A DNA stretch of 64,000 nucleotides from an uncultured Gammaproteobacteria bacterium (GCA_963748215.1 CAVVHS010000009.1:96001-160000), one strand, 5' to 3'; counted from the stretch's first letter, positions 1-64,000 are shown. Translations and numbers: made by a program. The notes: generated by a model from the letters alone, not told the origin.

Positions 1-33
1 AACAATGCGTCATGAACAGGGAAGGTAGTAACG

Positions 34-1662
34 ATGGCACTGGTTAATCCTGAAAATATCGCGGCCCAGGCGAAGGGCTTCAATGCATTGCCCGTGCTGC
101 GGCAGATTGGCCTGATGATCGGACTGGCGGGGAGTGTGGCGCTGGGTGTCGCGGTGGTGCTCTGGTCGCGTACGCCGGACTACAGCATGCTGTACGGGCG
201 CCTGTCGGACGTCGAGGCGGCGCAGGTGGCGGCCTCGCTGGACAGCGCTGCCATCCCCTACCGGATAGAACACGGTTCCGGCGCCATCACCGTGCCGGCC
301 GACAAGGTCCATGAGGCGCGGCTGAAGCTTGCCACGCGCGGACTGCCGCGCGGCGATGGCACCGGATTCGAATTGCTGGACGAAAAGCAGGGCTTCGGCA
401 CCAGCCAGTTCATGGAGCAGGCACGCTACAATCGCGCCATGGAGGGTGAGCTGGCGCGTTCCATCTCCACCCTGCAGAGTGTGGAGAGCGCACGCGTGCA
501 CCTTGCGATCCCCAAGCGATCGGTATTCGTGCGCGATCGCAACAAGCCACAGGCGTCGGTGGTACTGAAACTGTTTGCCGGTGCGCGTCTCGATGACGAA
601 CGCCTGGCCGGCATCGTGCACCTGGTGGCAGCCAGCGTGGAAGGCCTGGCGGCGGAGGATGTCACCGTGGTCGACCAGAACGGCCGCCTGCTGACCGCCA
701 ATAACAGCGCGCACGGTATGGCCGCCAGCGCAGGCCAGCTGGCCTATTCTCGCAAGCTGGAGCAGGAATATATCAAGCGCATCGAGGACATCCTGATCCC
801 GATCGTCGGCGCGGACGGCGTACGTGCGCAGGTCGTGGCGGATATCGATTTCACCAGTGTGGAAAGCACGACGGAAAGTTACCAGCCGGACGACCGGGCA
901 GTGCGCAGCGAGGAGACCTTAGAGGAGAGCAGCACAACCGGTATGGCGAGCGGTGTGCCCGGCGCGCTGACCAACCAGCCGCCACCGGCAGGGACGCTCG
1001 ACGGTGATGCCGTCGAAGGTGATCGGCCAGGTCCGGTGAACAGCACGCGCCGGGCCACGCGCAACTACGAACTGGACCGCAGTATCAGTCACACCCGTAA
1101 CCAGCCGGGCGCGGTCAAGCAACTGTCCGTCGCCGTACTGGTCGACTATCGCACGCAAGCCGACGACAAGGGCAAGACCGTGCGCGTGCCGATGGATGAA
1201 GAAGAAATTGCCCGCATTACCGGTCTGGTCAAGGAGGCGGTCGGCTTCAGCGAAGAGCGCAACGACAGCATCAATGTCAGCAACATCCCGTTCCGTACAG
1301 TCGATGAGGTCAGCGAGGCATTTCCGGTAACGCCGGTCTGGCAGCAGCCGTGGGTCGGTGGCGTTGTCAAGCAGGTGATCGGCGCCGTGTTCGTGCTGTT
1401 CCTGCTGTTCGGCGTGTTGCGCCCGGTACTGCGCAGCCTGGCGCTGCGACCGCAGCCTGCGGCTGCCGGGGGTGCGCAGGGCACATTGCCGCCGGGCTCG
1501 GCCGGCACTGCGCAGGCGCTGGGCGAGGACCGCCTGAGCCTGTCCGGGCAGGAGGCGCCGGTATCGCCGGAGCAGCAGTTCGGCATGGCGCGCTCCATGA
1601 TTGATAACGATCCGCGCCGGGTTGCCGGTGTCGTCAAGGACTGGGTGGCCACGGATGGCTGA
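34..1662 (+). CDS. fliF: Flagellar MS-ring protein FliF
   Basis: 542 aa; two TM segments; GFELLD..FGTSQF and ARVHLAIPKRSVFVR motifs; first gene of fliFGHIJ. Confidence 0.97.
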   Translation: MALVNPENIAAQAKGFNALPVLRQIGLMIGLAGSVALGVAVVLWSRTPDYSMLYGRLSDVEAAQVAASLDSAAIPYRIEHGSGAITVPADKVHEARLKLATRGLPRGDGTGFELLDEKQGFGTSQFMEQARYNRAMEGELARSISTLQSVESARVHLAIPKRSVFVRDRNKPQASVVLKLFAGARLDDERLAGIVHLVAASVEGLAAEDVTVVDQNGRLLTANNSAHGMAASAGQLAYSRKLEQEYIKRIEDILIPIVGADGVRAQVVADIDFTSVESTTESYQPDDRAVRSEETLEESSTTGMASGVPGALTNQPPPAGTLDGDAVEGDRPGPVNSTRRATRNYELDRSISHTRNQPGAVKQLSVAVLVDYRTQADDKGKTVRVPMDEEEIARITGLVKEAVGFSEERNDSINVSNIPFRTVDEVSEAFPVTPVWQQPWVGGVVKQVIGAVFVLFLLFGVLRPVLRSLALRPQPAAAGGAQGTLPPGSAGTAQALGEDRLSLSGQEAPVSPEQQFGMARSMIDNDPRRVAGVVKDWVATDG

Positions 1663-2665
1663 CAGGGAACAGTCCCTCAGTGGCACCCAGCGTGCCGCGG
1701 TACTGCTCATGAGTCTGGGCGAGAAGCACGCCGCTAGCATCCTCCGGCATATGGACCCGCGTGAGGTGCACAAGGTGGGTACGGCCATGTCCTCGCTGGG
1801 CAATATCAGCAGCGAGCAGATCGAGAAGGTAGTGCAGGAGTTTCTGCAATCGGCCCAGGGCAGGAGTTCAATGAGTGTTGGCACGGACGAATACGTCTCC
1901 AAGGTGCTGCACCAGGCGCTAGGTGCCGAGCGTGCCGAGGGCATGATCAACCGGGTGCTGGAGGGCCGCAATGCCAAGGGCCTGGAGACCCTGAAATGGA
2001 TGGGACCGGAGACTATCGTCGAGGTGGTGCGTGACGAGCATCCGCAGATTATATCCATCGTGTTGTCACAGCTGGACGCCGATCAGGCCGCCAGCGTGCT
2101 GTCCGGGCTCGATGACGATGTACGCACAGACGTGCTGCTGCGCGTGGCGCGCATGGAGGAAATTCATCCGGCGGCACTGGAAGAACTCGACCGTGTGCTG
2201 GCCAAGCAGGTCGGCGAGCGCAGCGTCGTCAAGTCGCCGCGCATTGGCGGTTCAAAAAAGGTCGCGGACATACTGAACTGTCTCGATACCAGCGAGGAGA
2301 GTGCGCTGACCAAGCGCCTCGTCGAGCTGGATGAATTGCTGGGACAGGAAATCCAGGAACTGATGTTCGTCTTCGACAACCTGAAGGATATCGACGGACG
2401 CGGTATCCAGGCGCTGCTGCGTGAAGTTTCCGGCGACACGCTGGTGACCGCGCTCAAGGGCGCGGACGATATTCTCAAGGAAAAGATTTTCTCGAACATG
2501 TCCAAGCGTGCCGCGGAGATGATGCGCGACGACATGGAGACCAAGGGTCCGGTGAAGCTGAGCGATGTCAAGGCGGCGCAGAAGGAAATCCTGCAGGTCG
2601 CGCAGCGCATGATCGAGGCGGGCGAGATCATGATCGGCGGCAAGGGTGGAGAGGAATATGTCTGA
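1655..2665 (+). CDS. fliG: Flagellar motor switch protein FliG
   Basis: EHPQII, MFVFDNL and NMSKRAAEM motifs; start moved to ATG 1655 overlapping the fliF stop. Confidence 0.97.
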   Translation: MADREQSLSGTQRAAVLLMSLGEKHAASILRHMDPREVHKVGTAMSSLGNISSEQIEKVVQEFLQSAQGRSSMSVGTDEYVSKVLHQALGAERAEGMINRVLEGRNAKGLETLKWMGPETIVEVVRDEHPQIISIVLSQLDADQAASVLSGLDDDVRTDVLLRVARMEEIHPAALEELDRVLAKQVGERSVVKSPRIGGSKKVADILNCLDTSEESALTKRLVELDELLGQEIQELMFVFDNLKDIDGRGIQALLREVSGDTLVTALKGADDILKEKIFSNMSKRAAEMMRDDMETKGPVKLSDVKAAQKEILQVAQRMIEAGEIMIGGKGGEEYV

Positions 2666-3251
2666 CGCACCGGGTGCAGCGGACCGCAATGCCTGCCGGC
2701 GCTGGGATGTGCCGCAGCTCGACGACGGCGGCCCGTACGGGGCTGGCATGGATGCCGGCCAGCAGGCCCGGGAAAAAGGTTTCGAGCAGGGTCGCCAGGA
2801 AGGTCTGGACGCTGGTCGCGAGCAGGTGCTTGCACAGCTCGCCCTCCTGCAGCGGCTCATGCAGACGCTGGCAACACCACTGGCGGAGCTCGACGAGCAG
2901 GTCGAGAAGGAACTCGTGGCACTGGCCATGACCGTCGCCAGGCAGGTGGTCTACCGCGAGCTGCTGACGGATCCTGAACTGGTGCTCGGCGCGGTCAGGA
3001 AGGCGCTGGGCGTTCTGCCGGCAGGATTGCACGATGTCCGCGTGCACCTGCACCCGGAGGATGCACGGCTGGTCCGCGACCTGCTGCCAGCGGGCGAGGC
3101 GGAAGCCGGCTGGCAGATTGTCGAGGACAGCGTGCATGAGCGCGGTGATTGTCGCGTTTCGACACAGAACTCGCAGGTCGATGCCACGACGGAGGCACGC
3201 CTGGTGCGTGCGGTCGCCGCGGTGCTGGGCGAATCCGGAGAGAATGTATGA
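2658..3251 (+). CDS. fliH: Flagellar assembly protein FliH
   Basis: GxxxG repeats ([13 protein letters not shown]), VHLHPED, RGDCRV; between fliG and fliI. Confidence 0.93.
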
Positions 3252-4651
3252 ACGGGGGAGAGCAATTGCCGCAGGCGCAGCGCAGCGCCATCTGGCTGCA
3301 GCGGCTGCAACCTTACCGCGCACGGGCGGCCAGGCCGGTAGTGTTGCCGGTCGAGGGCCGCCTGACGCGCATGGTGGGCCTGACCCTGGAGGCGGTGGGT
3401 TGCCAGGTGCCGGTTGGCGCGCGTTGTGATGTGCTGGCGGCAAGCGGCGAGAGCATCGAAGCCGAAGTGGTGGGTTTCTCGGGCGAGAATACCTACCTCA
3501 TGCCGACCGGTGATGTCCACGGCCTGACACCGGGTGCACGCGTGGTACCAGCCGCACAGGGTTCCGGTGCACTGGTTGGCGACGGTCTGCTGGGCCGGGT
3601 GATCGATGCCTCCGGCCGTCCGCTGGACGGCAAGGGGCCGATCGTCGCGGATGACCGCGTGCCGTTGACCGGCCGTGCCATCAATCCGCTGGCACGGCAA
3701 CCGATCACCCAGCCACTCGATGTCGGTGTCCGCTCGATCAATGCCCTGCTCAGTGTCGGCCGCGGTCAGCGTATGGGCCTGTTTGCCGGCAGCGGTGTCG
3801 GCAAGAGCGTATTGCTGGGCATGATGACGCGCTTTACCGAAGCGGACGTGGTTGTGGTCGGGCTTATCGGTGAGCGTGGCCGCGAGGTCAAGGAATTCGT
3901 GCAGAATATTCTCGGCAGCGACGGCATGTCCCGCGCCGTGGTGGTGGCGGCGCCTGCCGACCAGCCGCCACTGATGCGCATGCACGGTGCCTGGCTGACC
4001 ACCGCGATTGCCGAATATTTCCGTGACCGCGGCCAGAATGTACTGCTGCTGATGGATTCGCTGAGCCGTTTCTCGCAGGCGCAGCGCGAGATCGGTCTGG
4101 CCATCGGGGAGCCGCCGGCCACCAAGGGCTATCCACCATCGGTGTTCGCCAAGCTTGCGCAGCTGGTGGAGCGGGCCGGCAATGGCGACACGGGCGGCGG
4201 TTCGATCACAGCCTTTTACACCGTGCTGGCCGAAGGTGACGATCACAACGATCCGGTTGCCGATGCCGCGCGCGCCACGCTGGACGGACACCTGGTGCTG
4301 TCACGCGAGATCGCGGAGTCCGGGCTTTATCCGGCCATTGATATCGAGGCATCCATCAGCCGCATCATGCACGACATCGCTGCGCCCGGTCACCTGCAGG
4401 CCGCGCAGCGCTTCCGGCAGCTGTTTTCAGCCTATCGGCAGAATCGCGATCTCATCGCCGTGGGCGCCTACCAGAGCGGAAGCGATCCGCGCATCGATGA
4501 GGCAATTGCCTGCTATCCACGGCTGCGCGAGTTCCTGCAGCAGCATAACCGGCAGGCCGTGACGCTGGGCGAGAGCCTGCGGCAACTCGAGACATTGCTG
4601 ACGCCCGCGCCGGGCGCATTCAAGCCTGCGGGCAGGGAGAAGACCAAATGA
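3248..4651 (+). CDS. fliI: Flagellar export ATPase FliI
   Basis: Walker [12 protein letters not shown], Walker [19 protein letters not shown]. Confidence 0.97.
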
Positions 4652-5091
4652 AACCGTCACAGCGCATGCAACCGGCACTGGAGCTGGCGCGGGAGCGCCT
4701 GCGCACGGCCGCGTTGCAACTGGCCGATGTGCAGTTCCGCTACGAACAGAAACAGCAAAAGCTCAGGGAGCTGGAAAGCTACCGTGACGAGTACATGCAC
4801 GGCCTGCTGCGCAAGAGCCGCGATGGTCTGCAGATGGTGCAGATGAAAGACTACAACCTGTTTCTGGACCGTCTCAACCAGGCAATCCGGCAGCAGCATC
4901 AGATGCTCGAGGGTATGCGGGTGGAAGTGGAACAATGCGCACAGCAATGGCGTCAGGAGCAGGTACGGGTCGATGCGCTGGACAAGGTGGTGGAGCGCAA
5001 GGTGCAGTCGGAGCGGCGCGAGGCGGATCGGCTGGAACAGCTGGAATGCAACGAGCATGCACGGCGCGGCTGGCGTCAGGAGTTGACCTGA
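4648..5091 (+). CDS. fliJ: Flagellar export protein FliJ
   Basis: 147-aa coiled-coil protein directly after fliI. Confidence 0.9.
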
Positions 5092-5121
5092 GGGCGCATT
5101 GCACTGCGCATCGGGCCGGTT

Positions 5122-5137
5122 TGGCCCGGATGTTGCA
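5122..5137 (+). promoter_or_regulatory. sigma54 (-24/-12) promoter for fliK
   Basis: TGGCCC-GGATG-TTGCA, GG-N10-GC spacing, ~45 bp before fliK ATG. Confidence 0.65.
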
Positions 5138-5181
5138 TTGCAAAACTGCAGGATACTTTATCTGGAACACGGGATTAGACA

Positions 5182-6459
5182 ATGAGCAAATCCATACAGT
5201 CCATGGAAGCGATAGCCGGCGTGGGGGCGCTGCGCAACAGTGCCGGCAAGCGTGCCGCGCCTGATGAATCAGGCGGATTTCCCCGGTTATTGTCCGCCGG
5301 CCAGGCAGAACACACGGAACACGCGCAGCCGACGGAGGGGCAGACTGTGACGGAGAGCGGCAAGAACCTGCCGGATGAGCAACACCAGGCACCCGCCGGA
5401 GACAGGCCGGACCCGGATATCGAAACAGCATCGGCAGGTGCGCAGGATGCCGCGCCGACGCCGGAGGGACAGCAGCCGGATGCAGCGCTGCAGGTCGAAC
5501 AGCCGCTGGCAGTCGTGTCCGCACAGCCAGTGGAATTGCCCGATGCCGTGACAGCCGGCGCGGCCGTGTCGGCAGACCCGTCTACTGAAATCACGCTGCC
5601 GCCCGGCCAAGTCGCGCATCAGGGCCAGCCAGTGGCAGTTGCGGTCGGCATGCCGGTGGTCGATGCGCTGCCGGTCAGCGCACCGGCCGATGCGCCGCTC
5701 GATGCGGGTACTGCGGATGCCGCGCAGGCCGCTGCCGTAGTGGCGAGCCCGGTCGCGCAGGTCGCGGCCGACCTGCTGCACGCCGGCGGCGAGCCGCCGG
5801 ATACTATACGCAACCGTCCGGGTTTCGATCCGGTCGGTCACGCGGTGCGCGAGGGTGTCATGCAGATGCTGGCCTCCCGGACCGCGCAGGGCGGCGGCGA
5901 TGCGCTGGCCAGTGGCAACAGCGAGCAGCCGGCCACTTACGAACAGACTGCTGCCGCACGCGAAACTGCCACCGGTATCCTGTCATTCGCCGATGCCCTG
6001 CTGGCAACCGGATCGACCACGCCGTCGGCCCGGGTGGCGGTTCCGGTCGGGCAGCCCGGCTGGGGGCGCGCCGTGGGGGAGCAGGTAGTGTGGTTCGTGT
6101 CGCAGAACATCCAGTCAGCCAGCCTGAAGCTCAATCCGCAGCACCTGGGCCCGCTGGAATTGCAGTTGCGCATGGATGGCGACAAGGCGAGCATCGCCTT
6201 TGCCAGCCAGCATGCGGCGGTGCGTGAGGCGCTCGAGTCGTCGTTGCCGCGCCTGCGCGACATGTTGGCCGAACAGGGCCTTAACCTCGTCAACGTCAAT
6301 GTCTCCCAGCATGATGCCGGCAGCCGTCGCGAGCAGGCGTCGGATGGCAATCGCGCGGGCGCGTCCACCCGCACGGCAAGCATGGAAGAACTTCTGCCGG
6401 TAGCGGGTGGCATGCCCGGCGCCATCACCGGGCGCGGACTGGTGGACTACTATGTGTGA
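5182..6459 (+). CDS. fliK: Flagellar hook-length control protein FliK
   Basis: Low-complexity Ala/Pro N-terminal region; C-terminal T3S4 domain (LKLNPQHLGPL...LESSLPRLRDML); ends VDYYV. Confidence 0.93.
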   Translation: MSKSIQSMEAIAGVGALRNSAGKRAAPDESGGFPRLLSAGQAEHTEHAQPTEGQTVTESGKNLPDEQHQAPAGDRPDPDIETASAGAQDAAPTPEGQQPDAALQVEQPLAVVSAQPVELPDAVTAGAAVSADPSTEITLPPGQVAHQGQPVAVAVGMPVVDALPVSAPADAPLDAGTADAAQAAAVVASPVAQVAADLLHAGGEPPDTIRNRPGFDPVGHAVREGVMQMLASRTAQGGGDALASGNSEQPATYEQTAAARETATGILSFADALLATGSTTPSARVAVPVGQPGWGRAVGEQVVWFVSQNIQSASLKLNPQHLGPLELQLRMDGDKASIAFASQHAAVREALESSLPRLRDMLAEQGLNLVNVNVSQHDAGSRREQASDGNRAGASTRTASMEELLPVAGGMPGAITGRGLVDYYV

Positions 6460-6746
6460 ACGGCCGGGCAGCGCAGGCTGCCGCGGCAGACCCTTTGGCT
6501 ATGACCTGGATGCGCGGGCGGGGAACCGGATTTTGCCCTTTGCAGCGCACATCCCCGTGTGCGTCCAGGCCCTGTTTTTCCTGATACCGGCGCGGCTGCC
6601 CTGATGCCCGGCATAGGCGCAATCGCGCGACGGTAATCCGGCGTACCAGGCGCGGTTATCGTCTTGCGGTTGTCAAAATCACGGCCCCACCATCCGCATG
6701 AAATCCTAATGCACTGATAAAAAATGAAAATTTATTGAGCACTTTG

Positions 6747-6762
6747 TGGCATAGCGATTGCA
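6747..6762 (+). promoter_or_regulatory. sigma54 promoter for fliL
   Basis: TGGCAT-AGCGA-TTGCA in AT-rich context, 104 bp upstream of the fliL ATG. Confidence 0.8.
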
Positions 6763-6850
6763 TAACTTTTTATTGTGGCATGACTGGAAGGAGTCCGGTC
6801 CGCGCCACGTCGGTATTCATGGAAGAAACGACATCAAAGCAAGGTAGCTT

Positions 6851-7327
6851 ATGAAGAAGATCATCATCATTGCAGTTGCTGTGCTGCTACTTGCCGTTAT
6901 CGCAGGCGGCGCCGCGTATTTCATGCTGGGAAAGGATCCGGAAACCCAGGCCGGAGCAGTGGCTGTCACGGATCAGGCGGGCGAGGTGAAGGCCGCAATA
7001 CCGGACAAACCACCGATCTATTTCGGGCTCGACCCGGATTTTGTCGTCGCCTTCCAGAATCCCAAAACGGTCCGCTTCCTCAAGGCTTCAATCGAGGTGG
7101 TCGTGTATGACCAGGATGTCATCGACGACCTGAAACTGCATATGCCGGCGGTGCGCGATGCCGTGCTGCTGCTGTTCAGCATGCAGCAGGAAGAAGACCT
7201 GATGAGCATCGAGGGCAAGGAAGCCTTCCGTGCACAGATCCTGGAGAAGATACGCTCGACCCTGGAACGCCTGACCGGCAGTCCCGGTGTCGAGGCGGTC
7301 TACTTCAGCAACTTCGTCATGCAATAA
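6851..7327 (+). CDS. fliL: Flagellar basal body-associated protein FliL
   Basis: N-terminal TM; FVV, HMPAVRD and C-terminal VYFSNFVMQ. Confidence 0.95.
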   Translation: MKKIIIIAVAVLLLAVIAGGAAYFMLGKDPETQAGAVAVTDQAGEVKAAIPDKPPIYFGLDPDFVVAFQNPKTVRFLKASIEVVVYDQDVIDDLKLHMPAVRDAVLLLFSMQQEEDLMSIEGKEAFRAQILEKIRSTLERLTGSPGVEAVYFSNFVMQ

Positions 7328-7486
7328 CGGTATCGGGTCAGTCGAGCCGACGGTGGCACCCGTCGTGTGCAGAGAGTTGCCGCCGGGCCGGGGCGTGGAC
7401 TGCACGGGGCGCGAAGACAGGCAGACGCTGTGCATGCCGGGCCGCAGCACTGTGCCGTATAGCGAGATCTGGCACGGCAGGCGTTG

Positions 7487-8335
7487 TTATGTGGCGCCGA
7501 CGGCCAGCGCCGCCTGCAGGTGACCGGACTGCCGGTTGCCCGCGAACACCTCGTAACCCCGGCGGGCGACGTCTTCCCAGGCGCCGCTCGCGATCATCTC
7601 ACGACAGGTTTCGGCCAGCCGTTCGTACGGTGCCTGGACAATGCCGTCCTGAACGGACGCGAGCGCACTGTCCGCGGGGGACGCCTCCGAGACGACACAG
7701 ACCCGGTTTGCCAGCAGGTAGGAAATGCGCACGATCTCGAATATCTTCGCCGGGTAGTAATGAATGTTCAGCACGATCCTGCTGCGCGCGATCACGGCGT
7801 CACGCTGTTCGCCATAGACCCCGAACAGGGTTTCGACCCTGAGTCCGGTGCTGACCAGCGCTTTCAGGACCTGCAGCCGCCGTTCGTTCATCGAGCCGTA
7901 GAACAGCACGTCGATATCCCTGTCCGGCGCGGGATCGATCCGGCACAGGCGCTCGCTGAAGCCGATCGGACAATGCACGGGATCACGGATGCCCAGTTGC
8001 TCCAGCTGTGCGATGTTGTAGCGGCTGTAGTCCCAGACGCGGTGACGCCGCAGCAGTTTCAGATAGGCGCCGGTCAGCCACTCGGAGCCGGGCGTGATCT
8101 GTTCAAGGTTGTAGAGGATGCTCTTGCCCGGCGCCTTCACTCCCGGCATGCCCGGCAGCAGGTTGGCGCCCAGTACGATGGCCTTGCCATGGATGCGTTC
8201 CCGTGTCGTGACAACGGGGGCATCGATGCCGAGTTCGCGGAATCCGCCCTGCAGGCCGAGGGCGACTTCGCTGAAGGCGCCGGAATGCGCGTAACCCGGG
8301 GGCGTCACTATCCAGATGCAGTAGGCGTCCGGCAT
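7487..8335 (-). CDS. Putative GT-B fold glycosyltransferase
   Basis: DIDVLFYGSMNERR, IARSRIVLNIHYY, FEIVRISYLLAN.VCVVSE resemble the CgeB/Glyco_trans_1_2-like C-terminal domain. Confidence 0.7.
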   Translation of the reverse strand: MPDAYCIWIVTPPGYAHSGAFSEVALGLQGGFRELGIDAPVVTTRERIHGKAIVLGANLLPGMPGVKAPGKSILYNLEQITPGSEWLTGAYLKLLRRHRVWDYSRYNIAQLEQLGIRDPVHCPIGFSERLCRIDPAPDRDIDVLFYGSMNERRLQVLKALVSTGLRVETLFGVYGEQRDAVIARSRIVLNIHYYPAKIFEIVRISYLLANRVCVVSEASPADSALASVQDGIVQAPYERLAETCREMIASGAWEDVARRGYEVFAGNRQSGHLQAALAVGAT

Positions 8336-8346
8336 GGCAGTAGCGG

Positions 8347-9258
8347 CTACGCGGCGCCGTGGCTGGCGAAGTCGTGCAGGTCGTCATAGCCAAGCATCTG
8401 CATGACATCCCGATGCCGGTAGTCGCGATACACTGACAGCAGCCCGGCGCTGTGTGTGAACGCGCAGCGCCGTTCGGGATTCACCTGGCTGATGGCAGAC
8501 TCGAGTTGCCCGGCAGCAGGCGCGAGGCCGGCGAATTCCGCAATCCCTGCCAGCTCGTTTGCCGGGTCGGCGAGGAAATCCTCGTAGCGGATACGCATGG
8601 CCCGGGCGCCGAACTGTCCCTCCAGGGCAAGCGCCTGGCGCGTGTACTCCTCCCACAATGCCAGTCCTTCCTCGAGGTGGAACAGTCGCGGTGACTGTTG
8701 CAGGCGCATGGAGCCGTCCAGCTGTTCGGCCTGCAGCCCTGCCAGCATGGCCTTGTGCCGGGCGAGTATTTCGTGCTCGCGCCGACGCAGGCTGTCTGCG
8801 ACATCCAGCGGATTGCGGCATACGTGCAGCAGTTTCGCGCCCGGGAACAGCCGTGCCCATACCGTTGCCGTGAACGTATTCCTGGGGTCCTTCCAGCCCC
8901 AGGGAATCGTGTTGTCCGGTGCAAACAGCGACAGGAAGCGCGTATCGGGTCCCGTGAAGGCCGCCGCGGAAGGCCCGTTGATGACATTGCCGGTGACGGT
9001 GTGGAAATACCAGGCCAGCTCGTCATTGATGAAACGCATGTTGTAGGTGTTATCCCAGCCGGCCCCTAGCTGTTCGAACATCCACTGGTTCAGGGTCTGG
9101 AAAAACACCGCTTCGTGGTTATGCTCCTTTTCGTGACCGACGAACAGGCCGGCCGACTCCAGCGCGCGGCAGATCAGCGAGGTGCCGGAGCGGTGCATGC
9201 CGCAGATTATCAGGGGTGCCATCGGCCGGTCACTCCGCCGCGTGTCGGTGCCCGTCAC
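8347..9258 (-). CDS. PAPS-dependent sulfotransferase
   Basis: 5'-PSB loop IICGMHRSGTS, WGWKDPR, RNPLDVADSL (3'-PB), IRYEDF. Confidence 0.88.
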   Translation of the reverse strand: MTGTDTRRSDRPMAPLIICGMHRSGTSLICRALESAGLFVGHEKEHNHEAVFFQTLNQWMFEQLGAGWDNTYNMRFINDELAWYFHTVTGNVINGPSAAAFTGPDTRFLSLFAPDNTIPWGWKDPRNTFTATVWARLFPGAKLLHVCRNPLDVADSLRRREHEILARHKAMLAGLQAEQLDGSMRLQQSPRLFHLEEGLALWEEYTRQALALEGQFGARAMRIRYEDFLADPANELAGIAEFAGLAPAAGQLESAISQVNPERRCAFTHSAGLLSVYRDYRHRDVMQMLGYDDLHDFASHGAA

Positions 9259-9950
9259 GCGCCCGCACCGGTACCCGTCCTGTGCGCGGGCTGCCCGCCG
9301 CCGAACACGGTGTCGAGATAGGCGATGTCGCGATCGCTAAGCACCTCCCGGTAGCCGCCGACCTTGCCCTTGCGTACCTTGGGTGCGCCGTTCCTGGGGC
9401 GCAGCCACGGTTCCGGGAAGGCGCCGGACCGTTCGACCTGCTGCATGTTTTCGAAGGACGAGATCCTGGCAGCCTCGCTGACCGCGTCCGCGGTGCAGTC
9501 GAAGCCATAGTAGTCGAGCACGCGCCGCAACACGGCCTCGAAGTCCGCATGACATTCCTCATAGGTGATTTTCAAGGCCAGGTCTTGTGCACACAGCTGA
9601 TCCCACAGTTGCTGAAAGCGCTGCAGGTTGTGCGCACCGAAGTAATCGTCGCGGATGAAGGCCGAGATGTCGCCCTGGTAATTGAAGAAGTCACGGAAAC
9701 GCCCGGTGACCTGGTGGTATAGGCTGACGATGATATCGCGCGGTTCGCGCGCCAGGTAGACCGGCCGACAGGGTGGTGCGTATTGCAGGCGGCGCACCGC
9801 GATATCGAAATCGTGCGCCGGCCGGTTGCCGTCGTTGAATTCGAAACCGTCGTGGTGAAAGGCGATATCGTGACCGTGACCGAGCATGGTCAGGGCGAAC
9901 CGTACCCAGCTGCGCCCGGATTTCGGATAGGAGATGAAATGACAGTGCAT
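9255..9950 (-). CDS. Sulfotransferase (Sulfotransfer_1-like)
   Basis: ISYPKSGRSW, YLAREPRDIIVSLY, SSFENMQ, KVRKGKVGGY; start reassigned to ATG 9950. Confidence 0.88.
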   Translation of the reverse strand: MHCHFISYPKSGRSWVRFALTMLGHGHDIAFHHDGFEFNDGNRPAHDFDIAVRRLQYAPPCRPVYLAREPRDIIVSLYHQVTGRFRDFFNYQGDISAFIRDDYFGAHNLQRFQQLWDQLCAQDLALKITYEECHADFEAVLRRVLDYYGFDCTADAVSEAARISSFENMQQVERSGAFPEPWLRPRNGAPKVRKGKVGGYREVLSDRDIAYLDTVFGGGQPAHRTGTGAGA

Positions 9951-9955
9951 TACGA

Positions 9956-12160
9956 CTACCTTCTGAGAAATATTCTCGCGACACCGAAGCCGTCGCGCTG
10001 TGCTTGCTTGCCGTAGGTCAGTTCCCTGAATCCGGACGCGGCCAGCAGGGCATCGATCCCGTCCTGGCGATAGACGTCGGCCGTGGTGCGAATGGCAAAG
10101 ATGCGTCCGGTCATGGCGATGGCATCCGCCAGGGTGGCGAGCCGCTGCGGCCGGGCGAGATGGTGCTGGATGCCGAGGTAGAGCACGATGTCGTAGTGCG
10201 GCAGCAGCACCTGGCTGGCCGGTTCGCGGATCTCGTTCCATTCGTCCAGGTCGGCATGGATAAAGAAGTACGCGTCAGGGTAGGCGGCGCACAGCCCGGC
10301 GGCCGTGTGTACCCGGCTTTCGTCGATCTCGAGGCCATGCACAAGCCGCGCGCCCTGATCGAGACAGCGACGTGCAATCACGCCCTCGGCACAGCCGAAG
10401 TCGATGACCGTTGCGTCGCGGCAGTGCGCGAAGACGTATTCCAGGTCCTTGAAGCGCTCCGCCAGCGGCCATTTGCCATACAGACCGAGATCCGGCGCCA
10501 GCGTGTAATGGAACTTGCCATCGTCCCTGCACAGCGCGGCCAGGCGGCCGGCGTAGTGCGTCCAGTCGCAGCGGCAGATCTGTTCGCGTGCCCGGCCGAC
10601 CATGGCCGCGGCGGCATCCGGGTCTGCACACAACGCTGTCACGGCATCGGCGATGCTGTCCGCACTGGCACTGTCCAGCACCAGGGCGGTGTCCCCGTGA
10701 CGGGCAAAGGCCGACGTGCCGTGGGTTGTGCATACCAGTGGCACGCCACTCGCCATGGCCTCCGCCGCCAGGTTGGCCCAGCCGGCAAATTCCTCGGTAT
10801 GCACCACGATATCGACGCGGGCATAGAAGCCGGGCAGCTCAGCCTCGGATACCTGGCCCGCCAGTTCCAGGCGTCCCGACCTGACCAGGTCCTCGATGTC
10901 GGCCGTGTTTCCGGCAAAGCTGCCGAACAGGCGCGCCGTGAAATGTTCCGGCAGCTGCCGCAATGCCGCGAGCAGCGGTGCCGGGTTCTTGCTGGCGAGG
11001 CCGCCGAGTACGACTTTCTTCCGCGCTGACGGGGCGGCACGGTAAGGGGCGGGCGCAAAGCGGGCGGTATCGACGGCGCCTTCAAGCACGGCGAACTTGC
11101 GGGCCTGGAACTCCGTATAGCTGCCCGGCGACCAGTGCGCGTTGTTGAACACGACCAGGTCGGGCCGGAAGCTGCCGTTCACGGCGAGGAAGCGCGCCTT
11201 GAGCGAGGGATCGTTCAGGACGTGCTGGACCCGGTAACCGAAGTTGTCTGCCTGCAGCAGGGCGAAGCGGCGGATGGTTTCTTCCGGGAAACCCGCACCC
11301 GGCACCATGGTGGCCGTCCATTGCTGTCGTGCCGCCGTCTCGATATCCAGTACGGGGCACTCACTGTGCCAGGCCGGTTCGGAGCGGGCGGCAAGGGTCG
11401 CGAAACACAGTTCATGTCCCCAGGTGCGCAATTCCCTGGCCACGCGCTCGAAACGCAGCAGGCCGCCGCTCGCGATCAGGTCATGGCAGACGACCAGTAC
11501 CCGCAATTGCCCTGCGGTCTGTTCCTGTGCCGGCGCCAGCGCGGCGGCCAGCTTGCGCAGAAACGTGATCTTACCGACCCGTTCGACGATCTCGAAGCGC
11601 CGGCTCGCCAGCAGTTCCTCGATCACATGCGCAGGTCCGATCGCGGGATCCATGGAATCGTCGAAGGCGATGCATCCGCCGGGCTCGACAAACGGCTCCC
11701 AGCACTCGATATCCTTTTGCACGCCGGCGTGGGTGTGATCGCCGTCGATGAACAGCAGCCCGATCGGTCCGCGCCATGCCCGGGCAGCCGCCTCACTGGT
11801 AAGGTTGACCAGCGCGACCCGGTCATAGTAGCCGGATTCGAGCATGATCCGGTAAAAGGCGCCCCGATCTTCCGCGCCGAATATGCCACCGTAAACGCCG
11901 GTGAAATCCGCGTGCGGGTCGACACACACAATGCGGCCGGACGCAGCGGGATTGTGGTGCAGACCGTGGGCGAGTGACACGGCCGATTTCCCCCGGAAGC
12001 TGCCGATTTCGACAATGTCGCCATGGCCGACGTCTGCCGCGTGGCGTGCCAGCGCCATGCCTTCCTCGGGCGAGATGCCGCCCCTGTGGCTGTTGAGAAA
12101 GCGCACGAAGTCAAAGGGCGCATGCGCTTCCTGGTGTGCACAGTTATCGGTAAGCTGCAT
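9956..12160 (-). CDS. Tri-domain SAM methyltransferase / GT4 glycosyltransferase / SAM methyltransferase
   Basis: N-terminal IVEIGSFRGKS...LLFIDGDH (Methyltransf_24-like); central GT4 E-x7-E (EFAGWANLAAEAMASGVP); C-terminal VIDFGCAEG; RBS GGAGAGG before ATG 12160. Confidence 0.85.
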   Translation of the reverse strand: MQLTDNCAHQEAHAPFDFVRFLNSHRGGISPEEGMALARHAADVGHGDIVEIGSFRGKSAVSLAHGLHHNPAASGRIVCVDPHADFTGVYGGIFGAEDRGAFYRIMLESGYYDRVALVNLTSEAAARAWRGPIGLLFIDGDHTHAGVQKDIECWEPFVEPGGCIAFDDSMDPAIGPAHVIEELLASRRFEIVERVGKITFLRKLAAALAPAQEQTAGQLRVLVVCHDLIASGGLLRFERVARELRTWGHELCFATLAARSEPAWHSECPVLDIETAARQQWTATMVPGAGFPEETIRRFALLQADNFGYRVQHVLNDPSLKARFLAVNGSFRPDLVVFNNAHWSPGSYTEFQARKFAVLEGAVDTARFAPAPYRAAPSARKKVVLGGLASKNPAPLLAALRQLPEHFTARLFGSFAGNTADIEDLVRSGRLELAGQVSEAELPGFYARVDIVVHTEEFAGWANLAAEAMASGVPLVCTTHGTSAFARHGDTALVLDSASADSIADAVTALCADPDAAAAMVGRAREQICRCDWTHYAGRLAALCRDDGKFHYTLAPDLGLYGKWPLAERFKDLEYVFAHCRDATVIDFGCAEGVIARRCLDQGARLVHGLEIDESRVHTAAGLCAAYPDAYFFIHADLDEWNEIREPASQVLLPHYDIVLYLGIQHHLARPQRLATLADAIAMTGRIFAIRTTADVYRQDGIDALLAASGFRELTYGKQAQRDGFGVARIFLRR

Positions 12161-12195
12161 TGACCTCTCCATGGATAGCGTTGAACTGCTGCGGA

Positions 12196-13149
12196 TCAGG
12201 ATGCGTTGCCCTGCTGCAAACGCGGTTGCGCATCCGGGTCATCATTGAACATTGTCGCGCAGAATGTCCGGAATTCCCGGTATTCGTGCGTCAACGGCAT
12301 GGCAAACGGGTCGTCCAGGTTCCAGACGATATTGATATGCCAGTCCGCCAGCAGTGCCGAGCGCTGCCTGTCCCATACCTGGTAGACAGCCAGGTCGTCC
12401 GTCTCGACGGCGCGCTGCTTGAGTCGTGACAGGTTCCACAGCAGCGCTCCCAGGCGCACGCCGAACTTGCGGTCGAAGTCGTCCGCGCCCGGTGTCCAGG
12501 CGCGGACCCTGAAGGCATCCTGTTGCAGCAGGAAGGCCGAGAACAGCCGCTCGATGATGAAGATGCGCATGGCCGCGCTGGCGTCCCGTTCGTACTGGCC
12601 GCTGCCGCTGTAGATCTGTCCTACCTCCGTGCCGGCGACGGCTGCTGCGTCAAGCAGCGCCAGCGCACGATCGATGAACGCGAAATAGGCATCCCAGAAA
12701 CGCCTGTTGGCGACGAAGTAATTGCAGAAGGCAAAGGTGCTGGTGTCGCAGACCGTGGCCACCTGGATACCCATATTCTGTTCGAGAAAATAGGCGATCT
12801 TTTCGATGCCCGTGTGCGCGCAGTGGATGCCCTGTTCCCAGCCGTTGGCGTACACGGCCTCGTTGCCGATCATGGGATTGATGAACGCACAGTCGGCCCC
12901 CGCGTCGAAGGCCGAGCGGCAGAAGGCATGGAAGTCACGGAAAGCGACCGGTGCCTTGTGCTCGAACTTCCAGGACACCAGTCCCCAGGGTTCATTGGCG
13001 TCGCGGTTGGCCGGATCTGCATGCAATTGCTTGAACAATTCGTATTCCCGTGTGCCGGGCGCGCGGTTCGCCGAGGCATCAAACGGGATGGCACCGTCGC
13101 AGACGAATGCCCGTTGCTCCACATCCATGTAGGCCTGGTAAATTTTCAT
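12196..13149 (-). CDS. Hypothetical protein, possibly glycosyltransferase-like; first gene of the island
   Basis: 317-aa ORF with WGLVSWKF, FCNYFVA and IIERLFS motifs; operon context. Confidence 0.6.
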   Translation of the reverse strand: MKIYQAYMDVEQRAFVCDGAIPFDASANRAPGTREYELFKQLHADPANRDANEPWGLVSWKFEHKAPVAFRDFHAFCRSAFDAGADCAFINPMIGNEAVYANGWEQGIHCAHTGIEKIAYFLEQNMGIQVATVCDTSTFAFCNYFVANRRFWDAYFAFIDRALALLDAAAVAGTEVGQIYSGSGQYERDASAAMRIFIIERLFSAFLLQQDAFRVRAWTPGADDFDRKFGVRLGALLWNLSRLKQRAVETDDLAVYQVWDRQRSALLADWHINIVWNLDDPFAMPLTHEYREFRTFCATMFNDDPDAQPRLQQGNAS

Positions 13150-13186
13150 ATCCCTGAAAATTCGCTGTGTTGACGGAATGAATCAC

Positions 13187-13202
13187 TGCAAGACACATGC
13201 CA
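13187..13202 (-). promoter_or_regulatory. sigma54 promoter for the glycan-modification island
   Basis: Minus strand TGGCAT-GTGTC-TTGCA, ~38 bp upstream of ATG 13149. Confidence 0.75.
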
Positions 13203-13652
13203 TGTCGCTGGAGCGGGCTGTCTGTCGTGAGTCTGCCGCCGTCGAGCTGGCTACGCGGCCGCTTCGGTGATGGTGGAAACGCAGTGCATTGCGGAGGGTC
13301 GCCCGATCGTGGTCGGGCGTCAAACGTGCGGCGAACACCCGCCAGTCGCACGCAGGGCAATGAATCCTATAAGGATATCGGTTCGGTTGGGGCCGCTTGC
13401 CGCGCCGTACCGGCTGCGACAAGCCCGCAAACAGCGCTTACTCCATCGCTGTGTCTGCGGTGCCGCAAGACAGTACGGCGTTGATGTACCGGCTGGTAGC
13501 AACCGGCGTTGCCTGCAAATCCTTGCCGCCAGCCTGCCGGAATCCCGGCAATCCTTTGCCGCCTGCCAAACCTGTAGCGCCGCATTTCCGGCACATGATT
13601 TGTTAGCAATTTTAAGCGACTGAAATTAATGGTGAATTTGTTTGTGTAACTG

Positions 13653-13668
13653 TGGCATAGCAATTGCA
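13653..13668 (+). promoter_or_regulatory. sigma54 promoter for the fliM operon
   Basis: TGGCAT-AGCAA-TTGCA, nearly identical to the fliL promoter. Confidence 0.8.
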
Positions 13669-13750
13669 TTACCTGAACCAGACGCCAGCCGCAGCGTGCA
13701 ATCGCAAACTGTGACTGGATTCATGGATGAAGTACGCAAGCAGGATGCTT

Positions 13751-13972
13751 ATGAAGAAGATCGTTCTTTCTGTCATGGCAGTGGTGCTGGCGCCGCGTGG
13801 CGACAGTGGCGCTGACCGCTCCACTCGCGCTGTTGCAAACGATCCGGTCACGCCGGCCGCGGACGGCCGTGTCGCGATGCCGGGACATGCACAGCGTGCG
13901 GATCGCTCCTGTGCCCTCCACGCTGATGAACCGGTGCGCCTGATCAGGACGCAGCGGGTTACGGTGCACTAG
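13751..13972 (+). pseudogene. Degenerate duplicate of the fliL 5' end
   Basis: GCTTATGAAGAAGATC identical to the fliL start; MKKIVLSVMAVVL..G.A...NDPVTPA aligns with FliL MKKIIIIAVAVLL..GGA...KDPETQA; no FliL C-terminal domain. Confidence 0.6.
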
Positions 13973-13976
13973 CACC

Positions 13977-14969
13977 ATGAGCGAGAACGAAATACTTTCG
14001 GAAGAAGAAGTCGATGCCCTGATGGACGGCGTTGCAGCCGGCGAGGTCGCCGGCGCGCCGCCGGTCCCCAGGGGCGAGGTGCTGCCCTACGATCTGACCG
14101 ACCAGGACCATATCGTACGGGGCCAGCTACCGGTGCTGGAAAAGATCAATGCGCGCTTCGTGCGCCAGCTGGAAGACGGCTTCGAACAGATGCTGCAGCG
14201 CAGCGTCGAGATTTCCGAGGAAGGTCTGCAGACGGTCCGCGCCACGGACTACATCCACAGTCTGGGGCTGCCGGTCAGCCTGAATTTCATCAATATCAAT
14301 CCACTCGCCGGCGAAGCGCTGGTGGTGCTGGATCCGGCGCTGGTATTCAGTGTCGTGGACATCTATTTCGGCGGTTCCGGCAAGTATCGCAACCAGATGA
14401 TCGGACGCGAGTTCACGCCGACGGAACACCGCGTCATCCAGCTGATCCTGAACCAGACCCTGCGGGATCTCGCCGGCGCCTGGGAAAAGGTGCTGGTGGT
14501 GGACCCGCGCTTTATCCGGGCCGAGGCCGATCCGCAGTACTCGTCGCTGGCAGGATCGCGCGAGATGCTCATCATTTCCAGTTTCCGCATGGAAATCGAG
14601 GACAGCGGCGGCGAATTCCACATCGGCCTGCCGGTATCGATGATCGAGCCGATCCGCGACCTGCTGGACGGCGGGCAGCGCAAGAGCATGTCGGCCAATT
14701 ACGAACAGTGGCTGCACGCCCTGCAGCGGAACCTGCAGGATGCGGAGGTGGAGGTCTACGGCCGCATGGCGGAGACCGCGCTGACCCTGCGCGACGTGGT
14801 CGGCATGCAGCCCGGTGACATTATCCCGGTGAGCATGCCCGGCCAGGTAACCCTGCATGTCGGCGATGTGCCGCTGTTCAGGGGGCAGTTCGGGGTCTTC
14901 AGGGAGCATAACGCGGTCAAGGTTGAGACCGATGTCGAATGCAACGACAAATCACGGCGCAATAAATAG
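13977..14969 (+). CDS. fliM: Flagellar motor switch protein FliM
   Basis: ILSEEEVDALM CheY-binding N-terminus, YFGGSG, REFTPTE, C-terminal SpoA domain. Confidence 0.96.
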   Translation: MSENEILSEEEVDALMDGVAAGEVAGAPPVPRGEVLPYDLTDQDHIVRGQLPVLEKINARFVRQLEDGFEQMLQRSVEISEEGLQTVRATDYIHSLGLPVSLNFININPLAGEALVVLDPALVFSVVDIYFGGSGKYRNQMIGREFTPTEHRVIQLILNQTLRDLAGAWEKVLVVDPRFIRAEADPQYSSLAGSREMLIISSFRMEIEDSGGEFHIGLPVSMIEPIRDLLDGGQRKSMSANYEQWLHALQRNLQDAEVEVYGRMAETALTLRDVVGMQPGDIIPVSMPGQVTLHVGDVPLFRGQFGVFREHNAVKVETDVECNDKSRRNK

Positions 14970-14981
14970 CAGGAGCACATC

Positions 14982-15407
14982 ATGAGTGAACAGACAGAAG
15001 GCAAGGAAATGGACACTGGCGATGCCGCCGCGACACCGGCGCAGGCCGCCCCGGATACGGCAGACGGCGCAGCACAGGGCAGCACGGATTACGAGCGTGC
15101 CGCCTTCCAGGAACTCGGCGAGGAAGCCGGTGCTGCGCGCAAGGGTGAAACCAGCCTGGACGTGATTCTCGATATACCGGTCACGCTGTCCATGGAAATC
15201 GGGCGTTCGAAAATCAGCATCGAGAACCTGCTGCAGCTGGCGCGCGGTTCGGTCGTGGAGCTGGACCGCATGGCCGGCGAACCGCTGGACGTGCTGGTCA
15301 ACGGCACACTGGTGGCGCACGGCGAGGTGGTGGTGGTGAACGACAAGTTCGGTGTCCGCCTCAGCGATGTCGTCAGTCCGGCCGAGCGGGTCAACACACT
15401 CAAGTAA
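14982..15407 (+). CDS. fliN: Flagellar motor switch protein FliN
   Basis: LDVILDIPV, GEVVVVNDKFGVR. Confidence 0.97.
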   Translation: MSEQTEGKEMDTGDAAATPAQAAPDTADGAAQGSTDYERAAFQELGEEAGAARKGETSLDVILDIPVTLSMEIGRSKISIENLLQLARGSVVELDRMAGEPLDVLVNGTLVAHGEVVVVNDKFGVRLSDVVSPAERVNTLK

Positions 15408-15420
15408 CGGGATGACGTCC

Positions 15421-15882
15421 ATGCGCAGAATGTCGGTCAATCATCTGTGGCGGCAAGCAGCCGGCCTGTTGCTTGCATTGCCGGCGGCCGGGTCGCTGCC
15501 GGCTGCCGAAAAGGCCCCGTCGCCGATCGGCATGGCCAGCGAGATCATGGACGGCGCCTTCATGCTGCAGTTTCTTGCCGGCCTGGCCATCGTGCTGGTC
15601 TGCATCGTCGGCCTGGCGTGGCTGATGAAACGTGCCGGCGGTCTGCGTTCCTCGGCGCAGGGCACCCTGCGTGTCATCGACGGCATCGCGCTCAGCGCAC
15701 GCGAACGCATTGTACTGGTCCAGGTCGGTGATACCCAGGTGTTGCTGGGCGTGGCGCCGGGCCGGGTCAACCGTGTGCATGTACTGGATGAAAAGGTGGT
15801 GACGGTGGCGCAGGCGGAAACTGTGCCGGTCAATTTCGCTGAACGCCTGAAACAGGTGATGGGCGGGGAGAAGCAGACATGA
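15421..15882 (+). CDS. fliO: Flagellar biosynthetic protein FliO
   Basis: TM followed by [13 protein letters not shown]...LLGV; start codon uncertain (15412-15430). Confidence 0.9.
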
Positions 15883-16637
15883 AAACGCTTGCCGTGCTTG
15901 CCGGATTGCTGTTGCTGATGCTGGCCTTGCCGTTCGGAACGGCCGTCGCGGCGCCCGGGCTGGCGGCCGTGACGATGGCGCCGGCCAGTGGCGGTGGCGA
16001 AACCTGGTCGGTGAGCATACAGGTGCTGGCGATGATGACGGCACTCTCGCTGCTGCCGGCCGCGCTGATCTCGATGACCTCGTTCACGCGCATCATCATC
16101 GTGCTGGCCATCCTGCGCCAGGCGCTGGGTACGGCGCAGACGCCCTCCAACCAGATCCTGATCGGACTGTCGCTGTTCCTGACCCTGTTCGTGATGTCGC
16201 CGGTGTTCGGCAAGATCTACGACGAGAGCCTGAAGCCGTATCTCGATGAACAGATCACGACGGAGCAGGCCCTTGCGCAGGGTGCCGCCCCGCTGCGCGG
16301 ATTCATGCTGGACCAGACCCGTGAATCCGATCTCGGTATGTTCGCCGATATCGCGCACTACGAGGAGGATGCACTGGAATCGCGGGAGTCGGTGCCGTTT
16401 TCACTGCTGGTCCCGGCCTACGTGACCAGTGAACTGAAAACCGCCTTCCAGATCGGCTTCCTGGTGCTGATCCCGTTCCTGGTCATCGACCTGGTCGTGG
16501 CCAGTGTGCTGATGTCGATGGGCATGATGATGCTGTCGCCCATGATCATCTCGCTGCCGTTCAAGATAATGCTGTTCGTACTGGTCGATGGCTGGGCCCT
16601 GATCATGGGCACGCTGGCCTCGAGTTTCTATGTCTAG
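15879..16637 (+). CDS. fliP: Flagellar export gate protein FliP
   Basis: [36 protein letters not shown]. Confidence 0.97.
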
Positions 16638-16683
16638 GCGGCCGTTGTACGGCCGCGCAGGCTGACTCACGGAGAGAGTTGCG

Positions 16684-16953
16684 ATGACACCGGAAAGTGT
16701 AATTCTGATCGGACAGGAGGCCATCAAGATCACGATACTCATGTCCGCGCCCATACTGGGATCGGCGCTGGCCGTCGGCCTGCTGGTCGGCATGTTCCAG
16801 GCCGCCACCCAGATCCAGGAAATGACGCTCAGTTTCATACCGAAGCTGGCCATGATCGCGACGATGCTGATGTTCGCCGGGACCTGGATGATTCACCTGG
16901 TGGTGGATTTCACGCGGCGCCTGTTCGAGAACATCCCGAACCTGATTGGCTGA
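16684..16953 (+). CDS. fliQ: Flagellar export gate protein FliQ
   Basis: FQAATQIQEMTLSFIPK. Confidence 0.97.
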   Translation: MTPESVILIGQEAIKITILMSAPILGSALAVGLLVGMFQAATQIQEMTLSFIPKLAMIATMLMFAGTWMIHLVVDFTRRLFENIPNLIG

Positions 16954-16966
16954 ATTGGAACCGGCG

Positions 16967-17749
16967 ATGCTCACTGTCAGCAGCATGCAACTGAACGCCT
17001 GGGTGGCCGCCTTCCTGTGGCCGTTCATGCGCATCGGCGCAATGCTGGTGGCGGCGCCGGTGTTCGGCGCACGCATGGTGCCGGTGCGCGTACGGCTGGC
17101 GCTGGCACTGGTACTGGCGCTGATGATGGCGCCGATGGTGTCGCAGGATGTGGCGGCCATCGATCCGCTCAGTGCGCAGGGCCTGCTGATCAGCGCGCAA
17201 CAGCTGCTGATCGGGGCGGCCATGGGTTTCATCCTGCAGATGGCGTTTTCGGCGATCGTGATCGGGGCGCAATCGATCGCCATGAGCATGGGCCTTGGCT
17301 TCGCGACGGCGGTGGATCCGCAGAATGGCGTTCAGGTGCCGGTAATCGCGCAGTATTACCTGACGCTGGCCACGCTGATCTTCCTCGCGCTGAATGGCCA
17401 CCTGTTGCTGGTGCAGATACTGGTCGACAGTTTCCAGACCCTGCCGGTCGGCGTGATCGGGCTGTCCTCGGCCGGGCTGTGGGATATCGTCAACTGGGGC
17501 GGGCGCATGTTTGTCGGTGCCGTGCTGATCGCATTGACCGGGATCTCCGCCCTGCTGCTGATCAACCTCGCGTTCGGCGTGATGAGCCGTGCCGCGCCGC
17601 AGCTGAATATTTTCGGTGTGGGTTTCCCGGTCATGATGGGCGCCGGCTTTATCGTAATCATGGTGAGCCTGCCGGGCATGACGCCGCATGTGTCGAACCT
17701 CACGCTGGATGCCTTCGACCTGCTGCGTTCGCTGCTGGCGGGAGTGTGA
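16967..17749 (+). CDS. fliR: Flagellar export gate protein FliR
   Basis: Multi-TM; MGLGFA..VDP, LNGHL, RAAPQLNIF. Confidence 0.96.
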   Translation: MLTVSSMQLNAWVAAFLWPFMRIGAMLVAAPVFGARMVPVRVRLALALVLALMMAPMVSQDVAAIDPLSAQGLLISAQQLLIGAAMGFILQMAFSAIVIGAQSIAMSMGLGFATAVDPQNGVQVPVIAQYYLTLATLIFLALNGHLLLVQILVDSFQTLPVGVIGLSSAGLWDIVNWGGRMFVGAVLIALTGISALLLINLAFGVMSRAAPQLNIFGVGFPVMMGAGFIVIMVSLPGMTPHVSNLTLDAFDLLRSLLAGV

Positions 17750-17752
17750 TGC

Positions 17753-18886
17753 ATGGCTGATCAAAGCGGCATGGAGCGTACCGAACGCGCCACCCCCAAA
17801 CGCATTCAGGATGCCCGCGAAAAGGGCCAGGTCCCGCGCTCGCGCGATCTCAATACCGTGTTGCTGATGCTGGCATCCTCCGGCGGCCTGCTGGCCTTCG
17901 GCGGCGTCATGACCGAGGGCCTGGCGCGCCAGATGACGGCGGCGTTTACCCGTACGCGTGACAGCCTGTTCGACCCGCTGACACTGTCGCCGTTTCTCGG
18001 GCAGGTGCTGGTTGAGGTGAGTCTGGCGTTTGCGCCGTTCCTGCTGTTGCTGTTCATGGTCGCGCTGATGGCGCCCATGGCGCTGGGGGGGTGGTCCTTC
18101 AGTCTCAAGGCACTGGCGCTGAATTTCGGCAAGCTCGACCCCGTCAAGGGATTCGGTCGCATCTTCTCGATGCGTGCGCCGGTCGAGGCGCTGAAGTCAT
18201 TCCTGAAATTCCTGGTTGTGGCGGTGGTGTGCTATCTGCTGCTCAAGCAGCGCGCCGACGAGCTGTTCGTACTGGGCAGCGAGCCGCTGGAAGCCGGCCT
18301 GAAGCATGCCGCGCACATCATCGGCTGGTCGTTCGTGGGCATGAGCGCGGTGCTGATACTGATCGCCGCGGCGGATGTCCCGTTCCAGCTCTGGGACCAT
18401 GCCAACAAGCTGAAAATGACCAAGCAGGAAACCAAGGACGAGAGCAAGCAGACCGAGGGCAGTCCGGAACTGAAGAGCCGCATTCGCGCCGTGCAGCGGC
18501 GCATGGCGCAGCAGCGCATGATGCAGGATGTGCCGACCGCGGATGTCTTGGTGACCAATCCGACGCACTACGCCGTTGCACTGCGCTACGACCAGGAGGG
18601 AACGGGCGCACCGCGGGTGGTTGCCTCCGGTGCCGATCTGATCGCCGCCGAAATACGCAAGGTCGCCGTCGCCAATAACGTAACCATTGTCGAGGCCCCG
18701 CCGCTGGCCCGTGCGCTGTACTACAACGCGGACATCGGCCAGGAAATCCCGGCCGGGCTGTATGTCGCCGTGGCGCAGCTGCTGGCCTACGTCTTCCAGT
18801 TGCGCGCCGTCCGTACCAGCGGCAGGCAACCGCCGGTGCTCCCGGAGGCATTCCCGATCCCGCCGGAGTTACGCAGGGACCAGTGA
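17753..18886 (+). CDS. flhB: Flagellar biosynthesis protein FlhB
   Basis: NPTH autocleavage motif; TERATPKR. Confidence 0.97.
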   Translation: MADQSGMERTERATPKRIQDAREKGQVPRSRDLNTVLLMLASSGGLLAFGGVMTEGLARQMTAAFTRTRDSLFDPLTLSPFLGQVLVEVSLAFAPFLLLLFMVALMAPMALGGWSFSLKALALNFGKLDPVKGFGRIFSMRAPVEALKSFLKFLVVAVVCYLLLKQRADELFVLGSEPLEAGLKHAAHIIGWSFVGMSAVLILIAAADVPFQLWDHANKLKMTKQETKDESKQTEGSPELKSRIRAVQRRMAQQRMMQDVPTADVLVTNPTHYAVALRYDQEGTGAPRVVASGADLIAAEIRKVAVANNVTIVEAPPLARALYYNADIGQEIPAGLYVAVAQLLAYVFQLRAVRTSGRQPPVLPEAFPIPPELRRDQ

Positions 18887-18906
18887 TTCGCAAGGCAAGG
18901 TGAAAC

Positions 18907-21009
18907 ATGGATAACACAAACGCAATCCCGTTTTTCAGACCGCGCATGCTGATCGGACTCGGCACGCCGCTGCTGCTGGTCATGCTGCTCGGCATGATGG
19001 TGCTGCCGCTGCCGCCGGTGGTGCTGGACTTGGTCTTCACGTTCAATATCGCCCTGAGCCTGATCGTGCTGCTGGTGGCGGTCTATACGATCAAACCGCT
19101 GGAGTTCGCGATCTTCCCGACCGTCCTGCTGATCGCGACGCTGTTGCGCCTGGCGCTGAACGTCGCCTCCACGCGCGTGATCATGCTCAACGGCCACGAG
19201 GGTACCGCGGCCGCCGGTCATGTGATCGAGGCCTTCGGCGACTTCGTGGTAGGCGGCAATTATGCCGTCGGCCTGGTGGTGTTCGCGATCCTGATGATCA
19301 TCAACTTCGTCGTGGTGACCAAGGGCGCGGGGCGCATCTCGGAAGTCAGCGCCCGCTTCACCCTCGATGCCATGCCCGGCAAGCAGATGGCCGTCGATGC
19401 CGACCTCAATGCCGGCCTGATCACCCAGGAGGAGGCGCGTGAACGTCGCGAAGAGATAGCGAACGAGGCGGATTTCTACGGCGCCATGGACGGCGCCAGC
19501 AAGTTCGTGCGCGGCGACGCGGTGGCCGGCCTGCTGATCCTGTTCATCAACATAATCGGTGGTTTCGCGGTTGGCATGCTCCAGCATGACCTGTCGCTGG
19601 CGGATGCCGCGCAGAACTATATCCTGCTCACCATCGGTGACGGCCTGGTGGCGCAGATACCCTCGCTGGTGCTGTCCACGGCCGCGGCCATCATCGTGAC
19701 CCGCGTGTCTTCCTCCCAGGACATGGGCCAGCAGTTCATCACGCAGCTGTTCAGCAACCCGCGTGCGCTGACCGTGACGGCCGCCATCGTCGGTGCGCTC
19801 GGCATCGTGCCCGGCATGCCCAACCTGGTATTCATCACCATTGCCTCGATCATCGGCGGGCTGTCACTGCTGCTCAGGTCGCAACAGAAGGCCACGGCAC
19901 GGCAGGTGGCACAGGAACAGCAAAAGCCCGAGCCCGACCGGCAGAATGCCGATCTCAGCTGGGACGACGTGCAGCCGGTCGACATGGTCGGGCTCGAGGT
20001 CGGCTATCGCCTGATCCCGCTGGTCGACCGTAACCAGGGTGGCCAGCTCATGTCGCGCATCAAGGGTGTGCGCAAGAAGCTGTCGCAGGAACTCGGTTTC
20101 CTGATCGACCCGGTGCATATCCGCGACAATCTCGACCTGCAGCCGGGCGGCTACCGCATCAACCTGATGGGCGTGCCGATCGGGCAGGCCGAGGTGTATC
20201 CCGACAAGGAGCTGGCGATCAATCCCGGCAAGGTGTTCGGCAAGCTCAAGGGCGTCGAGACAACCGACCCTGCGTTCGGGCTGGAGGCGGTGTGGATCGA
20301 CGCCGGGCAGCGCGATGAGGCACAGACGCACGGCTATACCGTGGTCGATGCCAGCACTGTCGTGGCGACGCATCTCAGTCACCTGCTGCAGCAGCATGCG
20401 CACGAGTTGCTCGGCCACGAGGGTGCGCAGCAGCTGCTCGACATGCTGGCGAAGAGTTCGCCCAAGCTGGTCGAGACGCTGGTGCCGAAGACGCTGTCGC
20501 TGGGTGTGGTGGTCAGGGTGTTGCAGAACCTGCTCGAGGAAGGTGTGCCGATCCGTGACATGCGCACCATCGCCGAAACACTGGCGGAGGCAGGGGTCCG
20601 CAGTCAGGATCCCGACATCCTCACGGCCGCGGTGCGCGTCATGCTGTCGCGCATGATTTATCAGAAAATCAACGGCATGGAAGATAGTTTGCCGGCCATG
20701 GCGCTGGATCCGAAGTTGGAACAATTGTTGCTTCAATCCATGCAAGGCGCCCAGGAAGGCGGCCCGGGCATCGAGCCGGGACTGGCGGAGGGCATGCTGA
20801 GATCGCTGGCCGAGAACACCCGGCAGCGGGAAATGAACGGCGAACCGGCGGTACTGCTGGTATCGCCGGTACTGCGGCAATGGCTGGCACGGTTCATACG
20901 CGGTGCCGTGCAGGGCTTGCAGGTACTGTCATACAACGAGGTACCCGACAACCGCCAGGTCAAGGTGGTGGGCACGATCGGCGGCGAGCCCTACGCGATG
21001 GCCGGTTGA
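18907..21009 (+). CDS. flhA: Flagellar biosynthesis protein FlhA
   Basis: FHIPEP signature ARFTLDAMPGKQMAVDADL; FYGAMDGASKFV. Confidence 0.98.
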   Translation: MDNTNAIPFFRPRMLIGLGTPLLLVMLLGMMVLPLPPVVLDLVFTFNIALSLIVLLVAVYTIKPLEFAIFPTVLLIATLLRLALNVASTRVIMLNGHEGTAAAGHVIEAFGDFVVGGNYAVGLVVFAILMIINFVVVTKGAGRISEVSARFTLDAMPGKQMAVDADLNAGLITQEEARERREEIANEADFYGAMDGASKFVRGDAVAGLLILFINIIGGFAVGMLQHDLSLADAAQNYILLTIGDGLVAQIPSLVLSTAAAIIVTRVSSSQDMGQQFITQLFSNPRALTVTAAIVGALGIVPGMPNLVFITIASIIGGLSLLLRSQQKATARQVAQEQQKPEPDRQNADLSWDDVQPVDMVGLEVGYRLIPLVDRNQGGQLMSRIKGVRKKLSQELGFLIDPVHIRDNLDLQPGGYRINLMGVPIGQAEVYPDKELAINPGKVFGKLKGVETTDPAFGLEAVWIDAGQRDEAQTHGYTVVDASTVVATHLSHLLQQHAHELLGHEGAQQLLDMLAKSSPKLVETLVPKTLSLGVVVRVLQNLLEEGVPIRDMRTIAETLAEAGVRSQDPDILTAAVRVMLSRMIYQKINGMEDSLPAMALDPKLEQLLLQSMQGAQEGGPGIEPGLAEGMLRSLAENTRQREMNGEPAVLLVSPVLRQWLARFIRGAVQGLQVLSYNEVPDNRQVKVVGTIGGEPYAMAG

Positions 21010-21053
21010 GCGCGCCGCACGGGAATGCAGTCGTTACACGGAGGTAGCGGATA

Positions 21054-22280
21054 ATGAAAATGAAACGATTCAGCGCATCGGAGATGCGTCACGCGATGCA
21101 GAAGGTCAATGACGAGCTGGGACCCGATGCATTGATCCTGTCCAGCCGCAAGACGGAGGACGGTGTCGAAATCATTGCCGCGGTTGATTATGAAGAGGAA
21201 CTGCGCGGTGCCGCGGCCATGGTGCCGGTCAGGGCGGACACTGCGGACACGCGGCCGGCCGCGGTGCCGAAACCCGCAGCGCAACAGCCCGCACCGGCCA
21301 GCAGCGCGCCGGCACAGCCCGTCGTCGACAGCCAGGTGGTCAGCGGCATGCAGCAGGAAATCCGGGCGCTGCGCGCCATGCTGGAAGTTCCGCTGGCCCA
21401 GCTGGGCTGGGATGCCATGCGCCGGCGCGAGCCGGTACGCGCGACCGTCATCGAGCGGCTGGAACTCATGCAGTTGCACCCGGTGATCGCCAACCGCATT
21501 GCCGACCGGATTACCGGGATCGACGATGCCGAGACCGGCTGGAAGCAGGCGCTGGCAGAGCTCGAGCAAATGCTGCCGATCGCCGGCGATGACCTGATGG
21601 AGGAGGGTGGCGTGGTGGCGCTGGTCGGTCCGACCGGGGTCGGCAAGACCACGACCATCGCGAAAATCGCGGCACGCTTCGCGCTGCACCACGGGCGGCG
21701 TCATGTCGCGCTCGTCACCATGGATCATTACCGCATCGGTGCGCACGAGCAGCTGCGTACCTACGGCAAGCTGCTGGGTGTGCCGGTACACATTGCCGGC
21801 GACGAAGAGGAACTGCGCGTCATCATCAACCAGATGGATGAGCGCAAGCTGATCCTGATCGACACCGCGGGCACCAGTCAGCGCGATACCGACCTGCTGG
21901 ACAAGTTCGCCATGCTGAATGGCGGCGGGACGGTGATACGGCGCTATCTGGTGCTGGCCGCCAACAGCCAGATGTCTGTCAACGACGATGTGCTGGAGGC
22001 CTTCAGTGCGCTGCGCCCGGACAAGTGCATCCTGACCAAGGTGGACGAGGCGACCAGCCTGGGCGGCGTGCTCTCGGTGCTGATCAAGCACGGCCTGCCG
22101 CTGGTCTATACCGGTGACGGGCAACGGGTCCCCGATGATTTTCACTCGGCAAGGGCGTGCCAGCTGGCGGCGCAGGCGCTGTTGCTGGCCGAACGCGGTG
22201 CCACGACGGAATCCGACGAGGCTTGGCTGCATGCCCTGGGAAACACGGAGGCCACGACGCGTGTACACGCACATGCCTGA
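21054..22280 (+). CDS. flhF: SRP-type GTPase FlhF
   Basis: GPTGVGKTT, DTAG, TKVDE, GQRVPDD. Confidence 0.95.
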   Translation: MKMKRFSASEMRHAMQKVNDELGPDALILSSRKTEDGVEIIAAVDYEEELRGAAAMVPVRADTADTRPAAVPKPAAQQPAPASSAPAQPVVDSQVVSGMQQEIRALRAMLEVPLAQLGWDAMRRREPVRATVIERLELMQLHPVIANRIADRITGIDDAETGWKQALAELEQMLPIAGDDLMEEGGVVALVGPTGVGKTTTIAKIAARFALHHGRRHVALVTMDHYRIGAHEQLRTYGKLLGVPVHIAGDEEELRVIINQMDERKLILIDTAGTSQRDTDLLDKFAMLNGGGTVIRRYLVLAANSQMSVNDDVLEAFSALRPDKCILTKVDEATSLGGVLSVLIKHGLPLVYTGDGQRVPDDFHSARACQLAAQALLLAERGATTESDEAWLHALGNTEATTRVHAHA

Positions 22281-23157
22281 GCAGAGGCCTGATCAGGCGG
22301 CCGGACTGCGTCGCATGACCGGCCTGTCGCGACCGGTCAAGGTCATTGCCGTGGCCAGTGGCAAGGGTGGCGTCGGCAAGACCAGCGTCTCTATCAACCT
22401 TGCCGTCACCATGGCGCAACAGGGTCGCAAGGTCATGCTGCTGGATGCCGACCTGGGTCTGGCGAATGTCGATGTACTGCTTGGCATCAATGCCCGGCGT
22501 AACCTGTCGCATGTGATTTCGGGCGAGGCCAGTCTCGAGGAGGTCATCGTGGAAGGGCCTGCGGGGTTGCGAATTATACCATCCGCATCAGGGACAAGAA
22601 GCATGCTCGACCTGTCCACGGCCGAACAGGGCGGTCTGATCCGTGCGTTCAGCGAATTGCAGGGCGATGTGGATATCATGCTGGTCGATATCGCTGCCGG
22701 CCTGTCCGAGAGCGTGATGACCTTCACCCGTGCGGCGCACGAGGTCGTGGTGGTGGTCTGTGACGAACCCGCCTCGCTGACCGATGCCTATGCCCTGATC
22801 AAGGTGCTGAACCGTGATCACGGCGTCGACCGCTTTCACATACTCGCGAACATGATCGGTAATGCCCACGAGGGTCGGCAGCTGTTCGACAAGCTGGCGC
22901 GTGTGTCGCAGCGCTTTCTCGACGTGACGCTGGGTTACATGGGCGCGGTGCCGTACGACGAATATCTGCGCAAGGCGGTCCAGCGTCAGCTGGCGGTGGT
23001 CGAGGCCTATCCGCGCAGCCGCTCCGCACTGGCATTCCGCAAAATGGCCGATCGCACCGAACGCTGGCCACTGCCCCGGATGGCAACCGGGCGACTGGAA
23101 TTTTTCGTCGAGCGACTGATCCGGTCCGGTTCCGTCGCGAGTGAATACCTGAGTTAG
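22273..23157 (+). CDS. flhG: MinD-like flagellar number regulator FlhG/FleN
   Basis: DQAAGLR N-terminus, SGKGGVGKT, DADLGLANVD; follows flhF. Confidence 0.95.
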   Translation: MPEQRPDQAAGLRRMTGLSRPVKVIAVASGKGGVGKTSVSINLAVTMAQQGRKVMLLDADLGLANVDVLLGINARRNLSHVISGEASLEEVIVEGPAGLRIIPSASGTRSMLDLSTAEQGGLIRAFSELQGDVDIMLVDIAAGLSESVMTFTRAAHEVVVVVCDEPASLTDAYALIKVLNRDHGVDRFHILANMIGNAHEGRQLFDKLARVSQRFLDVTLGYMGAVPYDEYLRKAVQRQLAVVEAYPRSRSALAFRKMADRTERWPLPRMATGRLEFFVERLIRSGSVASEYLS

Positions 23158-23173
23158 CAGGCGGCGGTCGAAC

Positions 23174-23812
23174 ATGCGGGCGCGTTTGCTATCCAATGCC
23201 ATAGTCCTGTTGCTGTCTTGCATGGTCGCCGGCTGCTTCTCACCCGATGCCGCTGCGGAGCAGTACCTGGTCACCGTGCTGCGCAGCAGTAACCCGATGG
23301 AGGTGCGTGAGCTGCTTGGATCGAAGCGGCCGCCTGCAGCAACCGGACCGGTCGGCCGGCGGCGCGATTTCAGGACGGCCGGTTACGGGCAGCGACATCA
23401 CAGCCAGTGGCAGGTGATCGTGGGCGAAGGAGAGGCCGCATTTCTGGCAACCGGTAACATAACGCCGCAGCTGCAGGTACCCTGGATCGAGCTCACGCGG
23501 CGCGGGGCGGTACCCCATGCCAGGCTGGTGGAGCATGAGGATGTGCGGGGTTGTTACGTACAGGCAACACGCCGCGGGCGCGAAGTTGAAGTGGAACTCT
23601 ATCAGTTTACCGACCGCGCCGGACCGGACACTATGCCCGGCCGTCCCGCGCCGGGTTTGCGTACCGTCCTGCGCGGCAGGCCGGGTCAATGGCTGGATGC
23701 CGGCGGCAACCTCTTGCCGGACTTCGAACCGCCTGCGACACGCCAATATGGCGTGCGCCACAGCGATCCGCGGCGTTTCCGCTTGCTGGTCAGGATCGAC
23801 CCGATCGATTGA
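23174..23812 (+). CDS. Exported protein resembling a short secretin-like (T2/T3SS protein family) domain
   Basis: Signal peptide/possible lipobox VAGC; VIVGEGEAAFLATG, GCYVQA...VEVEL and TVLRGRPGQWLDAGG resemble short secretin-family motifs. Confidence 0.5.
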   Translation: MRARLLSNAIVLLLSCMVAGCFSPDAAAEQYLVTVLRSSNPMEVRELLGSKRPPAATGPVGRRRDFRTAGYGQRHHSQWQVIVGEGEAAFLATGNITPQLQVPWIELTRRGAVPHARLVEHEDVRGCYVQATRRGREVEVELYQFTDRAGPDTMPGRPAPGLRTVLRGRPGQWLDAGGNLLPDFEPPATRQYGVRHSDPRRFRLLVRIDPID

Positions 23813-23842
23813 TCGAGAGTGGCTTGTCGCGGTGCAGGCGGG

Positions 23843-24025
23843 CTAGGCGTATTCGTCGATGTGAATCTGCTCCCCGTCGCCCGGATCCTGGTCGTCTGCC
23901 CGCGGCTGTTTGTCGGCGCGTGAATCTTTACGGTCTTCGCGTGGCTTGCGCTGCGGCAGGGGTCGCACCCGCGGCAATTCGGACGGAATCGGAGGGAGCG
24001 AACTGATTTTTTCAAAACTTGCCAT
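23843..24025 (-). CDS. Small hypothetical protein (60 aa) ending HIDEYA
   Basis: Internal ATG 24025 of a longer ORF, preceded by a well-spaced sigma28 promoter. Confidence 0.6.
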   Translation of the reverse strand: MASFEKISSLPPIPSELPRVRPLPQRKPREDRKDSRADKQPRADDQDPGDGEQIHIDEYA

Positions 24026-24056
24026 GGCATATCTCAGGCCGGTTTTCCCACCGGAT

Positions 24057-24083
24057 ATAACGGCTGTCACCGGCCGGGCTTTA
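24057..24083 (-). promoter_or_regulatory. sigma28 (FliA) promoter
   Basis: TAAA-N15-GCCGTTAT on the minus strand. Confidence 0.7.
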
Positions 24084-24293
24084 ACGGCGGATGGCCGTAC
24101 GGCCATCCGCCGGCCGGGCATATGCTGCACTTTCGGATGAAGCCTGTTTGCCGGTGCGGCGCAGCTTGCGCGACGTCGCGAGAATAATGACAGTGGCGTA
24201 CGTGCCGGCTGGTGGCCTGTCCGGCCCTTGTGTGCGAGAATCGGCGCGTCCTGGTTCGTCATCGGGTTTGCTTGCAGCGAAAAGGAAACGGAC

Positions 24294-25353
24294 ATGGAAG
24301 GCAACAGAAACCTCAGCAGCATCATCAGCAAGATCCGGGATGAAGGCCCACCCGGCAGCGGTGCGACACCGCGGCCGGGTGACGCGGCGGGTCCGGGGCA
24401 TGACGGCGATACACCGATGCAGACGGCTGCCGCAGCTACCGCCGGGCCCCGGACCTCTCGCAAGCTGCTGCCGGGGCTGGTGTTGCCGCTGGTGCTCATC
24501 ATCGGCCTGCTGTTTTTTGCCGGAAACTATACCGGTTATCGCGACGACGGCATGCCCGGCAATGTTGCCGGCACCCTGCGTGGCTGGTTTGCCGGAGTGC
24601 CCGGTGCTGCCAAAGACGCAGGCATGGCCGATACGGACGCAATCGCGGCCATGGCCGTGGACGAACAACTGGTCCGCGAATTACGGGCGCGGCAGCTCGC
24701 CATCACGGCCCGTCTCGATCAGCTGACCGATACCGTCACGACGCTCAGCGAGACCGTCAACAGGAACTGGGCAGTCAACGACACGGTGGTCGCCGGCCTG
24801 CGCCAGGAACAGCAGGCGGGTATCGCTGCGCTTGAGGCTCGCGTTTCCGAATTGCAGGGCCGGCTTGCCGAAGCAGCCGACAAGCCGGCAGCTACAAAAC
24901 AGCCGGCTCCGGCCAAGCCGGCAGCACCGGCGAAGCAGGCCGTGTCCACCAAACCGGCAGCGCAGGCAAAGCAGGTTGTGTCCACCAAGCCGGGCCGGCG
25001 AAGCAGCAGTCCACACTGCACGAGCAATCCGCGACCGCCAGGCCGGCAGCACAGGCAAAGCAGGCCACGCCCGTCCAACCGGCGGCTCCGCGACACGACA
25101 GCAGCAGGCCGTGGCCGGTGAAGAGTGGGTCGTGAATGTTGCGTCCTCGTCACACGAGCAGGCCATGCTGGAACGTGCGACCGTGCTCAAGGAGCAGGGT
25201 ATTCCCGTGGAACGTCAGACACTTACCATCGAGGGCGACCTGATGTACCGCCTGCGTGTGCCCGGATTCGCCACCAGCGACGAGGCCAGGCGCTATGCCA
25301 GGCGGCTGGACAAGGAATTCGGTATCAGGGGGGGCTGGGTCAGCCGCAAATAG
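24294..25353 (+). pseudogene. Membrane-anchored SPOR-domain protein with two apparent frameshifts
   Basis: N-terminal TM and coiled coil in one frame; KPAA repeat linker shifts frame near 24993 and 25090; SPOR domain (WVVNVAS...YRLRVPGFATSDEA) in another frame. Confidence 0.75.
24882..25090 (+). repeat. Imperfect ~36-bp tandem repeats encoding a KPAAxAKQ linker
   Basis: AAGCCGGCAGCACCGGCGAAGCAGGCCGTGTCCACC / AAACCGGCAGCGCAGGCAAAGCAGGTTGTGTCCACC and degenerate copies. Confidence 0.8.
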
Positions 25354-25457
25354 CATCGCCTGTCACTGCGCAGTAAAACGCGGACGCTATCCGCTTATGC
25401 TTCGCGGCAAGCGGTATATGCGCACTCCGGTTTTTTCTCCCGCGCGTGTTTCAATGC

Positions 25458-25484
25458 TAAATATCCGCAATATCAGGACGATAC
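25458..25484 (+). promoter_or_regulatory. Possible sigma28 promoter for the diguanylate cyclase
   Basis: TAAA-N15-GACGATAC. Confidence 0.5.
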
Positions 25485-25590
25485 AAGTGTGGTATCGCCA
25501 CGCCTTGCTGCCTGTCCGATCTGTAACGCCGCGGTGCTGGCCTGGTTATACGGTTGCCATAGGGATTTTGTTGCACATGGGAGTGCCGGA

Positions 25591-27165
25591 ATGAATAAAG
25601 GACCAGTAGAGCTGCACCTGGATACACAGCTTCAGACCCGTCTCGAACGCTGTACCACCCTGCCCAGTCCGCCCGTTGTCGCCCTGCGCGTCATCGAGCT
25701 CGCGCAGGACCCGGAGGTCGATATCGGCATGGTGGCCGATGTCATCAGTACGGACCCGGCGCTGGCGGCCAAGGTGCTGCGGGTTTCCAACTCTCCAATA
25801 TATGCACTGCGTCGCAAGGCCGAAACCCTGCACCAGGCTATCACCTTGCTGGGCCTGAACGGCACCCTGATGCTGGCACTGAGCTTCTCGCTGGCATCCA
25901 CCATGAACGACGATGCAGACCAGGGGTTTGACTACACGCATTTCTGGAAGCGCTCCCTGGCCGCTGCGACCTGTGCACGCCGGCTGGGCGCTGCCATCAA
26001 GCTGCGTACACGCGAAGAACTTTTTCTTGCCAGCCTGTTGCAGGATATCGGCATGCTGGTGATCGACAAGATGGATCCAAAGTTCTACCAGGGGCTTGGT
26101 GTCGATCAGCATGATCACGCGGCAGTCGCGGCCTGTGAAAGCGAACGGCTCGGTGTGGATCACGCCGCCATCGGTGGCTGGATGCTGCGTAAATGGGGAT
26201 TCCCGGAGTACCTGTTCGACGCGGTGGTGTACAGCCATGCTGCGGAATCGCCCGTCGAGGCCAGGGATCTGCAGAAGCTCGTGCACTGCGTATCGCTCTC
26301 CGGTCTGCTGGTCGATGCCATGCAGAATCCGACCGAACACAACAACCTGCCGTTGATTGCCGGTCTGGCGAATGACCGCCTGGATATCGACGAGGAAATG
26401 TTCAGGGAAATGATGGAAGCACTGAACGAGGACCTGGTCGAGGCGCAGGACATGTTTGAGACCGACCTTAGTGATTACAGTTATTCGGATACCCTGATCG
26501 ATAACGCCAAGGAAACACTCATGATGATGAACCTGCAGTCGCTTCAGCAGGCTGACAGGCTGCAGGAAACCGCCGAGGTGCTTGAATCGAGAACCCGCGA
26601 ACTGGAGGAGCGCTCGCGACGTGACGGCTTGACGGGGCTTTATAACCGCGCCCATCTGGATGAGAAAATCAGTCATGAATTCACCATGGCGAGCGACCGC
26701 GACTGGTCCATGGTTGTCATGTTCGTTGACCTCGATCACTTCAAGCGGGTAAACGATACTTATGGGCACCAGGCCGGTGACCAGGTGCTGCAGCGGGCTG
26801 CGCATGCGCTTGTCAAGGGTACGCGTGATGACGACATTGTTGCACGTTATGGTGGTGAGGAATTCGTGATCGTCATGCCGGGTCACGGCGAGAAAACTGC
26901 ACATATCGTGGCCGACCGCCTGGTCAATGCCTTTCGGGACATGACACATGTCGTGAATGACGACAAGGAGATCAACGTGACTGCTTCCATCGGACTGTCC
27001 ATCATGGGCGAGAATGAAAGTTTCGAGTCGGTGGAAGCCATGCTGGAGGCTGCTGACAAGGCGCTCTATGTCGCGAAGAAGAATGGCCGTAACCGTTATG
27101 TCATCTACAGCCAGGACATGGGCAGCGATCCAGGGATGACCAGTGCTGCAATGCCGGCAGCGTAA
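25591..27165 (+). CDS. HDOD-GGDEF diguanylate cyclase
   Basis: HDOD domain (LPSPP...DPALAAKVLRVSNS...LLQDIG); DLDHFKRVND, RDDD I-site, RYGGEEF active site. Confidence 0.92.
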   Translation: MNKGPVELHLDTQLQTRLERCTTLPSPPVVALRVIELAQDPEVDIGMVADVISTDPALAAKVLRVSNSPIYALRRKAETLHQAITLLGLNGTLMLALSFSLASTMNDDADQGFDYTHFWKRSLAAATCARRLGAAIKLRTREELFLASLLQDIGMLVIDKMDPKFYQGLGVDQHDHAAVAACESERLGVDHAAIGGWMLRKWGFPEYLFDAVVYSHAAESPVEARDLQKLVHCVSLSGLLVDAMQNPTEHNNLPLIAGLANDRLDIDEEMFREMMEALNEDLVEAQDMFETDLSDYSYSDTLIDNAKETLMMMNLQSLQQADRLQETAEVLESRTRELEERSRRDGLTGLYNRAHLDEKISHEFTMASDRDWSMVVMFVDLDHFKRVNDTYGHQAGDQVLQRAAHALVKGTRDDDIVARYGGEEFVIVMPGHGEKTAHIVADRLVNAFRDMTHVVNDDKEINVTASIGLSIMGENESFESVEAMLEAADKALYVAKKNGRNRYVIYSQDMGSDPGMTSAAMPAA

Positions 27166-27391
27166 GGCAATAACCCGTCACTGTTTTCTCCGCAGGTGAC
27201 TGGCCGGTTGTCCGGACTACACTGGCGCCAGCACCATTCTGGTGCCGGTCCCGTGCGATCCGGTTACGCATGAGTGAAGTATTTCTGTGGCAGGTCTGCC
27301 GTATTGAGGCTGGAGTGATCTTCGTGGCTGGTGAGAAGGAAAGGCGTCCTGCATGCGTGTGAGCGTGAGCCTGGATTGCACGCAGATTTTA

Positions 27392-27796
27392 TCAGTTTTC
27401 GGTACCGGTACGGTCAATGCCGTTCTGGCTGCTGTCGGACATGGTGGCATGGAATTCGTCCAGCATTTTAAGGTAGGTTTCGGCAGATAGCTTGCCCTGT
27501 TCGATCAGGATATCTGCCAGTTGCGGCCTGGTGCTGGCTTGCAGGTTGAGAAGTTCCTCAACATCCGGCTCATCGAGATAACCCAGTCGGACAGCAACAC
27601 TGCCAAATTGAAGTGTCGTGCCGGCCTGGTTGCGCACCACGTCCATAACTTGCCTGACTGTCATGTACTGTTCCCTGATGGCGATCTGTCCCAGCAGTGA
27701 CTGACGGGTTTGCTGTATGTCCTGTGCAGCAGCGATATCCGCCTGGGTCAGAATTCTCCTGCTTATCAGGTATTGTCCAAATCTGTGGCTGTTCAT
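27392..27796 (-). CDS. Stand-alone protein of tandem MshEN-like (c-di-GMP-binding-type) repeats
   Basis: Four ~29-aa units: RFGQYLI, LLGQIAI, QFGSVAVRLG, QLADILIEQG; the first three end in Q. Confidence 0.65.
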   Translation of the reverse strand: MNSHRFGQYLISRRILTQADIAAAQDIQQTRQSLLGQIAIREQYMTVRQVMDVVRNQAGTTLQFGSVAVRLGYLDEPDVEELLNLQASTRPQLADILIEQGKLSAETYLKMLDEFHATMSDSSQNGIDRTGTEN

Positions 27797-27986
27797 GTTG
27801 CTACCCCGTCAATTCGCATGTAAGTTGCCGATGACTCGTTGAGATTAGAGAAAGGTGTCGTGATTAACCGCTGAATGTGTCTCATTTCAGAATTGTGCGT
27901 TATCAACCCGGTTGCAGCTGGTGCTGAGCGAGGTCGCAAGGACCGCCTTCCGGCGTGACGGCCAGTCTGCTGACAATGCTGACCAT

Positions 27987-28289
27987 CTAGTGCGTTTCGA
28001 GTCCCAGCTGGGTTGTCAGTCCGCTCAGGTTAGCCGTGGACACGAGACGCTCCGAGGGCGAAATCCAGCATAATCTGTGCCCGTTATTGCGCAGTTGTAT
28101 GGCCAGAGCCACCAGCAATTGCAGTGCCGAGGTGTCGATGTCGATCACTTTTGAGCCATCAACGGTAACATCATTCTCTGTATCGACAGCATCCAGTTGA
28201 ACGCAGAAGTCGCGCGTATCCGGGGTCCCAAGATATTCGCCCAGTACAATGGTGTTGTAATACGGATAACAGCGTGTCGTGCATGCCAT
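27987..28289 (-). CDS. STAS domain protein (anti-sigma antagonist / MlaB-like)
   Basis: VTVDGSKVIDIDTSALQLLVAL...S.RL...A.LSGL; start uncertain. Confidence 0.75.
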   Translation of the reverse strand: MACTTRCYPYYNTIVLGEYLGTPDTRDFCVQLDAVDTENDVTVDGSKVIDIDTSALQLLVALAIQLRNNGHRLCWISPSERLVSTANLSGLTTQLGLETH

Positions 28290-28379
28290 ATGCGGTTGCG
28301 TCCATTCCCTGTGTATAATGTCCCGGCTTCCATGCCGGCGTTGCATACCTGGACCACGGATTTACTTCCGTTCCCACCC

Positions 28380-28406
28380 CTATCGGCATGATTATGAACT
28401 GCTTGA
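28380..28406 (-). promoter_or_regulatory. sigma28 promoter for the STAS gene
   Basis: TCAA-N15-GCCGATAG on the minus strand. Confidence 0.75.
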
Positions 28407-28526
28407 CCTTGCCCCCGGATTGCCTGAATGTCTCTGCCGCAGCCGCCACTGATCTGACAAATCCTACCCGGCGCAAACGGCCATGGAATGACCGGCATAC
28501 TTGTCATTCAACATACTGAGGCACAA

Positions 28527-28553
28527 TAAAGTTCCGGCCTGATTGTCCGACAA
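28527..28553 (+). promoter_or_regulatory. sigma28 promoter for pomAB
   Basis: TAAA-N15-TCCGACAA. Confidence 0.65.
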
Positions 28554-28668
28554 CAAGGGGTATACAGGGCTGATATGCCCGGTTCCCGCTGTGCTGTGCA
28601 CGGTGCATTAATGTCGGGGAATCACCGCCTTTCGGTGGCTGTAATGCAGGCAAGGAGCCAACACAGCA

Positions 28669-29445
28669 ATGGATCTTGCAACCTTAATCGGTCTGGTCGG
28701 CACGCTGGGTGCCATCACGACCGCCATACTCATGGGCAGCGGCTTTTCCATCTTCGTCAATGGACCGGGTCTGATGATCGTGGTCGCCGGCACCCTGACT
28801 GTGGTGCTGATGAAATACCCCTTGACAGTCGCCGTGCTTGCCATGAAGGCGGCAGCGAAGGCATTCCTGCACAAGGTGCAGACACCCCGGGACCTGATCG
28901 AGAAATGCGTGGAGCTTTCCAATATTGCGCGCAAGGAAGGCGTGCTCGGTCTGGAACAGGTCGAGATAGAGAATGAATTCCTGAAGCGGGGCGTCATGCT
29001 GGTAGTCGACGGCAATGATGCGGATTTTGTGCGCAAGATGCTGTCAAATGACATCAACCTGACCATCGAGCGGCATGAGGAAGGGCAGAGCATTTTCAAG
29101 TCGATCGGGGATGTGGCGCCAGCCATGGGCATGATAGGTACCCTGATCGGCCTGGTGCAGATGATGGCCAATATGAGTGACCCCAAGGCGCTCGGTCCGG
29201 CCATGGCGGTCGCGCTGCTCACCACCCTGTACGGTGCCGTGATCGCCAACGCGCTGGCACTGCCTATAGCGGACAAGCTTGCGCTGCGCAGCAAGCAGGA
29301 GCGCATGACGAAATCGCTTATCCTGGAAGGCATTTCGGCGATCCAGGCCGGGCTCAACCCGCGCGTGGTAGAGGATCTCCTGAAAACCTACCTGCCGGTA
29401 ACGCAGCGTGATTTCGTTAAGGATGAAAAGGAGGAAGCTGCCTGA
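28669..29445 (+). CDS. pomA: Flagellar stator A subunit, PomA type
   Basis: MDLATLIGL, GDVAPAMGMIGTLIGLVQM, GPAMAVALLTTLYG match PomA rather than enteric MotA. Confidence 0.9.
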   Translation: MDLATLIGLVGTLGAITTAILMGSGFSIFVNGPGLMIVVAGTLTVVLMKYPLTVAVLAMKAAAKAFLHKVQTPRDLIEKCVELSNIARKEGVLGLEQVEIENEFLKRGVMLVVDGNDADFVRKMLSNDINLTIERHEEGQSIFKSIGDVAPAMGMIGTLIGLVQMMANMSDPKALGPAMAVALLTTLYGAVIANALALPIADKLALRSKQERMTKSLILEGISAIQAGLNPRVVEDLLKTYLPVTQRDFVKDEKEEAA

Positions 29446-29469
29446 CGGCGGTTTTCCGGTTGCTGACTC

Positions 29470-30444
29470 ATGGCTGATTGTAATTGTCCGCCCGCACCCA
29501 AGTGTCCTGCGGGCATCCCGGCCTGGGTACTCACCTTTGCCGACCTGATGTCACTGCTGCTGGCCTTCTTCGTGTTGCTGTTCTCGTTTTCAGAGATGGA
29601 CCAGCAGAAATACAAACAGGTGGCCGGTTCCATGCGTGATGCATTCGGTATCCAGCGTGAAATCAATGTCAAGGATCCGCCCAAGGGCATCAATATCATC
29701 GCTCAGGAGTTCAGCGCCGGCAAGCCGAATGAATCAACGCCGCTGAACGAGATGCGCCAGGTGACCACGGACGATTTCCGTCAGTACCTGGAGATTCCGA
29801 AGCCTACCAAGGAATTCGAGGATGCATTAAAGGGCGAAAAGGAGCGTATTCAACTCGCGCTGGCGAACGAGATCAAGGACGGTTTCGTCGAGGTGGATAT
29901 CATCGACGAAACGATTGTGATCCGCATACTAGAGAGCGGTTCGTTTGCGTCGGCCAGCGCCGGGCTGATCGAACCGTTCAAAACCCTGCTGGAGAAGATG
30001 GCGAGGACCATCGGCTCCAATCCCGGTTCCGTGATCGTGGCCGGGCACACGGACTCGAAACCGATTGCGAACTCGCATTACCGGTCGAACTGGGAACTGT
30101 CAGCATCGCGTGCCGTCACCGTCGTGCATGAACTGATGGAGCATGGTGGAATCCCCAAGAGCCGGTTCCGCATCGAGGGGTACGGTGACATCAAGCCGGT
30201 AGACAGCAATGATACGGCGGAAGGGCGTGCACGTAATCGCCGGGTCGAGGTGACGCTCCTGTATGATGAAACCCTGGTGAAGTCCCAGCCGGCTGTGGCC
30301 GGGCCTGCTGTGGATTTGCCGCCGGCGAGTGTCGAGGAAGCCGCCGCAGTGAGTGTGTTCGGGCCGGTACAGGGCGAAATGTCCAGTCCGATGGAAAGTC
30401 TACTGATCAACCCCTGTCCGGGCTGCGATACAGGCAAAAGATGA
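29470..30444 (+). CDS. pomB: Flagellar stator B subunit, PomB/MotB
   Basis: WVLTFADLMSLLLAFFVLLFSFSEMD; OmpA-like GHTD, NWELSASRA, NRRVE. Confidence 0.9.
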   Translation: MADCNCPPAPKCPAGIPAWVLTFADLMSLLLAFFVLLFSFSEMDQQKYKQVAGSMRDAFGIQREINVKDPPKGINIIAQEFSAGKPNESTPLNEMRQVTTDDFRQYLEIPKPTKEFEDALKGEKERIQLALANEIKDGFVEVDIIDETIVIRILESGSFASASAGLIEPFKTLLEKMARTIGSNPGSVIVAGHTDSKPIANSHYRSNWELSASRAVTVVHELMEHGGIPKSRFRIEGYGDIKPVDSNDTAEGRARNRRVEVTLLYDETLVKSQPAVAGPAVDLPPASVEEAAAVSVFGPVQGEMSSPMESLLINPCPGCDTGKR

Positions 30445-30520
30445 AACCGTAAACGTTAGTAGTGAAAGGTAGCTGTTGACCCGGGGTTACTGCGCAGTTT
30501 TGCTATTACGTCTTACGCAA

Positions 30521-30598
30521 TGGTGCACAGAGTGCACCCTACATAATTTCCGTGTCCTTCCGTGGATTCCGTGGCCATTCCACCCTTCACGTCTCACG
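30521..30598. repeat. Composite intergenic repeat (REP-like palindrome + CCGTG nonamers + TCACG heptamers)
   Basis: TGGTGCACAGAGTGCACCCTAC, TTTCCGTGTCCTTCCGTGGATTCCGTGGCC, TTCACGTCTCACG; near copy at 49661-49740. Confidence 0.8.
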
Positions 30599-31082
30599 CC
30601 TTTGCCAGTGACCGGCTGCTGTGATGGTGATCCGATTCACCATCGGCCTGATAGGTATTCTGGCCCGGATCTTCACCCCGCAGCAGGTGCAGTGCTTCCC
30701 GGGCATGACGGCTGCACAGGTCAACCAGCTGCTGGTTTTTCCGGTTCAGATTGTCGCAGATGCGCGCCTGTGACTGCAGGCGCTGCCAGAGCGGTGTGAT
30801 CTGCTGTTGCGGATCGCACCAGCCCAGGCAATGCGTCATACCGGGATGTCCGGTCTCGAATCCTGCGCCTTTCAGCAGTACCGTGCGTTCCTGCTCGAGT
30901 CCGGCAAGTTGCTCGAGTAGCCGGGCCTTGTCACCAATGAGTTGTTCCAGGGCGGCGATATCGCTCCTGGCGATTACCCGGTATTCGTCCGCGAGCAGTG
31001 TCTCGAACCGTTCAGCAAGCTCCAGTTCCTGCTGAAGCAGGGAGCTGATTCCAAGCCGGCACACATCCTGGTTTACGGGCAT
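30594..31082 (-). CDS. flgN: Flagellar export chaperone FlgN
   Basis: Helical protein with W..L......C..LN.KN and TY...G; downstream of flgM. Confidence 0.88.
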   Translation of the reverse strand: MPVNQDVCRLGISSLLQQELELAERFETLLADEYRVIARSDIAALEQLIGDKARLLEQLAGLEQERTVLLKGAGFETGHPGMTHCLGWCDPQQQITPLWQRLQSQARICDNLNRKNQQLVDLCSRHAREALHLLRGEDPGQNTYQADGESDHHHSSRSLAKA

Positions 31083-31096
31083 TGTCTGTACTCCTG

Positions 31097-31414
31097 TTAG
31101 CGGTCGCCGTATTGCAGGCTGACCTTGTCGGCGATGCGGGCAGTGTCGATCCGGAAAGTGCCGGTCTCGATAGCCTGTTTCAGGGCAGCGACCCGCTCGG
31201 CGTCGAAATCTGCTGCGGTTTTACTGCCGCGCAGCTCGTCAGCAATGCGCCGGGCATCGTGTGACAGGCTGACGCGGTCGGTATGCGAGGAATCAGCCTT
31301 TTTATCCGCGGGCACGCTGTCGTCGGCCGGTGATCCGGAACGAACGATCATCGTCCTCAGCCGCTCCAGCAAGGCGCCCTGGGTTGCCAGCGGGTTCCTG
31401 AAATCGATTGGCAT
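31097..31414 (-). CDS. flgM: Anti-sigma28 factor FlgM
   Basis: DRVSLS, FDAERVAALKQAIETGTFRID..RIADK. Confidence 0.9.
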   Translation of the reverse strand: MPIDFRNPLATQGALLERLRTMIVRSGSPADDSVPADKKADSSHTDRVSLSHDARRIADELRGSKTAADFDAERVAALKQAIETGTFRIDTARIADKVSLQYGDR

Positions 31415-31453
31415 GTAAAATCCTGTTATTCCCCAAAACTGTCTGCAACTACC

Positions 31454-32161
31454 TTACATAGCGACCTGGATGGTGGATGACGAGAGTACGATCCCGTCAA
31501 TCACCCGCTTCGAGCTCAAATTGCGAACCTTGATGCGGGCCCCGGTGACGCCGTCCGCCAGCGCCTCTCCGGTCATCCTCACTTCCAGGCCACCACTGCT
31601 GGCGACCAGGACGACACGTTGCCCGCGCCTGACCTGTATCGGTTCCTTGACCAGGTAATTCGTCAGCGCGGCATCCATGGCAACGGTGCGAGTGACTTCC
31701 ATCCCTGCCACCTCGGCCGGATCGCTGAAATAGCCGGACTGCAGCTGGGCGAGATCACGCTCCACCATTTTCACATCGCCTTCCCCGACTACCTGCCCTC
31801 GCGTCAACGGGCGGGCGGCGGCGACCACCTTGTCATAGATGCTGACCTTGACCGGCACATACAACGACCAGGATTTGCTGCCGCTACAGCGCACACCGAC
31901 GGTGATATTGCCCAGCGTCTTGCCGCCAGGTGGCTGGAATGCCTCCAGCGGTTCGTCGCAGTGTGACAGCCGCAGGCGCGAGTCGAGCTTGCCGGGCCGT
32001 ACATCCGGAGTCTGGCCGTGACTCGACCTGACAACGTCCGTGATGAAATGCTCGGCTGTCTTGCGGATGGATTCGTGATCCTGGACGGGGGCCGCCGGGA
32101 GTGCGGTTGTCGTGAAGGTTGCCGCCATTGCAAGTCCATATGCAAATATCCTGAAATCCAT
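31454..32161 (-). CDS. flgA: P-ring formation chaperone FlgA
   Basis: Signal peptide, LDSRLRL..C, SAF domain, GEALADG..G..IKVRNLSSKR. Confidence 0.93.
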   Translation of the reverse strand: MDFRIFAYGLAMAATFTTTALPAAPVQDHESIRKTAEHFITDVVRSSHGQTPDVRPGKLDSRLRLSHCDEPLEAFQPPGGKTLGNITVGVRCSGSKSWSLYVPVKVSIYDKVVAAARPLTRGQVVGEGDVKMVERDLAQLQSGYFSDPAEVAGMEVTRTVAMDAALTNYLVKEPIQVRRGQRVVLVASSGGLEVRMTGEALADGVTGARIKVRNLSSKRVIDGIVLSSSTIQVAM

Positions 32162-32206
32162 TGTTCACTCCATGCCCGGTTGCTGTGTGATGCCTGTCTC
32201 GTTTGC

Positions 32207-32222
32207 AGCAATATACGTGCCA
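32207..32222 (-). promoter_or_regulatory. sigma54 promoter for flgA
   Basis: TGGCAC-GTATA-TTGCT. Confidence 0.85.
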
Positions 32223-32523
32223 GATCAGCATTGCTGTGCATGTGAAGTGGCGACATCGCCGTGCATGCCTGATTAATCGGCTGCCTGGGTCGGGGTGTTG
32301 AGCCCCGGGTTTGATGTCGTGCGGATACGGCTTGCCGCCAGGAGGGCAACATGTTGCCGCTTGCACGTTCCCCCGGCTTTCACTGATGTGCTGCAAGGTC
32401 TTGTCGTCCTATCGACCGTCCCTGCCAGGTGCAGCGAATAATCCCGTGTTTATAAAGGTGAGTGCGTGCGTGAGGCCGCGCCGGAGATGTGCCCGGCAGT
32501 AGTTTGCAGTGTCTGACTGAAGT

Positions 32524-32539
32524 TGGCACGTCGCTTGCT
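32524..32539 (+). promoter_or_regulatory. sigma54 promoter for the flgB operon
   Basis: TGGCAC-GTCGC-TTGCT. Confidence 0.88.
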
Positions 32540-32575
32540 AGGTGAGATGCACTGGAAGAATTTACGAGGTGCAGC

Positions 32576-32962
32576 ATGCCATCAATCATAGACCGCGCGT
32601 TTGGCGTACATGCCGAGGCCCTGCAGTTGCGGTCGCGTCGCGGCGAGATGCTCGCATCGAACCTCGCCAATGCTGACACGCCGAACTACAAGGCGCGTGA
32701 CCTGGATTTCCGCAATGCGCTCAGCGAGGCGCAGGCATCCACAGCGCTGGCCACCACGCATGCCGGACACATGCGCATGCAGGGTGGAGGCAGTATGCAG
32801 GCCCTGTACCGCGTGCCGGGACAGCCGTCGCTTGACGGCAATACCGTGGACACACAGATCGAGCAGACCAAGTTTGCCGAGAATGCCGTGCGCTACCGTA
32901 CCAGCCTGCGTTTTCTGAGCGGCAAGGTCAGCGGGCTGATGACTGCCATCAAGGGGGAATAA
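32576..32962 (+). CDS. flgB: Basal-body rod protein FlgB
   Basis: LASNLANADTPNYKARD, DGNTVD. Confidence 0.97.
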   Translation: MPSIIDRAFGVHAEALQLRSRRGEMLASNLANADTPNYKARDLDFRNALSEAQASTALATTHAGHMRMQGGGSMQALYRVPGQPSLDGNTVDTQIEQTKFAENAVRYRTSLRFLSGKVSGLMTAIKGE

Positions 32963-32965
32963 GCG

Positions 32966-33379
32966 ATGGGACTGTTCAGGATATTTGATGTCGCCGGTTC
33001 CGGCATGAGTGCGCAGACCGTGCGCCTCAATACCGTGGCCAGCAACATGGCCAATGCCGAGGTGGTCAGCGGCAGTGAGCAAGGTGCATACCATGCACGC
33101 CAGCCGGTGTTTGCAGCGATCATGGATGCGATGAATGGCGACAACAGCTCCGTGCCGGTACAGGTGACCGGCGTGGTCGAGAGCCAGGCGCCGATCAACC
33201 GCGAGTACAGCCCGCAGCATCCACAGGCCGACGCCGATGGCTACGTGTACCTGTCCAACGTCAATATGATCGAGGAAATGGCCAACATGATTTCCGCATC
33301 GCGTTCCTACCAGAGCAACGTCGAGGTGGCCAAGACCTCCAAGCAGTTGCTGCTGGAAACCCTGCGACTCGGCCAGTAA
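32966..33379 (+). CDS. flgC: Basal-body rod protein FlgC
   Basis: SGMSAQ..RLN.VASNMAN, HPQAD.DGYV, MISASRSYQSN. Confidence 0.97.
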   Translation: MGLFRIFDVAGSGMSAQTVRLNTVASNMANAEVVSGSEQGAYHARQPVFAAIMDAMNGDNSSVPVQVTGVVESQAPINREYSPQHPQADADGYVYLSNVNMIEEMANMISASRSYQSNVEVAKTSKQLLLETLRLGQ

Positions 33380-33410
33380 CCGACGCACGAATGAATAACG
33401 AGGCAAGCAC

Positions 33411-34085
33411 ATGAACAGCATTCAGGATACTGCCATTTACGAAGAACTGGGCCTGTCCCGCACGGCGCAGAGCGGCGCGAGGAAGACCGAGCTGGGTCAG
33501 GAGGACTTCCTCAAGCTCATGACTACGCAGCTCAAGAACCAGGACCCGATGAAGCCGATGGAAAACGGCGAGTTCATGGGACAACTGGCGCAATTCGGTA
33601 CCGTGAGTGGCATCGAGGAAGTGCGGACGGAACTGCAGAACCTGTCCGGCTCGCTGGTTTCGAACCAGTCGCTGCAGGCGGCGGCGGTGCTGGGACGGCA
33701 GGTGCTGATACCCGGTAGTCAAGGTGTGCTTGAAGCGGATGGTGCCATCCACGGTGCCGTGGATCTGCCCAATGCGATCACCAATCTGAATATCGGTATC
33801 TACGATTTATCCGGACAGCTGATAAGGAATGTCAGTCTGGGCAATCAGTCACCAGGGATGGTGGCTTTTAACTGGGACGGCCTTGCCACGGATGGCTCGG
33901 CCGCCCCTCCTGGTCGTTACGAGCTCCGTGCAGAGGCGATCAGCGGCGGCAGTAACGAAGCGTACGACGTCATGCTTGCTGACACGGTGCGGAGCGTTTC
34001 ACTGCCTGCAGCAGGCAAGCCCCTGACGCTCGAATTGACCCGCCTCGGTAACGTGAGTTTTTCGGATATCAGGCAGATAAGCTAG
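33411..34085 (+). CDS. flgD: Hook capping protein FlgD
   Basis: LGQEDFLKLMTTQLKNQDP, FNWDG. Confidence 0.96.
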   Translation: MNSIQDTAIYEELGLSRTAQSGARKTELGQEDFLKLMTTQLKNQDPMKPMENGEFMGQLAQFGTVSGIEEVRTELQNLSGSLVSNQSLQAAAVLGRQVLIPGSQGVLEADGAIHGAVDLPNAITNLNIGIYDLSGQLIRNVSLGNQSPGMVAFNWDGLATDGSAAPPGRYELRAEAISGGSNEAYDVMLADTVRSVSLPAAGKPLTLELTRLGNVSFSDIRQIS

Positions 34086-34104
34086 CAGGAACAGGAGAAA
34101 TACC

Positions 34105-35334
34105 ATGTCATTTCGAATTGCATTAAGTGGGCTGAATGCAGCGCAGGCATCGCTCGATGTCACGGCGAATAACATCGCCAATGCCAATACCACGGGTTTC
34201 AAGCAGTCGCGTGCCGAGTTTACCGACGTCTATGCCACGGCGTTTGGCAGTATCGGTTCGCTGGAAACCGGCGCCGGCGTGCGCCTGGCATCGGTCTCGG
34301 CACTTTTCAACCAGGGCAATATCGATTTTACCGGCAATGCCCTGGATCTGGCGGTCAACGGCGAGGGATTTTTCGTTCTTAACGACCAGGGTTCGAATAT
34401 CTACAGCCGTGCCGGCGCGTTCCAGGTAGATCGCGACGGCTATGTCGTCAATGTCAGCGGTCAGCGCCTGCAGGCCTACCCCGCGCTCGATACGTCGGGA
34501 ACATCATTCAGCACGGCAGCATTGTCCGATCTGCAGCTGATTGCATCGAACACCCCGCCCAGTCCGACAACGACGGCGGACATCTCGCTGAACCTGGATG
34601 CCAGCTCGCTACAGCTTGGCCCTGGCGCCATCGATCCCACCGATGCGACGACTTACAACTATTCGACCGCGATGACTACCTATGACAGCCTCGGGCAGCC
34701 GCATACCACTTCGATGTTCTTCAGAAAGATCGACACGACGACACGGAGCTGGGATACGCGCGTGGTCACCGATGGTGATGTGGCGCAAAGTGCCACAGTC
34801 CAGAACCTGATCTTTGACAGTCTGGGTCAGTTGTCCTCGGCGCAGCCGGTCAATTTCGGTACCTATGATCCGGGTAATGGCGCGGCCATCATGAATGTCG
34901 ATTTCGATTTTACCGGCACCACCCAGTACGGCAGTTCATTTGCCGTCAACTCGTTGTTCCAGGATGGTTTCACGACCGGACGACTGAGTGGTCTCGACAT
35001 CGACGACAGTGGCGTGGTGCTGGCGCGCTTCAGCAATGGACAGTCTTCTGCGCTGGGCAAGGTCGCACTGGCCAACTTTCCCAACCCCCAGGGCCTGTCT
35101 CCGCTGGGTGACAGCACCTGGGGAGCCAGCTACCAGGCCGGTGATCGCCGCCTGGGTGAACCGGGTGCCGGTAACTTCGGTTTCCTGCAGTCGGGTGCAC
35201 TGGAGAGTTCCAACGTCGAGATTACCGAGGAACTGGTGAGCCTGATAACCGCACAGCGCAGCTTCCAGGCCAATGCGCAGGTCATCTCGGCTGCTGACAC
35301 ATTGACACAGACCGTGATCAACATCGGCCGCTAG
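34105..35334 (+). CDS. flgE: Hook protein FlgE
   Basis: LSGLNAA...ANNIANANTTGFK, YDSLG, LESSNV, AQRSFQANAQ. Confidence 0.96.
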   Translation: MSFRIALSGLNAAQASLDVTANNIANANTTGFKQSRAEFTDVYATAFGSIGSLETGAGVRLASVSALFNQGNIDFTGNALDLAVNGEGFFVLNDQGSNIYSRAGAFQVDRDGYVVNVSGQRLQAYPALDTSGTSFSTAALSDLQLIASNTPPSPTTTADISLNLDASSLQLGPGAIDPTDATTYNYSTAMTTYDSLGQPHTTSMFFRKIDTTTRSWDTRVVTDGDVAQSATVQNLIFDSLGQLSSAQPVNFGTYDPGNGAAIMNVDFDFTGTTQYGSSFAVNSLFQDGFTTGRLSGLDIDDSGVVLARFSNGQSSALGKVALANFPNPQGLSPLGDSTWGASYQAGDRRLGEPGAGNFGFLQSGALESSNVEITEELVSLITAQRSFQANAQVISAADTLTQTVINIGR

Positions 35335-35364
35335 CCAATACTCGAATAGGGGAAGGGACTGATC

Positions 35365-36105
35365 ATGGACAAATTACTGTATGTCGCGATGAGTGGCGCC
35401 AGGGAAACCATGCAGGCACAGGCTGTGAATGCACAGAACCTGGCCAATGCCAGCACCACCGGTTTCCGTGCCGACCTGGAATCGTTCCGCAGTCTGCCCG
35501 TGTACGGTCCCGGTCATGCCAGCCGCGTCTATGGTGTGGCGAACGGGATGGGTGTGGATTTCACGCCAGGCTCGGCGGTCAGCACCGGCCGCGATATGGA
35601 CGTCGCGGTCAACGGCAATGGCTGGCTCGCCGTGCAGGGACCGGATGGCAATGAAGCCTATACCCGGGCTGGAGATTTACGGGTGGACAGCCTCGGGTTG
35701 CTCAGGACGGGCGCCGGCCATGTCGTGATGGGGAACGGAAGCCCCATCGCGGTTCCACCCTTTGAATCGGTCGAGATTGCCGGGGACGGCACCATCTCGA
35801 TCCGGCCGGTCGGTGCGGCCGCCAACACGGTGTCCGTGGTGGACCGCATCAAACTGGTCAACCCGTCATTCGACGACATGGAAAAGGGGTCGGACGGCCT
35901 GATGCACATGAAGAACCGCGAACCGGCAGTCGCCGACGGTGCCGTGACCGTCCAGGCAGGTGCGCTGGAATCAAGTAACGTCAACACCATCGAGGCGATG
36001 GTCAGCATGATTCAGCTGGCACGCCAGTACGAGACGCAGGTCAAGGTTATGGCCAATGCCGAGGAAAATGACCGCGCGGCGTCGCAACTGCTGCGCCTGG
36101 AATAA
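35365..36105 (+). CDS. flgF: Basal-body rod protein FlgF
   Basis: MDKLLYVAMSGA, NLANASTTGFRAD, EAYTRAG. Confidence 0.96.
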   Translation: MDKLLYVAMSGARETMQAQAVNAQNLANASTTGFRADLESFRSLPVYGPGHASRVYGVANGMGVDFTPGSAVSTGRDMDVAVNGNGWLAVQGPDGNEAYTRAGDLRVDSLGLLRTGAGHVVMGNGSPIAVPPFESVEIAGDGTISIRPVGAAANTVSVVDRIKLVNPSFDDMEKGSDGLMHMKNREPAVADGAVTVQAGALESSNVNTIEAMVSMIQLARQYETQVKVMANAEENDRAASQLLRLE

Positions 36106-36157
36106 CGGGATACCGGTAGCCGGATGATACGCCGGCAACCAGCACAAGGAGAGTGAG

Positions 36158-36943
36158 ATGGATCAGGCATTGTGGATAGCAAAAACAGGACTCGAGGCAC
36201 AGCAGACCCGTATGGCGGTGACGGCCAATAACCTGGCCAACGTCAATACCACCGGCTTCAAGCGCAGTCGTGCGGTGTTCGAGGACCTGCTCTACCAGAA
36301 CAATGGTCAGGCCGGCGCGCAGTCGTCCGAGGATACCAAGCTCAACTCGGGCCTTATGACCGGTACCGGTGTGCGTGTGGTGGCGACCGAAAAACTGTTC
36401 AACCAGGGCAGCCTGGTGCAGACCGGCAACAACCTGGACATGGCCGTTGAGGGTCGCGGTTTCTTCCAGATCCTGATGCCGGACGGTACCCTGGGCTATA
36501 CCCGTGACGGTACCTTCCAGGTCAATGCCAACGGCGAGATCGTTACCGCCAAGGGATATGCCCTGCAGCCGGGCATCACCATCCCGGAGGATGCGCAGAG
36601 CATCACCATCAGCACCGATGGCATTGTCTCGGTAAGTCAGCCCGGCAATGCGGTTCCCACCCAGGTCGGTACGATCCAGCTATCGGATTTTATCAACCCC
36701 GCCGGCCTGCAGCCGATCGGTCAGAACCTGTTCCTGGAGACCGGCTCCAGCGGTGCGCCGCAGACCGGTACGCCCGGGCAATCCGGTATCGGGGCGCTGG
36801 CGCAGGGTGTGCTGGAGACATCCAATGTCAACACTGTTGAGGAACTGGTGAACATGATCGAGACTCAGCGCGCCTATGAAATGAATTCCAAGGCCATCTC
36901 GACAGCGGAGCAGATGCTGGAATACGCCAATAACACGCTCTAG
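36158..36943 (+). CDS. flgG: Distal rod protein FlgG
   Basis: [27 protein letters not shown]. Confidence 0.97.
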
Positions 36944-36975
36944 GCGAAACACGGTGAGCGTCGGAGGATACAACC

Positions 36976-37674
36976 ATGCCGCGTAATACAGGATTCGATG
37001 TGCTGAAGCTGCTTGCCTGTTGCACCATCGTCTGGCTGACGGGCTGCACGACCGGTTCGGTACTGACCCGCCCGGGCGAGCCGGGATTCGCACCGGCGCA
37101 GCCGGTATTACAGCAGCCGGCCATGCAGCACAACGGCTCGATTTACATGTCGAGTGTGCCACGACCGCTGTTCGAGGATATCAAGGCACGCCAGGTCGGT
37201 GACCTGTTGACCGTGATACTCGATGAACAGACCGATGCCAGCAAGTCGGCCAGTACCGGCATCACCAAGGATTCCACTACGGATATCAGTGCGCCGACCA
37301 TCCTCGGACAGGATGTGACCCTGGGCGGCAACCCGCTCGGCACGGGACTGGATTCGGCCAGCGATTTCTCGGGCGAGGCGGACAGCTCCCAGAGCAACAA
37401 ACTGCAGGGCAGCATCACCGTCACCGTCGCCGAGGTGCTGCCGAACGGCAATCTCCGGATACAGGGCGAGAAATGGATCGCCATCAACCAGGGTGACGAG
37501 TACGTGCGTCTGCGCGGTATTGTGCGGCCAGTCGATATTGCACCGACCAACACGGTGTTCTCGACCCAGGTTGCCGATGCGCAGATCACCTATCGCGGCA
37601 AGGGCGCCACGGCGGACTCCAATGCCATGGGCTGGCTGGCGCGGTTCTTCATTTCGCCACTCTGGCCTTTCTGA
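36976..37674 (+). CDS. flgH: L-ring lipoprotein FlgH
   Basis: Lipobox LTGC, LFEDIKA..VGD, VLPNGNL.I.GEK, MGWLARFF. Confidence 0.96.
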   Translation: MPRNTGFDVLKLLACCTIVWLTGCTTGSVLTRPGEPGFAPAQPVLQQPAMQHNGSIYMSSVPRPLFEDIKARQVGDLLTVILDEQTDASKSASTGITKDSTTDISAPTILGQDVTLGGNPLGTGLDSASDFSGEADSSQSNKLQGSITVTVAEVLPNGNLRIQGEKWIAINQGDEYVRLRGIVRPVDIAPTNTVFSTQVADAQITYRGKGATADSNAMGWLARFFISPLWPF

Positions 37675-37695
37675 CGGACTACCGGGACAAACACG

Positions 37696-38805
37696 ATGAA
37701 AACAATCCACGTAACCAGGGCCTGTGTTGCCATGCTGTTGATGACGCTGTCTGCCGGCATCTCGGCAGAACGAATCAAGGACCTGGCGTCGGTCGCCGGG
37801 GTGCGTGCCAACCAGCTGATCGGCTACGGCCTGGTGGTTGGCCTGGACGGTACCGGTGATTCATCCAGTCAGCCGTTCACGGTGCAAAGCCTGACCAGTA
37901 TGCTGGCGCAGCTTGGCGTGGTGATTCCGCCGAACGTCAAGCCGCAGCTGAAAAATGCCGCAGCGGTGATTGTCAGCGCCGAGCTGCCGGCCTTTGCCAA
38001 GCCGGGCCAGACCATCGACGTGACCGTGTCATCGCTAGGTAATTCCAAGAGCCTGCGTGGCGGCACACTGCTGATGTCGCCGCTGAAGGGCGCGGACGGG
38101 CAGGTTTATGCAATAGCGCAGGGTAACCTGGTGGTTGGCGGTTTCGGGGCGGGTGGCGCGGATGGTTCGAGCGTTACTGTGAACGTACCGAGCGTAGGCC
38201 GGGTGCCGAACGGCGCGACGGTGGAACGCGGCGTACCCAGCCCGTTCGATTCGAGCGACACCATTACGCTGAACCTGAACACTGCGGATTTCACTACCGC
38301 CAGCCGCGTGGTGGAAAGCATCAACAGCACCATGGGCAAGGATACGGCGATGGCGCTGGATGGCGGTTCCGTGCGCGTGCGTGCACCGCTGGATTCCGAT
38401 AAAAAGGTGATGTTCGTGTCGATGCTGGAGAACCTGCCGGTCGAACCGGGCGAGGCGGCGGCGCGCGTCATCATCAATTCCCGGACCGGTACCGTCGTAA
38501 TCGGCAGCCACGTGCGGGTGATGCCGGCCGCCGTATCGCACGGCAGCCTGACCGTCACCATCAGCGAGCAGCCCGAGGTCAGTCAGCCGGCGCCGCTGTC
38601 CGGTGGCGCCACCACCGTGGTGCCACGCACGGAAATCGCTGTCTCCGAGGAGGGCAGCCGCATGTTCCTGTTCGAACCGGGTATCACGCTTAACGAGATA
38701 GTCCGCGCGGTCAACCAGGTGGGTGCCGCGCCCGGTGACCTGGTGGCGATCCTCGAGGCGCTCAAGGTGGCTGGTGCGCTGCGTGCCGAACTGCTGGTGA
38801 TCTGA
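37696..38805 (+). CDS. flgI: P-ring protein FlgI
   Basis: [30 protein letters not shown]. Confidence 0.97.
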
Positions 38806-38827
38806 TCGCCACCCGGCCGGAAAAGCC

Positions 38828-39838
38828 ATGATCAACGATCCTGCCAGCGCCTCCGTCTATACCGATTTCAATGGCCTGGCGAAGCTGCGCGCTGCGGCTG
38901 GCCAGCAGTCACCGGGGGCGCTGCGCGAGACCGCGCGCCAGTTCGAGGCCCTGTTCGTCCAGAGCATGCTCAAGGCGATGCGCGAGGCCAGTCCGGGCGA
39001 CGGTATGTTCGACAGTGACCAGTCACAATTCTACCGCGACATCTACGATCGCCAGCTGGCCCTGGAAATGGTCAAGGGTCGCGGCATCGGGATCGCCGAT
39101 ATGCTGGTGAAGAGCCTGGGCGGAGACGCTGAAGCGGTGCCGCACCCTGTGCCCCGGCCGGGAGCGCCGGCGGTTGCGCCGGCTGACCTGGCAGCTACGG
39201 CGCCACTGGTATCGATGAACAGGGCGCATCGGGCGTTGCTGGATATCGACGCGCAGGCAACCCCGCTGATCGAACTGGCAAGCGCGAAGCAGGGGAGCGC
39301 CCGGGTACCTGGCACCGCAAGTGACTGGCGCCCGGGCGATCCGGAGGAATTCATTCGCGACCTGATGCCGTACGCTGAACAGGGTGCGGCGGAACTGGGT
39401 GTGCATCCGGGCGTGATTGTGGCCCAGGCCGCGCTGGAAACCGGCTGGGGGCAGAAAATCATTCGCCATCCGGATGGCCGCAGCAGCTTCAACCTGTTCG
39501 GCATCAAGGCGGATTCGCGCTGGTCAGGGGAAAGGGTGAGCGTGCCGACCCTTGAGTTTGAGGGGGGGGCTGCCGTTAAGAAGCGTGCGGCATTCCGCAG
39601 TTATACCTCGCTGGATGAGGCAGTATCGGGATATGTCGAGTTTTTACGCAGTAACCCGCGCTACCGGCAGGTGCTGGAGCAGGCGGGGGATGCGGATGCC
39701 TACCTGGATGGACTGGAGTCGGCCGGGTATGCGACGGACCCGCAGTATGCGGACAAGATCAGGGACATCATGCGGCGCGATTCGCTCGAATTGCGCCCGG
39801 ATCAGCTGGCACTGTCCGGGGGGCCACCGGGGAGCTGA
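38828..39838 (+). CDS. flgJ: Rod-cap/peptidoglycan hydrolase FlgJ
   Basis: QFEALF..MLKAMR rod-binding domain; AQAALETGWG, NLFGIKA, GYATDP muramidase domain. Confidence 0.95.
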   Translation: MINDPASASVYTDFNGLAKLRAAAGQQSPGALRETARQFEALFVQSMLKAMREASPGDGMFDSDQSQFYRDIYDRQLALEMVKGRGIGIADMLVKSLGGDAEAVPHPVPRPGAPAVAPADLAATAPLVSMNRAHRALLDIDAQATPLIELASAKQGSARVPGTASDWRPGDPEEFIRDLMPYAEQGAAELGVHPGVIVAQAALETGWGQKIIRHPDGRSSFNLFGIKADSRWSGERVSVPTLEFEGGAAVKKRAAFRSYTSLDEAVSGYVEFLRSNPRYRQVLEQAGDADAYLDGLESAGYATDPQYADKIRDIMRRDSLELRPDQLALSGGPPGS

Positions 39839-39875
39839 GTCAGGCGTTTGAGCGAATCAGGGAAGAGGAATAGCC

Positions 39876-41834
39876 ATGAGTAGCGGCTTGTTGGGCATAG
39901 GAAGTTCGGCGCTGTTGAGTTACCAGCGGGCACTGGATACGGTCGGCCATAATGTTGCCAACGTCAATACGCCGGGCTACAGCCGTCAGCGCGTGGAACT
40001 GGCGTCCCGTCCCGGTCAGGGACTGGGCAGCGGTTTCATGGGTGCGGGCGTAGACGTTACGACGATCCGCAGGAACTACGACCAGTTTGTCATCGATGGC
40101 CTGCGTAACAGCAGCGCTTCCTACAGTGAACAGAAAACCCTCGCTACGCTTGCCGGCAATCTGAACAACCTGCTCGCGGATGACACGTCCGGCCTTGGCC
40201 CGGTGCTGGGATCCTTTTTCGATGCCGTGCAGGGTGTGAGTAACGATCCGACATCGACTGCGGCGCGCCAGGTAATGCTGAGCGAGGCTGGAACGCTGGT
40301 GAGCAGCTTCCAGGGCCTGGGTAACTGGATGGAGGGCAACCGCCGCGACCTCAGCGCCCGCATGGACAGCAAGACGCAGGAGATTAACCATCTGGCCGGC
40401 GCCATCGCCACGAGCAACCAGAAAATCATCGAGGCACGCAGCAGTGCCGGCGGCCAACCGCCCAATGACCTGCTGGATGCACGTGACCAGCTGGTGCTGG
40501 AATTGTCAGAGCTTGTCTCGCTGACGACGACTACCCAGGAAGATGGTTCCCTGAACGTATTCATCGGTAGCGGCCAGTCGCTGGTGCTTGGTGTCGAGGC
40601 GAGCGCCATGGGCGTGCTGGCGAATCCCGGTGATCCGGGCCAGTCCGATATTGTCATCGGTGCAAGCGGGCAGCCACCGGTAGTTGTGACCAACCTGATA
40701 AACGGGGGTGAACTGGGTGGCCTGCTGCAGTACCGGAAACAGGTGCTTGATCCGGCAATCAACGGGCTGGGCCGTATCGCGATCGAGCTGGGCACTTTCA
40801 TGAACGAACAGCATCGTTCCGGCATGACCCTGAGCGGCCAGCTTGGCCAGGATGTTTTTGCGGTGGCCGGTCCGCAGCTTGTTGCAGACGCCGGCAATAG
40901 TGGCAGTGTAGCGGTCGCATTTGACGATGTTTCGCAGCTGACTGCAGATGATTTTCGTCTTAAATTCGACGGCAGCAACTGGAGCCTGACGCGCGCGAGT
41001 AGCGGGCAGAATGTGCCACTCGGTGGGACGGGTACCGTTGCAGACCCGTTTGTCGCGGAGGGTATCAGTATTACCCCCGGTGCAGGCGCTGTTGCCGGTG
41101 ACAGTTATACCATACGACCGGTGCGTGACGGTGCCGGCGGGATCGGGCTGCTCATCGGCGATCCGCGTGACCTGGCGCTGGCGGCACCCGTGCGTACTTC
41201 CGCAGCACTTGCAAATGCCGGTACCGGCCAGATCAGTCCCGGCACCGTCACGGATATCAATAACCCGGCCTTCCAGTCGCCGCCGGGCACGCTCTCGCCC
41301 CCCGTGGTGATACGGTTTACCAGCCCGACCAGCTATGAAGTGGTCAATCAATCCACGCTGGGTGTGATCGATGCCGGCGTGTATGACCCGGCCACCGGCG
41401 CCGATGTATTCCCGACCGCCGGCCTGGGCGTGGATTTTGGTTACCGGGTGCGACTGACTGGTAATCCGGCAAGTGGTGATGAATTCAGCATCGCCTTTAA
41501 CAGCGGCGGGGTGGGGGACAATCGCAACGCGCTGTTAATGGCTGACCTGCAGACCGCACGGGTGATGAACGGCGGCAGTGCAGGATTCAATGATGCCTAC
41601 GGCGAAATGGTCGCCGAGGTCGGCACGCGCACGCGGCAGGCGCAGGTCGGCAGCGACGTGCAAATGCAGGTGATGGAGCAGAGCCAGGCGGCATGGGCGT
41701 CGGAATCCGGCGTCAACCTGGATGAAGAAGCAGCCAACCTGCTGCGTTTCCAGCAGGCTTATCAGGCAGCCGCCCAGATTATCTCGGTGTCAGGCACGAT
41801 ATTCGATACGCTGATAAGCGCAGTGAGGAACTAA
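39876..41834 (+). CDS. flgK: Hook-associated protein FlgK
   Basis: GHNVANVNTPGYSRQ, PNDLLDARD, SGVNLDEEAANL. Confidence 0.96.
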   Translation: MSSGLLGIGSSALLSYQRALDTVGHNVANVNTPGYSRQRVELASRPGQGLGSGFMGAGVDVTTIRRNYDQFVIDGLRNSSASYSEQKTLATLAGNLNNLLADDTSGLGPVLGSFFDAVQGVSNDPTSTAARQVMLSEAGTLVSSFQGLGNWMEGNRRDLSARMDSKTQEINHLAGAIATSNQKIIEARSSAGGQPPNDLLDARDQLVLELSELVSLTTTTQEDGSLNVFIGSGQSLVLGVEASAMGVLANPGDPGQSDIVIGASGQPPVVVTNLINGGELGGLLQYRKQVLDPAINGLGRIAIELGTFMNEQHRSGMTLSGQLGQDVFAVAGPQLVADAGNSGSVAVAFDDVSQLTADDFRLKFDGSNWSLTRASSGQNVPLGGTGTVADPFVAEGISITPGAGAVAGDSYTIRPVRDGAGGIGLLIGDPRDLALAAPVRTSAALANAGTGQISPGTVTDINNPAFQSPPGTLSPPVVIRFTSPTSYEVVNQSTLGVIDAGVYDPATGADVFPTAGLGVDFGYRVRLTGNPASGDEFSIAFNSGGVGDNRNALLMADLQTARVMNGGSAGFNDAYGEMVAEVGTRTRQAQVGSDVQMQVMEQSQAAWASESGVNLDEEAANLLRFQQAYQAAAQIISVSGTIFDTLISAVRN

Positions 41835-41835
41835 C

Positions 41836-42741
41836 ATGCGAATCTCGACAGCACAACTGTTTCAGCAGCGCGTGGCGGCCATGCAGAACCAGCAGTCACG
41901 CCTTGCGCATACCGAGCTGCAATTATCGACCGGCAAGCGGCTGGTATCCCCGGCCGACGATCCGGCCGCCAGCCTGCGCAACCTGCAGCTATTTGATTAC
42001 CAGACACAGAATCAGCAGCACATCGAGAACATCAATACGGCGCAGGGTCGCCTGGACCTCGAGGAGGGCGCGCTTGCCTCCGGCGTCAACATCCTGCAAC
42101 GCCTGCGTGAACTGGCGGTGAGCGCAATGAATGCCACGCTTGGCCCCGGCGATCTGCAGGCCATCGAGGTCGAGGCGCGCTCGCTGCTCGATGGCCTGGT
42201 AGCGACGGCCAATACCCGAAATGTCAATGGCGAGTACCTGTTTGCCGGATACCAGGTCAATTCGGAGCCCTTTACTGATAACGGAACCGGCACGGTCGTC
42301 TATAGCGGTGACCAGGGCCGGCAGCAGCTGCAGATCAGTGCCGACCGCAAGCTTACGGTCGCTGATAATGGCGCGGACGTGTTCCTGGGAGTCAATCGCG
42401 CGGCCGGTGGTGTCGGCAGTGTATTTGATATTGCGAATGATTTTGCCAATGCGCTGGCCGCCGGCACGCCGGGTTCGGACAGCCTGACCGATATCGACGC
42501 CGCCATGGACCGGTTGCTGGCAGTTCGTGCAGACGTGGGCAGCCGGCTCCGCATCACCGACGACCAGCGAGACATCAACCAGTCCTATGGCCTGGTTCTC
42601 GAGCGTGAACGCTCGGACCTGGTCGACCTGGATTACACCGAGGCGGTGTCGCGTTTCAACCGTGAGCTGCTGGCTTTTCAGGCCTCCCAGCAGGTGTTCT
42701 CGAAGGTGCAGGAACTGAACCTGTTCAACTTTATCCGCTAG
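41836..42741 (+). CDS. flgL: Hook-associated protein FlgL
   Basis: MRIST, LSTGKR...PADDP, GEYLFAG, DLDYTEA, LFNFI. Confidence 0.95.
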   Translation: MRISTAQLFQQRVAAMQNQQSRLAHTELQLSTGKRLVSPADDPAASLRNLQLFDYQTQNQQHIENINTAQGRLDLEEGALASGVNILQRLRELAVSAMNATLGPGDLQAIEVEARSLLDGLVATANTRNVNGEYLFAGYQVNSEPFTDNGTGTVVYSGDQGRQQLQISADRKLTVADNGADVFLGVNRAAGGVGSVFDIANDFANALAAGTPGSDSLTDIDAAMDRLLAVRADVGSRLRITDDQRDINQSYGLVLERERSDLVDLDYTEAVSRFNRELLAFQASQQVFSKVQELNLFNFIR

Positions 42742-42897
42742 CCCGCATTTCTCACCGGGATAGGCACCGCCCATTGACACACTGTTTCGTGTCGAATGGG
42801 TATTCGTTTCATGGTTTCAACTCTTTAGGTCGTGCCTCGCCGCCCGGTGAGACATCCGGGCTAGCTGTGATTTGTCAGTAGGTTGTTCATCCACGTT

Positions 42898-42924
42898 TCA
42901 AAGACTCCCGCTGGTTGCCGATAC
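42898..42924 (+). promoter_or_regulatory. sigma28 promoter
   Basis: TCAA-N15-GCCGATAC. Confidence 0.75.
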
Positions 42925-42979
42925 AGCAGGCACGGGGCCGCGTTGTGGTCCGTCCATACATGGAATGTGGGGAAAGAAT

Positions 42980-43849
42980 ATGAGTATCTCATCTGTCGGG
43001 AATCATCCGTATACCGGTGCTGTCATGGATCTGCCGGCTACAAAGGAACGCCACGTACATCGCTTGAACAGTGAAGCGATAGCGGCAGAACCCTCCGTCA
43101 AGGCCAATGCCGATGACGAATCCGTCACCCGCGCCGAAAGACACGATCATCACGGGCACGACAGGCATCACGGGCATCACGGCCATCACGGGCATCGCGG
43201 TCACGGGTTCGGCTTTGGTCGTTATGGTATGGGCATGGGCCACGCCATACACGAACAGCTGCGTGCCGCACGCCGGGAGGTTGCCAGCGAGCAGGTCGGT
43301 GAGGCCGTTGTCGACCTGACGACAAAGGTAGCCGAAGTGATCGGGGCCGCAGGGCAGCTGGATGGCATGAATACCGCGCAGGAGAATTTTACTGCCGCGG
43401 TTCAGGATGTGGTGGATCGTTTTGACAGCGGCGAGATCGGACGTCGCGGCGCGATGGCCGGATTCCGTGCCGCCTTCGAGGGTCTTGCCGATGCGGTGCG
43501 TAGCGGCTCCGCGAGCGATGCGTCGGTTACCGAAAATGATGTGCCGGTCGACACTAGCGCCGCGGATGCCAGCGTCGTATCTGACGGCGCGGCAGATCCG
43601 GTTGCGGGGGAGGCGACGGACGGGGAGAGCGGATCCCTGGTCGAAAACCTTGGCCAGGTTTTCAATTCGTTCATGCAGGGTCTGAGATCCGATTTCGCGG
43701 CGCTGGGCGGGATACGATCATTCATGTCGGCAGAAAACCGCGACATGATTCGTCAAACGTTTGTGGGTCTGTACCGCGAACTCGCCGGCCTGAATGCCGG
43801 GGAAGCGGACGTTGATACGGAGGCCGCGGGCGTCGACCAGCTCGCTTGA
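42980..43849 (+). CDS. Hypothetical His-rich acidic protein
   Basis: 289-aa ORF from ATG 42980; HDHHGHDRHHGHHGHHGHRGH tract; sigma28 promoter upstream. Confidence 0.75.
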   Translation: MSISSVGNHPYTGAVMDLPATKERHVHRLNSEAIAAEPSVKANADDESVTRAERHDHHGHDRHHGHHGHHGHRGHGFGFGRYGMGMGHAIHEQLRAARREVASEQVGEAVVDLTTKVAEVIGAAGQLDGMNTAQENFTAAVQDVVDRFDSGEIGRRGAMAGFRAAFEGLADAVRSGSASDASVTENDVPVDTSAADASVVSDGAADPVAGEATDGESGSLVENLGQVFNSFMQGLRSDFAALGGIRSFMSAENRDMIRQTFVGLYRELAGLNAGEADVDTEAAGVDQLA

Positions 43850-43864
43850 ACGGGTGCGGGCCGA

Positions 43865-44230
43865 GGGTATTAATGGTGGCGTCCCTGTCGTGGTGCCTCC
43901 CCCAAACTGACAGGACCACCCCGTGCCGGTCCCCAGTTCGAGTACGAGACTGGACGAAATATCAAGTAGTTGTATTAAGGTGACATCCCTGTCATGCAAC
44001 TTCCTGGCAAGCTTGATTACTCGTTCAGTGTCCTCGAGCTGGTGCGATCACGGGGTTGCGGTATCAATCCGGTTGTAATAGGTGACGTCCCTGTCGTACT
44101 ACTTCCCTGATAAACCGATACACCCAACCTGTACTACGCACTTGCTTCTGACCCGGTCCCGGCTGATGTTTTTTATCGGAATGCCGGTTACGCGGGACTG
44201 GTCCTGCTGCACTCCATCCCCCATGACTTG
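43865..44230 (-). ncRNA. Candidate Csr/Rsm-type (GGA-hairpin) regulatory RNA or RNA array
   Basis: Three repeats GACAGGGAYGYCACC at ~103-nt spacing plus many other GGA motifs on the minus strand; no convincing ORF; boundaries approximate. Confidence 0.5.
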
Positions 44231-44495
44231 AACATCCAATACCAGAATTTACGCGAAGCAATCCGTGACGTGCATGCATAAAGGCATGCGTACGTGGTAT
44301 TGGAAAAAATCGGTGTCTTGGCTGGCGCGCGACTGAAGGCCGCGTGCGGTTGTCACTCAGGGCAGATTTAGGACCCGTAGTTACGGTGGTGACAACTTGA
44401 ACGGAAGTATATAAAAACTGTACGGTATTACAAGCAGTTTTTCATGATTCCGGAATATATTTTGCAGACTGCGCTCTAACTGTTTGTAAACAGCG

Positions 44496-45122
44496 TCAAG
44501 GCAGTTTCAGTAATGCTGTCAGTTCCGGTTCCATTCCCGTGGCCATGCGCGTCTTGGCATATTCTTCATAAGCTTCGACGATCCGCTCGCTCAGCTGCTT
44601 CAGAGACTGGTTGCGCGGGCGGCAGATGCCGTGCAGGAGTAACAGTGCATCGTCCCTGCAAATTCCCTGGCTATGCATCACCAGGCCGAGTGCAACGCTT
44701 ACGATGCCTGATACGTGGACGGCGCGACCGAGGTTGTAGATTTCCCGGGACCGGGATAGCGACGCCTCGATTTCGGCGCTGACCTGACTCGGTGTGAGTG
44801 GCTTGACCAGGTAGCCAAGGGCGCCCAGCTGGGAAGCCGCGGACACGGTCTGGAAATCGTCTGACGCGGTCAGAAAGATGAACGGGATGCCGAACTCGAA
44901 TTTCAGGCGTTTTGCCAGTTCCAGTCCCGAGGTGTCCGGGAGTTCCTGGTCGATGATGGCCAGGTCAAAACGCCGCTTCACACAGGCTGCGATAGCCTCC
45001 TTGCCGTCGCTGGCTGTGTTGATCCTGAAGCGTTCGTTCCTGATGCCCTCGCCGAAGGCGAGCCGGATCACCGGGTCATCGTCCACCAGCAGTATTTCCG
45101 ACTGAGGGTGTTTATGCGCCAT
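44496..45122 (-). CDS. Response regulator with REC and ANTAR-like RNA-binding domain
   Basis: ILLVDDD, IIDQELP, FLTA, GYLVKP; C-terminal VALGLVM..QG....A...L....R.RN.SL..LSERIV. Confidence 0.8.
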   Translation of the reverse strand: MAHKHPQSEILLVDDDPVIRLAFGEGIRNERFRINTASDGKEAIAACVKRRFDLAIIDQELPDTSGLELAKRLKFEFGIPFIFLTASDDFQTVSAASQLGALGYLVKPLTPSQVSAEIEASLSRSREIYNLGRAVHVSGIVSVALGLVMHSQGICRDDALLLLHGICRPRNQSLKQLSERIVEAYEEYAKTRMATGMEPELTALLKLP

Positions 45123-45240
45123 GGCTTGCCTGCGGCATGCCTGAGGGCGGGATGTCATTGGTATGGTGTTTCTGCCTGCACATGTATGTGAATCCATTCG
45201 GTGGCGATAGGTATGACGACAGTCAATGTAAATACTTCAA

Positions 45241-48200
45241 TCAGTGGGCTATTTCAAGGGCGGCATGGTTAATACCGGATTTTATTGCCTGTTCCTGCTG
45301 TAATATTACATTCACACGGCCGTATTCCTGTTCCATCAGATCAACGATTTCCACGGCGCCAAGCGTCGAGCCGCCGCGGCCCAGTCTGTCCAGCCGCTCA
45401 CACAGACCGGCCAGCGCGGCAGCGCCCAGTTGCGCGGAACTGGACTTGAACTTGTGTGCGGTACGGCTTAGTCCCTGTGCATCGCCATGCAGTGCGGCGC
45501 TGCGCAGTTCCTGCATGTGTTGCGGGGCTGTTTGCAGGTACAGGTCGATGATGCGTTCCATGAGACGCTCGCCGTTCTCCATATTGCGATACTCCTCCAG
45601 GCATGCCGGGTTGAATGTCAGGCCCTCCGGCTCGAGAGGTGTGGCAGGAGGCGTTGCCTGCATGGCATTTCCGTCGTGGTCCGGACGGCAACGTGGCAAC
45701 TGGCCGGCAAGCATGGTGTACAAGGCTTCCATTGTCAGCGGCTTGCAGAGGTAATCGTCCATGCCGGCCGCGAGGCACTTGTCGCGTGCGTCGCTCATGG
45801 CATTGGCGGTCAGGGCGACAATCGGAATGTGACGCCCCGGATGCTCCGCCTCACGCGACCGTATTTCACTGGTTGCCCGGTAACCATCCATCACCGGCAT
45901 CTGGCAATCCATCAGGACCAGGTCGAATTCGTTGTTATGCAGCAGTGCCAGGGCACTGGCGCCATCGGCCGCCACGCTAACCTTGCAGCTCATCGACTCC
46001 AGCATATAGGTTGCCACTTCCCGGTTGATCGTATTGTCCTCTACAAGGAGTACATGCGCGGCAAGGGGGGCTGCGCGACGCCAGTCGAACCGGGGCGGGC
46101 TGGGCTCGATTGCGTTAGCCTCGGAGCGAGGCAGGCGGATACTGAACCAGAATTCCGAACCTGCCTCGTTGTCACTGGTTACGCCAATCGTACCTTCCAT
46201 CTGTTGTACCAGTTTTTTGCAAATGGTCAGTCCCAGGCCGCTGCCGCCATAACGACGCGTGGTGGACCCGTCGGCCTGGGAGAACGAGTCGAAGATATAT
46301 TCCTGCGCATCCTTGCTGATGCCGATGCCGGTGTCCGTAACCGAGAATCGCAGGCTGGCGTCCTGTTGGGTGGCATCGTCCGCCTCCACAGAGAGCGTGA
46401 CGCTGCCCGTATGAGTGAACTTGATTGCATTTGCCATGAGATTGTTGATGATCTGGCGCAAACGCGTGGTATCGCCAATCCATGTGCTATGAATGCCAGG
46501 CGCAATTTTGCAATGCAGGGCCAGTCCTTTCCGGGTCGCCTGCTCATGAAACAGCAGACCGGTCTCCATGATCAATTCGTTGATATCAAAGGGTTCCGGA
46601 TTAAGCTGCAACCTGTTTGCCTCTATGCGGGACAGGTCGAGGACGTCGTTGATCAGGCGCAGAAGCAACCTGCCGGATTGCTGTATGCGTGAAGCAAGCT
46701 GGTATTGACGACTGTTCATCCGGCTTTCCAGCAGTAACTCCGACATGCCCAGAATGCCATTCATCGGTGTACGGATTTCGTGGCTCATGGTTGCCAGGAA
46801 TTCACTCTTGGCGCGGTCGCTGGACTCGGCTTTGTCCTTGGCCTCCAGGATTTTTTCCTCGGCCTCGCAGCGATCCGTGATGTCCATGATGATGCCGGTA
46901 TACATCTGTTTGCCGCCGATAAACATGTTACTGACGGCCAGCGATACCGGAAATTCGCTGTTATCCCTGCGGCGCATGACGATCTTTATGTCTTTCTGCA
47001 GGGTGTTATCGACACCGCTGTTCATCAGTTCCGTAAAGGCGACGTAGTATTTATTCTGTTTGCGCTCCGGTACCAGCATAAGGGCATTTTTGCCAATGAC
47101 ATGCCGTGCCTGGTAGCCGAACATCTGTTCCGCGGCGGGATTGAAGCTCTCGATGTTGCCTTCGTCGTCGGTTGTAATGAGTGCGCCGAACATGGTCTCC
47201 ATGATCGTGCGCTGGCGGATTTCACTCTGCTGCAAACGTTGCATGAACAGGTTCTTCGCGTGGCTGGCATTCTCTGCCTGTATTTTCAGTCTGGTCAGCT
47301 GGCCGACCTGGTTACGGACCGCTTGCAGGATAAAACCCACGATGAGCAGGAAGATTGCTGCACTTGAAAACTGCGTTACCAGCAAGTGGTCACGGGCCTT
47401 CGATGTCCGTTCATTGGCGATGGTATCGAGCTGCGCAATGTATTCCTGAACGACAGTTGATGCGCTTGCCAGATTATTGCTCACGCTGTCAGTCAGCGAA
47501 TTGAGCTGGTCATTCAGCCTTACCCGTTCCTGCCGCAACGTGATTCCGCTTGCCAGTACATCATACAAGGGGATATCAACGGTCCCGGTTGTATGGTGCT
47601 GGTTCGGCCCTGCGGTCGTGTATCCAAAAAGCTGCGCGGCAATATTATCGACCAGCGTGACACTCAGGGGTGTCGCCGTGCCGCTATTTGCAGTGAAGGT
47701 GCGGATATGCAGCCTGAGTGCATCAAGCTTGGGTTCCAGCCGGTTCTTTCTTGTTTCAGACAATTCGTGGAGGTTGTCACTCGAGCCCATTGAATCGATG
47801 AGCCTTTCAATATCCGTCAGGTCAGCCAGGATTGTCCCCAGATAGGTGTGGCCGACATTTGGATATTGATTACTGAATGCCAGTTCATTAGACCTGTTGA
47901 TTTGAGTTGTTCTGTCGATAATCTCTCTCAGCGACTGGTTCGACGATGTTGCATTGGCTACTTGCTGTTCAAACGCGTCAAGGCTGTCCCGGACCCTGGC
48001 GAGAGGTCGCTGCATGCCGGCTTCATCCCAGTAAAGAACGTACTGGGTCCGCCAGTTGCGTGCCGAGTAGTGCAGGGCTACAAGACCGGATGCAACCTGG
48101 TTAAGTTCGTCGCTGAGAGGTGTGGTTGAATCTGCACTCAACAGTTTCTGCAAGGTGTGTATGTCGCTGTTGAGTGCGCCTAGCGAGTCGCTTGAGTTGT

Positions 48201-48492
48201 CGTGCGTTTGCTGGTGTTCGGTCTTGTAAAGAATGTTGCTGATGATGGCCCTTGCGTGGCCCAGGTTGTGCTCGATGCTGGCAATGGTATTGCCCACCTG
48301 CATACGATGCCGAAGTATTTGTTCGCGGTCGGTCTCGAGGTCCTCGAAGGCTTTCTGCACGAGCAATGTGGAGATGTAGCCGGCAAGCAGTGCCGTTATT
48401 ACCAGGCCCGTGCAGAGCAACAGGATACGGATGCTTTCCTTGCCCGTAGACTGCATCGTGAAGTCGGTACGGGATGAACCTGCCTGTGTCAT
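45241..48492 (-). CDS. Hybrid sensor histidine kinase (TM-periplasmic-PAS-HisKA-HATPase-REC-HPt)
   Basis: [11 protein letters not shown] (PAS), [39 protein letters not shown] (HPt). Confidence 0.93.
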
Positions 48493-48873
48493 GCACTGAT
48501 TCCGGTCGTTACCGTGACTGTGGTGGACGCTATCTTACTTGATCCGGCAGCGGGGTAGAAAGGTTGATGCCAGTGATGACTTCATCTGTGCAATGTTGCA
48601 GGTCTGCCAGTGGTGGTTGTGCTGGAGATTGATATATTGCTGATTCACAAAAACATTACAGCATGTCGGGACAATCCGCGCGGTGCTGAACATTCATGTA
48701 ATATAGCTAAGCTTGGCGGGCCACACCGGCCGGGCAAGCCCCTTCAGATCACGGAGTCGGTGGTGTTGCCGAGAGCCGAATGAACCTAAGTGCATTTCGC
48801 GTCCGGTCTGCTGCACGGCGACTCAGGTTCAACATCGCAATGGCTTTCGACTATTCCTGGAGAAATACATTAA

Positions 48874-49275
48874 ATGAATCAACTTACCGAGCAAGACCGC
48901 CTTGATCTTGGCCGTCTTGTCATCAATACGCTTGATGACTGGGGCATCAATTCCGCTGACCAGGTTGTCATACTGGCCTTGCCGGGCAAGGTATCGGGAC
49001 GTCACCTGCGTCGCTACCAGGATGATACGCCGCTGCCCGATGACCCCGAGGTGCTCAAGCGTGTCGAGCATCTGCTCGGTATTGCCGATGCCTTGCGTAC
49101 CACTTTCCCGCGTAATGAGAAGATAGCCGTGATCTGGCTGGCGCAGCCCTGCAGGAGACTGCGTCGCCGCCGCCCGGTCGATATCATGCTGGAAGACGGC
49201 CTCAGCGGCCTGATAACGGTACGTACCCACCTCGACTGTTCCTTTGCCTGGCGTGAATCAGAGCGTACTGACTGA
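48874..49275 (+). CDS. Xre/MbcA/ParS (DUF2384)-like antitoxin-family protein
   Basis: LDDWGI...Q..ILAL, RVEHLLGI..AL...F, WL..P......RP.D.M...G..GL..VR..LD. Confidence 0.7.
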   Translation: MNQLTEQDRLDLGRLVINTLDDWGINSADQVVILALPGKVSGRHLRRYQDDTPLPDDPEVLKRVEHLLGIADALRTTFPRNEKIAVIWLAQPCRRLRRRRPVDIMLEDGLSGLITVRTHLDCSFAWRESERTD

Positions 49276-49317
49276 AACGAGAATGGTCGGATGTGAGGCC
49301 GGAACCGGATCAATATA

Positions 49318-49740
49318 ATGGCCACGGAATCCACGGAAGAACACGGAAAAATAACAAACACAGGTGTAGGGTGCGTTTTACGCACCGGCAGCGGTACACA
49401 GAGCGCACCCTGCGAAAAAGAATTGCCACGGAATCCACGGAAGAACACGGAAAAATAAAAAACCGCGGGTAGGGTGCGTTCTACGCACCGGCGAATGGCG
49501 CACCAAATGCACCCTGCACCTGCAGAAATTCGTGAAGCGTGAAAGGTGAAACGTGAAACGAAAAGCTTGACTCCGGTTCAGTGCAGGTATTAACACTCAC
49601 GTCTCACGTCTCACGTCTCACGTCTCACGTCTCACGTCTCACGTCTCACGTCTCACTCAATGGTGCACGGAGTGCACCCTACATTATTTCCGCGTTCTTC
49701 CGTGGATCCCGTGGCCATTCTTCTTCTCATGTCTCACATC
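49318..49740. repeat. Large composite repeat cluster (REP-like, nonamer and heptamer repeats)
   Basis: GCCACGGAATCCACGGAAGAACACGGAAAAATAA x2; GTAGGGTGCGTTYTACGCACC x2; CGTGAAA run followed by (CTCACGT)x8 at 49596-49656. Confidence 0.9.
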
Positions 49741-49762
49741 CGTTCGCTAGCGGCCTCCGGGC

Positions 49763-50695
49763 CTACAAGGCCCTGGACTCCGTGCGCAGGGCACTGCCGA
49801 CCGCCAGCAGGCAACTGGCCGCGGATGCCTGGTCGAGCTCCTGTTCAGCGCCGATGACATCACGTATCGTCACGGTGCGGGTGGTCAGTCCGAGTGTCTG
49901 CTGCAGCGCGTCCTCCAGTCCGTAGAGCGTGAGCGGCAAGGGCAGGATGGCGATGGTCCGGATCGGGGCCTGGCGGAAGTGCTGCTCGTAATAGTCGATG
50001 GAGCGCTGGATCTCCAGTGCCAGCCGGCTGCTCAGCGCATGGGGATTCGAGGCATTCTCCTGCAGATCGACATAGCCGAAATCGATGGTGCGCGTGAGAT
50101 AGAGTGTCGCCCGGTGCGTCAGGGTAATGAGGCACTGGTGCGGGCTGAAATACAGGGTGGCCAGGCCCGATGCATCTTCCGGGAGGCGGGCGGCGAGGTT
50201 GCGCATCGCCAGTTCGGGTATATCGATAACCTCCAGATTGATGCCGGCCTGCTCCAGCTGGTCGATGCGCTGCTTTACCGTGGCGGCACGTGCGACCACG
50301 ACGTACATCTGCTTGCGCGTTCCCGCGGGACCGCCAGGTGGCGCATCGAACACATCGAGCACGGCATCATCGATATGGAAGTCGATCAGCTCCTGGATCT
50401 GCCAGCGCACGGCGGCGCGCAGTTCCTGGGGCGGGACCTCGGGTGCGTCGACCACCAGCAGCTGATAATCACCGATATCGAGCAACGTCGAGCACTGCTG
50501 CCGGTCCAGGTTGCGGCCTTTCAGGAATTTTTCCTGACTGGCCTTGTCGCCAGGCGGCAGGGATTGGAACGAACATGACTGCAGGCTGGCGCCGGCCTTG
50601 CCCTGTTGGCGTACGCTGGCAATGGCGACACCATTTTCCGTGGAGACGATGCCGGTCATCGCGCCGGGTGGTTTCCTGCTAAATAATGTGACCAT
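49763..50695 (-). CDS. mshI: MSHA biogenesis protein MshI (PilM-like part)
   Basis: YQLLVVDAPEVP..EL..AVRW, IDIPELAMRNL, LALEIQRSIDYYE. Confidence 0.85.
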   Translation of the reverse strand: MVTLFSRKPPGAMTGIVSTENGVAIASVRQQGKAGASLQSCSFQSLPPGDKASQEKFLKGRNLDRQQCSTLLDIGDYQLLVVDAPEVPPQELRAAVRWQIQELIDFHIDDAVLDVFDAPPGGPAGTRKQMYVVVARAATVKQRIDQLEQAGINLEVIDIPELAMRNLAARLPEDASGLATLYFSPHQCLITLTHRATLYLTRTIDFGYVDLQENASNPHALSSRLALEIQRSIDYYEQHFRQAPIRTIAILPLPLTLYGLEDALQQTLGLTTRTVTIRDVIGAEQELDQASAASCLLAVGSALRTESRAL

Positions 50696-50743
50696 AATAA
50701 ATCCCTCTCCATGATTCATTCGCGGACGTGGACCACGACTGCA

Positions 50744-50842
50744 TGCACCCTTGTAGGGTGCACTTTGTGCACCACTTCTTGGTGCGTGGAACGCACCCTA
50801 CATCTTTGTGCACCTTTTCATAGTGCGTGGAACGTATCCTGC
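50744..50842. repeat. Inverted REP-like doublet
   Basis: GTAGGGTGCACTTTGTGCACC followed by GGTGCGTGGAACGCACCCTAC. Confidence 0.8.
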
Positions 50843-50856
50843 CTCTGGCGTATACA

Positions 50857-52221
50857 TCACTGGATCACCTCGCTCCAGTGCACCAGGGCAACGCCACCAC
50901 CTGCGCCACCGGATGCGTAGACCGCGTTAAGATTGCTGCCGGTCGGCGAGGTCTGGCCACTCCAGCTGCTACCGTTCCAGGTAGCGATGGTGCCATCTTC
51001 CCCGACCAGATAGCCTTCGGTTGCGCTGACCATGTAAACGGAGTTCAGGTTTTTATTTGCAATGCTCGATGTATTCCCGATTCGGGTCCAGGCCGAGCCG
51101 TTCCAGTGATTGATGTTCTCGTAGCCGGAGCGTTCGCCCACGGCCCAGCAGTCGTTGCTGGCGGCACAGTGCACGCTCTTGAGCGTTTTGTTCGGGACGC
51201 TGCCAGACGGGCCGGAACGGCTCCAGCTGCTGCCGCTCCAGTGGATAATAAGCTCGCCACTTTCGACCTCGCCAACCGCCCAGCAGTCGTTGCCGGCGAC
51301 GCAGTGCACGCTGTAGAGCGTCTTGTCAGGTATGCTGCCAGAGGTGCCGGCGCGGTTCCAGCTGCTGCCGTTCCAGTGGATGATCAGTTCGCCATTTTCA
51401 GCCTCGCCCACGGCCCGGCAGTCGTTGCCGGCGACGCAGTGCACGCTATAGAGCGGTTTGTCCGGGATGCTGCCATAGGGCCCGACGCGGCTCCAGGTCG
51501 TGCCGTTCCAGTGGATGATAAGCTCGCCGCCTTCAGCCTCGCCGACCGCCCAGCAGTCGTTGCTGGCAACGCAATGTACGCTGTACAGCTCCTTGTTGGG
51601 AATACCGCCATAGGGGCCGGAGCGGCTCCAGCTGCTGCCGTCCCAATGGATGATCAGCTCGCCACCGCTGTCCGTACCGACCGCCCAGCAGTCATTGCCA
51701 GACGCGCAGTGCACGCTGTTGAGTTCCACGTTCGGGATGCCACCGTACGGTCCGGCGCGGCTCCAGCTGCTGCCGTCCCAGCGGATGATCAGTTCACCGC
51801 CGTCAACCTCGCCCACCGCCCAGCCACCGGCGCCGCCCCCCGCCGTCAGGTCGCCATCGATGGTGCGCGTTACGGTATTCGCTGCGATGGTGGTCGTCAC
51901 GCTGCCGCTGACGCGGATGTGGCAAAGGGGTCCGACCAGGGCCGCTGACTGCACCTGGAAACTGCCGCGTCCGATGGCAGCGGTCTCGCCGGCCAGTGCG
52001 GTGCAGGCACTTCCGCTGGCATAGCGCCAGGCGGCGCGCTCGAGTCCGCTTTCGGCGATGAACAGGGCCTCGATTCCGTCGTTGTGCAGGGCACTGTCGG
52101 TGATGCTGCTGGCGGCCATGCGTTGCACGGCGGCCAGCAGCACGGTAATGGCAAGGATCAGGAACAGGGCGCCGATCAGGGTGACGGCGCCGCGCTGGCG
52201 TTGCGCTGACGGCGCAGTCAT
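50857..52221 (-). CDS. MshP/PilX-like minor pilin with inserted 7-repeat beta-propeller
   Basis: QRGAVTLIGALF N-terminus, ALFIAESGLE, 45-aa tandem repeats, C-terminal HWSE. Confidence 0.8.
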   Translation of the reverse strand: MTAPSAQRQRGAVTLIGALFLILAITVLLAAVQRMAASSITDSALHNDGIEALFIAESGLERAAWRYASGSACTALAGETAAIGRGSFQVQSAALVGPLCHIRVSGSVTTTIAANTVTRTIDGDLTAGGGAGGWAVGEVDGGELIIRWDGSSWSRAGPYGGIPNVELNSVHCASGNDCWAVGTDSGGELIIHWDGSSWSRSGPYGGIPNKELYSVHCVASNDCWAVGEAEGGELIIHWNGTTWSRVGPYGSIPDKPLYSVHCVAGNDCRAVGEAENGELIIHWNGSSWNRAGTSGSIPDKTLYSVHCVAGNDCWAVGEVESGELIIHWSGSSWSRSGPSGSVPNKTLKSVHCAASNDCWAVGERSGYENINHWNGSAWTRIGNTSSIANKNLNSVYMVSATEGYLVGEDGTIATWNGSSWSGQTSPTGSNLNAVYASGGAGGGVALVHWSEVIQ

Positions 52222-52739
52222 TGCCGGTTCCTCAGCGCCACGCGCGTGCGCTGCGGGTAGCTGTTGCCGTTGCGGGTCAGCACCAGGTCGAACTCGATGA
52301 AGGCGACATCTGCAATTCCAGTGGCGGCCGTACTGCCATCGGCCCGGTAGTAGGCAAAGGTCATGCTGCCGACCTCGTCGGTCAGGGTATGGGTGCCGGC
52401 CGGCGTGGCATAGGCGAGCGTGAGCAGCGGTGGTGTGCCGGTCAGGGTGACGGCCGTGCCATCGCTGCGGGTGAAGGCCAGCGTCGTGCCGGTCATGGTG
52501 GTGATGTCGTAGTTGGCGGGGGTCACGGTGTTGCGGCGTACCTCGCGCACCTCGCGTGCCATGCGCTCGCTGGCATAGCGCAGTTTGCCGAGCGTGTGCA
52601 GGACATCGGCATTGCCGGAAAAGGCCAGTGCCCCGCCGGTCAGGCCGTAGCCGGCGGCCGCACCCAGCAGTGCCAGGATCACCAGGCTGATGATCATCTC
52701 GATCAGGGTGAAGCCGTGCTGTCGCTCGCGCGCTGCCAT
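52218..52739 (-). CDS. Minor pilin (MshO-like)
   Basis: GFTLIEMII prepilin site; ERMAREVR. Confidence 0.82.
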   Translation of the reverse strand: MAARERQHGFTLIEMIISLVILALLGAAAGYGLTGGALAFSGNADVLHTLGKLRYASERMAREVREVRRNTVTPANYDITTMTGTTLAFTRSDGTAVTLTGTPPLLTLAYATPAGTHTLTDEVGSMTFAYYRADGSTAATGIADVAFIEFDLVLTRNGNSYPQRTRVALRNRQ

Positions 52740-53137
52740 CAGTAGTTCACCAGTACGAAACTGACCCGGGCCCGGTTTTTGGGACCGCGCTCGACGCTGA
52801 CTACTACGCCCTTGCAGGTCGCGCCGGTAGCGCAGCCACCGCTGGCCGGTGGCTGGGTTACGGTCACGCTGCGCGTGTAACTGCTGTAATTGCCGGTCAG
52901 CACGTCATTGGTCGTGCCGATGGCAACGGCCGCATAGCCCTGGTCGCGACGCAGGGCGAGAATCTGTTCGGCGCGCTCCTGGGCCAGCTGGGCGGCGGTC
53001 TGGATCTCCTCGTCTATCAGCGTGCTGCCGGCGACCTGGGTGAATTGCCCGAGAATCGGCACCGAGGCCAGCGCCACGATGACGATGACCAGGATCAGTT
53101 CGATCAGGGTGAAGCCGGCCTGGCGAGTGCGTGTCAT
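52739..53137 (-). CDS. Minor pilin (MshD-like)
   Basis: GFTLIELIL; AQLAQERAEQI. Confidence 0.82.
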   Translation of the reverse strand: MTRTRQAGFTLIELILVIVIVALASVPILGQFTQVAGSTLIDEEIQTAAQLAQERAEQILALRRDQGYAAVAIGTTNDVLTGNYSSYTRSVTVTQPPASGGCATGATCKGVVVSVERGPKNRARVSFVLVNY

Positions 53138-53577
53138 GGCGTCACCGAGACGAAACCCGTGACCGGACTCAGGGTCACGGTGGCGGTCCGTGAGCTGCCG
53201 CTCAGGGTGAAGACGCGTGCCGCGGCCAGCAGGCTGCCGGCGGCGACCGGCCGGCCCAGGCTGTCGAAGCCGGTGTCGGTGCCGGACAGGGTGACGCTGT
53301 TATCCAGGGTCACGGTGTAGGGCTGCAGAGTGGCAGGGTCGGTGACGGTGCTGCCGCCGAAGCTGACCCGGTAGGTCGTCGCGGACTGCACGTCGAAGAC
53401 CAGGGTGCGGCCCTGGTTCAGCGCCAGGGCCTGGGTGTGGCGCAGGTCGCGCGCCAGCCGGTCGGCCTGCGCTGCGACGGTGTTATCAGAAGGTGAGAAG
53501 CGCGGGACGGCGTAGGCGGCCAGCGTGCCCAGGATCACCAGCACGATGACCAGTTCCAGCAGGGTAAAACCCCGCAT
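53134..53577 (-). CDS. Minor pilin (MshC/FimT-like)
   Basis: GFTLLELVIV; LRHTQALAL; FDSLGRP; TGFV. Confidence 0.82.
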   Translation of the reverse strand: MRGFTLLELVIVLVILGTLAAYAVPRFSPSDNTVAAQADRLARDLRHTQALALNQGRTLVFDVQSATTYRVSFGGSTVTDPATLQPYTVTLDNSVTLSGTDTGFDSLGRPVAAGSLLAAARVFTLSGSSRTATVTLSPVTGFVSVTP

Positions 53578-53662
53578 AAACGCTGTGGTTGGCAATGAGC
53601 GACATGGGGTGGCCGGTAACAGGAAAGGGCGGGCAGGTGCCCGCCCTTCCAGGTTGACAGGT

Positions 53663-54048
53663 TCAAGGTGTCTGCCGGCTACGGAATAAGCCCACACACT
53701 GCACTGTGTCACCGATGGTTGTCGTTGCGGTGGCGCAGTTCGAGTCGGTATAGGTCAGCACGATGTAGTCGGTGGTGTCGATACGCACCTGGATTCCGGT
53801 GGGGTCATGGCGGCAACATTTTCACCATTGACATAGGTGGACAGCTCGGTGACCGTCGGGAAGCGCTTCAGATCGGCGATCGCGATGGCGTGGGCACTCT
53901 TCACCGCACCGCTCATGCCTTTCTTGGAGGCATCCAGCGCATCGCCGGAGAGATCGACAAACTTGGGAATGGCGATCGCGGCCAGCACGCCCAGGATTGC
54001 GATGACGATCACCAGTTCGATTAATGTAAAACCTTTAACCTTGCTCAT
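53663..54048 (-). CDS. mshA: Major MSHA pilin with an apparent 1-bp frameshift near 53808
   Basis: KGFTLIELVIVIAILGVLAAIAIPKFVDL; the pilin-like C-terminus with a Cys pair (DSNC...VQC) continues in a shifted frame. Confidence 0.8.
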
Positions 54049-54217
54049 TTTATACACTCCTTGTGGGTTGACAGTTGAACCTGTACAGCCATTCCAGCGG
54101 CCGTACCTAGTAAAACTTTAATCATAAATAGTTAATAAATATCAATTTCTTATGTTTCCATTAACGGCTTCACACTTCTGTTGATGCGCGGTTTCATTGA
54201 ACCTTGTGCAGCCATTC

Positions 54218-54420
54218 CCGGTGCGTAAAACGCACCCTACGCCCGGCTTTTATTTTTCCGTGTTCTTCCGTGGATTCCGTGGCCATTATCCATTGCGCCC
54301 GTCATTCACGTTTCACCTTTCACGTCTCACACCAGGGTGTACGCCATGCACCGCTTCCGGTGCGTAAAACGCACCCTACGCCCGGGTTTGTTTTTTCCGT
54401 GTTCTTCCGTGGCCATTCAT
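54218..54420. repeat. Composite repeat (two REP + nonamer units with a heptamer run)
   Basis: CCGGTGCGTAAAACGCACCCTACGCCCGG...TTTTTCCGTGTTCTTCCGTGG x2; TTCACGTTTCACCTTTCACGTCTCAC. Confidence 0.88.
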
Positions 54421-54425
54421 ATCGA

Positions 54426-55646
54426 TCAATGCAACGCAACTGAGGCCAGGTTCCACATGGGCAGGAAGATGCCCATGGCCATCACCAGCACCAGGCCGCC
54501 GATCACCACGGTGAGGATCGGTTCGATGGACGCACTCAGCCGCTCGGTGGCGTAGTCCACCTCGCGCTCGTAATAGTCCGCCACCTCGGTGAGCAGCTCG
54601 CTGATGGTGCCGGATTCCTCGCCCACGGCCAGCATCTGCAGCACCAGCGGATCGAAGATGCCGCTGTTGGCGGCGGTCAGGCTCAGTGCCTTGCCATGCT
54701 CGATGCCGCCACGCATGCCGAGGATGCGTTCTTCCAGGTAACTGTTGTTCAGCGCCTGCGCGACCACCGTCAGGGCGGTCATCAGCGGTACGCCTGAATT
54801 CATGCTCATCGCGAACAGGTGACTGAAGCGCGCCAGCGAGGCCTGGTAGATCACGCTGCCGACCAGCGGCAGGCGCAGCTTGAACTTGTCCCAGCGATAG
54901 CGGCCGGCCTCGATGCCGACGTACTGTTTCGCGCCGGCCACCAGCACTGCCAGCAGCAACAGCAGTACAGGCCAGTAGCCGACCATGAAATCGGACGTCA
55001 TCATGAGTATGCGGGTCGGCAGCGGCAGTTCGGCGCCGAAACTCCTGAACAGGTTGCTGAAGGCCGGGACGACCCAGATACTGATCACGGCCAGCGCGAT
55101 GGCGATGGCGCTGATCACGAAGACCGGGTAACGCAACGCCGACTTGATCCTGCCGCGCGTGGTCTTTTCCCGGTCCAGGTAAAAGGCAAGTTGCTGAAAG
55201 ATCTCGGTCAGTTTACCGCTGGTCTCGCCGACGCGCACCAGGCTGACGTAGAACATCGAAAACACCCGGGGATGCTGCCCGAGCGCATCCGACAGCGTGT
55301 GTCCCGTCTCCAGGCTGGTCACCACCTGGTGCAGTGTTTGCGCCAGCGCACGGTTGCCCGTGGTGGTGGCCAGCCCGGTGATGGCGCGGAAGATGGGAAT
55401 GCCGGCGCGCAGCATGCTGTGCATCTGCCGGCTGAACTGGATCAGGTCGGGAAGCTGGACCCTGGGCGCAAACAGGCTTTCCAGGCTGATGCCCAGCGAG
55501 AGTTTTTCGACAAAGGGCTGGATGTCGACCGGGATCAGCCCGCCCTCGATCAGGCGCGCGGCGGCCAGGTCGGGGCTGGCGGCATCGATAGTGCCCTCGA
55601 TGGCATCGCCATGGGCGCCGCGTGCCCTGTACCTGAATACCGGCAT
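54426..55646 (-). CDS. mshG: MSHA inner-membrane platform protein MshG (PilC/GspF family)
   Basis: FSRQM..MLRAGIP, GETSG.L, ALRYP, IEPIL, IFLPMW. Confidence 0.93.
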   Translation of the reverse strand: MPVFRYRARGAHGDAIEGTIDAASPDLAAARLIEGGLIPVDIQPFVEKLSLGISLESLFAPRVQLPDLIQFSRQMHSMLRAGIPIFRAITGLATTTGNRALAQTLHQVVTSLETGHTLSDALGQHPRVFSMFYVSLVRVGETSGKLTEIFQQLAFYLDREKTTRGRIKSALRYPVFVISAIAIALAVISIWVVPAFSNLFRSFGAELPLPTRILMMTSDFMVGYWPVLLLLLAVLVAGAKQYVGIEAGRYRWDKFKLRLPLVGSVIYQASLARFSHLFAMSMNSGVPLMTALTVVAQALNNSYLEERILGMRGGIEHGKALSLTAANSGIFDPLVLQMLAVGEESGTISELLTEVADYYEREVDYATERLSASIEPILTVVIGGLVLVMAMGIFLPMWNLASVALH

Positions 55647-57355
55647 CACTCGGCCCAACCGCACAGGCGCATCACTTCCCCGATGGTCGTGATGCCGTCA
55701 CGCGCATAGTCCAGTGCATGGCTGACCAGCGGCTGGTAGCCAGGTTGCTCGCTTGCCGCGCACTGCACGGCGTTCTGGTCCCCGCTGCGCAGGGCCTCGG
55801 CGAGTGCGGGTGTCATCACCAGCAGCTCGTAAATGCCGATGCGTCCGCTGTAGCCGGTCTGGTTGCAGCTGTTGCAGCCATTGCCTTGCCGGAACACGTG
55901 TTTGTCCAGCGTATCGCCGGCCTGCTCGCGCAGCCAGGCCTGTTCGTTGGTGTCGAGTAATGCCGGGGCACTGCAACGCCTGCAGACCCGGCGGATCAGG
56001 CGCTGGGCGAGGATGGCCTGCACGGACGAGGCCAGTAAATAGCTCTCCAGGCCCATGTCCACCAGGCGAATGACACTGCTGACGGCATCGTTGGTATGCA
56101 GTGTCGACAGCACCAGGTGGCCGGTCAGCGAGGCGCGCAGCGCGATCTCGCCGGTTTCATGGTCGCGGATCTCGCCCAGCAGCAGAATGTCCGGGTCGAG
56201 GCGCAGGGCGGTGCGCAATACGCGCGCGAAATCGAGCCCGACCTTGTTGTTGACCTGCACCTGGTTGACGCGTTGCATGCGATACTCGACCGGGTCCTCG
56301 ATGGTGATGATCTTGCGCTGCGGCGAATTCAGCTCCTGCAATGTGCTGTACAGTGTCGTGGTCTTGCCGCTGCCGGTCGGTCCGGTCACCAGGATCAGAC
56401 CGTGCGGCTTGTGAATGATCCTGCGAAAGGTCTCCAGCAATACCGCAGGCATGCCCAGTTCCTCCAGCGTACTGATGGAATTGCTATGGTCGAGCAGGCG
56501 CATGACGACGCCCTCGCCGTTCTGGGTCGGGATGGTGGACAGGCGCACATCGATCTGCCGGTCCTTGACGTTCACCGAAAAGCGGCCGTCCTGGGGCAGC
56601 CGGCGTTCCGATATGTCGGCATTGGCCATCAGCTTGAGGCGCGACACCAGCGCGGCGGTGATGTTCTTTTCGTCGACGATCTGCTCGTGCAGGATGCCGT
56701 CGATGCGGCGCCGTATGCGCAACAGGTTCTCGTCCGGCTCGACGTGGATATCCGAGGCATGCGCCTTCACGGCGCCGTCGAACATGGACTGGATCAGGCG
56801 CACCACGGGCGCATCGCTCTTGTTGCTGACGGCGATCAGCCGGTCGAGGTCAAAGGTGCTGTCCGACATGTCGCGGCCGACCTCGCTGGCCAGCGACTGC
56901 AGCTGGTCATTACCGCTGTACATCCGGTCGATGCCTGTCAGCAGGTCGGCTTCCTTGACGGCCGCCAGCTCGACCGGGCACTTGAGCGCCTTGACCAGTG
57001 CGTCGTAATTGAAAATATCGGTAGGGTCACCCAGCGCCACCAGCAGGCCGCTGGCCGTTTCCTTGAGGATCAGGGCGCGGTAGCGGCGGGCGTCGGTTTC
57101 CGGCAGCCGCTGTACCAGTTGTGGATTCAGTTCGAAGGTCTGCAGGTCAACATAGGGAATGCCGATCTGCGTCGACAGGATTCTCAGCATGGCCTCTTCG
57201 TTGACGTAACCGTGATCGATCAGCACGCGGCCGAGCTTGCGGCCGCTCTTTTTCTGTTCCGCAAGCGCGGCCTGCAGCTGGTTCTCGGAAATCAGCTTCT
57301 TCTCGACCAGCAGGTCGCCGAGGCGGACTTTCACGCGTTGCATGTTTGCTGCCAT
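55646..57355 (-). CDS. mshE: MSHA assembly ATPase MshE
   Basis: N-terminal MshEN motif RLGDLL...Q...RKLG; GPTGSGKTT; LGEIRD; LSTLHTN; Zn-binding CxxC pairs. Confidence 0.95.
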   Translation of the reverse strand: MAANMQRVKVRLGDLLVEKKLISENQLQAALAEQKKSGRKLGRVLIDHGYVNEEAMLRILSTQIGIPYVDLQTFELNPQLVQRLPETDARRYRALILKETASGLLVALGDPTDIFNYDALVKALKCPVELAAVKEADLLTGIDRMYSGNDQLQSLASEVGRDMSDSTFDLDRLIAVSNKSDAPVVRLIQSMFDGAVKAHASDIHVEPDENLLRIRRRIDGILHEQIVDEKNITAALVSRLKLMANADISERRLPQDGRFSVNVKDRQIDVRLSTIPTQNGEGVVMRLLDHSNSISTLEELGMPAVLLETFRRIIHKPHGLILVTGPTGSGKTTTLYSTLQELNSPQRKIITIEDPVEYRMQRVNQVQVNNKVGLDFARVLRTALRLDPDILLLGEIRDHETGEIALRASLTGHLVLSTLHTNDAVSSVIRLVDMGLESYLLASSVQAILAQRLIRRVCRRCSAPALLDTNEQAWLREQAGDTLDKHVFRQGNGCNSCNQTGYSGRIGIYELLVMTPALAEALRSGDQNAVQCAASEQPGYQPLVSHALDYARDGITTIGEVMRLCGWAE

Positions 57356-57386
57356 GATTGCAATCCTTGCCGGTTGTCGTACCTGA

Positions 57387-58433
57387 TCAGCGCGCCAGCT
57401 GTTCGAGTCGCAGCTGCACGTACTGTTGCAATGCCGTACCCAGCGGATAGTGCAATGCCTGCCGGTAGGCCGATGCCGCCGTCTCCGCATCGCCCGCCTG
57501 CTCGCTGGATATGCCCAGCCCCATCCACCACTCGCCATGTGCCGGCGCCAGCCGCAGCGCCTCGCGATAGCTCCCGGCTGCCGCATCTGCCTTGCCGCTG
57601 CGCTGGTAAAGCCCGGCCAGCAGGGCATGGTAGGCGGCATCGTCAGCGGCGGCAGGCAGTGCGCCCTGCAGGGCATTGATGGCCTCGCTGTCACGCGCCT
57701 GTGCAGCCAGCAATTGTGCATACAGGCTGGCGTAGGGGGCATGCTGCGGGTAGAGCAGCAGGCCGCTGGCCAGCACCGACTCTGCGCGGCTGTTCCGCTG
57801 CAGCTGCACATACAGGCCGGCCAGCAGCAGCCGCGCCTTGTGCAGGCCATTATCCCGTGCCAGCAGGTCCTCGAGCAGGCGTTCCGCCTCGACAGCGTTA
57901 CCCTTGTTCACGGCCGCTGCGGCAACCTGGAAATCGCGTTCCAGCCGCTGTTCCGTCGACAGCGGGCGGGGTGTCACCTCGAAATGACCGTCGTCTCCGG
58001 CGGCCGGCCCGCTGGCAGGCGCAGCCGCCTGGGCAGGTGTCGCCGGGGGCGTCTGTACTTTCTGTTCGTGCTGTTCGGTAACCGGTGTCTCTACCGTGTC
58101 GGGAGCGGTGTGTGCGGGTGCGGCGGGTAGCCGTGCCGTGACCTTGCCGGCAACAACCGCCCGCACCGGTATCTCCAGTATCCGGGTCGTTTCCGCCGGG
58201 TCGCTGTCGGGTGTCCGTGACTGCTGCAGTCGGAACGTGTTGCTGAAGGCAATACCCGCCAGCGCGATGGTGACGAGCAGGGCGGCGCCGGCCAGCACCG
58301 GGGTGCGTCCCGCCAGCGGATTGCGCAGGTGCATTCCCGCCAGGCCCGGCGGGTGCAGGACGGCGGCATGGGCGCCCGCCGGCTGGTGGTTGCGCCGGTC
58401 CAGGTCCTTCAGCATATCGTTGATCAGGCTCAT
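57387..58433 (-). CDS. mshN: MSHA biogenesis TPR protein MshN
   Basis: MSLINDMLKDLDRR; C-terminal TPRs with WWMGLGIS. Confidence 0.9.
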   Translation of the reverse strand: MSLINDMLKDLDRRNHQPAGAHAAVLHPPGLAGMHLRNPLAGRTPVLAGAALLVTIALAGIAFSNTFRLQQSRTPDSDPAETTRILEIPVRAVVAGKVTARLPAAPAHTAPDTVETPVTEQHEQKVQTPPATPAQAAAPASGPAAGDDGHFEVTPRPLSTEQRLERDFQVAAAAVNKGNAVEAERLLEDLLARDNGLHKARLLLAGLYVQLQRNSRAESVLASGLLLYPQHAPYASLYAQLLAAQARDSEAINALQGALPAAADDAAYHALLAGLYQRSGKADAAAGSYREALRLAPAHGEWWMGLGISSEQAGDAETAASAYRQALHYPLGTALQQYVQLRLEQLAR

Positions 58434-58444
58434 GACGGTTGCGC

Positions 58445-59341
58445 TCAGTGCCAGGCCGCGTAGAAGCCGGCGCCGGTCAGGGTCAGCAGCCCGAACAGGC
58501 CGGACGCCAGTGCCAGGCGGTGGCGCGAGGGCCGTATGTCATCGGTGTCCACCGCTGCCTTGCGAATATGGACAGCATCGATGCAGCGGTCGCCGCGCCC
58601 GAAGGCGGACAGCATGGCCTTGTGGGCAAGGATGTTGATCAGTCGGGGAATCCCCCGGCTGCTTCGATGCAGCAGCTTCAGTGCCCGCGGGGTAAACAGC
58701 GGCACGCCGCGGTAGCCTGCCACCATCAGGCGATGCTGCAGGTAAACAGTGAGTTCGTGGGGTGCCAGCGGCTTGAGCCGGTAGCTGAACAGGATCCGCT
58801 GACGCAACTGGCGCAGGTGTTCCTGTTGCAGGCGGGCGTCGAGTTCCGGTTGTCCGAACAATACCACCTGCAGCAGCTTGGTTTTCTCGGTTTCCAGATT
58901 GGAGAGCAGGCGCAGTGCCTCCATGCTGTCATCGGGCAGGGCCTGCGCCTCGTCCAGCAGCAGCACGACCTGCCTGCCGCCGGCATGCAGCTGTATGAGC
59001 CGCTCGTTGATGAGTTCGAGCAGGCGTGGCTGGCCGATATTGCGCGCATATTCGATGCCCAGTTCGCTGGCCAGTGCCATGCGCAGCGCCACCGGGTTGA
59101 TGAACGGGTTGGGAATGTAGGCCGTGACGAAACCTTCGCCGAACGAATTCAGCAGTTTTCTGCACAGCAGTGTCTTGCCGGTGCCGACCTCGCCGGTGAC
59201 CTTGATGAAGCCCTCGCCGGAGTGCAGGGCATACTGCAGCACGTTCAGTGCATCCCTGTGGCTACCGTGATCGAGAAAGAACTCCGTGTCCGGCGTGATG
59301 GTGAACGGCTGCTGTTCCAGTCCGAAGTGTTCAAGGTACAT
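58445..59341 (-). CDS. mshM: ExeA-family AAA ATPase MshM
   Basis: MYLEHFGL...PF.ITPDT, GEVGTGKT, LDEAQ, GIPRLINIL. Confidence 0.93.
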   Translation of the reverse strand: MYLEHFGLEQQPFTITPDTEFFLDHGSHRDALNVLQYALHSGEGFIKVTGEVGTGKTLLCRKLLNSFGEGFVTAYIPNPFINPVALRMALASELGIEYARNIGQPRLLELINERLIQLHAGGRQVVLLLDEAQALPDDSMEALRLLSNLETEKTKLLQVVLFGQPELDARLQQEHLRQLRQRILFSYRLKPLAPHELTVYLQHRLMVAGYRGVPLFTPRALKLLHRSSRGIPRLINILAHKAMLSAFGRGDRCIDAVHIRKAAVDTDDIRPSRHRLALASGLFGLLTLTGAGFYAAWH

Positions 59342-59366
59342 GGCTAGACTCCAGTGGCAGCGGCGC

Positions 59367-61112
59367 TCAGCGGCCGGTGCCGTCCATGGTTCTGAGGTTG
59401 CGGAAGCGGTCCGCGGTATTGCGCAATTGCCCGTTCCATTGCTGGTCGCTGTTGATGACTATAGGACGCAGCAGGATGACCAGCTCGCTCTTGCCGGCTA
59501 CCTCGCGGTGGTGGCGGAACATGTTGCCGATTATCGGTGCGTCCCCGAGCAGCGGCGTGCGCGACTCCTCGTCACGCAATGCGTTCTTCATCAGCCCGCC
59601 CAGCACCACGACCTGGCCACTGCGTGCACGGATCACCGAGTCCGACTCGCGGATTGTGCTCAGTGCCAGCGGGATCGACAGGTCACTGTCGCTGGAGACC
59701 TGGATATTCTTGGTCTTCTCCATTACTTCGCTGATGGCCGGGTGAATGTGCAGGATGACATTGTCGTCCGCGTCGATCTGGGGCAGCACATCGAGTGCGA
59801 CACCGGAGAAGAACGGCGTCAGGGTAACGTTCACATTCGTGTTGCCGAATCCATTGGTGATTTCGGTGTCGGTATCGACATCGGTGACGAAATACTCGTC
59901 CTGGCCGACCTTGATCACGGCCTTCTGGTTGTTGACGGTCGAGATGCGCGGGCTGGATAGCACCTGCACGTCACCCTGGGTCTTGAGCAATTCGATCAGG
60001 GCATTGAAGTCCTTCAGGTTCGCATCAATGGTGAAGATGCCGCCGAAGGCGGTCGTGTCGAAGCCGGTGACCTGGGTGCCACGCACCAGCGGCACAACGG
60101 TGCCGGCCAGCGCGGACGCCCCGCTGTCGAATACGGTGCCGCCGCCTGAGTGGCCGAACAGGATCGACTTGTCATCGCCGAACTCGATCAGCGCATTCCA
60201 GTTGATGCCAGCCTGAAACTTGTCGTTCAGTGAGACCTCGATGACCTTGGCCTCGAGGATTACCAGGCGGTGCGCCACGTTCTCGATGGTGTTGAGATAG
60301 TCCTGCACGTCACGCAATTCCTCCGGCAGGGCATGGACGACAATGACGCCGGTCTGCGGATGCACGACCACCTTGCGGCCGTCTTCCTTGCCCACGATGA
60401 GGTTCAGCGAATCCTGCAGGTCTTTCCAGAAATCAGATGCGGAGTCTGTCCTGACCTCGCTGCCGGAAACGCTGGAGCTCTGTCCGCCACCGGCAGCCGG
60501 TGTGCCAGCGGCCGAAACTGGCTGGGTATCAGAGCCGGATTTACTGACCTCGCCGGAGCTGACACTGGTGCGTGAGGTGCCGTCACGGACAATATCCAGA
60601 TAATCAACGGTGAAGACCTGGGTGCGCATGCTGGCCGGATACACCTGGAAGGTGTTGCCCTGGCGGCGGTAACGATAGCCGTACACGTCACGCACCGTGG
60701 TCAACACCTCCTCCAGCGTGACATCGCGCAGGCTGATGGATATTTTTCCGCTCACCTCCGGGTGCACCACCATGTTGAGGTGCGTGCCCTTCACCAGGCT
60801 CATGAAGAATTCCGGTGCCTGCGTGGCCTTGACGGAGATATCGAAGTGCGGTTCGATATCCGGGACCAGGCCGGCAATATCGGTGCTCATCTGCGGCAGT
60901 AGCGCGGCGGCCACTTCAGGCGGCGGGGCGACGGGCGCTGCGGCGCTGTCGGGAGGCGTGCTTTCCTGCAAGGCCTCCGCGATGGGCGCCATGTTCTCGG
61001 GCCGGAATGTCGGTGCCGTGGAGCAAGCGGCAAGCAGGGCAGCAATCAGTCCGCTGATTATCTGGCGACGCAGCTGTGTGATAGTAGGCATGGTGATATA
61101 TCCATATTTCAC
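59367..61112 (-). CDS. mshL: MSHA secretin MshL
   Basis: Lipobox LLAAC, STN domain, VLSSPRI.T.NNQKAVIKVG, TPFFSG.ALDV.PQI, KSELVILLRP. Confidence 0.94.
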   Translation of the reverse strand: MKYGYITMPTITQLRRQIISGLIAALLAACSTAPTFRPENMAPIAEALQESTPPDSAAAPVAPPPEVAAALLPQMSTDIAGLVPDIEPHFDISVKATQAPEFFMSLVKGTHLNMVVHPEVSGKISISLRDVTLEEVLTTVRDVYGYRYRRQGNTFQVYPASMRTQVFTVDYLDIVRDGTSRTSVSSGEVSKSGSDTQPVSAAGTPAAGGGQSSSVSGSEVRTDSASDFWKDLQDSLNLIVGKEDGRKVVVHPQTGVIVVHALPEELRDVQDYLNTIENVAHRLVILEAKVIEVSLNDKFQAGINWNALIEFGDDKSILFGHSGGGTVFDSGASALAGTVVPLVRGTQVTGFDTTAFGGIFTIDANLKDFNALIELLKTQGDVQVLSSPRISTVNNQKAVIKVGQDEYFVTDVDTDTEITNGFGNTNVNVTLTPFFSGVALDVLPQIDADDNVILHIHPAISEVMEKTKNIQVSSDSDLSIPLALSTIRESDSVIRARSGQVVVLGGLMKNALRDEESRTPLLGDAPIIGNMFRHHREVAGKSELVILLRPIVINSDQQWNGQLRNTADRFRNLRTMDGTGR

Positions 61113-61450
61113 GGTTGTTTTTTCACGATGTCCGGCAGCAGTTGCAGGGTAATGCGTCTGCCGTCAGCCTGAATCAGTACATCAAGTTTGCGTATTTCGA
61201 TAATCCTTGCGCCGTCCACCGACTCGCCCTCGCTGACCCGCTTGCCGTTGATTACGGCAACGCGGCGGTCGGGTGCCACCAGTGTCGAATCGAGCGTCCA
61301 GCCGCGCCGGGACTCGCTCGCGTGTGCCGCTGCGGCCTGGCCGTAGCTGGCGGGCCGGGTCGGATCGATGAGCGCACTGCCGGGCAGGGGCAGCGCTGCC
61401 AGCGTCGCATACAGTGCCAGTGCAATTCGGGTTCCGGTCCTCAGTGACAT
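61109..61450 (-). CDS. mshK: MSHA biogenesis protein MshK
   Basis: Signal peptide, DPTRP, AVING...GE. Confidence 0.85.
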   Translation of the reverse strand: MSLRTGTRIALALYATLAALPLPGSALIDPTRPASYGQAAAAHASESRRGWTLDSTLVAPDRRVAVINGKRVSEGESVDGARIIEIRKLDVLIQADGRRITLQLLPDIVKKQP

Positions 61451-61457
61451 GACGGCA

Positions 61458-62096
61458 TCATCCTTCCAGCAGACCCAGGGTATAGATATCGATCGTGATG
61501 CGCGCCTTCGGGTATTCGGTGATCTCGAATGTCACACCCTTCCAGAAAAAATTCCACGGCAGCGCCTCCAGCGCGCGCAGGTAGTTCAGCGTCGACAGGT
61601 AACCGCCTTCCAGCTGCAGTTCCAGTTCGTAGCGACCAATGCCGGCAACCGGCACGCTTTCTCCTGTGTCGGTTGCCGTTGCCATGAGTGGCTCCGAGCT
61701 GGCATTGACTGCCTGCAGGGTCAGCCCGGCCTCCTGGGCAAGGACCTGTTCGAGGATGCTCGCCGCCTGGTCGGGTGCAAGCATGCCGCCAAGTCGCGAC
61801 TGCAGCTGTAAGCCCAGCTCGTCCAGCTGTGCCTGCAGCCGGCCGAGCTGCATTGCCGGGTCGTTTCCCGCTGCACCACCCAGCTGGCCGGTGCGAGTGC
61901 GCAGCACCTCCAGTTGCATTTCCTGGTCGGTGATATTCTGTTGCAGCTCCTGCTGTTGCCTGAATACGGGTTGCAATCCAAAGCTGTCCACCAGGAAAAA
62001 CAGCACCACCAGGCAGGCGATCAGCAGCAGCACGCGCTCGCGCAGCTGCAATGTGTCAACGCGTGTCGCCAGCTGCTGATATCGCGCCGTAATCAA
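61458..62096 (-). CDS. mshJ: MSHA biogenesis protein MshJ (PilO-like)
   Basis: LRERVLL, LEGGY...YL..LE.LPW.FFW, YP......YTL. Confidence 0.88.
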   Translation of the reverse strand: MITARYQQLATRVDTLQLRERVLLLIACLVVLFFLVDSFGLQPVFRQQQELQQNITDQEMQLEVLRTRTGQLGGAAGNDPAMQLGRLQAQLDELGLQLQSRLGGMLAPDQAASILEQVLAQEAGLTLQAVNASSEPLMATATDTGESVPVAGIGRYELELQLEGGYLSTLNYLRALEALPWNFFWKGVTFEITEYPKARITIDIYTLGLLEG

Positions 62097-62695
62097 TGCA
62101 GTTCATCCTGCGCGCTGTAACTGAGTCTGAAATCGATTTCCGCCTGGTCGGGTTGCGGCCGCGTCATGCTGACGGTGCCGTTGTTCAGCATGGCGAGCCG
62201 TGGCTGCTGCGTCATCAGCTGCAGGTAGCGGGGCACCAGCTTCGGGTCCAGTGTGGTGCCGCGTATTTCGGTATTGCCATTCTGGTCCAGCTCGACAGCC
62301 GTGAGCCACAGCCCCGGCACATCCTGCCGCGCCAGCGTTTCGAATATCTCGCCAAAACCACCCGCAGTATCAATGGCGAGCCGGTCGATGCGCTCCAGCA
62401 GCGCCGTGCGCTCGCTGATCTGTTCCTGCAGCGTGGCAATGCCGTTGCCGGCGGCTGCGATTGCAGCGGATCCACTGTCAGCTTCCAGCGCAACCAGCCT
62501 GGCATCGAGCTGCCGGTAGTTCCCGGTCAGGTCCGCAGAGGTGCGCTGCAGGCCGTGCAGCGTCCAGCGCGCATGCAGGTGGACGCCCAGCAGCAGGACG
62601 GTTGCCATGACCAGGATCATCAGCAGCGTGGCTGCCGAAAAAATCTTGCGCTGCCGCCGGAAGACGGGCTGGTACATGTTGATCTGCTGGTACAT
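62093..62695 (-). CDS. mshI: MSHA biogenesis PilN-like protein (MshI C-terminal part)
   Basis: QQINMY, TM, coiled coil, GLWLT, VPRYL; first gene of the operon. Confidence 0.8.
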   Translation of the reverse strand: MYQQINMYQPVFRRQRKIFSAATLLMILVMATVLLLGVHLHARWTLHGLQRTSADLTGNYRQLDARLVALEADSGSAAIAAAGNGIATLQEQISERTALLERIDRLAIDTAGGFGEIFETLARQDVPGLWLTAVELDQNGNTEIRGTTLDPKLVPRYLQLMTQQPRLAMLNNGTVSMTRPQPDQAEIDFRLSYSAQDELH

Positions 62696-62834
62696 GGCTT
62701 GCCTGTCTTGCAGTACGCCTCCGTGTCTCGTTATGCCGATCCGTGTCGTCCCACGGCCTGCGTCCGCGCGGTAGTGCAGTCAGGCGCCGGACGTCTCGAT
62801 CGGGCGGGTGGTAATGCATCCCTGCCTATCAACA

Positions 62835-62850
62835 AGCAAATACCTTGCCA
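62835..62850 (-). promoter_or_regulatory. sigma54 promoter for the msh operon
   Basis: TGGCAA-GGTAT-TTGCT on the minus strand with AT-rich upstream DNA. Confidence 0.7.
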
Positions 62851-63019
62851 GAATAATATCTGTATGAAATACAAGGAAATATAATTATGCAGCGACGGCG
62901 TGACCGGCAATTGACGTTATTCCGGCCAGATTATCGACAGAATTATGACGCAGGGATGCCGGCCCGGGCCGTGCGCTTGCCAGGGCGCGGCCACACCACG
63001 GGGCGAGCGGAAGGCGGGG

Positions 63020-63436
63020 TCAGCGTCGGCTGCGACGCGACAGGGAGTAGCCGGTCATGTCCGCGGTGAGTTGTTCGCAGGGTATGGCCTGCAGGGTGTC
63101 GAAACGCTTCACGGCGGCGGTCACCAGGGCATCGATATCCTCGATCCGGCCGGCTTCTGCCGGGGTTGCCTGCGTGATCCGTTGCAGGCCGAGCAGGCCG
63201 CCGAACTGAATCTTGACCAGGACACTGTGCGGAATCTGCGTCAGGTCGTCCTCGACGTCGAAGGCCGTGAGGCCGGCATCTTTCATCTGTCCGAACAGCT
63301 GCAGACAGCGGGCATGGGACGCCGGGTCCCGGCAAGTAAATTCAGTGCCCCCGCGCCGGATGACGCGCTCGGCGCGGATGCAGCCAAAGGTCTCCCTGGC
63401 CAGGGTTGCGCTGAAAGGGCATATCAGGTCCTGCAT
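63020..63436 (-). CDS. Hypothetical Cys-containing protein
   Basis: 138 aa from ATG 63436; CPF...C...C...C and PHS..KIQFGGLLGL. Confidence 0.65.
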   Translation of the reverse strand: MQDLICPFSATLARETFGCIRAERVIRRGGTEFTCRDPASHARCLQLFGQMKDAGLTAFDVEDDLTQIPHSVLVKIQFGGLLGLQRITQATPAEAGRIEDIDALVTAAVKRFDTLQAIPCEQLTADMTGYSLSRRSRR

Positions 63437-63575
63437 GGTGAGAGTCCTGCTGGCTGTGAAAAGCGGATAAGTGCAATTAATAAACTGCCAATCAGTCGTT
63501 TGCAAGCATGTGATTGATGTTGCGTGGCTGATGGGTGATGATGAAAATATCATATTCCGAATTCAATCATGCATC

Positions 63576-63926
63576 ATGGAAAACAAACCGGTCATCAGTA
63601 CAGCAATCCCGAAGCGACGCTACCGGCTCGGCGAATTCACGCTGACCGTGCTCGGAGACATTGAAAGCAGCGACGGTATCGACTATCAGTATATTATGGC
63701 GGTGATACAGGGCCAGGATCGGGAGCCGGGTATGTATATCACTGCCGAGCGTCCGGACAGCCCGGGTTCCAGAGATCTGTCGATGAGGCTGGTGATGCGT
63801 GACGGGGCCGAGGTCATCGGAAATTCGGATCAGTGGGTCAGCCTGGACATGTTTACCGGGGAGGCAATCGACATTGTCTCGAGGGTTCTGAGCCTTTCGG
63901 ACGAAACGCCATACCAGCTCCTGTAA
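63576..63926 (+). CDS. Hypothetical protein
   Basis: 116-aa ORF with protein-like composition (TAIPKRRYRLGEF...LGDIES). Confidence 0.7.
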   Translation: MENKPVISTAIPKRRYRLGEFTLTVLGDIESSDGIDYQYIMAVIQGQDREPGMYITAERPDSPGSRDLSMRLVMRDGAEVIGNSDQWVSLDMFTGEAIDIVSRVLSLSDETPYQLL

Positions 63927-63950
63927 CACCAACAACAAGAGGAGAGTGCC

Positions 63951-64000
63951 ATGTCACACAGGATCGCAACACGGGTGGTACCCGCTATCATTCTGCTCAC
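63951..64000 (+). CDS. 5' end of a probable secreted protein (runs off the window)
   Basis: RBS AGGAGAG, then ATG and signal-peptide-like MSHRIATRVVPAIILL. Confidence 0.5.
   Translation, partial: MSHRIATRVVPAIILL

Follow-up and report, generated by a model that had tools for sequence, protein, structure and literature searches.

Whether the gap that follows a hybrid histidine kinase gene and its neighbouring response regulator gene encodes a regulatory RNA, and whether the hairpins of such an RNA would serve CsrA, the regulator or some other partner, is the question raised by the locus considered here. What is known of Csr/Rsm decoy RNAs comes chiefly from cultured enterobacteria, pseudomonads, vibrios and legionellae, and homology searches detect them poorly. 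The initial annotation had proposed a BarA-like kinase acting through an RNA-binding ANTAR output on a modular, Csr-like sponge RNA; here these parts are considered separately, both in the window (the whole stretch of 64,000 nucleotides that was analysed) and in related genomes.

Gene order and the interval of the RNA gene

The gap sits between convergent genes, and the features delineated in and around it are as follows.

45241-48492, minus strand: hybrid histidine kinase gene, by Pfam domains; the gene as initially annotated
44496-45197, minus strand: response regulator gene with REC and a weak ANTAR match, by profile matches
44406-44434, minus strand: sigma-70-type promoter, -35 CTTGTA (44434-44429), 17-nt spacer, -10 TATACT (44411-44406)
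44323-44404, minus strand: structured 5′ domain, 8-bp stem GUUGUCAC/GUGACAAC around the invariant ACGGGUCCUAAAUCUGCCC element, then a G+C-rich hairpin
44134-44322, minus strand: variable central region with a long-range stem CCAAUACCA/UGGUAUUGG and a GGGGGA element, read from the sequence
44053-44133, minus strand: module 1, a long irregular hairpin; GGA no. 1 at 44104-44106, apical GAC-AGGGAC-GUC at 44084-44095
43951-44031, minus strand: module 2; GGA no. 1 in an 11-nt internal loop, apical UGACA-GGGA-UGUCA at 43982-43993
43847-43927, minus strand: module 3; GGGGGAGG, then GAC-AGGGAC-GCC at 43878-43889
42872-43849, plus strand: orfX, convergent, His-rich, a conserved neighbour downstream of the RNA

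The kinase is an "unorthodox" hybrid, in which 420 N-terminal amino acids without family match are followed by PAS, HisKA, HATPase, REC and Hpt domains. Translation of the regulator probably begins at Met26, giving a gene of 44496-45122 and a product of 208 amino acids, the same as in its orthologues, while orfX has no match in Pfam or NCBIfam. Of the proposed placement between flagellar and MSHA loci, the flagellar side is confirmed by FlgK/FlgL lying upstream, and the MSHA side comes down to one PilM_2 match (49763-50719). Small open reading frames of 71 and 93 amino acids are present inside the gap; among orthologues this region varies by indels of 1-2 nt and by module number.

The promoter is the sole promoter-like site on both strands of 43600-44700; an A-tract precedes its -35 element, and the pattern AAAAAC-N2-CTTGTA-N17-TATACT recurs at all 12 orthologous RNA loci. 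Judged from its position, transcription would start near 44399. A conserved TTAC-N6/7-TTAC-like block lies about 75 nt upstream. At its 3′ side the RNA abuts or overlaps the end of the convergent orfX at its stop codon, and a terminator-like site was not found on the minus strand of 43600-44700. Within 43500-45300 (1.8 kb), contigs of one metatranscriptome (90-95% identity) cover 43884-44346 only, that is, the gap, and skip the regulator gene; these contigs are strandless fragments without defined ends, and carry-over of DNA into the library is possible. A DNA run (X5) covers all of 43500-45300.

The best-conserved part of the RNA is the 5′ domain, which carries no GGA. RNAalifold on seven sequences assigns it 17 pairs, five of them with compensatory changes; a U-G pair kept in all seven sequences fits the minus strand, and its G-U pairs, invariant or variable, become A-C if read on the opposite strand. 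The central region is poorly conserved past the closest relatives.

Hairpin modules and their conservation

A repeat search returned a family of three 27-nt copies at 43874-43900, 43978-44004 and 44080-44106, the first being 70% and the last 85% identical to the middle one, taken as reference. This reproduces the three repeats with spacings of 104 and 102 nt that had been noticed initially, with starts at 43874, 43978 and 44080, as well as the GGA ahead of the repeat core, the minus strand of each copy reading ...GGA-N13-CAGGGAYGYCACC. The hairpin UGACA-GGGA-UGUCA, put forward for the repeats, is perfect in the middle copy only; in copies 1 and 3 the AGGGAC hexaloop is closed by a shorter stem of 3 bp, GAC/GUC (GAC/GCC in copy 3). 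The repeats belong to tandem modules of about 100 nt, two or three per locus, and the unit is more than a chance product because 11 other genomes conserve it at the orthologous locus. Covariance model R2, which describes the hairpin modules, matches module 1 at 44068-44115 (60.5 bits), module 2 at 43966-44013 (48.1 bits) and module 3 at 43862-43909 (51.2 bits); module 1 is also delineated by its repeat copy (44080-44106) and by single-sequence folds.

Across the 19 units aligned from seven sequences, neither the two GGA motifs nor the CAGGGA core show any change, one GGA lying in the apical C-AGGGAY-G hexaloop and the other 16 nt away upstream. The apical stem is 91% paired, and its middle pair covaries (A-U 11, G-C 6, A-C 2). 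It alone was recovered by RNAalifold on all 19 units; the middle stem is merely 46.5% paired in this ungapped alignment because of register shifts, and 86.7% paired when orthologous modules 2 are aligned. For module 2, whose middle stem is GUUG(C)A/UACAAC, 73.5% of the cells pair in a 10-genome alignment against 63.1 (sd 2.1) after shuffling, a value reached in none of 500 shuffles, with slid-partner controls giving 26 to 51.5%; 11 of the 20 pairs change on both sides. The minimum free energy of the 561-nt transcript is no better than that of shuffled sequences (z = -0.63), but for a long RNA this whole-transcript measure is uninformative, and the structural case therefore rests on comparative structure.

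In a census with R2 and with R1, the model of the 5′ domain, one uncultured genus of sediment Gammaproteobacteria had the RNA in 12 of its 37 genomes; none of 17 genomes from sister genera had it. Each of the 12 carries one R1 copy; the RNA is single-copy and never dispersed, the modules occur solely at the orthologous locus (R2 and a strict motif), and neither model matched any additional site elsewhere in the genome. Synteny, initially suggested as a check, is retained: all nine genomes that possess the regulator gene have it immediately upstream of the RNA, and, since these orthologues are 59-95% identical, the linkage has survived considerable divergence. In three further genomes the RNA occurs with no intact regulator gene. 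One has a remnant; G008 and G007 have no regulator gene anywhere in the genome and no kinase-regulator operon beside the RNA, and the persistence of 2-3 intact modules in them means that the regulator is not the only partner of the modules. A convergent orfX homologue lies downstream in 7 of the 12 loci, both regulator-free ones included. A metagenome scan using generic REC patterns retrieved distant ANTAR regulators only and served as a negative control: none of its 80 loci (79 at ≤43% identity, one short contig at 51%) carries the RNA, so that the pairing is specific to this regulator subfamily. Searching genome contigs for the regulator yielded two close relatives and one unrelated Rhizobium regulator. 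Gene order thus establishes a link between the RNA and the kinase-regulator pair, and any mechanism beyond it is what we infer below.

CsrA, the ANTAR-like regulator and other candidate partners

The kinase reached no NCBIfam equivalog cut-off; the TorS model (434.7 of 676.5 bits) fits it better than BarA (401.1 of 890), two other kinases of the genome outscore it on the BarA model, and a bona fide UvrY/GacA is encoded elsewhere (about C6:369 kb). By these profile scores the locus kinase is not a BarA orthologue, contrary to the initial designation. CsrA itself is encoded in one copy (C5:13308-13463, 91.6 bits) and found in 36 of the 37 genomes of the genus; the RNA, found in 12 of the 37, is therefore not a genus-wide antagonist of CsrA but at most an accessory sponge.

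The SELEX consensus of CsrA (PMC4347634) is RUACARGGAUGU with ACA and GGA fixed and GGA exposed in a hairpin loop. The apical loops fit this consensus, the middle copy matching ACAGGGAUGU exactly, and ACA reads GCA in some units. Six invariant GGA are distributed over three modules, three of them in C-AGGGAY-G hexaloops, and judged from sequence, binding of CsrA by these hairpins is plausible. Further GGA motifs between the repeats, also claimed before, do exist, but their density is unremarkable genome-wide: 551 nt contain 15 GGA, and the 311 nt with the repeats contain 10, the genome mean being 4.5 (sd 2.3) per 300 nt, and the locus is absent from the 25 GGA-richest non-coding windows. CsrB, RsmY and RsmZ are considerably denser. 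Ranking by GGA density or by GGA in hairpins was also tried as a decoy finder; neither this locus nor another convincing decoy stood out, the top places being taken by short coding genes, rRNA/tRNA and REP-like repeats.

Comparison with Rfam, proposed as a further check, returned no CsrB, RsmY or RsmZ match for the RNA, with zero matches in the window at gathering score and zero in 43700-44600 at E up to 10, CsrC and RsmX being covered by the window-wide scans. Genome-wide, RsmZ and CsrB gave none, and the best RsmY score, obtained at sites other than this locus, was 18.6 bits where the cut-off is 57; these weak matches proved to be a csp gene end and coding sequence. With no CsrB, RsmY or RsmZ at cut-off in the genome, the sponge niche is left unfilled by known families. 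The GacA/UvrY box has the consensus TGTAAG-N6-CTTACA. Within 110 nt upstream, the best match to it has 4-5 mismatches of 12 in 11 of the 12 orthologous promoters, and the twelfth (G006) has no match at ≤5 mismatches, a level also attained in 2400 shuffles. The sponge RNA of the initial annotation is accordingly retained in part, with CsrA-consensus hairpin loops and an encoded CsrA in its favour and a modest GGA density and the lack of an Rfam match against it.

The regulator combines a clear REC match (E 1.1e-23) with an ANTAR match of 19.5 bits, under the Pfam cut-off of 27.3, and has no DNA-binding domain. Among solved structures it is closest to EutV (E 2e-19, over the full length) and Rv1626, and its predicted model (pLDDT 85) has the EutV structures 6ww6/6wsh as top folds over 182-186 aligned columns; as modelled, it is a REC-ANTAR fold with a divergent, ANTAR-like three-helix domain. 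The RNA contacts of EutV (PMC8934654) are R142, K143, K147, K149, E160, Y164, R168, M172, N173, R175 and R177, Tyr164 stacking on G4 of the hexaloop. None of these 11 residues is kept in the HMMER alignment, in which a shift of 1-2 residues is possible in the last loop: the Tyr164 position is occupied by Leu, and the Met172/Asn173/Arg175/Arg177 cluster by R-P-N-S. The replacements are conserved across the subfamily, and Arg R168 of the 208-aa regulator is invariant in 20 aligned sequences. On the RNA side, the redefined minimal ANTAR site (PMC8934654) comprises a hexaloop with A1 and G4 and three closing pairs, and every module presents it as AGGGAC or AGGGAU on a 3-bp stem, so that the suggested fit of C-AGGGAY-G to the ANTAR pattern holds in these terms. 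A dual hairpin with short linker and overlapping terminator is absent, one hexaloop occurring per module at distances of 102-104 nt; together with the lost contact residues this speaks against the RNA-binding ANTAR output that had been envisaged. Among the titles and abstracts listed, no paper was found that links ANTAR, CsrA and a sponge RNA; the papers listed for Thiohalobacterales are, by title and beginning of abstract, ecological surveys.

Taken together, the conserved promoter, the covarying 5′ domain, the tandem hairpin modules and the cover by RNA-library contigs show that the minus-strand interval from 44399 to about 43860 is a small-RNA gene of roughly 0.5 kb, hitherto unannotated, which is structured, stands on its own and is specific to this lineage. 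The explanation that we favour, and regard as about evenly balanced as a whole, adds two components: the product would act as an accessory decoy for CsrA of the Csr/Rsm type; and its level or activity would be tied to the adjacent phosphorelay from hybrid kinase to REC/ANTAR-like regulator, as gene order suggests. Each module would offer GGA no. 1 in a 5′ internal loop and the second in the apical C-AGGGAY-G hexaloop; both are invariant, so that the RNA would hold at most some three dimers of the single CsrA. Against decoy function stand the modest GGA density outside the top 25 windows, the lack of a GacA box at 12 promoters though a true UvrY/GacA is encoded, the failure to find an intrinsic terminator, the G in place of the first A of ACA in some units, and the fact that the same loop equally fits the minimal ANTAR site. 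A more specific and distinctly unlikely version is a Gac-independent, RNA-level input into Csr, with the kinase phosphorylating a regulator whose ANTAR fold has been re-tooled and which works directly on the decoy RNA; the regulator would compete with CsrA for the hexaloops or remodel or stabilise the modules, and the two-component signal would set the amount of CsrA held by the RNA, bypassing a DNA-binding step.

The RNA might instead be a dedicated partner of the regulator with CsrA uninvolved, either a decoy for the regulator, as EutX/Rli55 sequesters EutV (PMC8934654), or a transcript whose elongation or stability is set by the phosphorylated regulator via the AGGGAY hexaloops. Adjacency in nine of nine genomes across 59-95% identity, the 80 generic loci devoid of the RNA, EutV as the top match in sequence and fold, the minimal ANTAR site in each module with EutX as precedent, and U-tracts behind the apical hairpins of modules 1 and 3, present in G019 and G022 only, favour such a partnership; we consider it rather doubtful given the subfamily-wide replacement of all 11 contact residues, the lack of a short-linker dual hairpin and overlapping terminator in the window, the 2-3 modules kept in G008 and G007, and the lack of any further genomic target for R1 and R2. 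Moreover, ANTAR needs only A1 and G4, which leaves the invariant G3, A5 and upstream GGA unexplained. To a structured RNA with another function or protein partner, its GGA being structural or meant for another binder, we assign a similarly small probability. Here the GGA-free 5′ domain as the best-conserved part and the unremarkable GGA density find a natural place, as do the orfX arrangement at 7 of 12 loci (regulator-free ones included), the 3′ end meeting that of orfX, compatible with cis action on orfX or nearby flagellar genes, and the TTAC-like block, which hints at a DNA-binding activator; two invariant GGA per module with a spacing suited to a CsrA dimer remain unexplained, and no candidate partner was found. 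It is highly improbable that the interval is no gene at all but a REP/BIME-like palindrome cluster or the 3′ untranslated region of the kinase-regulator operon. It does lie between convergent genes, and a REP-like family (ACGACTRCAKGGATGYAGGAGGTAG), dispersed in 20 copies in this genome and represented in 36 of the 37 genomes of the genus, has the words GGAGGTAG, ACGAC and CAGGGA in common with the modules; carrying this family and carrying the RNA are not associated, though, and the modules are never dispersed from the orthologous locus, the conserved promoter and unique 5′ domain belong to the RNA itself, G008 and G007 have it without the operon, and the RNA-library contigs cover the gap and not the regulator gene.

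An RNA family absent from Rfam, with promoter, structure and covariance models, is thus described from uncultured marine-sediment Gammaproteobacteria, with candidate CsrA sites displayed on long modular hairpins. If CsrA does bind, it would be an accessory decoy not wired to GacA and travelling with a phosphorelay of degenerate ANTAR output; if not, the locus would still provide a structured RNA that is new and has the kinase-regulator pair as its conserved partner. In either case a testable question arises, namely the role of an ANTAR domain after the loss of its RNA-contact residues.

Comparison with known systems

With BarA/GacS the locus kinase shares the HisKA-HATPase-REC-Hpt layout alone. 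The regulator has the same two-domain fold as the REC-ANTAR proteins EutV, Rv1626/PdtaR, AmiR and NasT, but differs from them by a 7-residue deletion in the linker helix, by Leu in place of the aromatic residue stacking on G4 and by replaced basic RNA-contact residues, and it belongs to a distinct subfamily whose members are at least 58% identical, identity then falling to ≤39%. EutX/Rli55 (PMC8934654) is likewise a small RNA with A1/G4 hexaloop hairpins tied to a two-component REC-ANTAR regulator; it carries a dual hairpin and faces EutV with the full set of contact residues, whereas at the present locus each hexaloop stands singly, 100 nt from the next, and the regulator no longer has these residues.

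From the Csr/Rsm decoys (CsrB/CsrC, RsmX/Y/Z) the present RNA departs in lacking sequence or covariance-model similarity to them, in being longer with a lower GGA density, in carrying its sites on hairpin modules of about 100 nt after a large GGA-free 5′ domain, in having neither GacA box nor detected terminator, in its linkage to a kinase and ANTAR-like regulator instead of BarA/UvrY, and in its confinement to part of one genus. Gac-independent decoys of the Csr/Rsm type are exemplified by RsmV and RsmW. What the present RNA has in common with the Csr/Rsm decoys is its non-coding nature, an own promoter, modular repeats and repeated GGA motifs, several of which fall in ACANGGANGU-type hairpin loops, in a genome that encodes CsrA.

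The repeat-bearing intergenic region and its distribution

The gap of 646 bp between the REC/ANTAR-like regulator gene and the convergent gene orfX holds three direct repeats, whose positions as proposed in the initial annotation were matched within one base by the repeat search. FlgK and FlgL are encoded upstream in this neighborhood, which comprises the following elements:

42872-43849, plus strand: orfX, 325 aa, His-rich (HDHHGHDRHHGHHGHHGH), located after flgL and convergent with the RNA
43874-43900, 43978-44004 and 44080-44106: three direct repeats of 27 nt, with spacing of 104 and 102 nt
44496-45197, minus strand: REC/ANTAR-like regulator gene

On the minus strand every repeat is arranged as GGA, 13 nt and then CAGGGAYGYCACC, the middle copy forming UGACA-GGGA-UGUCA and both outer copies a hexaloop AGGGAC closed by a 3-bp stem. 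The product of orfX has no match in Pfam or NCBIfam, and its homologues hold the same position in 7 of the 12 RNA loci.

The sole promoter-like site within 43600-44700 lies on the minus strand (TTGTAA-N16-TATACT, second hexamer ending at 44406), and the motif AAAAAC-N2-CTTGTA-N17-TATACT recurs at all 12 loci. Search of the minus strand over the same interval revealed no terminator for the RNA. At two loci of related genomes (L020 in G019 and L023 in G022), modules 1 and 3, that is, the tandem hairpin units of about 100 nt, carry runs of 5-8 U after apical GGC-AGGGAC-GCC hairpins; these runs are terminator-like with a very weak stem and are absent from the window. Upstream of the inferred start (near 44399), at a distance of about 60-90 nt (window 44490-44440, minus strand), a conserved block resembles the direct repeat TTAC-N6/7-TTAC, e.g., GTTTACAAACAGTTAGAG; it is kept also in loci devoid of the regulator gene and may be the site of a DNA-binding activator.

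When the DNA of 40 relatives was searched, two blocks proved to be conserved in 4 of the 24 genomes from the same genus: one comprises the promoter and the initial ~100 nt, the other the repeats. Two covariance models extended this survey: R1, spanning the first 82 nt (window 44323-44404), and R2, spanning the 48-nt core of the module. R1 gave exactly one match in each of 12 out of 37 genus genomes, own included, and R2 gave two to three matches in each of 11 of these and a single weak one (26.6 bits) in G049, the twelfth; every one of these lies just downstream of the R1 match. Elsewhere R2 produced a weak stray match in G020 (28.7 bits) and a fragmentary one at the end of a contig; in 17 genomes from five other genera of the order, where R2 only was applied, there were none. 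The RNA is restricted to a subset of one genus. Close relatives of the source organism are Gammaproteobacteria MAGs, one regulator orthologue is labelled Thiohalobacterales by its source, and the runs containing this DNA are marine or sediment metagenomes.

Minimal folding energy of the whole transcript was no better than that of shuffled sequences, and therefore the case for structure is based on comparison rather than thermodynamics. Of the 17 pairs in the consensus for the 5′ domain, five show compensatory changes; one U-G pair is present in all seven sequences, besides other G-U variants, and these would become A-C mismatches on the opposite strand, in keeping with a minus-strand structure. 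For orthologous module 2 from 10 genomes, a long-hairpin model with three helices left 73.5% of cells paired, compared with 63.1 (sd 2.1) in shuffles, none of 500 attaining the observed value, and 26-51% for slid partners; 11 of its 20 pairs vary on both sides. Pairing of the apical stem amounts to 90-91%, the middle pair alternating between A-U and G-C, and in G052 and G007 an outer stem of 15 bp closes module 1. The repeats are genuine and form part of a new, well-supported family of structured RNA.

Association with the kinase-regulator pair

Among the 37 genus genomes, regulator orthologues (E at most 1e-40) were found in nine, and in all nine the regulator gene is directly upstream of the RNA and preceded by the kinase gene; the RNA is absent from all 80 metagenome loci that have generic ANTAR regulators. 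This joint occurrence of the pair and the RNA argues for a functional tie between them. G049 has a remnant of the regulator only, and no orthologue exists anywhere in G008 (90% complete) or G007 (100% complete), both of which retain the promoter, the 5′ domain, two to three modules and the convergent orfX homologue, with a divergent gene of 133-136 aa at the place of the kinase-regulator operon. Since the conserved sites of the RNA outlive the regulator, their main partner is argued to be something present in every genome, such as CsrA.

A chain leading from a BarA-like kinase via an ANTAR regulator to a sponge RNA had been suggested in the initial annotation. Its support comes from synteny only, and the degenerate ANTAR domain, the existence of a separate UvrY/GacA and the genomes lacking the regulator weaken it. 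The kinase (1083 aa, PAS-HisKA-HATPase-REC-Hpt) resembles BarA in domain layout only: it reaches no equivalog cut-off (TorS, 434.7 of 676.5 bits; BarA, 401.1 of 890), and two unorthodox kinases encoded elsewhere in the same genome, C7:140920-142803(-) and C8:169140-171050(+), fit the BarA model better. A genuine regulator of the UvrY/SirA/GacA type resides at C6:~369.3 kb (+) (NF007018, 296.6 bits against the cut-off of 280). RNA targets of this regulator and of the two better-fitting kinases were searched for and not found, and in all 12 RNA promoters the best GacA box was no better than those arising in shuffled sequence. Genome-wide, GacA boxes without mismatches are missing, and a single one is found with one mismatch (C7:139405).

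Expression and possible function of the RNA

In a sediment metatranscriptome, taken as contigs, five pieces with 90-95% identity to the window span 43884-44346, with nothing else in 43500-45300, an interval covered in 30 of 30 bins by a DNA run. This gives a hint that the RNA of a close relative is far more abundant than the neighboring mRNAs; the contigs show neither strand nor ends and may include DNA carry-over. Assignment of the region to a mere 3′ untranslated region of the operon is contradicted by the promoter of its own, by its occurrence in genomes without this operon and by the RNA-contig cover. A REP/BIME cluster is unlikely: the genome does contain a dispersed REP-like family sharing short words with the modules, but the modules themselves are never dispersed. 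The family consists of ACGACTRCAKGGATGYAGGAGGTAG, usually followed by AGCAACGCATGGAGCAGTTGCCGAG, with 20 pattern matches genome-wide and occurrence in 36 of 37 genus genomes. Its hairpin CURCA-KGGA-UGYAG exposes GGA in the loop and covaries (UACA/UGUA versus UGCA/UGCA), and the words common with the modules are GGAGGTAG, ACGAC and CAGGGA; a shared origin or a shared binding protein may lie behind this. Arrays of another kind, being among the GGA-richest non-coding windows, consist of units in which the word CACGGAA occurs three times at ~10-nt spacing, adjoining a GTAGGGTGCGTTTTACGCACC palindrome, and are candidates for REP/BIME-like or iteron-like elements.

C5:166621-167020(-): REP-like family, example copy outside the window
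C6:979915(+): REP-like family, example copy outside the window
C8:433119(-): REP-like family, example copy outside the window
C8:~460997-461496(-): CACGGAA array
C6:~218105-218604(-): CACGGAA array
C7:~29126-29525(+): CACGGAA array
C2:~106199-106598(-): CACGGAA array

The best available explanation for the RNA is that of a candidate CsrA-binding decoy, a reading we consider evenly poised between right and wrong. Across 19 aligned units from seven sequences, the columns free of variation are those of the first GGA, the G two bases on and the hairpin G..CAGGGA. Within a module, 16 nt separate the two GGA motifs, a spacing that, as Mercante et al. are said to have found in 2009, suits bridging by one CsrA dimer. 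The own genome encodes one CsrA, at C5:13308-13463. In the SELEX consensus RUACARGGAUGU, ACA and GGA are fixed and GGA is located within a hairpin loop, and the apical element of the modules conforms to it (PMC4347634). The proposed kinship with Csr sponges found no counterpart in Rfam, as CsrB, RsmY and RsmZ models had no match at cut-off, either in the window or genome-wide; sub-threshold RsmY matches in the genome were rejected as coding sequence. The count of 15 GGA in 551 nt is a modest excess over the genome mean of 4.5 (sd 2.3) per 300 nt, and the locus lies outside the top 25 non-coding windows. Of the 37 genus genomes, 36 encode CsrA but only 12 have the RNA. Given this modest excess, the 12/37 range and the lack of both GacA box and terminator, the RNA is at most an accessory, Gac-independent decoy. 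In G008, which has the RNA without the regulator, the sole CsrA match falls into two overlapping pieces (model positions 4-28 and 26-53, at G008:C5:163494-163644), perhaps through a frameshift or through misassembly.

The regulator and its RNA in comparison with EutV

In the regulator the REC domain is clear and the ANTAR match falls below threshold (19.5 bits against the cut-off of 27.3); the protein is a genuine representative of the REC-ANTAR fold. By sequence, its nearest relatives of solved structure are EutV (E 2e-19, residues 8-182 of 208 aligned) and Rv1626, and the closest structure to its AlphaFold model (pLDDT 85.3) is EutV, both RNA-bound and free. Translation probably starts at Met26, since the orthologues are 208 aa long. 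The subfamily is tight, with at least 58% identity among members followed by a drop to at most 39%, and an invariant pattern of its own, VSGIVSVA.GL.M...R..AL......CRP.N..L, marks the C-terminal domain.

When the RNA-contact residues listed for EutV in PMC8934654 were transferred via HMMER alignment, none of 11 turned out to be kept in the regulator. The Tyr that in EutV stacks on the flipped-out G4 is replaced by Leu, the basic positions in the first helix are taken by S, G, V and L, and the linker helix lacks a stretch of seven residues. The RNA has no canonical ANTAR dual hairpin that overlaps a terminator. The same source describes sequestration of EutV by the RNA EutX and gives a new definition of the minimal ANTAR site, one A1/G4 hexaloop closed by three pairs, which the module loops satisfy (PMC8934654).
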